A stretch of DNA of 64,000 nucleotides from Carcharhinus longimanus. Lineage: Eukaryota. The number at the start of each line of letters is the position of its first letter. Position 1 is the stretch's first letter. Where the stretch lies: assembly GCA_030264375.1 (NCBI GenBank), contig JASCQW010000137.1:33825761-33889760 (forward strand). Reading direction: 5' to 3'. A model generated the notes under the pieces. That model was given only the letters and a program-made list of their open reading frames with translations. It made no database searches and was not told the origin of the DNA. The position numbers and the translations under genes are program-made. This document shows positions 1-64,000 of the stretch, piece by piece.

Positions 1-113
1 GGTTAGATGCATTGGCTTGAACAGGTGCCGGACTGTGGCGACTAGGGGAATTTCACAGTAACTTCATTGCGGTGTTAGTGTAAGCCTTACATGTGATTAA
101 TAAATAAACATTA
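1..113 (+). mobile_element. V-SINE, tail type B (3' part)
   Basis: gtggcgactagggga...cacagtaacttcattgc...taataaataaac tail. Confidence 0.75.
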
Positions 114-1004
114 CTTTTACTTTTTTTTTCTATCTTCCTTCCGTTGTGAGGAAAAGTCACCTCCACCAAAACGAGTAACCCTGTTTCCCCAGATGCTGCC
201 TGACCTGCTGAGCATTTCCAACATTTTCTGTTTCAGATTTTGTTCCAGTATCACAGCTGAGAGCTTTGTTATCCCATTAAAATAAGAGGAAATACAACCA
301 TTTACAGAAGTAATTAAAGCGTAATTAAAAGTGTACAAATATGTTGAAAAGCTGATTGTTTCCAGCCTTCTAAACTAATTGACTGTATCATTATATTAAC
401 GCACGACTGCTGACAGAATTTCACATTCCATTTACAGAACAAACACCACCATCTGTTGGCTAGTTTGATTATAGCAAGTCAAACCTCTCATTTCCAATGT
501 CTTGCTGGCATATTGTGCCTAATGAGCAAATCAGAATTTTCCTTCCTTTTGTAAAGATGCTGATATGACACAGTGGGCTGGATCTTGCGGAGGGCTTTTT
601 TTTAACCCCTCCTAATGGCCACCTCCGCATAAAATGCCCTGTGGCCCCTCGAGGCAGCAGGCGTAGTCAGGGGCCTGTGTGGCCCCAGAGTGTTGGCCAT
701 CCCATCACCTGAGATGAGTGTTGATGAGGTTGGTTTGGGACTCAGCATGGAGGTGCCCTCGCTAGCCTGTACTGCAGTGCAGAAAAGAACAAGGTACAAT
801 ATCCACCAATCTAATTCCCAATGGGGGTTTGTGAGAGAACCGTTCCAATGTGCCTGTTGTCATGGGGTCAGGGTAATTCGGCCCGTCAGCTGATATCACA
901 AACAGTGGAAGTATTTCAGCATTCTGTCCAAGTCTCCACAGCTGGCTACAATTTCACTTCTAGAAAAATGAATAGTGAACAAATTACCATATTTTGTAAC
1001 AAAA

Positions 1005-1745
1005 ACATAGAAAATAGGAGCAACAGGAGGCCATTTGGCCCTTTGAGCTTGTGCCACCATTCATTATGATCATGGCTGATCATCCAACTCACCCACCCTC
1101 CACTTCCCCATATCCTTCATCTAAAGTTCATAAGTTCATAAGATAGAGGAGCAAAATTAGGCCATTCAGCCCATCAAGCCCACTCCGCCATTCGACCATG
1201 GCTGATATGCTCCTCATCCCCATTTTCCTGCCTTCCCCCCATAATCTTTTAACCCATTACCCAATTAAAAATCTGTCTAACTCCTCCTTAAATTTATTCA
1301 CTGCCCCAGCATCCACCACACTTTGGGATAGCGAATTCCACAGATTCACAACCCTTTGGGAGAAGTAGTTTCTTCTCAACTCTGTTTTAAATTTGCTATT
1401 CCTTATCCTAAGACTATGACCTCTCATCTTGGAATGTCCCACTCCATGTCCACTTTATCCATACCTCCTATTATCTTGTATACCTCAATTTGATCTCCCC
1501 TCATTCTTCTAAATTCCAGAGAGTATAGGCCTAAAAGTACTATATCTATTTTTTGAAAACCTTCAAGGTTTTGGCTGCAACTACTTTCCATGGTAGTGAG
1601 TTCCACAAACTGACCACTCTCTGAGTGAAGAAATTTCTCCTCATCTCTGTCCTAAACAGTCTGCTCTGTATCTTCAGATTGTGACCCCTGGTTCTGGACA
1701 CCCCCCTCATTGGGAGCATCCTTCTTGCATCTACCCTGCTAAGTC
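1005..1745 (-). mobile_element. CR1/HER1-type LINE 3' fragments
   Basis: Translates to RGHSLRI...TELRRNYFSQRVVNLWNSL and LGLYSLEFRRMRGD, typical CR1 ORF2 C-terminus. Confidence 0.85.
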
Positions 1746-2054
1746 ATAGAATCACTACAGTGCAGAAGAAGGCCATTCAGCCCATCGAGTCTACACCAAC
1801 CACAATCCCATCCAGGCCCTATTGCCATAACCCCATATATTTACCCTGATAATGCCCATGACACTAAGGAACAATTTAACATGGTCAATCAAACTAACCC
1901 ACACATCTTTGGACTTTGGGAGGAAACTGGAGCACCTGGAGGAAACCCATGCAGACACAAGGAGAACGTGCAGACTCCACACAGACTGTGACCTGAGGCT
2001 GGAATTGAATCCGGGTCCCTGGTGCTGTGAGGCAGCAGTACTAACCACTGTGCC
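1745..2054 (-). mobile_element. HE1-type V-SINE, tail type A
   Basis: tRNA-like head, V-domain, CR1-like tail ending in tctatga. Confidence 0.85.
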
Positions 2055-3607
2055 CTATCCTAGCTCTGTCAGAATTTTATAGGTTTCTCTGAGACATAAT
2101 GCTACAACGTTCTGCACATATTACTCATAAATTTCCACAGGCATTGCCCAGTTCAAGATAATTGACCCCATAGTATAAAATGCAAAGGTGCAATCCTCGT
2201 TAGCAGATTGCATTCGGCACACCAAACTTTAATTACTTTATCAGTGTATTCAGCTGCACAGCATTAGATGAAATTGTTATGACCCCCTGCTGATGTTGCT
2301 TTGCACAAGTTTCCCAAAACCCAGAAGGATAACTTGGAACACCACTTCATAGTGATATGTATGCTTTTTTTGATATAATGTGATGAACAATGTATAACCC
2401 AGTGAGGAGAAGTCCAATCTGTATGTGAACAATTAATAAAGAATATTTATTAACTTAAAAGGAAAATAAAAACACACATGACAAGAAGAACTATAATACA
2501 ATATAACACTTAAGTAAACTGATGACTATACATAACACAAATTATCCCTTGGTCCTGAACTATCTAGTTACCTGAAACTCTGAGACGCACCTTTTCTCAA
2601 ACAACTTCCAAAATTAAGTCTGTGAGCTAAATCTAGCAAATAGTTACCACATACATGTTCAAATAGCCATGTCTGGGAAACAGTTTTCTGGTTCAGTGAA
2701 GGTGGAAAATGGCTACTTCTTTCAGGGGCTCATATCTGCAACTACTGTAGTTCTGATGTTAGCTGTGTTGCTCTCCCTCCTAGTTAGTGTTTAGCAGTTA
2801 CTCCATTTCTTGCCCTTTAATGTTATCCACCCTGTTGGCTTTTGGCAGATTGGTCAATTTCTTTATCTCTTCACTTTGGAGTTAGTCCTTCGATAGTCCT
2901 ATTGTTTTCCCTAGTCACATATGTAAACGCTTGTTTTTCCATGGATAGGCTATTTTGCATCTCCAGACGACAGCCCCTAATCAACTCCCTGTTTTTTATA
3001 TTCTTTTAACACTTGTTTGATTTTGTTTTTAATGTTTTTAAGTTTCCCCAATTCTTAACAAAATTGAACTCTTTAAGGCTGACAATATTGACATTGATAT
3101 ATTATACCTTATGAAAGTAAATAGAACAGCCAACAGGATTGGGCATTCAAGTGATGGCAAGGTTAAAGGGAAGGGAAGATGGACATTTGCTACCATCAGT
3201 CTTTGGTTTTAGGTAGGATGCAGTGCCACTTACTGACTTGGAGCTGGAAGGATATTTGCAATATCACTACATGTTGTGGGCATCAAGTTGAATTTCAGCA
3301 TGTGGCAGACTGTATGGATTCTACAAGAAGTACCCTTTTCTGTGCCATTTGCTGACATTATACTATTTTGTGTTAAACAAGTTAAACTGAATTAAATAAA
3401 CCGAGGGATAAATCAAAAAGCAGTCCCGTAAAGGAACACTGCGTCAATCAAAAACAAATTGCAAAGGAAACTTTAAACATCAAACCAAAATGTGATTAAG
3501 AGGGTCAGTTAAACACCCCAGTCCCTACGGTGCCCACCAGACACAGAAGGCCTCAATGGTGTTGGCAGACACACTGCCCACATTATATATCACATCGAAT
3601 GAAGTTT

Positions 3608-3869
3608 TTTAAAGTTCATTTATTAATGTCAGAAGTAGGCTCAAATTAGCACTGCAATAAAGTTACTGTGAAAATCCCCTAGTTTCACCTGTTTGGGTAC
3701 ACTGAGGGAGAATTTAGCATGGCCAACGCCCCCTAACCAGCATGTCTTTCGGGCTGTGGGACTAGAGCACCCAGAGGAAGCACATGTAGACTTCACACAG
3801 TTACCCAAGCCAGGACTCAAACCCAGGTCCCTGGCCTTATGAAACAGCAGTGCTAACCATTATGCCACC
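3608..3869 (-). mobile_element. V-SINE, tail type B
   Basis: Same head and body with type B tail. Confidence 0.8.
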
Positions 3870-5334
3870 AAATTGACTTGGGTTCAATATAGAATGGATG
3901 GATGAATCAGTACTGTGAAACACTGTGACAATTTCCCACTCTGGCTGAAGAAGGAGCATCGATGTGTGTGTCTGTTCAAATCTAAATTAACTGGCTGAAC
4001 AATTTCAATTTGCAAATTTTAGCAGCATGCCTTCATTAATCCAGATGGTTGATGCTATATTTTTATTACATATCCTTCGAACATGTAGATTATTCATACA
4101 TTGAACAGCTTCATAAAAGAACCGTACATTTTCAACACAAATGGTAAAGCGGAATTGCAGAATCAGCCCAACAATAAGAAAATGTCACCATTCACTCCTC
4201 TTAAAATTGTAATGGTCATTTGTGACTCAAAACCCTTTGACAGGGTGCTGGGTAGACAGACTGAGCCATGTTCCTCTTTAATTCCATGCATATCACAGTT
4301 TTTGGATGTTTGAGGGGTGGTGGTGGAGGCAGATATGATTGGGGTNNNNNNNNNNNNNNNNNNNNNNNNNNNNNNNNNNNNNNNNNNNNNNNNNNNNNNN
4401 NNNNNNNNNNNNNNNNNNNNNNNNNNNNNNNNNNNNNNNNNNNNNGGGGAGGCGGCATTCAGCCAAGGTTCCTGTTTTTCAATCAAAGCAGTGATGCGAA
4501 TCTGCATGGTTCTCTCAGCTTTAATATGGTAAGTGACAGGTCCATGTTCTTACAACGTAGCTAATGACAACATGCTGTGGCGGTCAGCTAACCACCTGAC
4601 TCGATAGGGCTAGGAAGCAGAATGGGGATTGGGGGGGGGAAACACTTGTGGCCCAGGGCATGGTATGGCACCGAAGAATCATCATTAAACCTATACTTTG
4701 GATTTATTTGTGAAGTTGGTTCTTTTGTTTGTTGTTACTTGCTACTAGAGGATCCTTACTGCTGGATAAACAATGTGAGTTTTGGGTCCTGTGGTTTTAA
4801 GGCAAATCTAGTTCCCTGGGAAATGCCTGACTTCCAGGCAGTAATTGTTGACAGGAAACCGAGAGGTCAGTATGTGAGAAATTGGTCACAAAATGCTGAA
4901 TTACTGAGAAAAGCCCAATAACCAGACTTTGAACCAAAGTAAAATCAATCTAGAGTCAGAAATGAGATTTTTAATGTATCAAAAAAGGCTTTGAACTGCT
5001 CTTGTTTTCTCAAACTGTTGGAAGTACAAGGTTTGGTGAGTTGCTGATGAGTGTTGAGCAAAGGGCACACAACAATGATTCCACTGTGAATCTCAGTGTG
5101 GAGTTTTATTTCCTCTACTCATTCAACTGATGGAAAATCTAGATCTAGACTCACAGGTAATTAGAGGTGAGCAAAAGCTGAAGATGTGGCCACATTCTGT
5201 GGATAAATTAAAAAGTAATCCAGCCAGAGCAATTGACCCTCACCAGAGAATAAGACAACTGTGTGTTTTGGGCGCGTTGACAAAAACTGAGGAGTTACCT
5301 CAGGGTCAGTTAGTCAGCAATTTTATTTCATCAT

Positions 5335-5768
5335 CATAGAACCCTACAGTGCAGAAAGAGGCCCATCGAGTCTGCACCAAACACAATCCCATCTAGGCCC
5401 TACGCCCCATATCCCACCCATGAATCCCTCTAACCTACACATCCCTGGCTATTAAGGGGGAATTTCTTAGCATGGCCAATCAACATAACCCACACATCTT
5501 TGGACTGTGGGAGGAAACCGGAGTNNNNNNNNNNNNNNNNNNNNNNNNNNNNNNNNNNNNNNNNNNNNNNNNNNNNNNNNNNNNNNNNNNNNNNNNNNNN
5601 NNNNNNNNNNNNNNNNNNNNNNNNGGAAACCGGAGTACCCGGAGGAAACCCATGCAGACATGAGGAGAATGTGCAAACTCCACACAGACAGTGACCCGAG
5701 CAGGGATTCGAACGCAGGACCCTGGAGCTGTGAAGCAGCAGTGCTAACCACTGTGCTACCATGCCGCC
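5335..5768 (-). mobile_element. HE1-type V-SINE, tail A (gap inside)
   Basis: Head, body and tail recognisable. Confidence 0.85.
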
Positions 5769-5989
5769 CTTGTTTATTGTTCACTTTCTAAAGGACAAGG
5801 ACTAAAGCTACCTTAGATCTTAGGAATATCAATCATTTCATTAAGGAGAATATATTAGTCACCTACAATGAAAGATATTGATCCAGAGACCCTCAGCCAT
5901 CAACTTGAAAAAAATCACTGTTGTGTGTGTCCTATTGCAAGACATTCAGCATTATCCTATGATTTGGACTGGAATTCTCTGGCCATTCT

Positions 5990-6247
5990 CAATTCATGGC
6001 TTGGGTCACTGTCTGTGTGGAGTCTGCACATGCTCCCCATGTCTGTATGGGTTTCCTCCCATAGTCCAAAGATGTAAGGGTTAGGTGGATTGGCTATGCT
6101 AAATTGGCCCTTACTGTCTTGGGATGCGTAGAGGGAATAGCAGGGTAAATATCTGGGATTATGGAGATAGGACCTGGGGTAGGATTGTTGTTGGTGCAGA
6201 TTCGATAGGCTGAATGGCCTCCTTTGCACTGTAGGGATTCTATGATT
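5990..6247 (+). mobile_element. HE1-type V-SINE, 5'-truncated
   Basis: Body and tail A. Confidence 0.8.
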
Positions 6248-6619
6248 CTTGCTCTGCCATCGCTGCCAGCGAGAACGGATAATTTGGTACTCAGCCAAAT
6301 CTCCGTTCACTGCAGTGGGACCGGAAAATCACAGCTGCGGGCAAAGTTGGAGAATCCTGTCCTTGAAGTTTCTCTGAGGACAGAGCTGAAATCTAGTTCC
6401 ATTGTAATGCACACAGCAACACAACAGCTATCTCTGCTTCCACCTTGTGGCAGAAGGGTTGTCCTGGATAATGACACCCATAAATTTTCAGACTGATGAA
6501 AGGGTTTGCACCTTACAGTATTAATCTCTGGGTCCTACAAGGGATCATGGCCTTAAGAAAAAAAAATTGTATCCATTGTCATCCATTACACATAGCCACA
6601 CATTTACATAATGACGGGA

Positions 6620-8238
6620 ATGTTTCATATTTTGTCAAAATGTGTACATTTTATTTTTTTGCTGATATGAAACTGTAACATTTTTTTCTATGACACACCA
6701 AGTCTGCTCTACATTTTGTAATATTTCATTTATTTTCAGTTCAGTTTTTTCTCCAGGTTTTAGACAAGAGACCACAGATGAGGGAGTCAGCACTAGTTTA
6801 TTTCTCAGACATAGCCACTAAACCCTCTAATTTCAAGGAGTGTTTATCGTAAAGCACTATAATTATAATATATTTTCAAGTGAAACATAATGCATGAAAC
6901 AAGTGTTTATATAACAGATATATTATGTTCTCCCATAACTCTACACTCTATGATCATTTAAAATAGGTCACTGCACGGGGCAATGTTTTCAGTCCTGTAC
7001 ATTACGAAGACAATAGCCACATAACTAGTCGCCAGTCTCGCCCTTTTCCCTTAAATACACAGTATATTTTAATACAACATTTACAGAGACATTAATTAAA
7101 TTCTATTCATACAAGGTATTCTGGCATGATAACAAGTAAGATTTTACAGCCACAACAATCCATTGTAATAGTCACCATCCACAAATAGACTTTTCTGTTT
7201 TAAAAAAAGTACAATACTGACAACTTGCGTCCCTTTTTTTCTGGCTAAACTTTCAGAAGGATTGGCAATTGCCAGACTCTTGTGCATGTATCATACAAAT
7301 TGAAACGATATCACTGTGTTTAGTACATTTCTCCTTTGAACTGTATAAACAGACAAGTACTAGGATGTGTACAATGGAACGCAAAATTATATTTTCTATG
7401 ATCACTTATATTACATTGGAAATATAGTCTGGGGTTTTCATTTTGTGAACAGCTACTTTAGAATTGGATTTAGTTTGCGATTCTGTAAAACTCTAGGGGG
7501 TCAAAATCTGACTGGCTGTTGCCACGGGTACACATTAGAATGGTTAATTCTCTCACCAACAGTGCTTGTCGACTTAATCCTGAGTTCACCTTCTCCATCT
7601 GTCGGACAATGAAGATTTTCTTTTGATAATTTCCATACCGTGCGTTAATCTACAATTTTCTTTCTGGCCCACCTTTCTGCTTACTCTAAGGATGGAGCTC
7701 ATTCCAGTGTCTATCAGAAAGGGCGTTCCTCCTGTCAATGGGAAGATTTACAAACACAAGACTCTGACCTCCTAGTTGTGGAATCCATTCTCACTGTAGA
7801 ATCAGAAGTTTCGCCAGATACAGAAACTCAAATCACTGTCCCAGAAAGACCATCTCCTTGTAAAGAAGATACATAAACGCTGATTTTCATGTGAGTGTGA
7901 AAATATCATTGTACAATATGCCATTATTATACATTATGAAAATATATAAATCAAATTAAGTAGTAGGTTGAAAGGCCAAGTTCTTTATTGAAAAAATCAT
8001 TTTGGCAAGGCTAAATAAAAAGTAAAAAAAAATTGATTCACAGACAACAGAACAGTGTTTTAAAGGGCTGACCAAACACATTCAAACCAAAGCAACATTT
8101 TTCTCTTATAGAATTCCATTCCCGTCATCAAGGGAAGCAGCTTTCTTTGCGGCTATGTGGAGAGATGCCCACTTATCTACCATCCTGTAGATGTAATATA
8201 TGTACAGCTTGAGCCACACAAATGGGAGTGTTCTTTCG
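6620..8238 (-). other. ARHGAP44: Probable ARHGAP44 3' UTR
   Basis: AT-rich, free of recognisable repeats, follows the stop; minus-strand AATAAA at 7984, 6797, 6729 and 6650; 3' end approximate. Confidence 0.6.
6650..6655 (-). promoter_or_regulatory. Candidate distal polyadenylation signal AATAAA
   Basis: tttatt on + strand; GU-rich tract (TGTGTGGCTATGTGT) about 50-65 nt downstream on the minus strand. Confidence 0.5.
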
Positions 8239-8390
8239 TCATAGGACAGTACTTTCTGACTCCCCATCAGAATCTGCTCTTATCCTACAGTCTGCCCCAG
8301 AGTTTGTGCAAATTTGGTCTGAAGATTCAGTGTAGAGTGCGTCATGAAGGTCCACTGACTGTACAAAAGAGGGATCTGGATTGTCAATAT
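8239..8390 (-). CDS. ARHGAP44: ARHGAP44 last coding exon (DIDNPDPSF...DSDGESESTVL*)
   Basis: cttgcag|AT acceptor, phase 1, TGA at 8239-8241; C-terminus parallels human DSEEESESTAL. Confidence 0.92.
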
Positions 8391-8969
8391 CTGCAAGCAG
8401 TGAAAGGAAATGATTCATTAGCAACGATACAATTTTACCATTATAGCACATACAAATATATATACTTTAAAAAAATGTCATTCCATCAAACATCCTTGTT
8501 AGTGCCATTAGCTTGTGACAAATAATAGGGATGCCACAATATGGTTATCTGACAACTGATTCTTGGTTCTTTTAGCGTTTTGTCTCTGGCTTTAGATCCT
8601 GCCAGTTCTGTCCTTTTGCTGCTTCGTAGCTGAGAAAGTTTAATGTAGATAAATATCAATTTTGTTCTTCTTTGTGTGTCAGTTTACAGTGCAATGTCTC
8701 AGTCATGTACAGTCCTGTTTGTGCACAGCATCTCAACCATTAAGGAAGGTGGGCTAAGGTAGATTGTGACCTAGGCAATGTTCTCAAGTAGAAATCAGGT
8801 CCCATTACATCCTGCTACACCCCTGCACGTTGACCATTGTTGGATTTTCATGTTCCCAATGAAATCTGTTAACTGCACCTTTAACAAACTTAGTGAAATG
8901 TAGAAACTTTCGCTATATTTTTCACCAGCATTCTTTAAATAATTTTCTAAAATCCCAGAAATATAAAAT

Positions 8970-10310
8970 CTTACGACACAGGAGGAGGGTATTTGGTCTG
9001 TCACGCCTTGTGTCGACACTTTGAAAGGATTATCCAATTAGTCTAGCTGATTATTTTCTCATATCCTTGCCAAGTTCTAGTATTCATCCAATTACCCTTT
9101 GAATGTAACAATTTAAAGTGCTTCCACCGCCTTTTCAGGTAATGGAATCCAGGTCAGAATAATTGATAGCTATTAGTTAACTAATAAATATAAATCTCTG
9201 CAACTCACCTCCAGCTCTTTTGCAAATTCCCTTAAATCTGTGTCCTCCGCTTATTAACCTTTAGGTTGGTGGGAACAGTTTTCCCATATTACTCTAATAA
9301 AACCCTTCATGATTTTGAACATCTCTCTTGAATTTCGCCTTATTGTTCTCAACTCAAAGGTAGACAGCCTTGGTTTCTCCAGTCTAGTAAGAAGTCTCAC
9401 AACACCAGGTTAAAGTCCAACAGGTTTATTTGGTAGCACAAACTTTCGGAGTGTCGCTTCTTCTTCAGNNNNNNNNNNNNNNNNNNNNNNNNNNNNNNNN
9501 NNNNNNNNNNNNNNNNNNNNNNNNNNNNNNNNNNNNNNNNNNNNNNNNNNNNNNNNNNNNNNNNNNNNNNNNNNNNNNNNNNNNNNNNNNNNNNNNNNNN
9601 NNNNNNNNNNNNNNNNNNNNNNNNNNNNNNNNNNNNNNNNNNNNNNNNNNNNNNNNNNNNNNNNNNNNNNNNNNNNNNNNNNNNNNNNNNNNNNNNNNNN
9701 NNNNNNNNNNNNNNNNNNNNNNNNNNNNNNNNNNNNNNNNNNNNNNNNNNNNNNNNNNNNNNNNNNNNNNNNNNNNNNNNNNNNNNNNNNNNNNNNNNNN
9801 NNNNNNNNNNNNNNNNNNNNNNNNNNNNNNNNNNNNNNNNNNNNNNNNNNNNNNNNNNNNNNNNNNNNNNNNNNNNNNNNNNNNNNNNNNNNNNNNNNNN
9901 NNNNNNNNNNNNNNNNNNNNNNNNNNNNNNNNNNNNNNNNNNNNNNNNNNNNNNNNNNNNNNNNNNNNNNNNNNNNNNNNNNNNNNNNNNNNNNNNNNNN
10001 NNNNTTGGACTTTAACCTGGTGTTGTGAGACTTCTTACTGTGCCCACCCCAGTCCAATGCTGGCATCTCCACATCATGGCTTTTCCAATCCCTCAAGGTA
10101 ATTGAAGCTCTCTCATCCAGGTTTCCATTCTAGATATTCTCCTCTGCACCTTCGCCGATGAGTTGAAAGTGCCGTGCCCAGAGTATGACACAGTACTCCA
10201 GCTTAGGGCTAACCGGCAATTTACAAAGGATTAATCCAAATTCCTTGGCTGTGCACTCTGTTTAGAATTCTATTTAGAAATCCATGGACCTGAAGTCTTT
10301 ATTAACCAGC
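8970..10310 (-). mobile_element. Decayed CR1-type LINE interrupted by the Penelope-like insertion
   Basis: CR1 3' motifs (ttccaccgccttttcagg...atccagg; tactccagc) on both sides of 9386-10078. Confidence 0.55.
9386..10078. mobile_element. Penelope-like element ends in inverted orientation flanking an N gap
   Basis: agtaagaagtctcacaacaccaggttaaagtccaa at 9386 and its reverse complement after 10005; degenerate hammerhead core at 9437-9468 (-). Confidence 0.55.
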
Positions 10311-10675
10311 TGAAATAAACACAAGAGAGCTGGAAATTGCCCAGCAGGTCAATCAGTAGCTGAAATAAATTAACAGGCCAATATTCAGCGCTGGTCTTTT
10401 CTCAGAACTAAGGAATTCTGATGGAGTGCCACGCCTGAAACATTAACCTTTCTCTTTCAAATACTGATCAACTTTTTTTATCCATTTGTGGGATATGGGT
10501 GTCACTGGCCAGCCAGCATTTATTTCCCATCCCTAGTTGCCCTTGAGAAGGTAGTGGTGAGCTGCCTTCTTGTTGTGCACCTCTGGCATCTTGTTCCAGT
10601 CTTTGCTTGTTTTCTGGTCAATTCTGCTTAACACAATATACTATTGCTTGATGGGGGATGGCTCATTAGTAAGGG

Positions 10676-11088
10676 GTGGCATGTTGGCACAGTGGTTAGC
10701 ACTGTTACCTCACAGTACCAGGGACCCAGGTTCAATTCCAGCTCTGGGGTCACTGTCTGTGTGGGGTGTGCACATGCTCCCTGTGTCTGTGTGGGTTTCC
10801 TCCGGGTGCTCCAGTTTCCTCCCACAGCCAAAGATGTGCGGGTTAGGTGGATTGGCCATGCTAAATTGACCCTTAGTGTCCAAAGATGTGCAGGTTAGGA
10901 TGATCGTCCATACCAAATGGCCCCTTAGTGCCCAAAGACATGTAGGTTATGTGGATTAACCATGGTAAATGCACGGAATTATGAGGATAGGGTAGAGTTG
11001 AGGGCCTGGGCAAGTTGCTCTTTTGAAGAGTCGGTGCAGGCTCGATAGGCTGAATTCTTCTGCACTGCAGGGATTCTATGATTCTATC
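10676..11088 (+). mobile_element. HE1-type V-SINE, tail A, with internal duplication
   Basis: The cccttagtg-ccaaaga-tgt-ggtta block is repeated. Confidence 0.85.
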
Positions 11089-12286
11089 TAAGCCACAGTC
11101 CACATTTCACCATGCGATTCTAGACTTTGTACTTCCTTCCTGCCTTGAGATCCCCTTTCAAATCTGTAACTGGAGAAAATGGCTGGGCAATTTGATTTGA
11201 TGTGTATCACTCGATTTATTTTACTTATTTCAATTCTTGCACTCAAACACACACAACAAAACACAAATGCTCCTATCAGCAACAAAATAAAAGCTAAATT
11301 GATAACAGAATTGGATTTAAAAGTGTAATCTGCATTTTACATGTTAATGTGTAACCTTTATGCTGAATGACTCCTGTAGTCATTGGCACCATCTTAAGTT
11401 TGTGAACTCTTCATTATCTCTGTATCTTTAATGTACAATGCTACTGCACAGCAAAGAACAGTGAAATGAATAAGAAACTACAAACTACAGCTACAGAATG
11501 TAGTCACGGTGCCTCATAAAATGATCAGCTGTGCTGTATGGAATTCATAACTCAGTTATTAACAGACGTTTTATATTAAAAATTATTTCAACATAGATTG
11601 CGTCTGCACCAAACTTGGTGTTCGTTTTTAAAGTGTGTCTGTGTAAATGCATCTGGTGATGCCATTGCAGTTGTTGAGAGATCCTATTAAGTCTCAATGT
11701 AAGCACAGTCTCGAATATCAATGAAGGCTGAAGTTTTAACTTCTGAGCACGGGGAGCTTGCTTTTTGCCACCCACTTACTTTCCGAGTTGGTGAGCGTAC
11801 AAACAGTAAACTCTCGTCAGAGTATGCAATTCTAGCCTTAAACAGAGCCAAAATGTTTTGTCATGCACGTCCTTTTTATAACCCTGCTTTGTGTTAAGAT
11901 AATTAACCACTTTCATTTCTTCTTTTGTGTTTTGGTTCAAATAGAATGATACGCAGGGTTTAAATTTCTCTGCGGGGGAGATGCAAGCTTTGGTAAACTT
12001 GAAATCCTGTTCAGAATATGGAGAATACACAGTGTCATGGTGGCTTGCTGGATATTATCCTCACACTGGAATATCATGACATCCCTTAAAAATAATAATA
12101 ATGAAATGGAAGAGGGCAAATATTTCATACAAATAAAGCAAGTTACATTGAATTGCTGAAGCCATGGGATCAAAAAGATTCATTCAAGTACATTACATGG
12201 TTATAAGGGGCAGACAATAAGGACGTTTAAAAAAAAGAGCAAGAGTCACGAATTAAACATTTGTGAATTCTGTGCCAACAACAAGC

Positions 12287-12336
12287 CATGCAACTTTGCT
12301 TCAGTCTCATGCAAAGGCCAGTTCAGATGAGTTAGT
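12287..12336 (-). promoter_or_regulatory. Intronic splicing-regulator motifs: two TGCATG (RBFOX) and one ACTAAC (QKI-type)
   Basis: catgca at 12287-12292 and 12308-12313, gttagt at 12331-12336; about 80-125 nt downstream of the 12414 donor. Confidence 0.55.
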
Positions 12337-12413
12337 GGTGACATACAAATAGCAACTGAAGGAGTTCCAGAGTTAGCTGAAGTGCCAGAGGGGAAGTTGT
12401 TGCTCCAGCTTAC

Positions 12414-12464
12414 CCTAAATTCCCCCTCACACTTAGCCAATACAGACTCATTCTGGTCAAACAG
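12414..12464 (-). CDS. ARHGAP44: Alternative stop-containing exon (coding part 12457-12464, A-V-stop), giving C-terminus ...ESMSTAV
   Basis: U-rich tract ...catacttgcag|CT GTT TGA...TTAGG|gtaagc; 51 nt; phase 1 fits the upstream exon. Confidence 0.72.
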
Positions 12465-14616
12465 CTGCAAGTATGAAACATAGGCACCCAAAAGGGAAAA
12501 AAAAACATCATAGAAAAATTGTTCAGAGTTTTGAAAACGATAATCCGAGAAATTCCACACTTGAAAAGAATATTTATATCAATCACACAAAGTTGAAATG
12601 TAACACACACAAGAAATTAACTGTCCATTTAGGTAAGAAACATGTAAACTACAGTCAAATTAACATGGAATAATGAAATGCAATAACTGAAAAAACATAG
12701 TATACATGTAAAAGCTTGTGTGAAATGTTATCAACTAAAACAGATTCATATTTTCCAATTTATCCTTCAATTTTAAAGATTATATGCAAATGTTTCTGAT
12801 CTACTTGCTGCCCTCCACTTCCAGACTGACAGTGCTGCCTCTCATTGGGTTACCATCTAATGCATGTTGGGGTCCACTGGTGACATTGCCAAGCGGGAAC
12901 TCTAATGTAAGAAAAGGCAATTAATGCTGACAGGCTGCTCAGTTAGGGAGTTCCACTTGCATCGAGCCAGCAACGATTTAGGGGAGAAGTTTGTTCTACC
13001 TATTCAATATTATTTTTGTAATGCATTTAACACAGTGATGACATTACTGCAATTGATTAGCGATCACCTTAAAAAAAAATGGCGCCGGAGAAAGGTGACT
13101 TTTTGTGAGCTGTCCCCAGCGCACCCTCTAATTTCATTTTTTTATAATGTTCTGTGCTTCTAAATCTGGCTTTTAAGTCTTTCAAATTGCCCCTTTTGCA
13201 CCCTACCTATAGCTACACACTATATTCTGCACTCTATCCCTTTCCCCTATCTATTTTATGAACAGTACGTTTTGCCTATATAGCACACAAGGAACAATAT
13301 TTTTCACTGTATCCCAGTGCATGTGACAATAATAAATCAAATCAAAATACTCTCTGCCTCTCTCACACTTCTCTAATTCCATTGGCATTTTACTTTTGCT
13401 TATATTTCATGTCAAATGGCAACACTCTTAAAAGACTCTAAGCTGGATGCCAATGCAAATCATAATAACATAGCTTACCGTCCGCGTGAAAGCTGAGATA
13501 ATTTCAAATTTGCCTAATATTAGATTGAATTTTTGCTGTCCCCTCCCACGTTCATGGGTTAACTGTGTTCAGGATCCATCTTTTTCTATCCCATTCATCA
13601 TTTTATCCATCTTCGCTGTCTATCAAGTCAAATGATTCATTAGTTAGCCACTACTGAAGTTAAATCAGATTGGTCGTGAACATAGACTCAGTAAAGAATC
13701 AGAGGCAAGAGCCAATCATTTTTGCCTGTCTGTGGGTTATTAAAATTATAACTTATTTTGCAGCCACATTTGTGAACTGCATGGATATACTGGAAATGCC
13801 ACTGCTGTTCGACTTGCTTGGAAGGAGTAAAGGGAACAATGCAAGTGTCTCTAGAGGCTTTAAAAATGGATAACTGATAAACGCTCGACTGAACTCAACT
13901 TTTCTATTTAACAACATGATAGAAGCAGAAAACTATAGGGTGGGCACTTCTTAAAAATGGCTTCAGCTTTTTAAATTTAATAAAAATCTAGGCACCTAAA
14001 ATATAGAACATAGAACAGCACAGCACAGTATAGGCCCTTCGGCCCTCGATGTTGTGCCGAGCTATGTCCAAACCCAAGATCAAGCTATCCCACTCCCTAT
14101 CATTCTGGNNNNNNNNNNNNNNNNNNNNNNNNNNNNNNNNNNNNNNNNNNNNNNNNNNNNNNNNNNNNNNNNNNNNNNNNNNNNNNNNNNNNNNNNNNNN
14201 NNNNNNNNNNNNNNNNNNNNNNNNNNNNNNNNNNNNNNNNNNNNNNNNNNNNNNNNNNNNNNNNNNNNNNNNNNNNNTGAAACAGGTCACTGTTTATTGA
14301 TGTGAGAAGTTCTATCTACTGACTGGTATAATCTGATTTTCCAGGCAACAATTCTTCATGAATTTTTTCCTCTTTGATAATTCCATTTGGACTGATCAGT
14401 CTAAGATTAGGCAAATTGCTGCAACACAGAAATGGGAAACATAATCTGAGAATGACCGACAAGGACAAACTCAACTGTGCTCCCGAAGACAGAGAACACG
14501 TTTTGGCAGCTGCTGAGGAGATAGGCAAATTTCAGAGAACAAGCTCGGGCCACATTGACCAGTTAGAGGGCCAATTAGCACAGGCTAATCAGGGAACAAC
14601 ACTGGCCAATTACGAG

Positions 14617-15141
14617 GCACAGTAGCACAGTGGTAAGCACTGCTGCCTCACAGTGTCAGGGACCTGGGTTCAATTCCTGGCTTGGAATCTGTACATTCTC
14701 CCCATGTCTGCGTGGGTTTCCTCCAGGTGCTCCGGTGAATCTGTGGAATACCCTGCCCAGTGAAGCAGTTGAGGCTACCTCATTGAATGTTTTTAAGGTA
14801 AGGGATAGATAAATTTTTAAACAGTAAAGGAATTAAGGGTTATGGTGAGCAGGTGGGTAAGTGGGGCTGAGTCAACGAAAAGATCAGCCATGGTCTTATT
14901 GAATGGCAGAGCAGGCTCGAGGGGCCAGATGGCCTATTCCTGCTCCTAGTTCTTATGTTTCCTCCCACAATCTAAAGATGTGCGGGTTAGGTGGATTGGC
15001 CATGCCAAATTGCCCCTTCGTGTCAGGGGGACTAGCATGCGTTTGGGGATAGGACTTAAGTGGGATTGTGGTCGGTGCAGGCTCAATGAGCCAAATGGCC
15101 TCCTTCTGCGATGTAGGATTCTATGTTTCTATGATTCTATG
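14617..15141 (+). mobile_element. HE1-type V-SINE containing a CR1 3' fragment (about 14737-14957)
   Basis: SINE gctccggt|ttcctcccac is split by a VNLWNTLPSEAVEA-coding CR1 tail. Confidence 0.8.
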
Positions 15142-15159
15142 AATTAGAGAACTGCACTG

Positions 15160-15450
15160 GTGGCAGGGTAGTAGAGTGGTTAGCACAGTGCGAGGGGGTC
15201 ACGTCCAACTTCAGCCTCGGGTGACTGTCTGTGCAAAGTTTGCACGATCTCCCTTTGTGGGTTTCCTCCCACACTCCAAAGATGTGCAGGTTAGGTTGAT
15301 TGGCTGTGGTAAATTGCCCCTTAGTGTCAGGGGGATTAGGAGAGTAGATAACTGGGGTTATAGGGATAGGGCATGGGTGGGATTGTGGTCAGTGCAGACT
15401 CGATGGGCTGAATAGCCTCCATCTGCACTGTTGGATTCTCTGATTCTATA
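15160..15450 (+). mobile_element. HE1-type V-SINE, tail A
   Basis: Family match. Confidence 0.8.
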
Positions 15451-15513
15451 ATTAGAGAGCAGCACTGCCCCATTAGAGAACTGTACTGGCCAATCCAAAC
15501 TGGCTAATTAGAG

Positions 15514-15638
15514 AACCTGATGAAGGGTCAGCGCTCCGAAAGCTTTGCGCTACCAAATAAACCTGTTGGATTTTAACCTGGTGTTGTGAGACTTCTTATT
15601 GTGCCCACCCCAGTCCAACACCGGCATCTCCACATCAT
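15514..15638 (+). mobile_element. Penelope-type terminal repeat with degenerate hammerhead core
   Basis: cctgatgaagggtcagcgctccgaaagc...ccaaataaacctgttgga...catctccacatc; same family as 9386 and 56060. Confidence 0.55.
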
Positions 15639-16607
15639 AAATAGAGAACTGCATAGGGCAATGAGAGAATTGCACTGGCCAGAGAACTCTACTGGCTAGA
15701 GATCAGCATTGGAAGAAAACTGTGGTACTCCCCTTGTTGACGCAGAGACCTAAACAAGAGAAATAATTACTTTTTTATATAAAGTCTATCAATGAGGAAG
15801 AGGGGGAATAATTTGGGACAAAAACTCTTGTTGGCAAACTACTAAATTCCATTCACGAAAATGAGGTTGTAAATTGCATCGTATTTAAACCCTGAACAGT
15901 CTTGAGGCTAAATGGTAATCTGCACTCTCTTGTTGCTTTGGTATCACTGTCAAAAATAATTACAAACTGGGTGAGGAAGGGAAATCAATGGGGGCGAGGT
16001 GAAATAAACTGGAATGGTCTGGAAACATTTGCATATAATCTTGGGCACGGTGCTGAATTTCAAGTTTAAAATTGAGATCATTATGACAGTACAAAACATT
16101 TCAACAGAAACAAACTACCACAAGATCAGTGAATGAGTGTTCCATTAAAATGATGACTATCAGAAGCTTTATCAATGCTTTCACACATCCATATCATTTT
16201 GAGGAGACTGGAATTAAATCAGCAAGCAAACTGATTTGTGAACAAATTCTACTAATTTACTCAAATTTCACTTTTAGTGGGACGCTTGCCATTTCGTGGC
16301 AGGTAAATGAACACCTTCTGTGTGTCCTGCAATCTTCTGACTAGTGAATCGGGCAGTAATCTCTCAAGTACAGGGTGAAACATTGAGCTAATCGTGCCAT
16401 GGCAAATCTGACAGAACAGAAGTAAAATTGGTAGAGTTGGTTAAATTATTTGGCTTTTAAGTGACTTGTTGGGAGTTAACGGATCTGCAACAAAACTAGA
16501 ATCCCTCCTTTTTCCAGCGGGGGACAAAAATGTACTGATTCTCGTAGAGTCCTGATCCTCCCAATCTCTTTAAAACGTCAAATCAGATTCCAATGTAAAA
16601 TGTAGAC

Positions 16608-16732
16608 TAGAATTTTACTGTCCTGCCTGCCACGGGAATTGGAGCCGGTGAGGGGCAGACCATGGAAAGGTCTGTTGACCTTGGGTGGGATTTTATGGTT
16701 TCGGGACGAGTGAGGCCGGAAAATCCCACCCC
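16608..16732. mobile_element. Short MITE-like element (relatives at about 28955-29068 and 60357-60494)
   Basis: Shared internal ccatggaaaggtctgttgacct...gggatttt and ggaaaatcccaccc end. Confidence 0.6.
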
Positions 16733-18584
16733 ATATGCTTTTAATCACTATGTGGCTGTCCACACCACCAAAATAGAGTTGGCATTTTTTGGAGCGTCAA
16801 AAGATAATTGACCCTGTGTAAATATCTTTTGAAAGCGTTAATTGTAATATTAATATTCTTCCAACCCAGGAGGAAAGAACTGCTAAAAACTGGGAAATAC
16901 GAACACTGGTCCAAAGCGTTTTTTACTTATTGGGAAATTGCTTAATTGTTTCCAATTTCTCACAATTGAATTTCACAGAATGATATCTGGTAACCATGCA
17001 TCTTATTCTTGCAGTACTGATGACTGAATTTTGGGACAGGTTGGTCAATGACAATGTCAATGAATTGGGTATCAGATCCATCAGGTGCTTTAACCAAAGG
17101 GGTGTTCAGCCCCATTATCAGTACTTTATAGTGTATTAATGCTGCATCCCTACACCTCACATTCCAACTGATCAGAAATACACACTTCATGGTCATCGCG
17201 AAGGCTGTTATCAGTGGGTAGAAGAAGCAATCTTCCCCCAAAATCAAAGAACAGTGAAAGAGATGCTTAGCCTTCCAATTTGATTTTCACCGGTTTCAAC
17301 ATATTTTCACCAATTGCTTCTCAAAAAGCTGAACCAGCGGTGTTTGAAATGGATTTATCGCTAGAACAAATCAATAACGGCAATCAGTGATGGATCAGCC
17401 AATTAAAGAAAGACACTGCCTTGCGATGCATCTTAAAGGGTCCCATTTTCCCCAACTCTCTCCACCGGAAAAATTTTCTGAAATTGCCAGTATTCATTAT
17501 GGCACGTTTACATTGCTAAGTGAGCCATTGGTAAAATGTAATTATTTCACATGGCGGCGAATTTAGCGGGCAGTGATTGGCAACATGGTGTCGCCGCAAC
17601 ACTGAAATTGCCTTTTAATGATGAGCAAGGTCATCTCTGCAAGTGTCCCAGGATGTAATGTTGGTCAGCCATCCCAGGTGGCGCTGTAATCAGAAACTGG
17701 GCTTGCCTTTGGAAATGATCTTGTGTCTAATTGGTTCCATTCTCTATAGATACCAACAGTATGGAGTCTGGCTCATTGTTTTTTAAAATAATTTTCAGCT
17801 ATTGAGGAAGGTATGGTGATGAAGGAATTGGACTATTATGGATAATTGAAGATATAAGCCTGTGAAAGTGAAAATGTGCCCTACACTATAAATCAGAGAG
17901 CTCCCTAGTCACCTTGGACATGGGTTGAAATTCCTGACCCATTATTTTTTGAGGTAGCTCTTCAATTCCAGTAGAGCATAGAACAGGTTATGGGAATAAA
18001 GTAATTGTGAGAGATTCACTACGTGGACTGTTCAATGAACGTTTCTTAAGGGCAATATCCAACCATTAAACTTTGCTTATTTTAAGATTACGTGGCCAAA
18101 TATGACCATGGTTCAAATCATGCATTTGAATTCTTGTTTCATCCTTTTATACCACAATATTTGAACAGTAAGAACTGGTAGAAATACACACTCTGAAGTT
18201 TGATTTTAATTTTTTTTTAAAAAAATTCATTTAATTTATATTTTCCTCCAAATTGTGCCATGAAATTTGGTCATTGGTCAAAGATATTTTCTATGCTTGG
18301 GAGATTAGGCCATCAGATGGAACTACTTTACAATGGCCACCAATATTGCTCCAATCAGCCAGTATAAAGTCATTAGAGGAACACAAGGTGCACCAGTTTT
18401 TTTTAATATGGTTGTACAACATTTGATTATCATCAGAGGTTTTGTCTGGTGACCTGTCTGAAAGTGGACTCTGATCAATACTATTAGATAGTATCAGGGA
18501 GCAAATCAATCTTGCCAAATGTTGAACTACCAGGTATGGTAATGTAGTGGTTACATTATAGACCAACATAGGGGAGGGTGGGGG

Positions 18585-18885
18585 GGTGCACAGTGATTAG
18601 CACTGCTGCTTCACAATTCCAGGGACCTGGGTTCGATTCCCAGCTTAGCTCACTGTCTGTGTGCAGTTCGCACATTCACCCCCTGTCTGCATGGGTTTCC
18701 TCCAGGTGCTCTCGTTTCCTCCCACAGTTTGAAAGACGTGCTGGTTAGGTGCATTGGCCATGCTAAATTCTCCCTCGGTGTACCCGAACAGGTGCTGGAG
18801 TGTGGCGACAAGGGGATTGTCACAGTAACTTCATTACAGTGTTAATGTAAACTTCCTTGTGCCACTGATAAATAAACTTAAAACT
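18585..18885 (+). mobile_element. V-SINE, tail B, nested in an older tRNA-derived SINE (about 18535-19220)
   Basis: Family match; the flanks continue a second SINE family also seen at 50117-50432. Confidence 0.8.
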
Positions 18886-19421
18886 TTTAATAATCCAGAG
18901 AAACTGAGTTCAAAGCCTATTGCAGCAATTTGAGGAACATATATTCAGGTTTTTAAAAAATGGAAAAAAAAAATCAGTTAAAAATTACTGTAATCGTCAT
19001 AACGACCCAATGAATTATCCAATGTCTTTTTGGGGATGAATGGTGCTCTCTTTGGCCACTCTGGCTATCTGCCCACAGAAGTGGCTGAGCAAGTTATACA
19101 GCTGCACCAAACCACAAGGAGTGGTCCAAAAAGGGGATCCGTCATTGCCTTCTCAGGGCAATACATGATAAGTGATAAATGCCAGATTTCCAGTGATGTC
19201 TACATTCTGGGAGTGAAATAAAGAAACTGTATGATTTCGAATCCACAGAATATTTTAAACAACTTGTAAAACAAGAATTCAAATTCATTTCACTGATCTT
19301 ATAATTCCAAACTGAATAATTTAATAATACTTAAATCCATTGATTTACAATGCAATGCAACATGTTAGCGTGACTCTGTATCCTCCTCTGTAATGATTGG
19401 TAAATTAAGGCAAGCTCCTAC

Positions 19422-19775
19422 CTGTAGACATGCTTTCTCCAGCTGAGAGGTTGTCTAAAATTGTATGGTCCAGAGGCTGTGGGCTAGACCCAGAAAGGCC
19501 TGTTGTTGGAGGCTGCGGAGGTGGGAGGGTGGGTCTTTGTCTAGGCTTGAGTGTGGGTCGAGACTTAGTTAAAGTGCTTGTTTGGGATGGGGGGGATGAC
19601 AGGGATGGTGCGGCTGGGGGTGTTTGGCTTGATGGCAAGGTGTAGGATTGAGGGTAGTTTGCAGCATATGGCGAGGGAGTGCTCGGAGGTGTGGGAGAAA
19701 GGCTTGCAGGGGAAGGCTGGCCAGTTGACTGGTCAAATGGGATTTTGGGTGCTATGGGGGCCACCTTCTTTGAAG
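19422..19775 (-). CDS. ARHGAP44: ARHGAP44 Pro-rich penultimate exon (ASKKVAPIAPK...SLSPTPPSTPSPY...KPRQRPTLPPPQPP...GESMST)
   Basis: 354 nt, cag|CT...ACA G|gtagga, phase 1-1. Confidence 0.95.
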
Positions 19776-20272
19776 CTGTAAAGGAAAGAAACAAAATTTT
19801 TAGCTTGCATGTGGGTGTTTTTTAAGGCACATTTGGCACGACAAAATATCATTTCAAAAAGAACCAGCAAAATAGAAGCCCGAAGATCAAAACAAAAATA
19901 TATTTTATCGCAACAGGGTGCTTTTTAAACTGCTCAGCGGCACACTCCAGAGGATAATCTGAGCATTGCACTGCAGGAGAGAAGTTGTGTAGTGTATTGA
20001 AGAGGAACACACTGCTAAAGAAGGGCAGAACAGCATACCAGCGAGGAACATATTGTCAGCCCAGGCTGTGCAGTGCATTGAGGAGGGGACACCGTACGAT
20101 ACACTGGAGAAGAGAGCTCGAGAAATGGCTGATAGCTGTTCTTTAAAAAATTAGTAAGTGTTGCAAAACCATTTAACACAAGCACAAGGACTGTAGATGC
20201 CAGAAACTGGAAACAAAACACACAAAAAACACTAGAAATACTCAGCAGAATAGGCAGAATCAGCAGAGAGAA

Positions 20273-20578
20273 CATAGAATAACAGAAACCTGACAGTGTC
20301 GAAGGAGGCCATTCGGCCCATCGAGTCTGCGTCAACCACAATCCCACCCAGGGCTCTATCCTCATAACTTCACTTATTTACCCTGCTAACCCCCCTAACA
20401 ATTTGCAATTTAGCGAGGCTAATCAACCTAACATGCACATCTTTGGAGGAAACCAGAGCAAACGCACACAGACACAGGGAGAACATGCAAACTCCACACA
20501 GACAGTCACACAAGGCTGGAATTGAACCCCTGTCCCTGGCGCTGTGAGGCAGCAGTGCTAACCATTGTGCCACCGTGT
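20273..20578 (-). mobile_element. HE1-type V-SINE, tail A
   Basis: Family match. Confidence 0.85.
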
Positions 20579-22110
20579 CTCCAACATGGTGCGCAATCCT
20601 AGCTACCATTCAAGACACGCTCCAGCTGCAGCGAGGACGAAGAATTTAGTGGGCAGTCAAATTTCCCTTCACTGCGGCAGGATGGGAAAATCCTACCGGT
20701 GTGAATGTTGGTAAGGTTCCGGCCACTGTTTCTGGTTGGAGAACTTTCACTGTGTTCTGATGCGAAGTCAGTGTTGTGTAACATTAGTTCTCCGCAGATG
20801 ACTTGTTGAGTGTTGCCAGGATTTTCTGCTTTTATTTCATCTGTTTAATAAGTGCCCACCATCCCTTAGAAAAGCTAGCGCAAAATGCCAATCCAGATAC
20901 ACGGCAGCGTATTGTGCCCTCCTCCTGGGCAGGTTTGGTGGAGGGGTGGGGGGGACAGATAGAGACGACCCTGCCAGCTTTCCGCTTCCACCTCAGTTAA
21001 ATCTATGGCAGGAAGGTCTATTGACGTCCCTCCCGCCCAGTCGCAACTGAGGCCCGGCACTGGTTAGGGGGCTAGGCATGCAGGGTACACCACAACCGAA
21101 CCCTGGCATGTTTGCTCACAGGCTCCTGGGAATGGATGCTCCCTTGTTCAAAGGTACTCAGTACCTGGGAGGGTCCCAGCATCAGGAAGCGGGGGCGGGG
21201 GGTGGGAAGGGGGGTTGGTGATAGCTGTTAGGAGGCATCAAACCTGCCCTTGCTGCCCACCCCCCTCTCCAATGACCGAGCTACCACCACCACCCCCCCC
21301 AACCCTGTCATCGGTCACCTGTGCCTGGGTCCCTGCTTGATCCCAGGCCNNNNNNNNNNNNNNNNNNNNNNNNNNNNNNNNNNNNNNNNNNNNNNNNNNN
21401 NNNNNNNNNNNNNNNNNNNNNNNNNNNNNNNNNNNNNNNNNNNNNNNNNNNNNNNNNNNNNNNNNNNNNNNNNNNNNNNNNNNNNNNNNNNNNNNNNNNN
21501 NNNNNNNNNNNNNNNNNNNNNNNNNNNNNNNNNNNNNNNNNNNNNNNNNNNNNNNNNNNNNNNNNNNNNNNNNNNNNNNNNNNNNNNNNNNNNNNNNNNN
21601 NNNNNNNNNNNNNNNNNNNNNNNNNNNNNNNNNNNNNNNNNNNNNNNNNNNNNNNNNNNNNNNNNNNNNNNNNNNNNNNNNNNNNNNNNNNNNNNNNNNN
21701 NNNNNNNNNNNNNNNNNNNNNNNNNNNNNNNNNNNNNNNNNNNNNNNNNNNNNNNNNNNNNNNNNNNNNNNNNNNNNNNNNNNNNNNNNNNNNNNNNNNN
21801 NNNNNNNNNNNNNNNNNNNNNNNNNNNNNNNNNNNNNNNNNNNNNNNNNNNNNNNNNNNNNNNNNNNNNNNNNNNNNNNNNNNNNNNNNNNNNNNNNNNN
21901 NNNNNNNNNNNNNNNNNNNNNNNNNNNNNNNNNNNNNNNNNNNNNNNNNNNNNNNNNNNNNNNNNNNNNNNNNNNNNNNNNNNNNNNNNNNNNNNNNNNN
22001 NNNNNNNNNNNNNNNNNNNNNNNNNNNNNNNNNNNNNNNNNNNNNNNNNNNNNNNNNNNNNNNNNNNNNNNNNNNNNNNNNNNNNNNNNNNNNNNNNNNN
22101 NNNNNNNNNN

Positions 22111-22445
22111 CTTCCACCCATCTTAGTGTCATCTGTGAATTTTGACACATTACACTTGGTCCCCAACTCCAAATCATCTATGTAAATCGTAAACAATTAC
22201 GGTCCTAACACTGATCCCTGAGGCACACCACTAGTCACTGATCTCCAACCAGAAAAACACCCATTTATCCTCACCCTTTGCTTTCTGTTAGTTAACCAAT
22301 CCTCTATCTATGCTACTACATTACCCGTAACACTGTGCACCTTTATCTTATGCAACAGTCTTTGGTGCGGCACCTTATCAAATGCCATCTGGAAATCCAG
22401 ATACACCACATCCACTGGTTCCCTTTATCCACTGTGCTCGTAATG
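22111..22445 (-). mobile_element. CR1-type LINE reverse transcriptase fragment
   Basis: FTIYIDDLELGTKCNVSKFTDDTKMGG, RT active-site region. Confidence 0.85.
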
Positions 22446-22447
22446 AA

Positions 22448-22658
22448 CCATAGAAATCATAGAAACTCTACAGTGCAGAAGGAAGCTATTTCGCCCATTG
22501 AGTCTGCACTAACCATAATCCCATCCAGGCCCTATTCCCGTAACCTCTCATATTTATCCTGCTAATCCCCCCGAGATTAAGGCCAATTTAGCATGGCCAA
22601 TCAACCCAACCCGTACATCTTGGGACTGTGGAAGGAAACTGGAGCACCCGGAGTGAAC
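22448..22658 (-). mobile_element. HE1-type V-SINE 3' part
   Basis: Tail A and part of the body. Confidence 0.8.
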
Positions 22659-23859
22659 CCAGCTGTCTTTAGTTTCCTTTGAACTTCAATGCTCCAATCC
22701 ACATGCAGTAAGTACTGTTCCTGGTAAACGGGGGGTGATATTTGAGACAGGATTTTGCCATTTTTTGGCAAAATGTCATCCTGCCACATCTTGCCCAACC
22801 AACGACTCAGACTCTTAAAAGATCAGAATGCCCTGATGTAAATGAGTAAAAAGTGAATCACCCAAACACTCAACAACGCTCCCCCCATCCCACTGAACTC
22901 GCCTGATACTTCTCTCAGAGCACTCTGTCCCTGTCCCCATCTCTCCCACTCCACTACACCATGCTCATACATCAGCGAGATGTCATGGGATCTGTCCCTT
23001 TCCTTTTTTCTTTCAGTGTCTAAAAATAGGGCAGCTGGTGATCTACCCTCTGTTTTTCCCACCCGCGATGACATTTTGCCTCAAGTATCGGTAGGAACAG
23101 TGGACCCCTCACCTCCTCCCACTCATCCAATTCCCTCCCCCCCACCAATACTTCTCACACAGCACTCTGTCCCTCCCCAAACCTCTCACACAATACCCAC
23201 CCCAGTGCCAAGGGGTAGTGTTAGGGTACTGCTCAGGTATGACCTTTTTCCCCCTGGGGACTGTACTCACCTGTGCGCCTCTGGTGTGTTCTGCTTGCCA
23301 GCTGCACATTGTAGGGACTGGTTGCGATTTACGTCGATGTGAGTGAGTGGACAAATTTTAGGACTCCTGCATGGTTTTCCATCCCCTCCCCTGCTATTCC
23401 TGCCACACCTCCCCCCGCCCCCAAAAAAAAGGGAGTGGAAAATCTTGTCCCCTTGGAGTTTTGGAGGAAACCAGACTTCTTCACCCACCCTTGCTGAAAT
23501 CTGTTTACCAATCATTCTGTAGGAGATACATCTTATTGTATTACGAGGTGAATGTACATCATGGTTCTGTGTCCCCGTAATGTTATATTGCAAGTGGACT
23601 CAAAATAAATCTACAGTCAGATCACCAAAGCCCAGCTGGCAATGGCATTAGGCGTAAATGTTTCCAATTTGCCATGTTATGCTATGAATTTATGAATTGT
23701 TGGGGGCGTATTTGGTTTAGAATTGCAATACCAAACAGCATTCCTTACAGAGATGGAACCCGTGAATCACTAGTGTGGATGCTTTCAACATGAGTTTGCT
23801 AACTTAACCCAACAAGACACAACATTTAGCAAACAGTCGATAAAAGGCAAAGGGCTTAC

Positions 23860-24005
23860 CTTTCCTCAGCGTGTGGGGGCTATGTTCGCTGGACAGTTGA
23901 CTGGTGGCAATGCTTTGCTGGAGACTGCTTGAGGAAGTCACATGGTCAGAAACAGGTCTGCCTTTCTGCCCAATCACAGGTGAAAGTTCTTTGCCTTTCA
24001 TAGCA
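23860..24005 (-). CDS. ARHGAP44: ARHGAP44 exon (SAMKGKELSPVIGQKG...EHSPHTLRK)
   Basis: 146 nt, cag|T...G|gtaagc, phase 2-1; KELSP and SPHTLRK conserved with human. Confidence 0.93.
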
Positions 24006-24271
24006 CTGAAGAGGAAAGATTTGGATTATTTGCATACAGATATTCCTTCAGGTTATGCATGTCAAAATACAACAGATGCACACTCTTACAAAGCCTTATC
24101 GGTCAAACTTGGTTAACTCACTTACTAATAAAATGCAAATACAAGACACATACACACATTTTTCTATTCATCTCCCGCAAGTTACTTTATCTCAATACAA
24201 GTCCTAATGATTTCCACACACAACGTTTCAGAGATACTCAGAGCATCGAGGCTTGAATTCTAAATATTTAC

Positions 24272-24721
24272 CTAGTCAGCCTGGTTCCTTTGTCTCTGGT
24301 ACAGGCACAGCCGACCCATGGGGCAGAGGCTGACATGGAAGGGTTAAAGGGGGTGCCACAAGGGTTGTGCTTGGTTAGAAGTAAAGGGGTTTTGATGTAG
24401 ACAGGTGAGACATTAGTTTCAGGTGCATGCGTGTCAGTGAGGGGGCTTTGCTTGGGGAGGTGCAGGGAGCACGGCTTAGGGTTAGAGTTGACATCAAGCT
24501 GCTGGGGGGAAGGAGGCTGAGTGAGCAAGGTTGGGCTGTACCCGGACCACCTTTGAGGGGAGGAGGCTTGGGGTACGCCCTCAGGCCGAGCAGATGGCTG
24601 AGCCTTGTGGTACAAATGGTGGGCAGGCTGGTAGCAAGGAGGAGAAGGAGAAGGTTTGTCATTCTCTGGGGAAGGGTAAGAGTAACAGGAATCCGACCAA
24701 TTGGAAGACAACTCGTCTGTG
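24272..24721 (-). CDS. ARHGAP44: ARHGAP44 450-nt alternative cassette exon (TDELSSNWSDS...LDVNSNPKPCSLH...SPVYIKTPLLLTKH...CACTRDKGTRLT)
   Basis: tttacag|C...AG|gtaaat, phase 2-2, open for 149 codons, Pro/Ser-rich; resembles an insert I recall from long fish isoforms. Confidence 0.8.
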
Positions 24722-25224
24722 CTGTAAACACATTTAAGGAGCAACATTTGTTTGGGGAGGTACAAACAAAAAGGGAGGGGAGAAAATCAACAGAGAAAAA
24801 AAAAATACAAGGTTTAGTAACTCAGACACTGCATGAAAACACAACAGACATTTGCTGTAAAGCGACAGAGCAATGGCAATAAGGTGGGGGGGGGGTGGGG
24901 GTTTCACGGCACAACACACAGCGGACACTAAGGGCTGAGCAGTGCCATGCTGAATGTGAAATCTGTTGTAAAGCTTTGTGTTTCTATGTGTCAGAAGCTA
25001 GAACACAGAGTGAGCATGCACACACTGCACTCAACAACATGCCAGTGGCTTCTGAAACAGCTCCTTCCTAATTTTACTGCATGTCTTTTGTTATCCTGCA
25101 GGATGCTAACATTTCTGATTTGAAAAAGAAATGAGAGGAACAATTGCTAAGATAAGAGATTTACTGGAACAAATTAATTTCTGAATTTTTAGGTATGCCT
25201 TGTGACTCATGCCCTTTAATACGG

Positions 25225-25529
25225 AACAGCATAGTGGCACAGTGGTTGGCACTGCTGCCTCACAGCACCAGGGACCCAGGCTCAATTCGGGCCTCGGGTC
25301 GCAGTCTGTGTGGAGTTTGCACGTTCTCACCGTGCCTCCGAATGCTCCCGTTTCCTCCCACTGCTCAAAGGGTTAAGTTGATTGGCCATGTTAAAATGAC
25401 CCTAGTGCCAGAAGATGAGCAGAGTAAATATGTGGGGTTACAGGAATAGGAACTGGGTGGAATTGTGGTCAGTGCAGACTCGATGGACTGAATGGCCTCC
25501 TTCTGCACTGTAGGGATTCTATGATTCTA
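25225..25529 (+). mobile_element. HE1-type V-SINE, tail A
   Basis: Family match. Confidence 0.85.
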
Positions 25530-26122
25530 AGAAGTGGTCCTTTAATACTCTATGAAGTGGTCTATCAATCATTCTGTTTCATTACTAATGCCTATTATCA
25601 TCATCTCCGGGCAACTCAGGATAGTTAATAATGAAGGGGTACTCTTGGCTTAGGATGGTGTTGCAAAACTGGTGATTTAGTAGCAAGTTACCGATCTCTC
25701 TGGATCTAAATGCCAGTTTGGAGAGATTTACAATGATCAACATTGCCCAATTTACACTATCATTCAAAGTCAAAATGTCCGTCCCTGTGGGTTTGCCAGC
25801 ATCACCCATGCGCAATAATAATGTTTTAAAAATGCAGTATTAGCAGCTTTATGCCTTTTCTTTCTATATTTGGATTGGGTTGTCAGCTTCGATTTGCAAA
25901 CATCAAGTGGCCATTTATGATTTATATGGTGTCATAGTTTTAAACAGATCATGCTCATAATTTGTGAGACTATTTTTACCATCAGTGGTAATATGAAGGT
26001 GATGGTAAAAGTGCACCACAGTCAACTGTTTGAATTTTATAATTCCTAATAAACCCTGATTTAACATTCCCATAGACGCTGCCATTATCAGTGAGGACAA
26101 TCAATGTTGGTTTATCCTAATT

Positions 26123-26403
26123 GGCACAGTGTGGTTAGCACTGCTGCCTCACAGCGCCAGGGATCTAGGTTCGATTCCTGGCTTGGGGGAATCACAGAAT
26201 CTGCACATTCTCCCTGTATCTGCGTGGGTTTCCTCCGGGTGCTCTTTCACACAGTCCGAAAGACATGCTGGTTAGGTGCATTGCCAATACTAAATTCTCC
26301 CTCGCTGTACCCAAACAGGCGCCGGAGTGTGGCGATTAGGGGATTGTCACAGTAACTTCATTGCACTGTTAATGTAAGTCTACTTGTGACATGAATAAAT
26401 AAA
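26123..26403 (+). mobile_element. V-SINE, tail B
   Basis: Family match. Confidence 0.82.
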
Positions 26404-27204
26404 CATGCCTGAATCACAATTATAGGATAGGACATCAGTCACAGTTGTTGCAGAATTTTGTTCTTTGCAAAATGAGTGAGACTAAAAAAACGTACATGCG
26501 AAGCAGCCAAGTTAAACGGGCACCACAATAATGTGAAGTCCACTCAGTGGGCATTACAATGCTTTAATATATGGGACAAAGCTGATGGCTTTGCAGTGGA
26601 TTTCCAGCTGATAAATCTGACAGTGAATCCACCATCTCCCAGTCTGAGAAATGAACGTTTCTGAAATCTATTGGGAAACTGCCGTTCTTCGTTTCCAAAG
26701 TTTGACAGCTTGCGAAAGCAGAAATGATTAGTTCTGGAGTTAATTAATGAACAGCAAGACATACTGAAGAGTTATCTATTCCCTAAATCAAATGGTGTAA
26801 CTTGAGGAGCACCAAATTCCATGCAGAAAATTAGAAGTTGATTTGATGAGTTTTTTTTCTAAAAACCAAAGACAGTAACATTTCAGTACTGTTGCAAGAT
26901 AATAACAGAAGCATTTGAAGAATTCCATTTGACTGCTAATGACCACTCTGTCACCTTCAGATTGTGTAGTATTTCGCAGTTTAGATAGACTAGTCACTGG
27001 ATGAGATTTCATCAGAAATTGATGATGTTATATGTCAGTAATATTTAATAAAAATGAATACTTCTGAGGGGCAACCAGGGGCGGCAATAAACGGTAGCCT
27101 AGCCACATCCTGTAAAAGGGTTTTAAAAAACCTAATCAGCTCAGTCCCAGTCTCACAGCGAAGATGGATCAAATCTGGATTAGTGATTCAATTAGAGATT
27201 GTTG

Positions 27205-27340
27205 TTTCAGCTCTGACGAAGGGTCACCCAGACTCGAAACGTTGGCTCGATTCTCTCACCACAGATGCTGTCAGACCTGATGAGAATTTCCAGCATTTTC
27301 TGTTTTGGTTTCAGATTCCAGCATCCGCAGTAATTTGCTT
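27205..27340 (+). mobile_element. Penelope-type repeat, family 2 (cagatgctg...cagcattttctgttt...tcagatt)
   Basis: Decayed relatives at about 140-245, 10320-10470, 20180-20270 and 52320-52830. Confidence 0.5.
27209..27247 (+). ncRNA. Minimal type I hammerhead ribozyme motif in a Penelope-type repeat
   Basis: AGCT-CTGACGA-A-GGGTC acca GACTC-GAAA-CG-TT-GGCT (loop ACCCA): core boxes, 5-bp stem II, 4-bp stem I, palindromic AACGTT. Confidence 0.6.
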
Positions 27341-28019
27341 AAAATCTTAAAGAGATTTTCTTTTTTGTTGCAATCTTCAGATATAATATGTGACCGATCG
27401 GTGCGGAGCTTAATTTGTTGGGTGAGTTAAGCCACTTCTTAACTTTGGTTTGCAAAATATTTGACTGGAAAAGGATCATTAACATTTCAAAGAAAAAAAG
27501 ATTCTTGTGTTTAAGTGCTCAAATACAATCCTGAATGAAATAAAAACAATTTTGTGCCTTTTACCTCAGTGATTTGAGGTGTAATTTGCTAGTAAATGTG
27601 GCAATTAACCAAATCTGTCACTTGCTTTATTTTGAAATACACTACAGCAAACTAGCCATTGTAAACAAGACTAACGTAGCGGACACTGGCTTCTGAATGG
27701 AGCCATTATACCCTAGGGATTCAATATTTCATACCACTATCTAAATTAGCTGAGCGATTAGGCTGTTTACAAAAATGCCAATATGTTTGCAGATTGACCT
27801 CTAGTGATTACTAAATGAAATCACAGAGAGGAAAAAAAGCACAAAGCATTGATTACTGTAATTTTGTGCCTTTGTGTCTTAATTATATAGACATTAACAA
27901 TCTCTTCCCCAAGGGTATAATAGAGTAAATAGTGACTGATTGTTATCTGGCAGCAGAACTAGAAAGACTGCACCTTTATCTTTCTCACAGATGTAACTTC
28001 TATGGTACAATGACACTCA

Positions 28020-28950
28020 GAATGTGAAGAATATAGAGACAGGAGTTGGGCCTTTATCTTTTTCTGTCTGTTCGCTTTTCACTTGCATCATGTCTAATTT
28101 CTATTTCAATTCAATTTTGTAGCCCTTGAGCCTTATTTCTTACCTAATTAAAATCTAGCCATTTCCTAGTTTTGAAATTCTTGATTGATTTAGCCTCAAA
28201 AGGGTTTCAGGGAGAGAGTTGCAGATTTCCACTGCCCTCTGTGTGTGTGGAGGGGTCCCTTCTAACTTTAAGAGCATTCAAATGGTCAGTGGATAGGCAT
28301 ATGGATAACATTGGAATAGTTTAGGTTAGAGGGTCATTAGATTGGTTCCACTGGTCGGCACAACATCGAGGGCCGAAGGGCCTGTACTGCGCTGTAATGT
28401 TCTATGTTCTAACATCAGCCCTGAACAGCCTAGATTTTATTTTAGCATTATGCCCTTTTGTTCAGGAATTTACAGCCCGAAAAATAATTTCTATCTGCCC
28501 TATCAAATTCCTTAAACGTCTAAATTAGTTCACTCCTTAACCTGTAGTCTAAGAACCTTTATAATTTAACCTTTTTAGTGTCAGAATCATTCTAGCCAAT
28601 CTGCACTGTAGCTCTTCCAAGTCTAAGAGTACCCAGAATGGAAAGCTTGTCTAACCAAAGCGTTATACAGCTGTGGGATACTTTACAGCTCTTTGGTCTT
28701 CAGTTCAAATTGACAGGAACGCAATGTTCAATCTGCCTGTTTTATTATTTTTGTACCTGCTCACTAGTTTTTGGCAATTCCCATCAGTCCCTCCATGGTT
28801 CCCAATTTCTCATCGTTTAGATAAGACTCAGATCTATCTTTCTTAGCTCCATAGAGGATGAACTCCTACTTCTCCTCATGGAATATCATCTGCTAGAGTT
28901 TGACCTCTCACTTAATCTAGCAATGCCACTTCGCAACATTCAGCTCCTGT
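28020..28950 (-). mobile_element. Decayed CR1-type LINE, with a + strand LINE tail inserted at about 28270-28410
   Basis: gagagagttgcagatttccactgccctctg and related CR1 motifs. Confidence 0.55.
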
Positions 28951-29483
28951 TTACTTATTCCGCCACCAACAGAATTGGAACGGGCGAGGGGCAAACCATG
29001 GAAAGGTCTGTTGACCTCAGGCGGGATTTTCCGGTTTTGGTGCCAGTGTAGCTGAAAAATTCTGCCCGTTGTGTCACTTAACTTATTGTTTCCACAAATT
29101 CAGATGGATGATTCTTTAATTCCCTACATTACAGCCCTAAAGGGTATTTTGTGAATGTCAAAGCAGTGCAGTGTTTTCATACTACTGCCCTTAAGAACAG
29201 TCACCATTTATGTGATGTTCTAGTTTTGCATGCTACCCAAACAAATGTGATAGTGCATTATGCCTTCATAATGCACAACATTAGGTCCAGTAGGCAGGAC
29301 ACCTTTCAGACCAGAATGTATTCACTAATCTGCCTAGTTATATCGATGCACACCATTGGCTGATCCAGCTTGCTCCGTGTGCTAGAAGCTCAGGTCGCAG
29401 TCAAACAGAATGGCAGGAGTGCGAGGAGAGGAAAGTTCCAGAAGCTGGCTGACACAGACACAGCAGCCGCGACACACTCTTAC

Positions 29484-29705
29484 CTTGCTCGTTCAGCCTC
29501 AGGTAGTGGGCCGCTAGGAGGAGGAGTGGGGGAGGGAGAAGAGGAAGTTTCTACAGACTGCTCGGGAATTGGCGACTGACACGAAGCAGCGAGTTCGGCG
29601 GGCGGAGGAGGGGGCTGAGTGCCAGGCAGGGTAGAGGATGTTTTTCGGACTACGGAGGAGCCTCTGCGGGCCACCCAGGATGTGTCCATTACCCTCACAC
29701 CCATG
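29484..29705 (-). CDS. ARHGAP44: ARHGAP44 Pro-rich exon (SMGVRVMDTSWVARRGSS...PLPEAERA)
   Basis: 222 nt, tag|C ATG...AG|gtaaga, phase 2-2; MGVRVMDTxWVARRGSS matches human. Confidence 0.95.
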
Positions 29706-31226
29706 CTACAGGAACACAGAGACACCATCAACACTTTGAAGAAGAAAAGCACACTAGGCTTCAAAATAAAATAGCTTCAGTGGCAGACAGAGAATTCTTT
29801 TCAAAGTACATTTAATTACAGTAAAGAGAAAGGACAGCTTAACAGTAATTACTTCTACTCTCGAGTTACAATATGATAACCTCACTTTCCCATGATAAAT
29901 AATGTTGGATTAACAAATTTTGTGGAGATTATAAGCTGTGAATGCTAGGTTAGAAGCCTGGTCTTGCTGTTCGTGACTACTAAAACGTGGCCTGCGTGTT
30001 GTTAAGGAAGTGTTAATGATTTTTGATGAATAACAACCACTGCTGTGCCAGTTTAGAACTAGTGCATTTGTTATATCTTTGTGGGCATCTTTTCATGTCC
30101 TGTGAATTTAGGGCTGGAATCTGCACATTAACTAGATTGTAAAACAATAACATGTGTAACACAGGTGAATGCCCTGCACAATGTTGACACGTGTATTATA
30201 TAGCAGATTTTAACCACTGACTTTAAGGTTTTACGAAATATTTTTGCACAGCAAAATAGTAACACCAGAAAATCAGAAGCTTGAGATAAGATGGTTTATC
30301 TTTCCTGAAAAGTAATTTATAATGTGATTATATATATGATACACATGCAATTCTAGTCGACCTCTCCGTGCAAAGAAAAACAGAAGAACTCTTTTTTTAA
30401 GGTCAGGAGTATCAGACCATTTTACTGTTGCTAAAATTTAGATGCATGTCCCTGTCAGGTCAGGAGGTTCAATTGCTGTTTGAATTCACGGAAGTGCTGA
30501 TTGTTTGAGCAGATTCTCAGTTCAATTCCAGATCAAGCTGACATTCTATTCTTTAAAAAAAAATTTATTTCAAATGTGGATGGTAAAGTCAATTCAAGGC
30601 TGGAGATATTCTGACTTCCAGGTATTTTCTACCATTGAGGAGGATTCAATGTTGTGGATCATTGTCTATTTATTTCTATTTGGGGCCAATCAAAATTTCA
30701 CTTACTGGTTGTTCAGTGAACTGTGTAGCTTGCCAAATCTTTGTATGTTTAAATTACAGCCTTACTTTGTCCTTATTTTAAAGGGGTTATTTTGCATCTA
30801 TGGTATCTGATGTGAGAGGAACAAAATCAAAATGGATCCTTGGCATACCCACGTGTATGTTAGAACGTAACCATGACGACTTTATATCGGACGTAATGTG
30901 ACCAATGGTAACAAGCTATAAGAGTCAACTGACCCAGTAAACCTTCAAACCAATTGCAGAATGATGTGATGGTCAGCTGACCAACGATAAATAAGAACCT
31001 ATTGGGAATGGTGAGACACTTGGATTGGCTCAGGACNNNNNGACGAGGCTCCAAGTTTGCAGTAATGAAGTTTCTTTATTAAACCCTTTCTTTCATTTGT
31101 AAGTTGGAATAAGTTATACGTTTATAGTCTGCACTTGAAGAATTCCTTCTGAAGAAGCAGTGCACACATATCATACGCACATTCATATATGTATATACCC
31201 TTACGTAAGTATGCTGATACACATGT

Positions 31227-31228
<2 letters not shown>

Positions 31229-31259
<31 letters not shown>
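31229..31259. repeat. (CA)n microsatellite
   Basis: About 15 CA units. Confidence 0.95.
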
Positions 31260-31261
<2 letters not shown>

Positions 31262-31396
31262 GGTGCAGGAAATAGCATTCACTTAAATAACACAAATCGT
31301 TTTTGGCAGCTGCATATATGACAGTGGACTGTAGTTTCAGCAATGCTGCTTGTTACAATTTAAATTTGTTACATTTTAAATTTCCAAATGGCATGA

Positions 31397-31533
31397 TGGT
31401 TAGGTGCATTGGCCATGCTAAATTCTCCCCCAGCATACCCGCACAGATGCCGGAGTGTGGCGACTAGGGGATTTTCACAGTAACTTCATTACAGAGTTAA
31501 TGTAAGCCTACTTGTGGCACTAATAAGTAAACT
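31397..31533 (+). mobile_element. V-SINE tail B fragment
   Basis: Family match. Confidence 0.8.
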
Positions 31534-34500
31534 TATATGCTGATTAATTGTGAGAATCTGCTCACTTTAGTGCATCAGAAAGGTTCTCAGCACAGGTACT
31601 TGTAAAAGGTTTATCATATCAAAGATATTTAACTTGCCAAGTGCAAACTGGCGTACACCAATGAAACTATTAAATGCTTAAGAATAGGTTTTTCTTTTAT
31701 CATTTTCAGTGATTTTAAATCATGTCACTCACACCGTCACTCAGGCCCATAACCTCTTTGGAATGGCAGTCAGTGGTGGATTGTCGCTCCATATTAACTT
31801 ACAATTGCTTGAAATCCAAAGGCCCTGTTTTGTCCAACCTCCCTGATTCAGTCTGGGGGAGATTGATGCAGTGAGCCAGCTTGGACTTCATCAGCGAGGT
31901 GTGAAAGGAGTGCAGTGAAGGACGATAAGCCCTCTTTTCACTGCACTAGCTGCCGTAAAGCTGGAGGGTTTAAATGGACCACTGAAAGGGAGAAGGTTAA
32001 GTTTAAAAGGAGAGTGAATGGGATGTGTGGCTGGAGGCTCAGACATTGGCAGAGGAGTTTGTTGTGTCCGGTCTGGCTGGGTCAGAGATTTGGGGGAGTT
32101 GTAGGGGATGGTCGGGTCGACTCTGGGCATAGAAGGCGGTGTCAGGTTGAGTTGGGTGGGGGCTGGGCCAGGGTGTGGTTAGGATGCCTCTGGACATGGC
32201 AGTGGGCAGGGAAAAGGGAGGTGTCAGGTCGGATGAGGGGTGTTGGGTCTGGACATTGGGGGTTCCAGGTTTGGTTCAGACATCGGTGTGGGGGGAGGTG
32301 CTCATTTGCGTTGAGGGGCGGGGAAGAAGAAAAATTGAGCCTGGTCAGGTCGCGGGTTGGAGGGGGGGTCCAGCCAGGGGAAGAGGTTTACATGGTTGGG
32401 GTGGGTCCTCTGGGGATTTAGGGGTGTCCTGTGTGGGGCTCAGCCTGGGTCTTTAAAATAGTTTCTCTGGAGTGAGAAGTGTTTTTATCCTCCTAACTTT
32501 TTCATAGTAACCATCAGAGTAAAACTGGCAGAACCGTCTGAAATTAGTGATTCAAATAGCTTTGTCAGATGGTTCCCAGCCCAGTGCAATTGTCCAGGGG
32601 AAGTTTGCCCTTCTGGACAATGTCAGATAAACCCTTACTTGCGAATTTCCAAGAGGAATTCCCCATCTCATCATTGGGGTGGCCACCCCTCCCCCAGCCC
32701 CAGATGTGATGCTGGGGAGCCAGGAAGACATGGCCCATTAAAAATACTTTTTTTGATGATAAGCCCATTTCCAACTATATGATTAAAACTGCAGCAGTTT
32801 ACCACTCTCAAATACATCAAGGAACATTTTGAAATAGAAAAAAGATAATTAAGTTCTATTAGGCTGCTCAATTACTCTGGTCTATCGAATAATTCAGCTC
32901 GAATTTTCACTCCAAGTTTGGGAATGGAGAGTCGGGACAATTCGTGGTTTCTCAAAACTGACTTGGGGAAAAATGTTGTGGAATTTTGATCTGATGAATT
33001 CACTATATCAGATAAAACACATTGATAAAACCTAATTTTGCTACATTTAAATTCCATCAACCACTTAATCCCATATGATAACAATCATTAGTATTCATGG
33101 TCCCACTTCAAAGACTTGATAAGAACATGCAGCTGTCAATTAAACTCTGAACTGACAGGTACCCCGCTGTGATAATAATAGGTTATGAAATTAGCCGTGT
33201 AGCACTAACTGTATAATGATAGATCTGTGTCAACAGAAATAGTGAGAACTGACTTTTTTTTAACCAACAGTGCAATTTTTTCTTCAAGACATTCAAATGT
33301 CTTGGCAGCTTGACAGTTCTCTTGGTAGTTCCAATTAGTTTTTTGCACTTTTTATATACATTTGTGTCTAAGTTTATCAATCCCAAAGGGCACCTGGCTT
33401 CTCCTGAAAGATCCCAGGACCATATCCAAATGTGTACCTTACCTCTCCAAAGAAGGCCGTCAGTTTTAGACTTCCTCCTGCCAGGTCTAAAATGCACATG
33501 TTGTGTTTTGGACATCTCACCAGCCAAAATCAGATCTGATTGAGGAAACGTCACTTTAACACGTGCAATTGCCTCTGTGAACCCAGATGTGCACATTGAA
33601 ACTTGCCCCCATATTCTGCCCTGCAAAACTGGTGGAGACCAGGTTCAGCAGTGAGATTTCCAGATCTGGGCCTCTTCTGCCATTTTCGCTAAGAGGGAGA
33701 GCCTCTTAATCTGCCTGGAAATTCTGATCTTTATCTTTGTGATTACGTAAAATAATTTTTGCAAAATCCCGAATTGGAAAACTAACCAGAACAATTTAAA
33801 ACACCTTGTGAGTGCAATTGCCTGACTGTGCCCAGAGCAGAAATTCCATCCCCATGTACGAAATTCATCTTAAATGGTCTTAATTTTGGGGGGGGGGGGG
33901 GGGGGCAAATCAAGATTAAGTTCGCTGTTGTTCCTTACGAGTGAACAATAAGTCATTTTTATTTGAGAAATGGATCTTACAAAGACAGGAATAGAAGTGC
34001 AGAATAAACAATGTTCTGGAAAGAGGGCAAAGGTAGAAACGCAGATGGGAAGAATACAAATGAAAAACTATGAGCTATGAACTGAGATAATTTGTTTCAT
34101 TTTTGTCATGGACTGACCAAATTTTAATCTGCATCGTGAATATGCTGCAGTATCAATTTTCATGGTCAGAGCTTCATGCCTTATTTCAATATTAGGTTGG
34201 TCACCTCTGCCTCCCTCAACTACACTGACATATTTACTCCGGCGTGCACCTCACACAGCGCACCAACAATCAGAACTTGTTAAAGGTATAGCACAGATAA
34301 CATCTGAATAATTGACTGGACGGATTTTCATGGCTCTGGGATAGATCAGGGAAGTGGGATGAATTGGGTAGCCCTTCCACGGAACTACTGCAGGCACAAT
34401 GAGAAAACTGTCCCCAATCTACCCCACCTCCACTGGTGTGTTCTAAACAGATTTAACTTACTTCATGACGACCCCAGATCAGTCAAACAATTCAATCTCC

Positions 34501-34537
34501 AAGTAGCTGTTAATTCCATGAACCTTTTCCCCTTGGA

Positions 34538-34846
34538 TGGCATGGTGGCACTGCTGCCTCACAGCACCAGGAAATCCGGGTTCAATTCCCAGCTTGGGTC
34601 ACTGTCTGTGCGGAGTTTGCATGTTGTCCCCGTGTCTGTGTGGGTTTCCCTCGAGTGGTCCGGTTCCCTCCCACAGTTCAAAGATGTGCGGGTTAGGTGG
34701 ACTGGCCATGCTGAATTGACCCTAGTGTCAGTGGATTAGCAGGGTAAATATGTGGGGTTACGGGAATAGGGCCTGAGTGGGATTGTGGTTGGTGTAGGGT
34801 CGATGGGCCAGATGGCCTCTTTCTGCACCACAGGGATTCTATGATT
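34538..34846 (+). mobile_element. HE1-type V-SINE, tail A
   Basis: Family match. Confidence 0.85.
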
Positions 34847-35375
34847 AACTTTACACATCAAATATCCTCATTGAGAAATGTAAGATCTTGTTTTGGGTGA
34901 AACGTGGGGAGGAAGAGTCTATGTGGGAATTGGATACATGCTGGTTATACCAGCCACAGGATGGTGAAGGAGACTGAAAGTCTACAGAACTAATGAAAAA
35001 CTCTCCATCCCTCTAACGTTTAGAACTCCATGTTCATCCATATTGCAAACATACACTTCATCAGTGTTTTCTATCAACATGGGATGAAATCTTTGGACAA
35101 AGTTCTTTCCGACTGCTTAATTCATAGTCCAGGTCACACACATGGCCAGCTTTAGAATATTTACCATCTTACTCTTCAATGCTATTTCAATTCTTAAAAT
35201 ACATTCACGCAAAAAATCAGGAACTGGCATATCAGAGAGGTAGAAATTTTTAGATGTGATTTATGGTAATTTCTGTTTTCTATTTATAAATGTTGTTAGC
35301 CTTCCTATCTCAGTGACTGTCCCTCTCTCATCTTATTATCAACAGCCAGTCACACAGATGCATTGAATACAGTAC

Positions 35376-35393
35376 CTTTGGATTTTCCTAAGG
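35376..35393 (-). CDS. ARHGAP44: ARHGAP44 18-nt microexon (G-LRKIQ-S)
   Basis: tttctgctatcgcag|C CTT AGG AAA ATC CAA AG|gtactg; restores human DGLRKIQSMGVR. Confidence 0.92.
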
Positions 35394-36690
35394 CTGCGAT
35401 AGCAGAAATAGAATAATACTATTTAGAACATAACAAAGGATTAAATGAATCAAAGAGCAGTCATTGCAAAGGTAGCAGATTCCTGTTAAGCAAAACAAGT
35501 GAACTTGACAAAGAAAATATTGATTTAGCAGGAACTTTTAACAGAAGTTTTCACAGGAAGTGCCTGTAACACTTTAACTGAGTGGTGAAAAGACACATAT
35601 TTTGACAGGCTACTTGCTGTACTGTAAACTTCCATTACTGGTTCCTGATGACTGGGAAATTAAATTGGGAAAGATATACACTGGCATGTTGCGCAGCAGC
35701 TCACAAGCACAGAGGTGATGTAATGCTTGGGCAGTTAGGTTCACTGACAGGGAGTCCCATGGGCTGATACAGCCTGGGCAAAGAACGGTGTGGCACAATT
35801 CTGGAGGCAGGCAGGCTTCTCTAGCCTCTTGCTGAGAAGTGGCAAGGCGAGGATCTGGAAAGCAACTTTTAAATGGGACATGGCGAATAGGAAAAGGAGT
35901 TTAATTTATGTGTCACCTTTATCAATATCTCCGGCCACCTTGCTGAATTACTTTTAGAATCTCTATCACTGTGAAGATGTGGAGAAGTATGTGTGTAGAA
36001 AAGTTCCACAAGCAGCAACTAATCTACTTCTGGTGGCAATTGAAGGAAAGAATGTTGGCCAGGATTCCTGGAACACTTGCTGTTTTTTTCCAATAGTGTT
36101 ATGAGGCAGGGCCTCAGTTTAGCATTATTACCAGGCTCCCTCAGTACAGCACTGAAGTGTCAGCCTAAACTGTGTACAAAAGTGGGGCTGGAAACCATAG
36201 CTAGCTCAGCTGGAAGGAACCGAGGCTATGTGGCAGCACTTTAAGTTACGATTATTGGGCACAAAATGTTGTCACTTAAATATTTCATTACCCTCAGTGC
36301 TTCCACAATAAATAAAAACATTATGAAATTAAAAAAAACACTGCAAATTCAAAAACATTGGAAGTATTTTAAGAAAAATGTTAGATAATTAATTGGAGTA
36401 AATGTACTAAAGACACATTAGAAAAAGAAAGTCACTTTCCTTTAATTACATTTAATAAACTTCACAGTACCCCTCCATCCTCTCCCCAGAGTCTATGTGG
36501 AGATATGCAAATGTATACCAAATTCAACATCAGCTTAGAATGTTACACAGCAGAGTGCGGACTGTAAATTAAATACAGACTCTGGCAAACAATTAACTGG
36601 AATGAAAAGATTTACAAAACACTAAAAGATTATTTTACGCTGATAATTTTAACGTGCTGTATTTTGGTGGAAAGTCAAAAAATTGCTTAC

Positions 36691-36741
36691 CGCAGTAGCC
36701 ACGTTGGACAAGATGCAGAACGTGATCTCATGTAATTTGGG
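36691..36741 (-). CDS. ARHGAP44: Candidate 51-nt in-frame cassette exon (PNYMRSRSASCPTWLLR)
   Basis: cacag|C...CG|gtaagc, phase 2-2 like its neighbours, no stop; strong donor, moderate acceptor; no homolog recalled. Confidence 0.35.
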
Positions 36742-38199
36742 CTGTGAACATGGTAAAATGTGGAGTCTGGGCAAAGAGTACTCAACTGACATGAACTTAC
36801 AGCTAAAAGTATTCAGTTAACAGGAATGTAAAGAAAACAAACAGAACAGCAAGGATGAGAAAGCAACACAACCACATTCCTAAGTGGGCAAAGGGTGAAC
36901 AGAAAAAAAAGATACAGAAAATTAAGGTGAAGCTAGTTTGAAATGCCCGGACAATTCACATCACAACACAATTGGAAGCCACACGGAAACACCCACATTA
37001 GCACACAGCAGCCTTACTGTATGCATGCAGCAAAAGTCATAAAATTCTGAAAACTTATCAGGCAAACACTTACAGCTTAAGAACTTGAGGAAAGAAAATG
37101 AGAATATACCAAAAACACATCATTTTCTTTCATCTGTTTGCTTCTCCACTTCCCTCCTCTGCTCTTATGGGAACTGGTTCCGGAGGAGGACAAGACAACC
37201 TTTAGCACTTTGCCCAAGTGGTCTTTACTCTTATGTGAGAGCCTTGATAGGCTATTCAAAAGAGGTTCACNNNNNNNNNAAGTCGACGGTAACTGGCTAC
37301 ACAAACACCCATTTCCAGCAGAGGTCTGTGCAGGGGTGGGAACCTTGGCTGATTTTCCCCCTCCCTAACCCCTACCAGGATCACCGGGATCTATTGTAAC
37401 TCTCCTGTTGTTGTCTCAAGCCAGTTCAGCACAGACTAGGAATTGTACCTGGCGACTTGCTGGCTTGACCAGCTGAGTGCGACTCCTTTGGATGGCTCAT
37501 AAAAGCCAACTGGGGAAGCCATTTTTAACCCAGGCCACAGGCCACCACATTGCTGCTCAAATCTACTGCTGACAGTTAGAACAGTACACGCGCCAATATT
37601 TAACATTCATATTCATTATTGATGAGCTGACCCTAAGTGAACCAAACTGGACAGATGCAGCGTAAAACTGAAATTTTTACTTCTACAAACTGGACAGTTT
37701 ACATCCTCCCCTTCCCCCTTTTTGTAGACCCATGAAATAATTTATCATGAGCTTGTTCAGTTCCATTCACTGCAAGGTTCACTCACCCCCATACTAAACA
37801 TTTACCTCATAAATACATTTTTTGCACTGTAATAAGCATTGGCAAATTGTCTTTTAAATGTACCAAAACATGGTGACATTCTGATGGAGTGTTATAGATG
37901 CTTTACTCTGTAGGTGCTTCACCGTAAAAAACTGTTGGCCAAAGAACCACAATGAGGAATTCATACCATGCAAAATAACCCAAAGTGCAGGTCTATTTAT
38001 TTATTAATGATTATACAACAGATGAGATTATCCAGGTCAGGATAATTCCGGAAACTGACCAATGGATAATGCCACTGTAGTTCCATTATGAGGTAGAGTC
38101 TTTTTCTGCTAAATATTCTGACAATTTGTGAGCAACAAAACATGGGCCATCGTGCTTCCTGCTCAAGAGAAGGATAAAAACAATTCCTTGCATACAACT

Positions 38200-38670
38200 G
38201 GGCAGCACAGTGGCTAGCATTGCTGCCTCACAGTGCCAGGGACCCGGGTTCAATTCCCGGCCTGGGTCATTGTCTGTGCGGAGTTTGCACGTTCTCCCCA
38301 AGTCTGCATGGGTTTCTTCCGGGTTCTCTGGTTCCTTCCCAAAGTCCAAAACATGTGCTGGATAGACATATTGGCCGTGCTAAATTCTTGCTCAGTGAAC
38401 CTGAACAGGTGTCGGAGTGTGGTGACTAGGGGATTTTCACAGTAACTTCATTGCAGTGTTAATGTAAGCCTACTTGTGACACTNNNNNNNNNNNNNNNNN
38501 NNNNNNNNNNNNNNNNNNNNNNNNNNNNNNNNNNNNNNNNNNNNNNNNNNNNNNNNNNNNNNNNNNNNNNNNNNNNNNNNNNNGTGGTGACTAGGGGATT
38601 TTCACAGTAACTTCATTGCAGTGTTAATGTAAGCCTACTTGTGACACTGATAAATAAACTAAACTAAACT
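38200..38670 (+). mobile_element. V-SINE, tail B (gap with duplicated flank)
   Basis: Family match. Confidence 0.82.
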
Positions 38671-39223
38671 ACCATGTATCCTATATTGTACAGTTTTGAT
38701 ATCACCTGCATTTCAAACCCCTCTCATTCAATTACCTATTATACACACAACTGAGCACGCACACACATACATGTATTTAACTGATATGAAATGCACACAT
38801 TCAGAATATTGCAGGTGCCTAACACAATGAAATTTGCACTGTTGACCCTGTACCAATGCAGGCACCTTGTGATACTGATACTTTTAGCACAGGCTGACGT
38901 GATAATACTACGTTAATATTAGGACCAATCGGGTTACATAATATAAAAACATTTCTGCTGAATATTATGCTGAGACTGTAGGGAAAAGATTATTTTATTC
39001 CTAATTATTATAATTATTTTCCGGAAAAGTAGAAGTGACTAATCCTGGAATATAATTGTATCAATCTCGGTTCTGATTATTTATAAAGTGTGTTTGCATA
39101 CCACCCTCATGTATATCGTTTCACTCCAGTTCTCTCAATCACCATTAACAGTTTTATTCTATGTAAAGCAAAAATTACTCTTCAGAAAGTTGTTATGAAA
39201 GCAGGGTAATAGCCGGTACCTAC

Positions 39224-39404
39224 CCATCCTTTTTATAAAACTCCAGCATCATGTTGTCAGTAGCAACGCTGAGAGGCCGCCTGCCTTGGTCATGTTGCTT
39301 GCGGTCAGAGTGATCGATATCCGGAGATGGCATCGAGTTGTAATTTGCATTGTGGTTGATATGCACTGGGCTGCCATAACTTCCAGTCACATTAAATTCA
39401 ATAT
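39224..39404 (-). CDS. ARHGAP44: ARHGAP44 exon (DIEFNVTGSYGSPVHINHNANYNSMPSPDIDHSDRKQHDQGRRPLSVATDNMMLEFYKKDG)
   Basis: 181 nt, cag|AT...GG|gtaggt, phase 1-2; RRPLSVATDNMMLEFYKKDG as in human. Confidence 0.96.
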
Positions 39405-39706
39405 CTGTTTTCAAAAGAGATACAGCTCACCGTACATTACAGCAAGAGTCCAATATCCACAAATGTCTTTCTCCCCCCTTCACTCCAGCTTTGGTCATCT
39501 CCCTTTTTTTAAATCAACATCTCCATTTCCTCTATAAACTCTCCTCCCTTGTTCCTAGGAAGCTGTTAATATGTTTCCCCTGCAAATACACGTCGCCTAC
39601 ACACTGTTCCTCTCCCCTACATCTCATTCTACTGAAGTGAAAGTCCAATTCTGGCCAGGTGCCTTTACAAAAGCCCACAGCCCACTCCCAGCATGCAAAT
39701 AATTTT

Positions 39707-39890
39707 GAGTCATAGAGATATACAGCACGGAAGTAGGCCTGTTGGCCCAACTTGTCCATGCTGACCAAGTTTCCTAAACTGAATAAGTCCCATTTGACTC
39801 CGTTTGGCCCATATCCCTCTAAACCTTTCCCATCCACGTACCTGTCTAGATGTTTTTTAAATGTTATAATTGTACTGCCTCGACCACCTA
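39707..39890 (-). mobile_element. CR1-type LINE 3' end
   Basis: TIITFKKHLDRYVDGKGLEGYGPN. Confidence 0.8.
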
Positions 39891-40537
39891 TAGCCTGAGA
39901 TCGGGGAGGGGGGATAAACACTCAGTCAGTAGAAATTCTGAAATTACTTTGAGTCAGAAATCTGTATCTTGTAAATCTAACCTCCAATAAAAAACACTGA
40001 ACTAACTTCCATTCTATGAGCCACAGACAAGGAATTAATTGAAAACTATTTTTATGGCCAGGGTTACTCAGCCTTGCATTCGTGACTTTTACTAAATTCT
40101 TTGATCTGTGTTGTGGCACCTTCGCACTTTGCATTATCCAAGGACATTGACAGAGGTCCTAAGATCATATTTGGTCTGTCTTTTTGTTTCAACCAATCAT
40201 TTCCAACAATTTTTACTTTCCAATTCCCTGGAATTTTCCACCTAAGTAGAACTGAAATTCTTTTGGCCAAAGTGGATGCGGATCTGGAAATCTGCTAGGG
40301 CTAACCCTTGGGTTTCATTTTCCTTTCAACATAAACGGTAGGAATACCTGAGGCAGCAATTTCAAATTGATTTAACCAGATTAAAGATTAAGCAATGCTA
40401 AATACTCTGTGAAGAAGCCTTTATGTTTACTTCAGTACGTTCATCATTAACTTTGAAAATGAAAATGATTGGCATGCTGCATCATTTTTCCTGGATTTTC
40501 TATTACCACCTCCTTCAGGTGACGGGCTACCTCAAAG

Positions 40538-40870
40538 AATAAAGAACAGTACAGCACAGGAAAGGGCCCTTTGGCCCTCCAAGCCTGCGCTGATAGATGT
40601 TTATGTATCTAACCAACCACCTATATCCCTCTATTCCCTGTTTCTTCATATGCCTATCAAGATAAGTCTTAAATGTGGCTAGCGTAACTGCCTCAACCAT
40701 CTCACTTGGCAGTGCATTCCAGGCCCCCACCACCCTCTGTGTAAAAAACTTTCCCTGCACATCTCCACTGAACCTTTCCTCACCCTCATCTTGAACTTTT
40801 GCCCCCTTGTAATTGTCATTTCTGCTCACGGATAAAGCTTCCACCCTATCTATACCCCTCTTAATTTTAT
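40538..40870 (-). mobile_element. CR1-type LINE 3' end
   Basis: GKFFTQRVVGAWNALPSEMVEA...FKTYLDRHM. Confidence 0.85.
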
Positions 40871-41209
40871 CAATCTCCTTGTAACTGCTTCCCTGTCAAA
40901 CAGTGCCATGGGCAGTAACAGCGACATGCTGTCCTACCCCACAGCAGACACCGGGAGAAGGACATTTGAGGAAGGAATGAGGTTTCAAACTATACAGTAG
41001 CCAACCTAGCAGCTATTTGCGTTGTTACCTGAAGGCAGCCTGCATTTCAAAGCCAGCCACTCACATTAAAATGCACAGCTAAACACACCGGGGCACTTTG
41101 TCGTCTACACAACAGTCAAAAGCTAGAGCCTGATGTATGTATTTAAACACTTCAGGGAAGAACTGTCCTGACTGGGGAACAGAATGTTTGCATTCAGCAT
41201 GCATTGAAC

Positions 41210-43760
41210 AGAATCATAAAATCATTGAGTGATTGTTACAATGGTTACAGCATGGAAAGTGGCCATTTGGCCCATCATGTCTGTGCCAGCTCTCCTAAGA
41301 ATTAATTCCTTTACTGCCATCCTGCCACCTTCTCCTCACATCGCAGTACATTCCCTCCTGTCAGATATTTAGAGAAGGAGGCCATTCTACCCACTGTGTC
41401 TGTGCTGGCTGAAAAAGAACCCGTTTTCCAGCACTTGATCCGTAGCCCTGCAGGTTACAGGATTTCAAGTGCGCATAAGGACTCCTTTTGAATGAGATGA
41501 GTGTTTCTGTCTCTACTCCCCTTCCAGGCACTGAGTTCCAGACCCCCACGACCCTTTGGGCCAAAAATGTGTCCCTCACTGTCCCTTGATTCTTTCTATC
41601 AATTGCTTTAAAACTGTAACCCTATAGTCACTGACCTCTCTGCTAAAGTAAATAGGCCCTTTCCATCCACTCTATTCAGGAACCTAACAACCTTGTGCAC
41701 CTCAATCAAATTGCCTCTCAGCTTCCACCATTCCAAGGAGAACAACCCCAGCCTATCCAAACTTTCCTCATAACGGCAATTTTCCAGTTCTTGCAACATC
41801 CCCGTAAATCTCCTCTACACCCTCTCTTGGGCAATTACATCCTTTCTGTAATGAGGTGACTAGAATTGCACACAGTACTCAAGCTTTTGCCTAACTAATG
41901 ATTTAAACAGTTGTAGCATAACCTTCCTGCTCTTATATTACTTGCCTGACTAATGAAGGAAGGAATTCCATATACCTTTCTTAGCCACCTTTGATTCTTG
42001 AAGGTAGCAGGACAGGTCAACATGAGCTTAGAAACTAGAAGCAGGAGTAGGCCATTTGGCTCTTTGATTGTGCTCCACCATTTATTATGATCATGGTTGA
42101 TCATCAAATTCAATATTCTGATGCCTCCTTCCCTCCCATATCCCTTGATCCCTTTAGCCTGAAGAGCTATATTTAATTTCTTCCTGAAATCAGACAACGT
42201 TTTAGTCTCAACTACATTCTGTGGTCGTGAATGCCTCACATTCACCACCCTCTGGGTGAAGAAATTTCTCCTCACCTCAGTTCTAAAAGGTTTATCCTCA
42301 AACTATGGATTCCCCCACCATTGGGAAGATTCTTTCTGAATCTACCCTGTCTAATCCTGTCAGAATTTTATATGTTTCTATGAGATCCCCCTCACTCTTC
42401 TAAATTCCAGTGAATATAATCCTAACCACTTAGTCTCTCCTTATATGACAGACCTGCCATCCCAGGAATCAGCCTGGTAAACTTCTGCTGTACCCCCTCG
42501 ATAGTAAGAACATCCTTTCTCAGGTAAGAACACCAAAACTGCATACAATACTCTAGGTGTGGCCTTACCCATGCCCTACACAATTGCAGCAAAACATTCC
42601 TATCCCTATACTCAAATCCTCTCGCTATGAAGGTCAACATACCATTTGCTTCCTTTACTGCCTACCGTACCTGCGCACTTTCAGCAACTGATGCACAAGG
42701 ACATCAAGGCCTCACTGAGTATGCACCTCTCTCAATTTACACACATTCGAGTAATAATTTGTCTTCCTATTATTGCTGCCAAAGTGGATAATCTCATAGT
42801 TATCCACATTATATTGCATCTGCCATGCAGAGACCCACTCACTCAGCCTGCCCAAATCACGTTGAAGCATCCCTGCATCCTCCTCACAGCTCACCCTCCC
42901 ACCCAACTTTGCATCATCTGCAAATTTGGAGACAATACATTCCGTTCTCTCTTCCAAACCATTAATATATAATGTGACCAATTGGGGTCATAGCACATGC
43001 ACTCCGAGGTCTTAACCCAATTTAGAATTTTAACTCCTGTTCTATCTTTGTCCTTTTCCTTAATTATGTTAAAACTAACTGAATTATGATCACTTCTACC
43101 AAATGCTCTCCCACTGCCACTCCTTCCACCTGCCCAGCCTCATTTCCTAAAACTAATCGCACTCTCTCTCATTGGACTTGCTACACACAGGTCATAAAAG
43201 GTCTCCTGAATGAACCTTAAGAATTCTTTCCTTCCATTCCTTTTACACTAAAACTATCCCAGTTAATTTTGGGGTGATGAAAATTCTTTCCTATTACTGC
43301 TCTATTGCTTATGTACTTCTTAAAGATATGCCCATATATTTGCTCCACTATCGCCCCTCTGACTGTAAGGTGGTGTATAGTACACTCCCAGTCGTGTCAC
43401 TGCCCCTTTCTTGTTCCTTAGCTCAATCCAGGTGGCCTCCATTGATGATTCCACTAATATACCATCCCTCTTCACAGCTGTAATCATTCCTTTGACCAAA
43501 AGTGCCATCCCTCTACCCTCCTTTTTAATATCCCCCTCTCTATCTGGTCTGGAATCCTGATAACCGGGGATATTGAACTGCCAATCCTGTCCCTCTTTAA
43601 GCCATGTTTCTGAAGCAGCTACAGTGTCATACCACCATGTTTCTCTCTGTGCCCTCAGCCCACCTCCTTCATTTGCTATACTCCTTGCACTGAAATCTAT
43701 ACCCTCGAGCGCTGCCGCATTCTTTCTTTCAATTTCTAACCCTCGTTTCCTCTGTCTTCC
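41210..43760 (-). mobile_element. Cluster of nested CR1-type LINE fragments (endonuclease, RT, C-terminus), disrupted
   Basis: SETWLKEG...NIPGY...WIELRNKKG (APE endonuclease), VSKFADDAKLGG (RT), VRPHLEYCMQFW, FFTQRVV. Confidence 0.88.
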
Positions 43761-45899
43761 AGACTGATTCACTAACCCCGTCTTCCACTTCAATTTCCGA
43801 CACGGTTAATGTACCTTGAGGTGGCACCAAGGCCTCGTGTGAAACTACCCATGGCGCCATCCATTGAACATTTGGAAGTTACCGCTTACTGTCACCCTCT
43901 GTTAATTAATTGCAAAGCACTGACCTCTCTTGAACCTGGAATCACTTGAACTGATAAAACTTCTGATTCACTTCACATGGACAACTGTATCCAGCAGAGG
44001 GAAAGCAGGCTTTCAAACATCAGAATCTACCAGCTGGAATTGAGCTTTGCTGCTTGGATGGAAGGCGGAGTAGGAGGGGTGGGGATGAGGGGAGTGGAGT
44101 GGTGTGGCAGGAGGGATGGAGGTTTGAGGGGAAGTGGGGGAGAGTGGGGTGNNNNNNNNNNNNNNNNNNNNNNNNNNNNNNNNNNNNNNNNNNNNNNNNN
44201 NNNNNNNNNNNNNNNNNNNNNNNNNNNNNNNNNNNNNNNNNNNNNNNNNNNNNNNNNNNNNNNNNNNNNNNNNNNNNNNNNNNNNNNNNNNNNNNNNNNN
44301 NNNNNNNNNNNNNNNNNNNNNNNNNNNNNNNNNNNNNNNNNNNNNNNNNNNNNNNNNNNNNNNNNNNNNNNNNNNNNNNNNNNNNNNNNNNNNNNNNNNN
44401 NNNNNNNNNNNNNNNNNNNNNNNNNNNNNNNNNNNNNNNNNNNNNNNNNNNNNNNNNNNNNNNNNNNNNNNNNNNNNNNNNNNNNNNNNNNNNNNNNNNN
44501 NNNNNNNNNNNNNNNNNNNNNNNNNNNNNNNNNNNNNNNNNNNNNNNNNNNNNNNNNNNNNNNNNNNNNNNNNNNNNNNNNNNNNNNNNNNNNNNNNNNN
44601 NNNNNNNNNNNNNNNNNNNNNNNNNNNNNNNNNNNNNNNNNNNNNNNNNNNNNNNNNNNNNNNNNNNNNNNNNNNNNNNNNNNNNNNNNNNNNNNNNNNN
44701 NNNNNNNNNNNNNNNNNNNNNNNNNNNNNNNNNNNNNNNNNNNNNNNNNNNNNNNNNNNNNNNNNNNNNGGCGGTGGGGGTGGGGTGGGGGGAGGTGGTG
44801 GTGGTGGTGGAGGTGGAGTGCGGGGGTTGGGGTTTGGGGGGTGGCATTGCTACTCTGTGTTTCAGATTGCAAATTGTGATTAAATGTATTCCTGGAGATT
44901 TCATCCCATGGCTCCCCACCCCCATGACACTTCAGCCACTTTTTGCCCAAAACGTCCATCCTGATGACTAATTGCTTTCCTACTCCTATCGGAAAGTGAA
45001 AAGATCCAATTGCCCAATTTGCTTGACTATCAGCTAAACAGCCTTCTCCTCCACATTTTGAATATACTTACATCGGGCTGAGAGAAACAGTCAAAGAAGA
45101 GTGAAAAAAAAACTCCTTTTCCATGTTCTGATGCTTTTTCTCCAGGATTGCAAACAGCAATGTCCTGGAACAGCTTCTTCCCTGCTGCCGTCAGACTTTT
45201 GAATGACCTACCTCACATTAAGTTGATCTTTCTCTACACCCTAGATATTACTGTAACACTACATTCTGCACTCTCTCCTTTCCTTCTCTATGCACGATAT
45301 GTTTTGTGTACGTGTGACAATAATAAATCAAATCAAAAAATCAAACTGGAGATTGATTTTCACTTGCTGGAGACCCAGGCACATTCTGGAAGATTGGTAA
45401 CCTAAGTAACTTGCACTGTTGCTGTACTGGGTACTTTCCAGCTGCAAAGAATGGAATTGCAATCCTCCCCCACACCCCCACCCCTCCTATAACCATCGCA
45501 GCTTCACTGATCCTGCTTCTGTCTGGATCCAGAGACTGGCCTGCACTGTGACTGTCTAAAACTGGGAGTGGCCTCACAGTATTCATTTCTTACCCACACC
45601 ACATCAGCGAGTTCACAAAGCAAATCCACCCTCCTGCTGTTATTATTGATTTGGTCCACTGACAGACAACGTTTCCTCTGAGCTGCATGGGTACATGACC
45701 ATTCAACAGCCCAGGACTTGATGACTGTGGTCAGTGAGTGGTCCCTTTAAGGTGTGCACGCGGGTGATTACGCTGCAGTCTTAAAGGGACCACGCAGCAT
45801 AATAAAAGGCTGCGCACAGCGAAGAGAAATTGGAGGGAAGAAAGCAGAAAGGAAATCTACCCAGAGAGCTTTCTAATCACAGTCCAATTCAGCAATTAC

Positions 45900-45991
45900 C
45901 TCCGGCGAAGAACCAATCGGCATGTTGTATTATGGGTTCAATTATCCCCACAATCTGTATTGAGACTGTTGTCATCATTTCAGTCATAGAC
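45900..45991 (-). CDS. ARHGAP44: ARHGAP44 exon, RhoGAP end (SMTEMMTTVSIQIVGIIEPIIQHADWFFAG)
   Basis: 92 nt, cag|G...G|gtaatt, phase 2-1. Confidence 0.95.
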
Positions 45992-46348
45992 CTGGAGAGA
46001 GAAAGGAGCTGACCAAGTTAACTGCAACTTAGCAAACAAATTATCCAGAAAATGTCTGCACTTTCCAAAGAGCAGATCTCCAATATCTCAGTGGGTAAAG
46101 ACTCCAATTGGTGTCCAACAGAGACAAATACGAGATTGCAGATTCAATCAATCTGCAATTTAACTGACCTCGTTTCTAGGTAATCAGAAGTAAGTGCCTT
46201 GATTTTCTACCACAAGAACCACTAACTGGTTCTAAATTAGAATCATTCCAAGGATCGGCACTTTTGATGGAATGAAATTCACATGTTCCTTAAAATTAGA
46301 CTATTATATTTACATTATAATAAATATCATAAGGTGAAGAACTCTTAC

Positions 46349-46462
46349 CCTTCATTGGCTGTCCAGAGTAGATTGGGCCCCAGGACAATTGCCATGTTAC
46401 CAGGTGTCATTTTGTTGGCGTCCTGATATTCTGTCAGCTTGGCCAGAAATTTGATCAAGTAT
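46349..46462 (-). CDS. ARHGAP44: ARHGAP44 RhoGAP exon (YLIKFLAKLTEYQDANKMTPGNMAIVLGPNLLWTANEG)
   Basis: 114 nt, cag|A...GG|gtaaga, phase 2-2; NKMxxxNxAIVxGPNL RhoGAP motif. Confidence 0.96.
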
Positions 46463-46639
46463 CTGGAGATTGGCGATACATTGCGTTGTGTAAGTTACTG
46501 CATTTTCTTAAATAAAGGAAATCTCGACAGTTGTTTCAACAAGTTGCAACTGTTTAAACACGTTTAACACAGAAAAAAAATCCCTAGGTGCCCCAGAGAG
46601 ACTGATCAGAAATAAATGATGTTGCCTTGAGACAAAGAA

Positions 46640-46825
46640 GTAGATATTAGGACGGATATTATGAGGATTTTTGGAGGGACATTATGAGGATATTAAGTGG
46701 ATATTAGGAGGGATATTATGAGGATATTAAATAGATTTTATGATGATGTTAATACAATGTTAGGAAGGCTACTATGAGGGATATTGCGAAGGATATTAGG
46801 AAGGATATTAAGTGAATATTAGGAG
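46640..46825. repeat. Degenerate minisatellite of about 11 bp (ggatatta-tga/agt/gga)
   Basis: Recurrent ggatatta units. Confidence 0.8.
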
Positions 46826-48692
46826 GACTGACCAAAAACTTGAATTGGAAAGGAGAATGGAAAGGTGGAGAAGTGAAAATTTACCTTAAGGAATTTCAGA
46901 GCATGGACTCTGACTGGCTGAACACGGGACTGCTAATGGTTGAGCAGAAGATGGAAAGGTCTCAGAAAAGCCAAGAGTTGGAGGATAGGAGAGATTGTGG
47001 GTTAGGAGAAGGCAGCAATGGGTGCTGGACAGTTTGGACAGGGTGAGAGGAGATTTCCAAGATAGAGAAGGCTGAGACCAGAAGGAATTTAAACACAAAG
47101 ATAGCCTCTGGGAGCTTTAATGAACTGAAGCTTCTGGAGGATGGAGAATGACGCCGGGCAGGATAGCAGGGGAATTGTCCAGCATGAATGTGGAAAATGT
47201 ATCGGGGAGATGGTTTTAGAATATGGGCTGAGGACAGATGATGCAGAGACGGAAATAGACAAAGTTTCACTGGTTTCTCTGATTTTTTACCAGGTTTGTT
47301 AAATGACGAATGAGTTGAATTCACTTTTGTTGCATGTTTACTGTTAGACATTGGCACAGGAGAATTTAACTGACTGAATTTGAGGTGAGAAATTCTAGTG
47401 AAAAATGGGCCCAGATTTTCCAGTCTGTGGATGGTCAAGATGGACGTACACTGGTAGATTTGCTGTGGAATCCCACAGAAGTCCCAAAGCAAGGACTCCC
47501 TGGGAATTGCAAGGAAGTCTGAGCTTCCAGTGGGAACGGACTCAGGTCAGGATAGGTTGCTTCTGCTTCTCAGGACAATCTGAAAAAGTCTCCAACTCCA
47601 GGTTAGTCAGGGACTTCAGACAGTACTGACTTACTGACCTGGATATTTATCCAGGAAATGTTATTAGGAAAATCCTTGTCTAACTCCTGGGTAACTGTAC
47701 AACTGAATCCCAATTACTCACACTGACCTCCCCTCTCATTACCACCACCATGATCCCCATTCAACCACAACCCCTGACTCTCCCCAATCACCGACTCCAT
47801 GTGCTCCTGACTTCCCTGACCTGATAACAACCTGTCCTGACCTGACGCAACTACTGCCGTACCCACTTCACCCATCTGAGACCCTACTCACACACCTACC
47901 TACTTCACTCATTTGTGACTCTACTCACTTGCCACTCGACCCCATTGCTTAGTTAGCTCACTCACCCTACCTCCTAACCCACATACTCACCCACCCTACC
48001 CTCTTACCCACTTGCCTCACCCACCTTGCCCTTCTACCCACTCTGCCTCACCTACTCTCCCTAGACTGCTCCCTAGACTGGGTACAAACACGAGAGGTCA
48101 TGATTTAAGGGTGAGGGGGGAGAGGTATAATTTGGAAGTNNNNNNNNNNNNNNNNNNNNNNNNNNNNNNNNNNNNNNNNNNNNNNNNNNNNNNNNNNNNN
48201 NNNNNNNNNNNNNNNNNNNNNNNNNNNNNNNNNNNNNNNNNNNNNNNNNNNNNNNNNNNNNNNNNNNNNNNNNNNNNNNNNNNNNNNNNNNNNNNNNNNN
48301 NNNNNNNNNNNNNNNNNNNNNNNNNNNNNNNNNNNNNNNNNNNNNNNNNNNNNATCAGGTTCGGTAATAGGGTTGCTGGGCCATGATGTCATCATTCCAC
48401 AATAACATGAGGTGTTAAAATAAAAACAGAACTAACTGCTGGTTCAAAGCAAGAATTCCTCAGTATTGCCCATGATATTCCTCTAAGTTTCCCAAAAATG
48501 ATCAATAAAGCCATGTTTTTTGCTGGCTCTGGAACAGGTTTCCAATACACTCATTCAGTAGCACGGTTTCTGGTAATCCACAGAACCCATGTAATTACTC
48601 CTTACACTTTACCAATGCGAATGATAAAATAAGTGGAGGACAGCTGTTTAATTACATACAATTACACGATTGAAGCTGGTATTTAAGTTTAC

Positions 48693-48773
48693 CTGAAGTT
48701 GTTATAATTTGCCTGGGGTAGTTTCTCACATGCATTCCATAAAGCTTGTAGTCGTTTGTCCTGTTCCTGAATG
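48693..48773 (-). CDS. ARHGAP44: ARHGAP44 RhoGAP exon (NIQEQDKRLQALWNACEKLPQANYNNFR)
   Basis: 81 nt, tag|C...AG|gtaaac, phase 2-2. Confidence 0.95.
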
Positions 48774-49171
48774 CTAGGAATTCCAAACAGAGAGTGATAT
48801 TTACACATTTGTACAAAGTATTTTGTTCATTATTCTGGTTTCTAGTTCAAAAATTAGAACATTTCTTAAAGCTATGGCACAAGAAATGTGATTCTCAGGA
48901 AATAATGAAAATTCAAACCCAAGAACAATAATATTTTAATAGTCCATCACTTTTGCAGCCAGTGTAGGTTTGGTGGGCCAAACGGCCTCCTTCTGCAACG
49001 TAGGGATTTAATGATCACTTGTCTGTGAATCAGCTATAGTTTACTTACTAACTCAACACTGATTTCCATTGCTTTGGAGCTCATTTATAGCCATATTTAA
49101 AGCCTAACTCTCTTTTTGTGTTTTTGCTCATCTGTGTTTTCCTTCTATATTTAAACTGTGCCAGATTGGGG

Positions 49172-49445
49172 TGGCAATGGTGACACAGTGGTTAGCACTG
49201 CTGCCTCACAGCACCAGGGAGCCGGGTTAGATTCCTAGCTTGGGTCACTGTCTGTGTGGAGTCTGCACATTCTCCCCATGTCTGCATGGGTTTCCTTGGG
49301 GTGTTCTGGTTTCCTCCCACAATCTGAAAGGTGTGCTGGTTAAGTGCATTGGCCATGATAAATTTTCCCTCAGTGTACCTGGACAGGCGCAGAGTGTGGT
49401 GATCAGGGAAATTTCAGTCACTTCATTGCAGTGTTAATGTAAGTT
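49172..49445 (+). mobile_element. V-SINE, tail B
   Basis: Family match. Confidence 0.82.
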
Positions 49446-50116
49446 TAATTAACTATTTTAAACCTTTAATTAAAGGCTGGGGCATGGGGGGGGTGGTGGT
49501 GTGGTGGTGATTCAGCACTGGAAACAGTCCTGAAATAAGGTCCAGCTCCAAGAACCCAGCACTGGGAAGGATAGGAAGGAAACTATTCCCAGGGCCCTCT
49601 TAAAGAAGTCATGAGAGGAAAGTCCAGACTGACCAACCTGCCAACTTTTCTTCATGTAGGAAGTGGCTAACTTCTGAGAGGGACCTTTCTGTGACAACAC
49701 ATATGTTACAAGGAAAAGTTGTGAAGAGCAGGCATGAACTTGGAGAAGAAAGCATGAAATGGGAAAGGGTCACTTAAATTCATCATATCTGTGCTTTCCG
49801 TGGACCGTGTGAAAACGTGCTCTCATGGGCTCACTCTTATGATTTAACCTCATGTGATAAAATCCTGAACACAGTTGTTATCCATCCCACTATTCCGTTC
49901 TGTTTTTCTGCCCTCCATGGTTAAAATTCTTCCAACCTTGTAACCCCTGAAACCTTCATGTCCCATTCGGTATTTGATCATTTCAGATTAAACTTTTCTA
50001 TACCTTCAAACAAATTCCCAACGAGAAGGTTATTCAGCTTCTTTTTGAATTAATTAAATACTTTAGATTGAAAGTTGATTCCAGCTAACTGGGCTTCTGA
50101 GGCAACAACTTCAGAT

Positions 50117-50432
50117 TTTTAAAAATTCATTCATGGGATGTGGGCATCACTGGCTATTGCCCATTTATTGCCCATCCCTGAGGGCATTTAAGAGTCAACC
50201 ACATTGCTGGAGTCACATGTAGGCTAGACCAAATAAGGATTGGCAGAATTCCTTTCTAAAGGACAGCAATGAACCAGATGGGTTTTTTACAACAGTGATA
50301 AAACCAGACCTTTTTGATTGAAATTCAAATTTCACCATCTGTCACGGTGGAATTCAAATCCAGGTGCCCAGTGCAGCACTGCGAGTCTCTGGATTACTGG
50401 TCCACTGAAAATACCATTGTGCTACTGCCTTC
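50117..50432 (-). mobile_element. Second tRNA-derived SINE family
   Basis: agagtcaaccacattgc...gagtcacatgtagg...gaaccagatgggtttt; relatives at about 57230-57405 and 10470-10570. Confidence 0.7.
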
Positions 50433-50635
50433 CCATTTGAACATCGTTGATACATAACACAACACATCAGGGCAACATGCACTGTACACTAATGCTTGCT
50501 TTACGGAATTACCAGTATCAGATAATTTTCTTTATTGTCTCGTCAGCATAATCCTGGATTAGAGTAAACAGGATGGATTTTAAATCATAAATGGAGACAG
50601 CATGAAACTGAAAGAGAGGATTACGAAATACTTAC

Positions 50636-50717
50636 TTTGATGCCTGTATCCATTCATCATACAATTCAAATGTCATCAATGGTTCTGGTAGCTCCCGAAG
50701 ATACGATTTAAGAGCTC
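50636..50717 (-). CDS. ARHGAP44: ARHGAP44 RhoGAP exon (GALKSYLRELPEPLMTFELYDEWIQAS)
   Basis: 82 nt, aag|GA...AA|gtaagt, phase 1-2; LKxYLRELPEPL RhoGAP signature. Confidence 0.96.
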
Positions 50718-52374
50718 CTTATAAAGGAAGGCAATTTATTCTCATTTAGTTAATGCAGCAACTAAAGGATTACTATCAAATCTTCCATAATACCCTGGAT
50801 CAAGCATTTTATTTTCTTCAATGAATGAATGAATTAATAACAGGACACTTCTACATCCTTTTAAATCAGGCTTTCAAAGTTAAAGGAAATATCCTGGGCT
50901 AGGACACTTGTGCAAACTCTGATTAAAAATCATATTCCTCTCAAAGCTTTTGTAGACGAGTTGAGAGAAACCAACATTAAATAATTTAAACACGATTTTA
51001 AACTTTGCGTCACTGATTTTTTTGTAAGGTCATAATATAACCAGCTGCAAGAGTTATGAAATACCCCTGCAGGGTATTCTCTGCTAATTCATAGTGGTCT
51101 TGGACAAAGGAGGTGATCAGTTCATCAATATTGCAAAAAAACCCCTCATAAATCCACAACTTAAACACAAATAGATATCTATAAAAGGGATGGACATTTC
51201 CCAGAATTAGTATAAGTTTTACAAATATACCTACATTGTAATGAATTTCATATATCATGTCAATATACCTTAAAACTCGATACATGGGCATGATCTTACC
51301 GCCCGTTCACGCCACCCTCCCACTGCAGCGAAATCTCCATTCACTGCAGCGGGACGGGAAAATCCTGCTGGCACGAACAGTCGGAAAATTCTGGCCTATA
51401 ATGCTGCCAATGAGGTCGGGGAAGCTTTTGGAGGGAACATGTGAGATGAAGCAGAACTTGTGCCCAAATCATGAATGCACCTCACCCACCCCCCATCCCA
51501 AGGTGGCATTTGCATGTGGTGAGCGCAAATTATGGCACACCTACACCAGCTAAAGCGGCAGAAAGCACCAGCAATGCCAACCCATTATTTGTAAAGCAAA
51601 TAAAGGAACCATTTTCCCTCGATGCAACTCTTGCCTGCTCCTCTTCCCCTTAGTTTTCACCTCATTGCTATGACTTCATGTGACTCAAAAATGCTTTTGC
51701 GCACAGAGTTGCACAACCGAATATAAGTTAACATTATTATGTGCTGAATTCTGTGAAAGTTTTTGGCTACGGCTGGCTGCCACTCCCTAAGACCCTAATC
51801 AACCCACTGGCATTTTCCTGCCTAATGTTCCTAAAGTGAAAATGGCAGGGAATATACTATATGACATTTACCTCTAATTTGCATGGTATTGTAAGATGCT
51901 TGTCCACAGAGACACTTTTGCAGGGATTTCTAATGGGAATGAAAAGTGATGGGGATTAGATGTAACTGGGTCCTGCAAAAATCCTACTGTCCTCACTTCT
52001 TGACCCTGGGCGACTGAATTTCATCATTGAGCTACAGGTACTAAGTTAAGCAAAGCGACCACAACCCCACTTGCTTGTTCGGGTTATTCAATTTACGGTT
52101 CAGTTAACATGTTTACAGTTTCCACATCCACATGGGCTGACCATCAGACACCTTGGCTTCCTAGAGCACAGAGAATCTGAGCCTGCAGAGGGGACTAGGA
52201 GATCACTGTTTTCACAGAGTACTGAGTCAGGACAGTCACTGATAGGCAGTTCTCCATTTAGGGGTGTGATGGTGAATATGAACTGTCTCAGACTTCAGAA
52301 AGCTGGGGTTCACACAGTTAATGCAAAAGCAAAATGCTGCAGTTTCCGGAAATCTGAAATCGTAACAGAAAATG

Positions 52375-52700
52375 AGGGTGGAATGGTGGTTAGCACTGCT
52401 GCCTCACAGCGCCTGGGACCCACATTTGATTTGAACCTTGAGTAACCGTCTGTGGAATTTCCTCATGTCTGCGTGGGTTCCCTCCGGGTGCTCCGGTTTC
52501 CTCCCACAGTCCAAAGATGTGCAGGTTAGGTGAATTGGCCATGATAAATTGCCTCTTATTGTCAGGGGAATTAGCGGGGTAAATCTCAGATAGGGCCTGG
52601 TTGGGATCCCTTGGATAGGGCCTTGGTGGGATTGTTGTTGGTGCAGGCTAGATGGACTGAATGGCCTCCTTCTGCACTGTAGGGATTCTACGACTCTATG
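52375..52700 (+). mobile_element. HE1-type V-SINE, tail A, with gaaaatg target-site duplication
   Basis: gaaaatg at 52368-52374 and 52700-52706. Confidence 0.85.
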
Positions 52701-53458
52701 AAAATGCTGGAAATACCCATCAGGTCAGGCAGCACTGATATTTCAGGTATTTGACTCTTCATTGTTTGAATGAATGGGGCATCTACCTGATACTTTAACT
52801 CTGTCTCCACACATATTACCTGACCTACTGATTACACAATGAAAACTGTTTTACTGAAACACTGCATGAAGCAAAATAAGAGCAGTTGAGAATGATACTG
52901 AGTGGGCTGTTTGGGCGTGTGAACCTCTAGGCAAATTGGGCTTGGTTTAATTAAAAACCAAATGTTGTTATGTGGCTGTTTTGTGTTGTATATACAAGCC
53001 ACTGAGAATCAGACTGCCCTTAAACCTTCAAGATTCAAAAGGATACAGTTTAAAAGGGTTTTAAAATTAACATTTTTTCAGAGACAGCTGCTGGATTAGT
53101 AATATTGCATTTACAGGAAAGAAACCACAGTAAGAGTGATGAAAGTCAGTGAGAATAGACTGTAAAGATTGTATTGAATTTGTCTTTTCAAAAGATTTGT
53201 TACAAAGCCTAGGTAAAGTGTACATGTCGATAGCATTAAAGCATTCCTCAGAGATCTCAAACATGTGGGTTGTAAAAACGCTCATGACATTTGCTCTTGT
53301 TTTTAAGTTCTCTTTCTCAGAGAGCCTCTTCAGAAAATAACCTTAAGCACCTGTTGTCTACAGTGATCAGTTCAGCTTTATTCACTGTAACACAATCAAA
53401 ATAACTGCTGCACCAATCTTCATGTAAGTTAGATGACTCAGAGTCAGAGAGGTTTACA

Positions 53459-53537
53459 GCATGGGTACAGGCCCCCGCCGCATGGGTACAGGCCCCCACC
53501 GCATGGGTACAGGCCCCCACCGCATGGGTACAGGCCC
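53459..53537. repeat. 21-bp tandem repeat (gcatgggtacaggcccccacc), about 3.8 copies
   Basis: Units start at 53459, 53480, 53501 and 53522. Confidence 0.95.
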
Positions 53538-54477
53538 TTGCCTATCTTACTCATGTAAGATAGGAAAGGAGCCAGTCTGACAAGCAGGGAAGCTACATAC
53601 ATCACTAGACAAAAGCAAGTTCATCTAATGCTGTTGTTGCTCTTCCCACACATAATCCAACCAGGCAGACTTTCATCTGTTCCCATACCTAGGTTTTTCC
53701 TGTAACTGATCACTAGTCTGTCGCCAAAGGCTTATAACCTGAGGGGTGCCACTCCGCTTCAAGTGCGCTAAACAGGAGTCTCTCCAGCTCTTACCGCCAG
53801 CCACTGGCGTGTGTCAGAAGGATTTCGCGGGTTGACACACTCAATCTATTTGGGCAGGTTATGAACAGTCCTTCCTTGGCCCTCAAGTCCTCAAACGCAG
53901 AGCTTTTGGCTCAGGGATCAGATGCAGGGCCACTGTCCACTGCCCCACAAGACATCCTTCATAACGTTGCGCACTGGGAAGCTTTGCATATTTTATTAAA
54001 TAGGAACTGTCCGAAATGTAAAGGACTGTTTTGAAGAAATGGAACGAAAGATTTAGCCTTCCATTGTGCATTGTGTATATTTCAAAATCTAGTGCAGTAT
54101 ACCAACAAATCCAAACATTTGAAAGAATTACAGCATCAGTTTGCCAAATTGAGTGCAATGAAAAAAATCATAATTGGAGGAATACAGCCAAACTTTAATC
54201 AGACTGCTTTGTACAAACTGATTTCATTCCCTCCTTTTCTATATCCTATTACTGCAGTGACAATCCAATGTAACAAGTATCAGTGTAAATGTGTGCGAGA
54301 CGTAAATTGATCAGATGAGGTAACTCAAATATAATCAGGATTAAGTCAATAAAAAGTGTGCAAGAGCCACGATATATTCAAATATTACCAATTTAGTAAC
54401 GGATATAAATCAGTCGATGAGGGGAATTTTACAATGCTACCTTTCAAAACTACAGCAGCTCATGCTACGCTACGTAC

Positions 54478-54589
54478 CTGCCACAGCATGAGGATCGACA
54501 GAATACTCTTGTACATCCAGCACACCGCAGTCAAGCGAAGCCTTCAGCTTTTTCAGTTTGGAGGCGGAGGCAGCTACTCTGAACAGGCC
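54478..54589 (-). CDS. ARHGAP44: ARHGAP44 RhoGAP exon with arginine finger (GLFRVAASASKLKKLKASLDCGVLDVQEYSVDPHAVA)
   Basis: 112 nt, cag|GGC...GCA G|gtacgt, phase 0-1; GLFR catalytic Arg intact. Confidence 0.96.
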
Positions 54590-54768
54590 CTGGAGAACAA
54601 ACTCTGATCAATACATCGGTGAATGGAATATCCAGCAAGCTCAGTAAGAACCACAAAGAGTCACTGCCATGTTTCAGAGCATTATCTTTGCTAATGGCTC
54701 ATCTGAAATGTTGGGATTAATTGAGCTGCACTTTGACTAGCGAACACAACATTTAACCTGAACTCTAA

Positions 54769-54904
54769 GGGCGCGATCTTACTGGCCACTCGCATTGCGT
54801 TCCCGCTGCAGTGAGGTCAGAGAATTTGGCGGCCGACCGAATCTCCCTTCACTGCAGCAGAGTGGGAAAATCCCACTGGCATGAACGATGGTAAGATTCC
54901 AGCC
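54769..54904. mobile_element. PIF/Harbinger-like MITE
   Basis: Imperfect TIR GGGCGCGATCTTAC / GTAAGATTCCAGCC with TAA on both flanks; relatives at about 6240-6362, 20590-20725 and 51286-51397. Confidence 0.65.
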
Positions 54905-55999
54905 TAAGAATCGAAGTACAGCTGGAAGCTAGTATTCAGGGACTGAGCAGTCAGCTAAGCGTGCAATAGAGAGGTGTTACGTGTTTTATTTTAAAGGTTA
55001 CAGAAAAAAATGTTTAGGTGTTCAGGAGGAAGATAATTTTTATTATTCAGGGATATGGAAAAATGCATAGGGCGGAATTTTCCGTTCCCACTGGCAGCAG
55101 GAATGGCGATGGGCAGGGATGCTTAATTTGGTGGGAGGCAAGAAATCTGTTCCCTGATGGTGGGATGAACAGTTGGAATTTTGCTCCTCTGACTTTCAGG
55201 GTGGGTTACAGGTGGGTTGAGCTTCCTCATGGACAATGAAGGGAACCCCACTTGCATGCTTGCTCATTAAAATGTCACCTTGGCAGTACTAGGTTCACCC
55301 TCTCAATTAAATTCCCCACCAGCGAGAACTCTCTATAGAATTGTCAGCCTCTGACCTGCTCTTGTAGTCACTCTATTTATATAGCGAATCCTGTTCAGTT
55401 TCTGGACACTGATAACCCTCAGGACGTTGACAGTAGGGGATTCTACACTGGTATTGCAATTGTATGCCTGGGAATGATGGTTGAATTTTCTCTTGTTGGA
55501 GAAGGTCATTACCTGGCACTTGTGAGGTACGAATGCCACTTGTTAGCCGCACTCTAAATATTGTCTTGTTCCATTTGGAAAATTATTGCTTCAGTGTTCG
55601 AAGAGTTGAAAATGGTGCCAAACAAAACGCAATCATCAGCGAACATCCCTCACATCTGACAGTACGATGGAAGAAATGTCATTGATAAAGCAGCTGAAGT
55701 TGGTGGGCCCATAACACTCCACTAAGGCACTTCTGCAGTGATGTCCTGGGACTGAGATGGCTGACTTCTAACTACCACAATGACATCCTTTGTGACAGGT
55801 ATGTCTGCAGCCAGTGGGGAGTTTTCCCTGATTCCCACTGACTCCAGTTTTGCTAGAATTTCTTGATGCAACATTCGGTCAAAAGCTGCCTTGTCAAGGG
55901 CAGTTACACCCATCCCAACTCGTGAGTTCAGCTCTTTTGTCCATGTTTGGATGAAACTGTAATGAGGTCAGGGGCTGAGTTGCCCTGACAGAATCCAAA

Positions 56000-56160
56000 C
56001 TGTAAAGATTCACATTCTAATCAGTATTCTGTAAACTGTGTGGGCCTTTATATGGTCAGAACTCTCCACTCACCTGATGAAGGGGCAGAGCCCCGAAAGC
56101 TTGAGGCATTTACTACCAAATAAACCTGTTGGACTTTAACCTGGTGTTGTGAGACTTTTT
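56000..56160 (+). mobile_element. Penelope-type terminal repeat inserted in a LINE
   Basis: Same family sequence; acagaatccaaactg is repeated on both flanks (about 55988 and 56161). Confidence 0.55.
56071..56105 (+). ncRNA. Minimal hammerhead ribozyme motif in a second Penelope-type repeat family
   Basis: CAC-CTGATGA-A-GGGGC aga GCCCC-GAAA-GC-TT-GAG; perfect stem II, weak stem I. Confidence 0.5.
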
Positions 56161-58579
56161 ACAGAATCCAAACTGAGCAGGTTATTNNNNNNNNNNNNNN
56201 NNNNNNNNNNNNNNNNNNNNNNNNNNNNNNNNNNNNNNNNNNNNNNNNNNNNNNNNNNNNNNNNNNNNNNNNNNNNNNNNNNNNNNCTACCAAATAAACC
56301 TGTTGGACTTTAACCTGGTGTTGTGAGACTTTTTACAGAATCCAAACTGAGCAGGTTATTGCTGCTTGATAACACTGTCAACAACACTTTCCATCACAGT
56401 GTTGACTGAGAGTAGAGTGGTGGGCGGTAATTGGATTCGTCCTGTGTTTTGTGTACAGAACATACCTGGGCAATTTTCCCACATTGCCAGGTTGATGCCG
56501 AATTTGTAACTGTACTGGAATAGCTTGGCTAGGGGCCGCAGTTAATTCTGGAGCACAAGTCTTCGGTACTATTGCCAGAATGTTGGCAGGGCCCATTACG
56601 GTCATCAGGGAATGTAGAAAGGGCCTGTAGCCTTTGCAGCATCCGGTACCTTGAGTCCTTTCTTGCTATCGTGTGGAGTGAGTCGAACTGGCTGAAGACC
56701 AGCATTTGAGAAGCTGGGGTCCTCTGCAGGAAACTGAAATGGATCATCCACTTGGCACTTCTGGCTGGAGGCAAAAAACTTATCTTTCACACTGATATAC
56801 TGGACTCCCCCATCAGTGAGGAAGAAGATATTTGTGGAGCCTCCTTCTCCAATGAGTTTTTTACTTGCCCACCACCATTTATGGCTGGATGTGCAGGACA
56901 GTAGAGCTTAGATCTGATCTTTTAGCTGTAGCGTTGTTTAGCTCTGTCTATTACCTGCTGTTTTGACTGTTTAGCTTTCAAGTGGTTCCTTGTTGTTCCT
57001 TTTCCGGGTTGATAATTCATTTTTAGGTATGCCTGGTGCTGCTCCTGACGTACCCTCTTGCACTCTTCACTGACCCCCTACTCCCTAGCTTGATGGCAAT
57101 GGTAGACTGGAAGATATCCCGGACCATGAGGTTACAGACTGTGGTTGTATGCAATTCTGCTGTTGTTGATGGTCCACAGTGTCTCATGAATGCTCCGTGG
57201 TAGTGCCAGACTAAACAATGTGAAGACGGGAAACCCAGATAGGTTTTTTTATGACAATAGTTTCATGGTCGGTATTACTGAGAATAAATTTTTTAAACTC
57301 CAGATTCAGTAACTGAATTTAAATTCCATCAGCTGCTGTGATGGGATTTGAACCCCTATCCTCAGAGCATTAGTCTGGGCCTCTGGATGATTAGTCCATG
57401 GAATTGCATGGAGAGAGCTCCTGGTTCCCATCCCACCCAACCTTGTAGAAATTCTGCACTGGGCTAAAAAGGGCCTTGGATGGGGGGCCCACTTGTGCCT
57501 CATTAAGACCCTTATTGACCACTAAAGGGTTGTTTCTCACCCAGCCTCAATCATTAGGCTGGAGGCAAATGACACCTCAGTGGGGTAAACCTGGAAATAA
57601 AAGGAATGAGATACTGGTTGAGAAGTGGGGAGCAGGGTGGGAGCTTTGGGATTACCGCCATCAGAGGCCAGACATCCCTCATCATTCCTTCCCACCCCTC
57701 ACAGCTTAACCCTCGAGGCCCCAGTTGCTCCCCCAGCAAACTCTCAGGCCTCCCCTACTCTCCCTGACCAGAACCCTGACACCTCCCCTTTTTCTACAGT
57801 TCCCTGAGCTTAGGCTCAGGAAGCATCTTGCAATGCCTCTTCCAGCCACTTCAGCGCTGTTCCTGGAGGGACTGGAGAGCCACTGGCCAATCAAAATGGC
57901 CGGCAAATCTCCAAGGTGGGACTGCCTCGAGTGAGGGGTGCAAGTCTCACCAATGCTTGTCTCAGCATAAAATGGCGGCAAGGCTCTTGGAATCCGTGGG
58001 AATGTGCCAGCCCCCTACCCCGCCCCTCTGAATTTTTGGATCGAGGGGACCCATCCTAAAAATTACAGTAATGGAAATCCAGAAGTTGCTGTCAGTGATT
58101 CTACACTCCTCCAGAGGGGGTGCTGTTGAGCCAGCATCAGATGGAATCAATGGGGAATTTTCCACTCAAACTGTTGAACCCTTGAAAAAGTTAATCCTGA
58201 CTGAATGAGATATAATTGGTTTTTTTAAACAGTATATTGCCTTCATTATTAACATCCTTATCCACACTGCAAAGCTAATTTTACATTTGTGAAATGACAA
58301 ATTTTTCCATGATAAAAGGTCCACATTTTTAAAAAAAGATTAACTTTGTTTTAGTTTCTGTCTTAATCAAATCATAATCATTTATTTCAGTATGTGAAAA
58401 TTGAAATTTAACTTTGTAGCTAGTTCAGTAGGAATACTTCATTATGTTTACTAACATCACTACCATATCCCCTTGATTCGGTGACAGATTTAAACTGACA
58501 TTAAGAAAGAAGAAGCCCACCGCATACAGATTGCTAGATATTTGTGGGCAGCGTTTTTTTTACAGTTGGAAGCAAGTGT

Positions 58580-58926
58580 GGCACGGTGGCACAGTGGTTA
58601 GCACTGCTACCTCACAGCGCCAGGGACCCGGGTTCAAGTCTAGCCTCAGGTCACTGTCTGTGCGGAGTGTGCAAATTCTCCCTGTGTCTGTGGTGGGTTT
58701 CCTCCAGGTGCTCCGGTTTCCTCCCACAGTCCAAAGACATGCGGGTTAGGTGGATTGGCCATGCTAAATTGCCTCTTGGTGTCACAATATGTGCAAGTTA
58801 AGGGGGATTAGCAGGGCAAATATGTGGGGCTATGGGCTTAAGGCCTGGATAAGTTGCTCTGTCGGAGAGTCAGTGCTGACATGATGGGCCAAATGGCTTC
58901 CTTCTGCACTGTTGGGATACTATGAT
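58580..58926 (+). mobile_element. HE1-type V-SINE, tail A
   Basis: Family match. Confidence 0.85.
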
Positions 58927-59226
58927 TAACCACTGACTGTAAAATCCCATTCCGTATCGCTGTGCTCACAAATTACTGGCATTCACTCCAATCGGACAAG
59001 ATTAGTTTTCTTGTGACAAGTTTCTTTCATACGAATAGGAAGTCGCCGCTGAAGTTTTATTTTCAAACCTTAAAATCCTTTGAGATGGGAAATGTGTTAT
59101 AGAAAATGGGTCAACTGGTAATAACATATGCTGTTGTTCAAAAAGTGCTCACCACATGATGGCAGCAACCCGGCAACAGAAACAGGCAGAGGTTGAGCTG
59201 AAGTGTGAACGAAAGGGAAAGATTAC

Positions 59227-59354
59227 CTCTTCCTGCATGCCGCACTCCAGCAACATTGTCACACAGGCCTCGATGGGAAAGGCAATCTCTCTTCCACTTA
59301 TCGCCAGGTGCTCCCCCAGTGGCTTGCCAAACGAAGGTTTTTCTATCCAAGCCT
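59227..59354 (-). CDS. ARHGAP44: ARHGAP44 exon, RhoGAP start (EAWIEKPSFGKPLGEHLAISGREIAFPIEACVTMLLECGMQEE)
   Basis: 128 nt, aag|AG...GAG|gtaatc, phase 1-0; near-identical to human RICH2. Confidence 0.96.
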
Positions 59355-59792
59355 CTTTAGCAGGAAATAAAAATGGAAATATTTCCAAACATTATCAAAT
59401 GTTTCCATGATATATCCTAATGAACGATTGTAAATAGATGGGGCACATTTCTCCGTCAACATCTCCCATAGAGGATTTTAAATTTAATGTTGATTCTATT
59501 GGGATTCTGATCTACCACATTTTTGAAAAAAAAACAAGTAAACTTTACCACAGCAACATTTATTTTGGTTCATTTCGCTCTTTTCTTTCTCTTCCCAAGA
59601 ACAGTCATGCTTGCTAAATTGAAGAGCCTGTGGCATATTACCACAGAAATAAAAAGACAGCTGAGCTTTTCCCAAATTGATTTAAATTGGATGAATGATT
59701 ATGTCAAAGTGATTGCATTTCTGTCTTCCTCTTTATTCTTTTAGGATTATCTTCTTTCCCTTCACCTCTTTCTTAAATACATTTTTTCTGGG

Positions 59793-60088
59793 TTGGCACT
59801 GTGGCACAGTGGTTAGCATTGCTGCCTCACAGCGCTAGAGATCCCGCTTCGATTCCCGGCTTGGGTCACTGTCTGTGTGGAGTTTGCATGTTCTCCCTGT
59901 GTCTGCGTGGGTTTCATCCAGTTTCCTCTCACAGATGTGCGGATTAGGTGGATTAGCCATGCTAAATTAACCCTAGTGTCAGGGGGACTAGCTAAGGTAA
60001 ATGCATTGGATTATGGGGATAGAGCCTGGGCGGGATTGTGCAAGCTTGACGGGCCGAATAGCCTCCGTCTGCACTGTAGGATTCTATG
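59793..60088 (+). mobile_element. HE1-type V-SINE, tail A
   Basis: Family match. Confidence 0.85.
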
Positions 60089-61226
60089 AAAGGATCTCCT
60101 GGTTCAATGGCAGATCAGGGCACCCTGTGAAATGATGCCCGAGCGCTCTGAAGCTGGCTTCACTAGACTCCGCACTCCATCCCCCGCCCCAACAAAGCTC
60201 CCCGCTGTCAAAAAAATTGACAGAGTGCTGGAGGATTGCAGTGCTGAGCTTGCTGAAAAGACCGGCACAGAGGACTCCCGTATTCCTGCCATTATGACAC
60301 TTAGAATCTTTTGGGGAAAATCCCACTCACTCTTTAAGCTGAGACAGTTGTGGGGGGAGGGGGGACTTTTCCCATCCTGTCCGCCACGGGAATTGTAGCA
60401 GGCGGTGGGGGGTGGGGGTGGACCACGCAAAAGTCTATTGGCCTCAGACGGGATTTTCCAGTTTTGAGGTGAGCGTGGCTGGAAAATCCCACCCAGTGAG
60501 TGGCACCAGGTTCTTCGGCCTGTGCAGCTTTTCATTTTCAATATTCACCAAGCGTGTAACTCAAGCAGTGGTTGTTGAATATTGGAGGCCTTCGGGTGGC
60601 GGGTAGCTCAGGCCAATGACTGCGTTGTGTAGTTGTGTGTACTGCCTTAACCTGCCAAGCCTAGCCCGATGGAGTTTGCTCTGCTTTGATTAAATGAAAT
60701 CGGATCCCATTGGGGTCCCATTCCAGAATGGTGAGGCTACGTGCAGTAAAGTTGGAATGGCACATGGAAAATACATCAAGTGGTCCTGTACAGTCCAGTG
60801 TTTGACATGGGAATATACAATCTCTATGTAACGCCACACATCTATTACAGCAATAATCTGCACATTTTAAGTTCAGGTCTGGTCATAAATCAGCAAGATT
60901 TCTCTAATCTGGGTTGAATTGATTGGATGTTATTTTAGCAAATATTGATAGTTGAGTCAATTAGAATATCTAATATAATAATTTCTATTAGATAGTTGAA
61001 TTACGGGATGGCACGGTGACACTGCTGCCTCCCAGCGCCAGGGGACCTGGGTTCAATTCCAGCTTCGGGTCACCATCTGTGTCACCATCTCTATACTCTC
61101 AACAGAACTGAAAGTTTAACCAGTGTCAGAGTTTTGCTTCCATTACTGTCTCAAAGATAATCTGCATTAATCTGAGAATTTAAATTCACAATCCAGAAAA
61201 GCAGGAGCACCTTCAAATGTTCTTAC

Positions 61227-61308
61227 CTTGATGTGCTTTAATTTGAGGCAGTATACTCTGTAAAAGCACTAATGACTTCCTGTGATATTCTGCTTGCAAT
61301 TCTATTAA
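61227..61308 (-). CDS. ARHGAP44: ARHGAP44 exon, end of BAR domain (LIELQAEYHRKSLVLLQSILPQIKAHQ)
   Basis: 82 nt, cag|TTA...CAA G|gtaaga, phase 0-1; matches recalled human LIEVQAEYHRKSLTLLQAVLPQIKAQQ. Confidence 0.95.
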
Positions 61309-61729
61309 CTGGGGGAGGGAAAAAAAAACATGATTTACAGTCAATAAAAAGACAGAAGGTAATGAAACATCCCCAAGTTTGAGTCCACTGAACTTTGCAA
61401 TCAGTGAGAAACCGAAATCTGAAGTTGAGAGGAATGAATTGGCTCAGAAACGTCAACAAGTTGGAAAGGGTTGACCTGCCCTTCCAGGCTGCCTCAACAC
61501 GAGAGATGCCCTTTCCGTCCAGCATCCCTGACCACCTCTGTCGGAAATGTCGAGATGTCGGCCCTCTGATTGGGCCAGCGGCTTTGAGAGGCGGCCTGCT
61601 GCCTCTTAATTGGACAGCGCTCCAGCCAGCCGCCTCTTAATTGGCTGTCACCCAGTAAAGTTCCCCTGGTAGAATCACACACGTGAGGCAGTGAATCCCC
61701 CGACCAGCGAATAACATTCAACTCCTGGA

Positions 61730-62115
61730 GGTCTTACTGCACAGAAGGAGGCCATTTGTCCCCCTGAGTCCGGGACAATTCTCTATAAAGCGATTCAGAC
61801 AGTACCATTTCCCAACGCAATCCCTGTAACGCTGCGAATTTAGTTCTCTCAAAGTCCCATCCAATTTCCTTTTCAAATCACTCAGCGTCTCAGCTTCTAC
61901 CAACCACATAGACAGCAAGTTCTAGGCCATTGCCCCTCTCTACATAAACATGCTTTTCCTCATCTCCTCCTCCAGCTCCTGCCCCATATCTATGTCCCCT
62001 TTAACTTGCACACGCAACTACTGGCAATTGCTTTTCTTTGTCTACCTTATCTAAAGCCAATCTTATCACCTCTATCAATCCTCCCCTCAATTCCTTTTGC
62101 TCCATGGAAAACAAT
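61730..62115 (-). mobile_element. CR1-type LINE 3' end
   Basis: VEAETLSDLKRKLDG. Confidence 0.7.
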
Positions 62116-62666
62116 GTCTCATTCCATTATACACAATCCTTTTTTGGAACACGTTTAACAAGCTCCATTGTAACATGAGGGATTCATAATCCTGAACAAA
62201 TGCTGCATCTGAATTCTGTTCCACAGTCCCCAAGTCTTCATCGTGTGCCATTTAAACATTGTTGGCTGGTTTTATCTTAATGGCATCACCTTAATCCAAA
62301 ATACTTTACTAACCAAACAGGCAGAAATCCCAAAACGTAATGATAAGGCCATGTGAAATTTGGCGACATTCAATAAATAGGTCACAAAAAATGAATTATA
62401 GGCAGCCATTTGGGCCTGAATCATGAATTCAGTCCACGGGGAATAAATAGGAAGGGGCTTGGTCCAAATAATTTCTATTAATGGAAGCAAATGGGCAGCT
62501 TGATCCACTGGAATTCTGTTTACTTGGAGTGAAAGAAAGTGCCTTTGATACAATACTATACTGCGCACTGCAAAGTGAAGGAGTTCTGTTATGAAATGTT
62601 ACAAGCGCTGGACTTAGTAAGATGGTTATGTTTTAAACAGCCTCCTTTAATTCAAGGTAAGATAGA

Positions 62667-63356
62667 GGGCCCGATTTTACCATTTTGATTCTAAGTGCTG
62701 AACCTGGGAGTGTTTCAGATCTGACTTTTAGACCCGTTTTCCAGTGCCCCCATATGCATTCCACCTGAAAAAATATCAATGATTCTAAATCGTGCTGCAC
62801 AAGTCTGTGGGTGGGGTTATCATGTCCGGAATGCTGCATCTCCGATGGGAGCCTTCAACAGCACACGTGCAGTAAGAAAATAGAAAAACGGTCCCCTGCC
62901 ACATTGCTCCCGGGCTGGATAATGCCTCCCCCGGCCTTCTCAGACACTGCCCCACCCCCCACAACATAACTGACCCCCTTATCCCCCCCCAGACCCCCTG
63001 CTACCCAGATCAATCGCNNNNNNNNNNNNNNNNNNNNNNNNNNNNNNNNNNNNNNNNNNNNNNNNNNNNNNNNNNNNNNNNNNNNNNNNNNNNNNNNNNN
63101 NNNNNNNNNNNNNNNNNGAATGGCGGGGCAGGCTCGAAGGGCTGGATGGCCTACTCCTGCTCCTATTTCTTATGTTCTTATTATGTTCTTATGTCGTGCC
63201 CATTATGGGCATGGTTCAGATGGTGGCCACTTTCGTCAACTGGTAAAGGGGAAACGGGCGTGGAGGTGGGTGTGGATTGCGCTACTCGCCTCTCACCCGA
63301 CTTTACCAAGTTTTTGTGCCCGAAACCGGGTGCAACTTGATGGTAAAATCGGGCCC
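62667..63356. mobile_element. Non-autonomous DNA transposon with perfect 17-bp TIRs and 3-bp TSD
   Basis: GGGCCCGATTTTACCAT at 62667-62683 and its reverse complement at 63340-63356; AGA on both flanks. Confidence 0.8.
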
Positions 63357-64000
63357 AGAGTAATTTAGACAGGGGGAATGTGATTTCCAATGGAGTCTGC
63401 AAGCAGACAAACCCATGTGACATTGTACTAAACCCGCCTGGAGGACTGTGACCTGTTTGCTACGGAGACAGGAACTGAAATCAAAACTTATTGCAATGAA
63501 GGTGCAGGCGGGCAGGCTGGTGAGGGGCATAAAGGAGGCAGCAGCCAATCTTAGTGCCTACAAACTCACAGGAATCTTGCACCCCTCACCACAGTGCATT
63601 TGATGGCGGAAGGATTGGGGGCATTTGATCAGGTGGGAGGGTGGCAGTTAGAGGAATCGGCCACCTTGGCGCCTCCAGTCCAATTAAGCCCGTGGACAGC
63701 CTTCCAACCTGCTGCCAATTGAAGCCCTCAGCTGGGCAACTAATGTCTACTGAAGGGCCTTATCCCACTGCTGCTGGCATTAATCCAGTGGGAGGGATCA
63801 CCACACCCATGCGGGATTGTTTGGGGACTCCCTGTCGTGGTTGACGGGAGTTGGGGAGGGGGGTGCGCGGCTGGGAGGGGCTCTTGTTCACAGGCAGTCA
63901 GTGTTTGAAGGATCCGGCATTGGGAAGGTGGCACTACTGAATAAAGAAGAGTTTCTTTATTCAAGTCTCAAGGAGCTGGCCTGAGTGGCACAAGGTGCAG

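Follow-up and report, generated by a model that had tools for sequence, protein, structure and literature searches.

The 51-nt exon at positions 12414-12464 (minus strand) of a 64,000-nucleotide stretch of Carcharhinus longimanus DNA, hereafter the window, is confirmed as a real and correctly read cassette in the last intron of ARHGAP44, the gene of RICH2. We consider it probable that this exon is a RICH2 tail cassette with predicted escape from nonsense-mediated decay (NMD) and a likely role as a regulated switch of PDZ partners. The exon and the STAV isoform that it encodes are already known: shark gene models carry the isoform, mouse papers name it, and a cassette at the matching position is catalogued as regulated. 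An earlier note on this DNA, made from the sequence alone, had overrated their novelty, as the STAL/STAV pair is already in print in excerpts of PMC4788860 and PMC5067329.

Gene context and structure of the cassette exon

The gene was identified as ARHGAP44/RICH2 by its best protein matches, which carry the BAR (PF03114) and RhoGAP (PF00620) domains together with the gene name, and shark models map onto 13 exon stretches of the window, from 61308 to 8242 on the minus strand. The penultimate coding exon (19422-19775, minus strand, 354 nt) is proline-rich, ends with ...ESMST plus one G and is 99% identical to the Mustelus asterias ARHGAP44 model. The coding part of the last exon (8239-8390, minus strand) encodes a 50-aa acidic tail that ends ESESTVL-stop, so that skipping of the cassette (19422>8390) gives ESMST followed by 50 residues ending in ESESTVL. 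When the cassette is included (19422>12464 and 12414>8390) it completes an Ala codon, encodes Val and a TGA stop (12457-12459, minus strand) and then contributes 43 nt of 3'UTR; the product ends ESMST-A-V-stop, the S-T of STAV is supplied by the penultimate exon upstream of the cassette, and the coding part of the last exon becomes 3'UTR. Class I PDZ ligands have a C-terminal S/T-x-hydrophobic sequence, and both tails fit this pattern (T-A-V and T-V-L), as the earlier note had proposed.

The acceptor of the cassette lies at the end of a U-rich tract closing with TTGCAG (12465-12520, minus strand) and reads ...TTTTTTTTTCCCTTTTGGGTGCCTATGTTTCATACTTGCAG up to the junction, and the donor reads AGG/GTAAGC (GTAAGC at 12408-12413, minus strand). 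Both sites are placed by sequence and by junctions at 12464 and 12414 in a sequencing run of a relative, X8, described below. The earlier note had described a 51-nt minus-strand exon with a U-rich acceptor and a GG/gtaagc donor that reads A-V-TGA after ESMST G; its borders were verified at 12464 and 12414 and the translation of the joined exons agrees. The same note had counted a deleted spacer of 50 aa, and 50 residues are indeed lost, but the STVL ligand itself is among them and the net loss is therefore 48 aa. The two Mustelus models are 949 aa (long form) and 901 aa (STAV form).

On recomputation the stop lies 43 nt before the last junction (46 nt counted from its T), the distance given before. 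Stops less than 50-55 nt upstream of the last junction escape NMD. The shark stop falls within this limit, assuming an intronless 3'UTR, and escape from NMD is predicted because of this distance, backed by the mouse inclusion level (percent spliced in, PSI) of 0.91 reported below.

Splicing of the exon in a relative

Of 11 runs guessed to be RNA, four (X1, X2, X4 and X8) were compared over region 11700-13200 only, and because of this limit junctions are visible as loose contig ends. In run X8 (organism D; RNA status guessed) one loose end matches the start of the last exon in 28 of 29 letters and the other matches the end of the penultimate exon in 26 of 27, both counted by eye. Both inclusion junctions thus exist in a relative, and the two junctions that had been named as a check on the exon, 19422>12464 and 12414>8390, were both found. 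Inclusion junctions were seen in this one of the four runs; the pieces from X2 and X4 were all unspliced, and X1, outside the exon, yielded an intronic piece and chance matches. The lack of junctions in these three runs carries no weight against splicing. The X8 exon contigs (12414-12467) show no difference over 54 nt at a depth of 42-49, against about 8 for intronic contigs, a depth that is not a PSI. The skipped form also exists, in long models from the same species as a short one (P0128 versus P0126) and in two long forms from Logan (P0062 and P0368).

The exon sits within a conserved intronic island (12056-12727, minus strand) that is about 91% alike in organism D; the X8 contigs run on unlike the window at both ends of this interval, and run X2 aligns over 12232-12807. 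At a flank difference rate of about 9%, the complete identity of the 51-nt exon in X8 has a probability of about 0.008, and the 43 non-coding bases of the exon are all unchanged in organism D.

Both C-termini across jawed vertebrates

Among the matches listed, a redundant set of mostly predicted models, 54 of 522 proteins end in ESMSTAV (9/120, 17/83, 1/93, 17/77, 1/23, 9/118 and 0/8 in the successive batches). The carriers are chimaera, sharks, rays, sturgeon, bowfin, teleosts, turtles, crocodilians, lizards, bats and a seal, and Logan contigs of 3.2 and 7.7 kb encode two of the STAV proteins (P0064 and P0265). The long form has 44-52 aa after ESMST in 369 listed proteins, 367 of which end T-x-L (ends seen in long tails: STAL, STVL, STTL, STIL, STML, ITAL and NTLL). 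Among the matches listed, all 54 short forms end in Val and 367 of the 369 long forms end in Leu, the latter after a middle residue that varies, and the long tail keeps a constant length while its sequence drifts; it has 50 aa ending STVL in the shark and 46 aa in bats.

The RefSeq models XP_078081566.1 (Mustelus asterias) and XP_042198476.1 (Callorhinchus milii) end ...ESMSTAV as in the window, and between the last exon of the window and the Mustelus long form 1 of 50 residues is different. These cartilaginous-fish models, which are predicted and come without functional data, show no difference of substance from the window. The mammalian STAV/STAL isoforms, as far as excerpts of PMC4788860, PMC5067329 and PMC2686410 describe them, have the same BAR and RhoGAP domains and the same ESMST junction, with STAV as the short end and T-x-L as the long one. 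Bird, amphibian, lungfish, human and mouse STAV proteins were not found among the matches listed, a limited set that does not speak for their absence. Searching 50% representatives with a profile yielded 23 matches, one of them STAV, and none of the 10 looked up bore the name of a jawless fish or an invertebrate. Going by these protein sequences, both tails predate the split of cartilaginous and bony fishes; STAV is present in either lineage, in keeping with the suggestion of the earlier note that STAV may be ancestral to jawed vertebrates.

Other exons, termini and repeats of the gene

Two shark models (P0127 and P0135) skip the penultimate exon, joining 23860 to 12464 (minus strand), and end ...HTLRKAV, and the window reading of this 23860>12464 junction agrees. 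The resulting end is not a class I ligand because it has Lys at position -2; it is possibly a third state. Three crocodilian proteins (P0341, P0342 and P0351) end ...PYGQSGAV, perhaps through splicing of a donor within the penultimate exon to this cassette. Among the matches listed, 25 of 118 ray-finned fish entries continue past the penultimate donor and share a conserved ...NGD(G/A)GRV end, possibly a third terminus specific to teleosts. A 150-codon alternative exon lies at 24274-24723 (minus strand), and the catshark model P0122 ends just after it (...DKGTRLTR). Another in-frame exon of 51 nt (36691-36741, minus strand, AG/GT borders) encodes a QKYMRSRSASCPTWLLR-like sequence and is found in some catshark models. 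The window also holds many copies, 70-86% alike, of an interspersed repeat of about 300 nt (for example 1744-2054, 5989-6249 and 18588-18889) that is presumably SINE-like.

An 18-nt exon (35376-35393, minus strand, AG/GT borders) encodes part of LRKIQS and matches the human exon at chr17:12973302-12973319 in size and position. According to excerpts of the respective papers, the human 18-nt exon is brain-high in GTEx, rises postnatally and is lowered in DM1, and is a predicted Mbnl target in mouse (PMC6952364, PMC8903011 and PMC5989265). The ARHGAP44 exon mis-spliced in DM1, in the available part of PMC8903011, is this 18-nt exon and was rejected as a counterpart of the 51-nt cassette.

Motifs downstream of the cassette

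Three motifs follow the cassette donor on the minus strand, an ACTAAC at 12331-12336 (starting at +78) and two TGCATG at 12308-12313 (+101) and 12287-12292 (+122). We take the ACTAAC to be a QKI-type motif and both TGCATG to be RBFOX-type motifs; by the position rule, UGCAUG and ACUAAC downstream of an exon favour its inclusion. The earlier note had placed the motifs 80-125 nt downstream: the two TGCATG and the one ACTAAC stand, and the span is really 78-127 nt. Of 20,000 dinucleotide shuffles of these 150 nt, 0.56% contained at least two TGCATG (0.035% when an ACTAAY was required too), as did 0.45% of 150-nt windows across the gene span, and two within 200 nt were found at none of 12 other exons tested, figures that somewhat overstate the surprise because the feature was picked before the test. 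Runs X2, X4 and X8 differ from the window at 71 places, of which 40 are listed, and not one of those 40 lies inside the exon, the ACTAAC or the TGCATG motifs.

A hairpin pairing the exon and acceptor with the downstream intron (12352-12468, minus strand, with the donor in the loop) was rejected as a mechanism and is a weak lead. Its z score is about -1.8 to -2.0 with borders chosen post hoc, folds as good arose in 10 and 6 of 200 and in 24 of 500 shuffles, grid windows at this place gave z of -0.6 and -0.9 while other windows reach -3.6, and two of three listed substitutions break pairs. The best fold of the 74 windows scanned is at 11370-11490 (minus strand; z -3.6, 25 shuffles).

The probable mouse counterpart and its developmental trend

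Datasets S5 and S9 of PMC5989265, in the parts available, hold a mouse Arhgap44 cassette of 52 nt (CA-216831-157899-160456-160508-162511), the 3'-most of three, which is typed as coding (not NMD), as known alternative splicing and as a predicted Rbfox target, but not as a Mbnl, Nova or Ptbp target, with 'under selection' set to 0. Its row carries the tag [DNT], which appears to mean 'downstream exon terminal'. From its position, size and tag we infer that it is the orthologue of the shark exon, an orthology by position only; the two are alike in being 3'-most and in size (51 versus 52 nt), and the stage data are from mouse only. In mouse cortex the PSI falls from E14.5 to 21 months through 0.91, 0.74, 0.69, 0.54, 0.41, 0.35, 0.34, 0.40 and 0.36, and in a second data set from 0.92 to 0.36 (same tables). 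This looks like an embryonic-to-mature switch and not like an exon turned on in neurons.

The earlier note had held that RBFOX promotes inclusion in neurons, a claim that this fall from 0.91 to 0.36 does not support as worded. The available mouse table does not say whether Rbfox raises or lowers inclusion, and the sole ARHGAP44 entry in the ASCOT human list is another exon, of 18 nt. In the available text of PMC5989265 the mature pattern is promoted by Rbfox in 80-96% of cases (a range over Mbnl, Rbfox and Nova), so that skipping would be expected here, opposite to the prediction from downstream sites. RBFOX would either sustain inclusion at a level that other factors reduce postnatally, or act as a repressor of the mouse exon. 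We regard as doubtful the alternative that RBFOX bound downstream activates the exon in neurons and muscle, with STAV as the neural and STVL as the non-neural form. The two downstream TGCATG, unusual by shuffling and untouched by the 40 differences listed (out of 71) for other organisms, would speak for it, as would the predicted Rbfox targeting of the mouse exon in PMC5989265, and a difference between brain and epithelium is compatible with a postnatal fall; against it, about 60-65% of transcripts in adult mouse cortex skip the exon in the same partial data and, more weakly, the cassette is absent from the available ASCOT human tissue-specific list (PMC6952364), in which the one ARHGAP44 row is the 18-nt exon. 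No Arhgap44 row was found in 11 of 13 supplementary files of PMC5693031 (the Qki5 paper) or in 3 of 4 of PMC8187152, and the available part of bioRxiv 2021.01.27.428525 names Arhgap44 once, with the exon unspecified.

It is very improbable that the cassette is a poison exon that reduces RICH2 levels through NMD, or that it reflects splicing noise. Its early stop does precede a junction, and its junctions were seen in only one of four runs, but the 43 nt between stop and junction fall short of the 50-55 nt limit, the mouse exon reaches a PSI of 0.91 and is typed 'coding' in the partial tables, and an A-V-stop invariant across jawed vertebrates would be unexpected of either.

Predicted PDZ binding of the two tails

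Val at the last position is preferred by DLG/PSD-95 PDZ domains and Leu by NHERF1. In the excerpts available, RICH2 binds the SHANK3 PDZ domain through a 'STAL/STAV motif' (PMC5067329), STAV is named as its SHANK3-binding motif by the same group (PMC4788860), the motif is given as STAL in PMC7563696, and ESTAL is linked to EBP50 in PMC2686410; the papers on the mammalian isoforms (PMC4788860, PMC5067329 and PMC2686410) list both motifs and, in those excerpts, neither compare them nor describe the exon. Our literature search, in which subscription journals were thinly covered, found no binding comparison of the two tails and no account of the conservation of the exon. The SHANK1 PDZ consensus is x-T-x-(L/F)-COOH in the available part of PMC8244488, a pattern that STVL fits and STAV misses. 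Weaker binding to SHANK-type domains would accordingly be expected of the Val end than of the Leu end, a prediction drawn from this consensus and from conservation of the last residue.

It is conceivable, if somewhat unlikely, that both ends engage the same scaffolds and that the exon instead deletes the 50-aa acidic tail (affecting reach, phosphorylation or self-contact) or changes the 3'UTR, A-V merely retaining a ligand. Such a role is consistent with reviews that treat STAL/STAV as a single SHANK3-binding motif (PMC5067329, in part), with a long tail that is constant in length (44-52 aa in 369 listed proteins) and drifting in sequence, and with the 43 unchanged non-coding exon bases in organism D; the fixed last residues among the matches listed (Val in 54/54, Leu in 367/369) and the selection of L/F at this position by SHANK1 (PMC8244488, in part) argue against it. 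This alternative and that of neural inclusion each replace one step of the reading that we prefer, a regulated switch of PDZ partners, and not the whole of it.

Proposed mechanism and significance

Inclusion swaps the 50-aa acidic tail ending ESTVL for A-V, using the upstream S-T. Under the preferred reading of a PDZ-partner switch, the message would escape NMD, as its 43-nt distance suggests. The downstream UGCAUG, perhaps with ACUAAC, may hold inclusion up, and inclusion would follow the mouse pattern, high in embryonic brain and down to roughly one third as synapses mature. With Val in place of Leu as its last residue, the BAR-RhoGAP protein would then shift from Leu-preferring PDZ domains (SHANK, NHERF1) to Val-preferring ones. 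Tentatively, this specificity switch may go back to the origin of jawed vertebrates. Immature neurons would make RICH2-STAV, poorly bound by SHANK and NHERF1 and taken by Val-preferring scaffolds, and the T-x-L form released by the postnatal fall of inclusion would dock a Rac/Cdc42 GAP on SHANK as synapses mature. Against the preferred reading, excerpts of PMC4788860 and PMC5067329 name STAV as SHANK3-binding, which speaks against a loss of SHANK; the available mouse table sets 'under selection' to 0 and holds no Rbfox direction; the STAV ends come mostly from predicted gene models; and the mouse orthology is positional.

Exons before the last one that swap the C-terminus without NMD under developmental control are known from DCLK1 alpha/beta (PMC8903011, in part) and from the CAMKK2 [DNT] row of PMC5989265 (in part), and RICH2 would behave likewise; unlike in these genes, both RICH2 outcomes are predicted class I-type PDZ ligands, the short one borrowing its S-T from upstream.

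RICH2 controls spine shape through SHANK3, and in the excerpts available STAV or STAL forms have been used for such work without distinction. The shark copy shows that both tails have been kept since the split of cartilaginous and bony fishes, their last residue being fixed as Val in the short one and Leu in the long one. If the proposed switch is true, the merged 'STAL/STAV motif' of the literature would hide two proteins with different partners.
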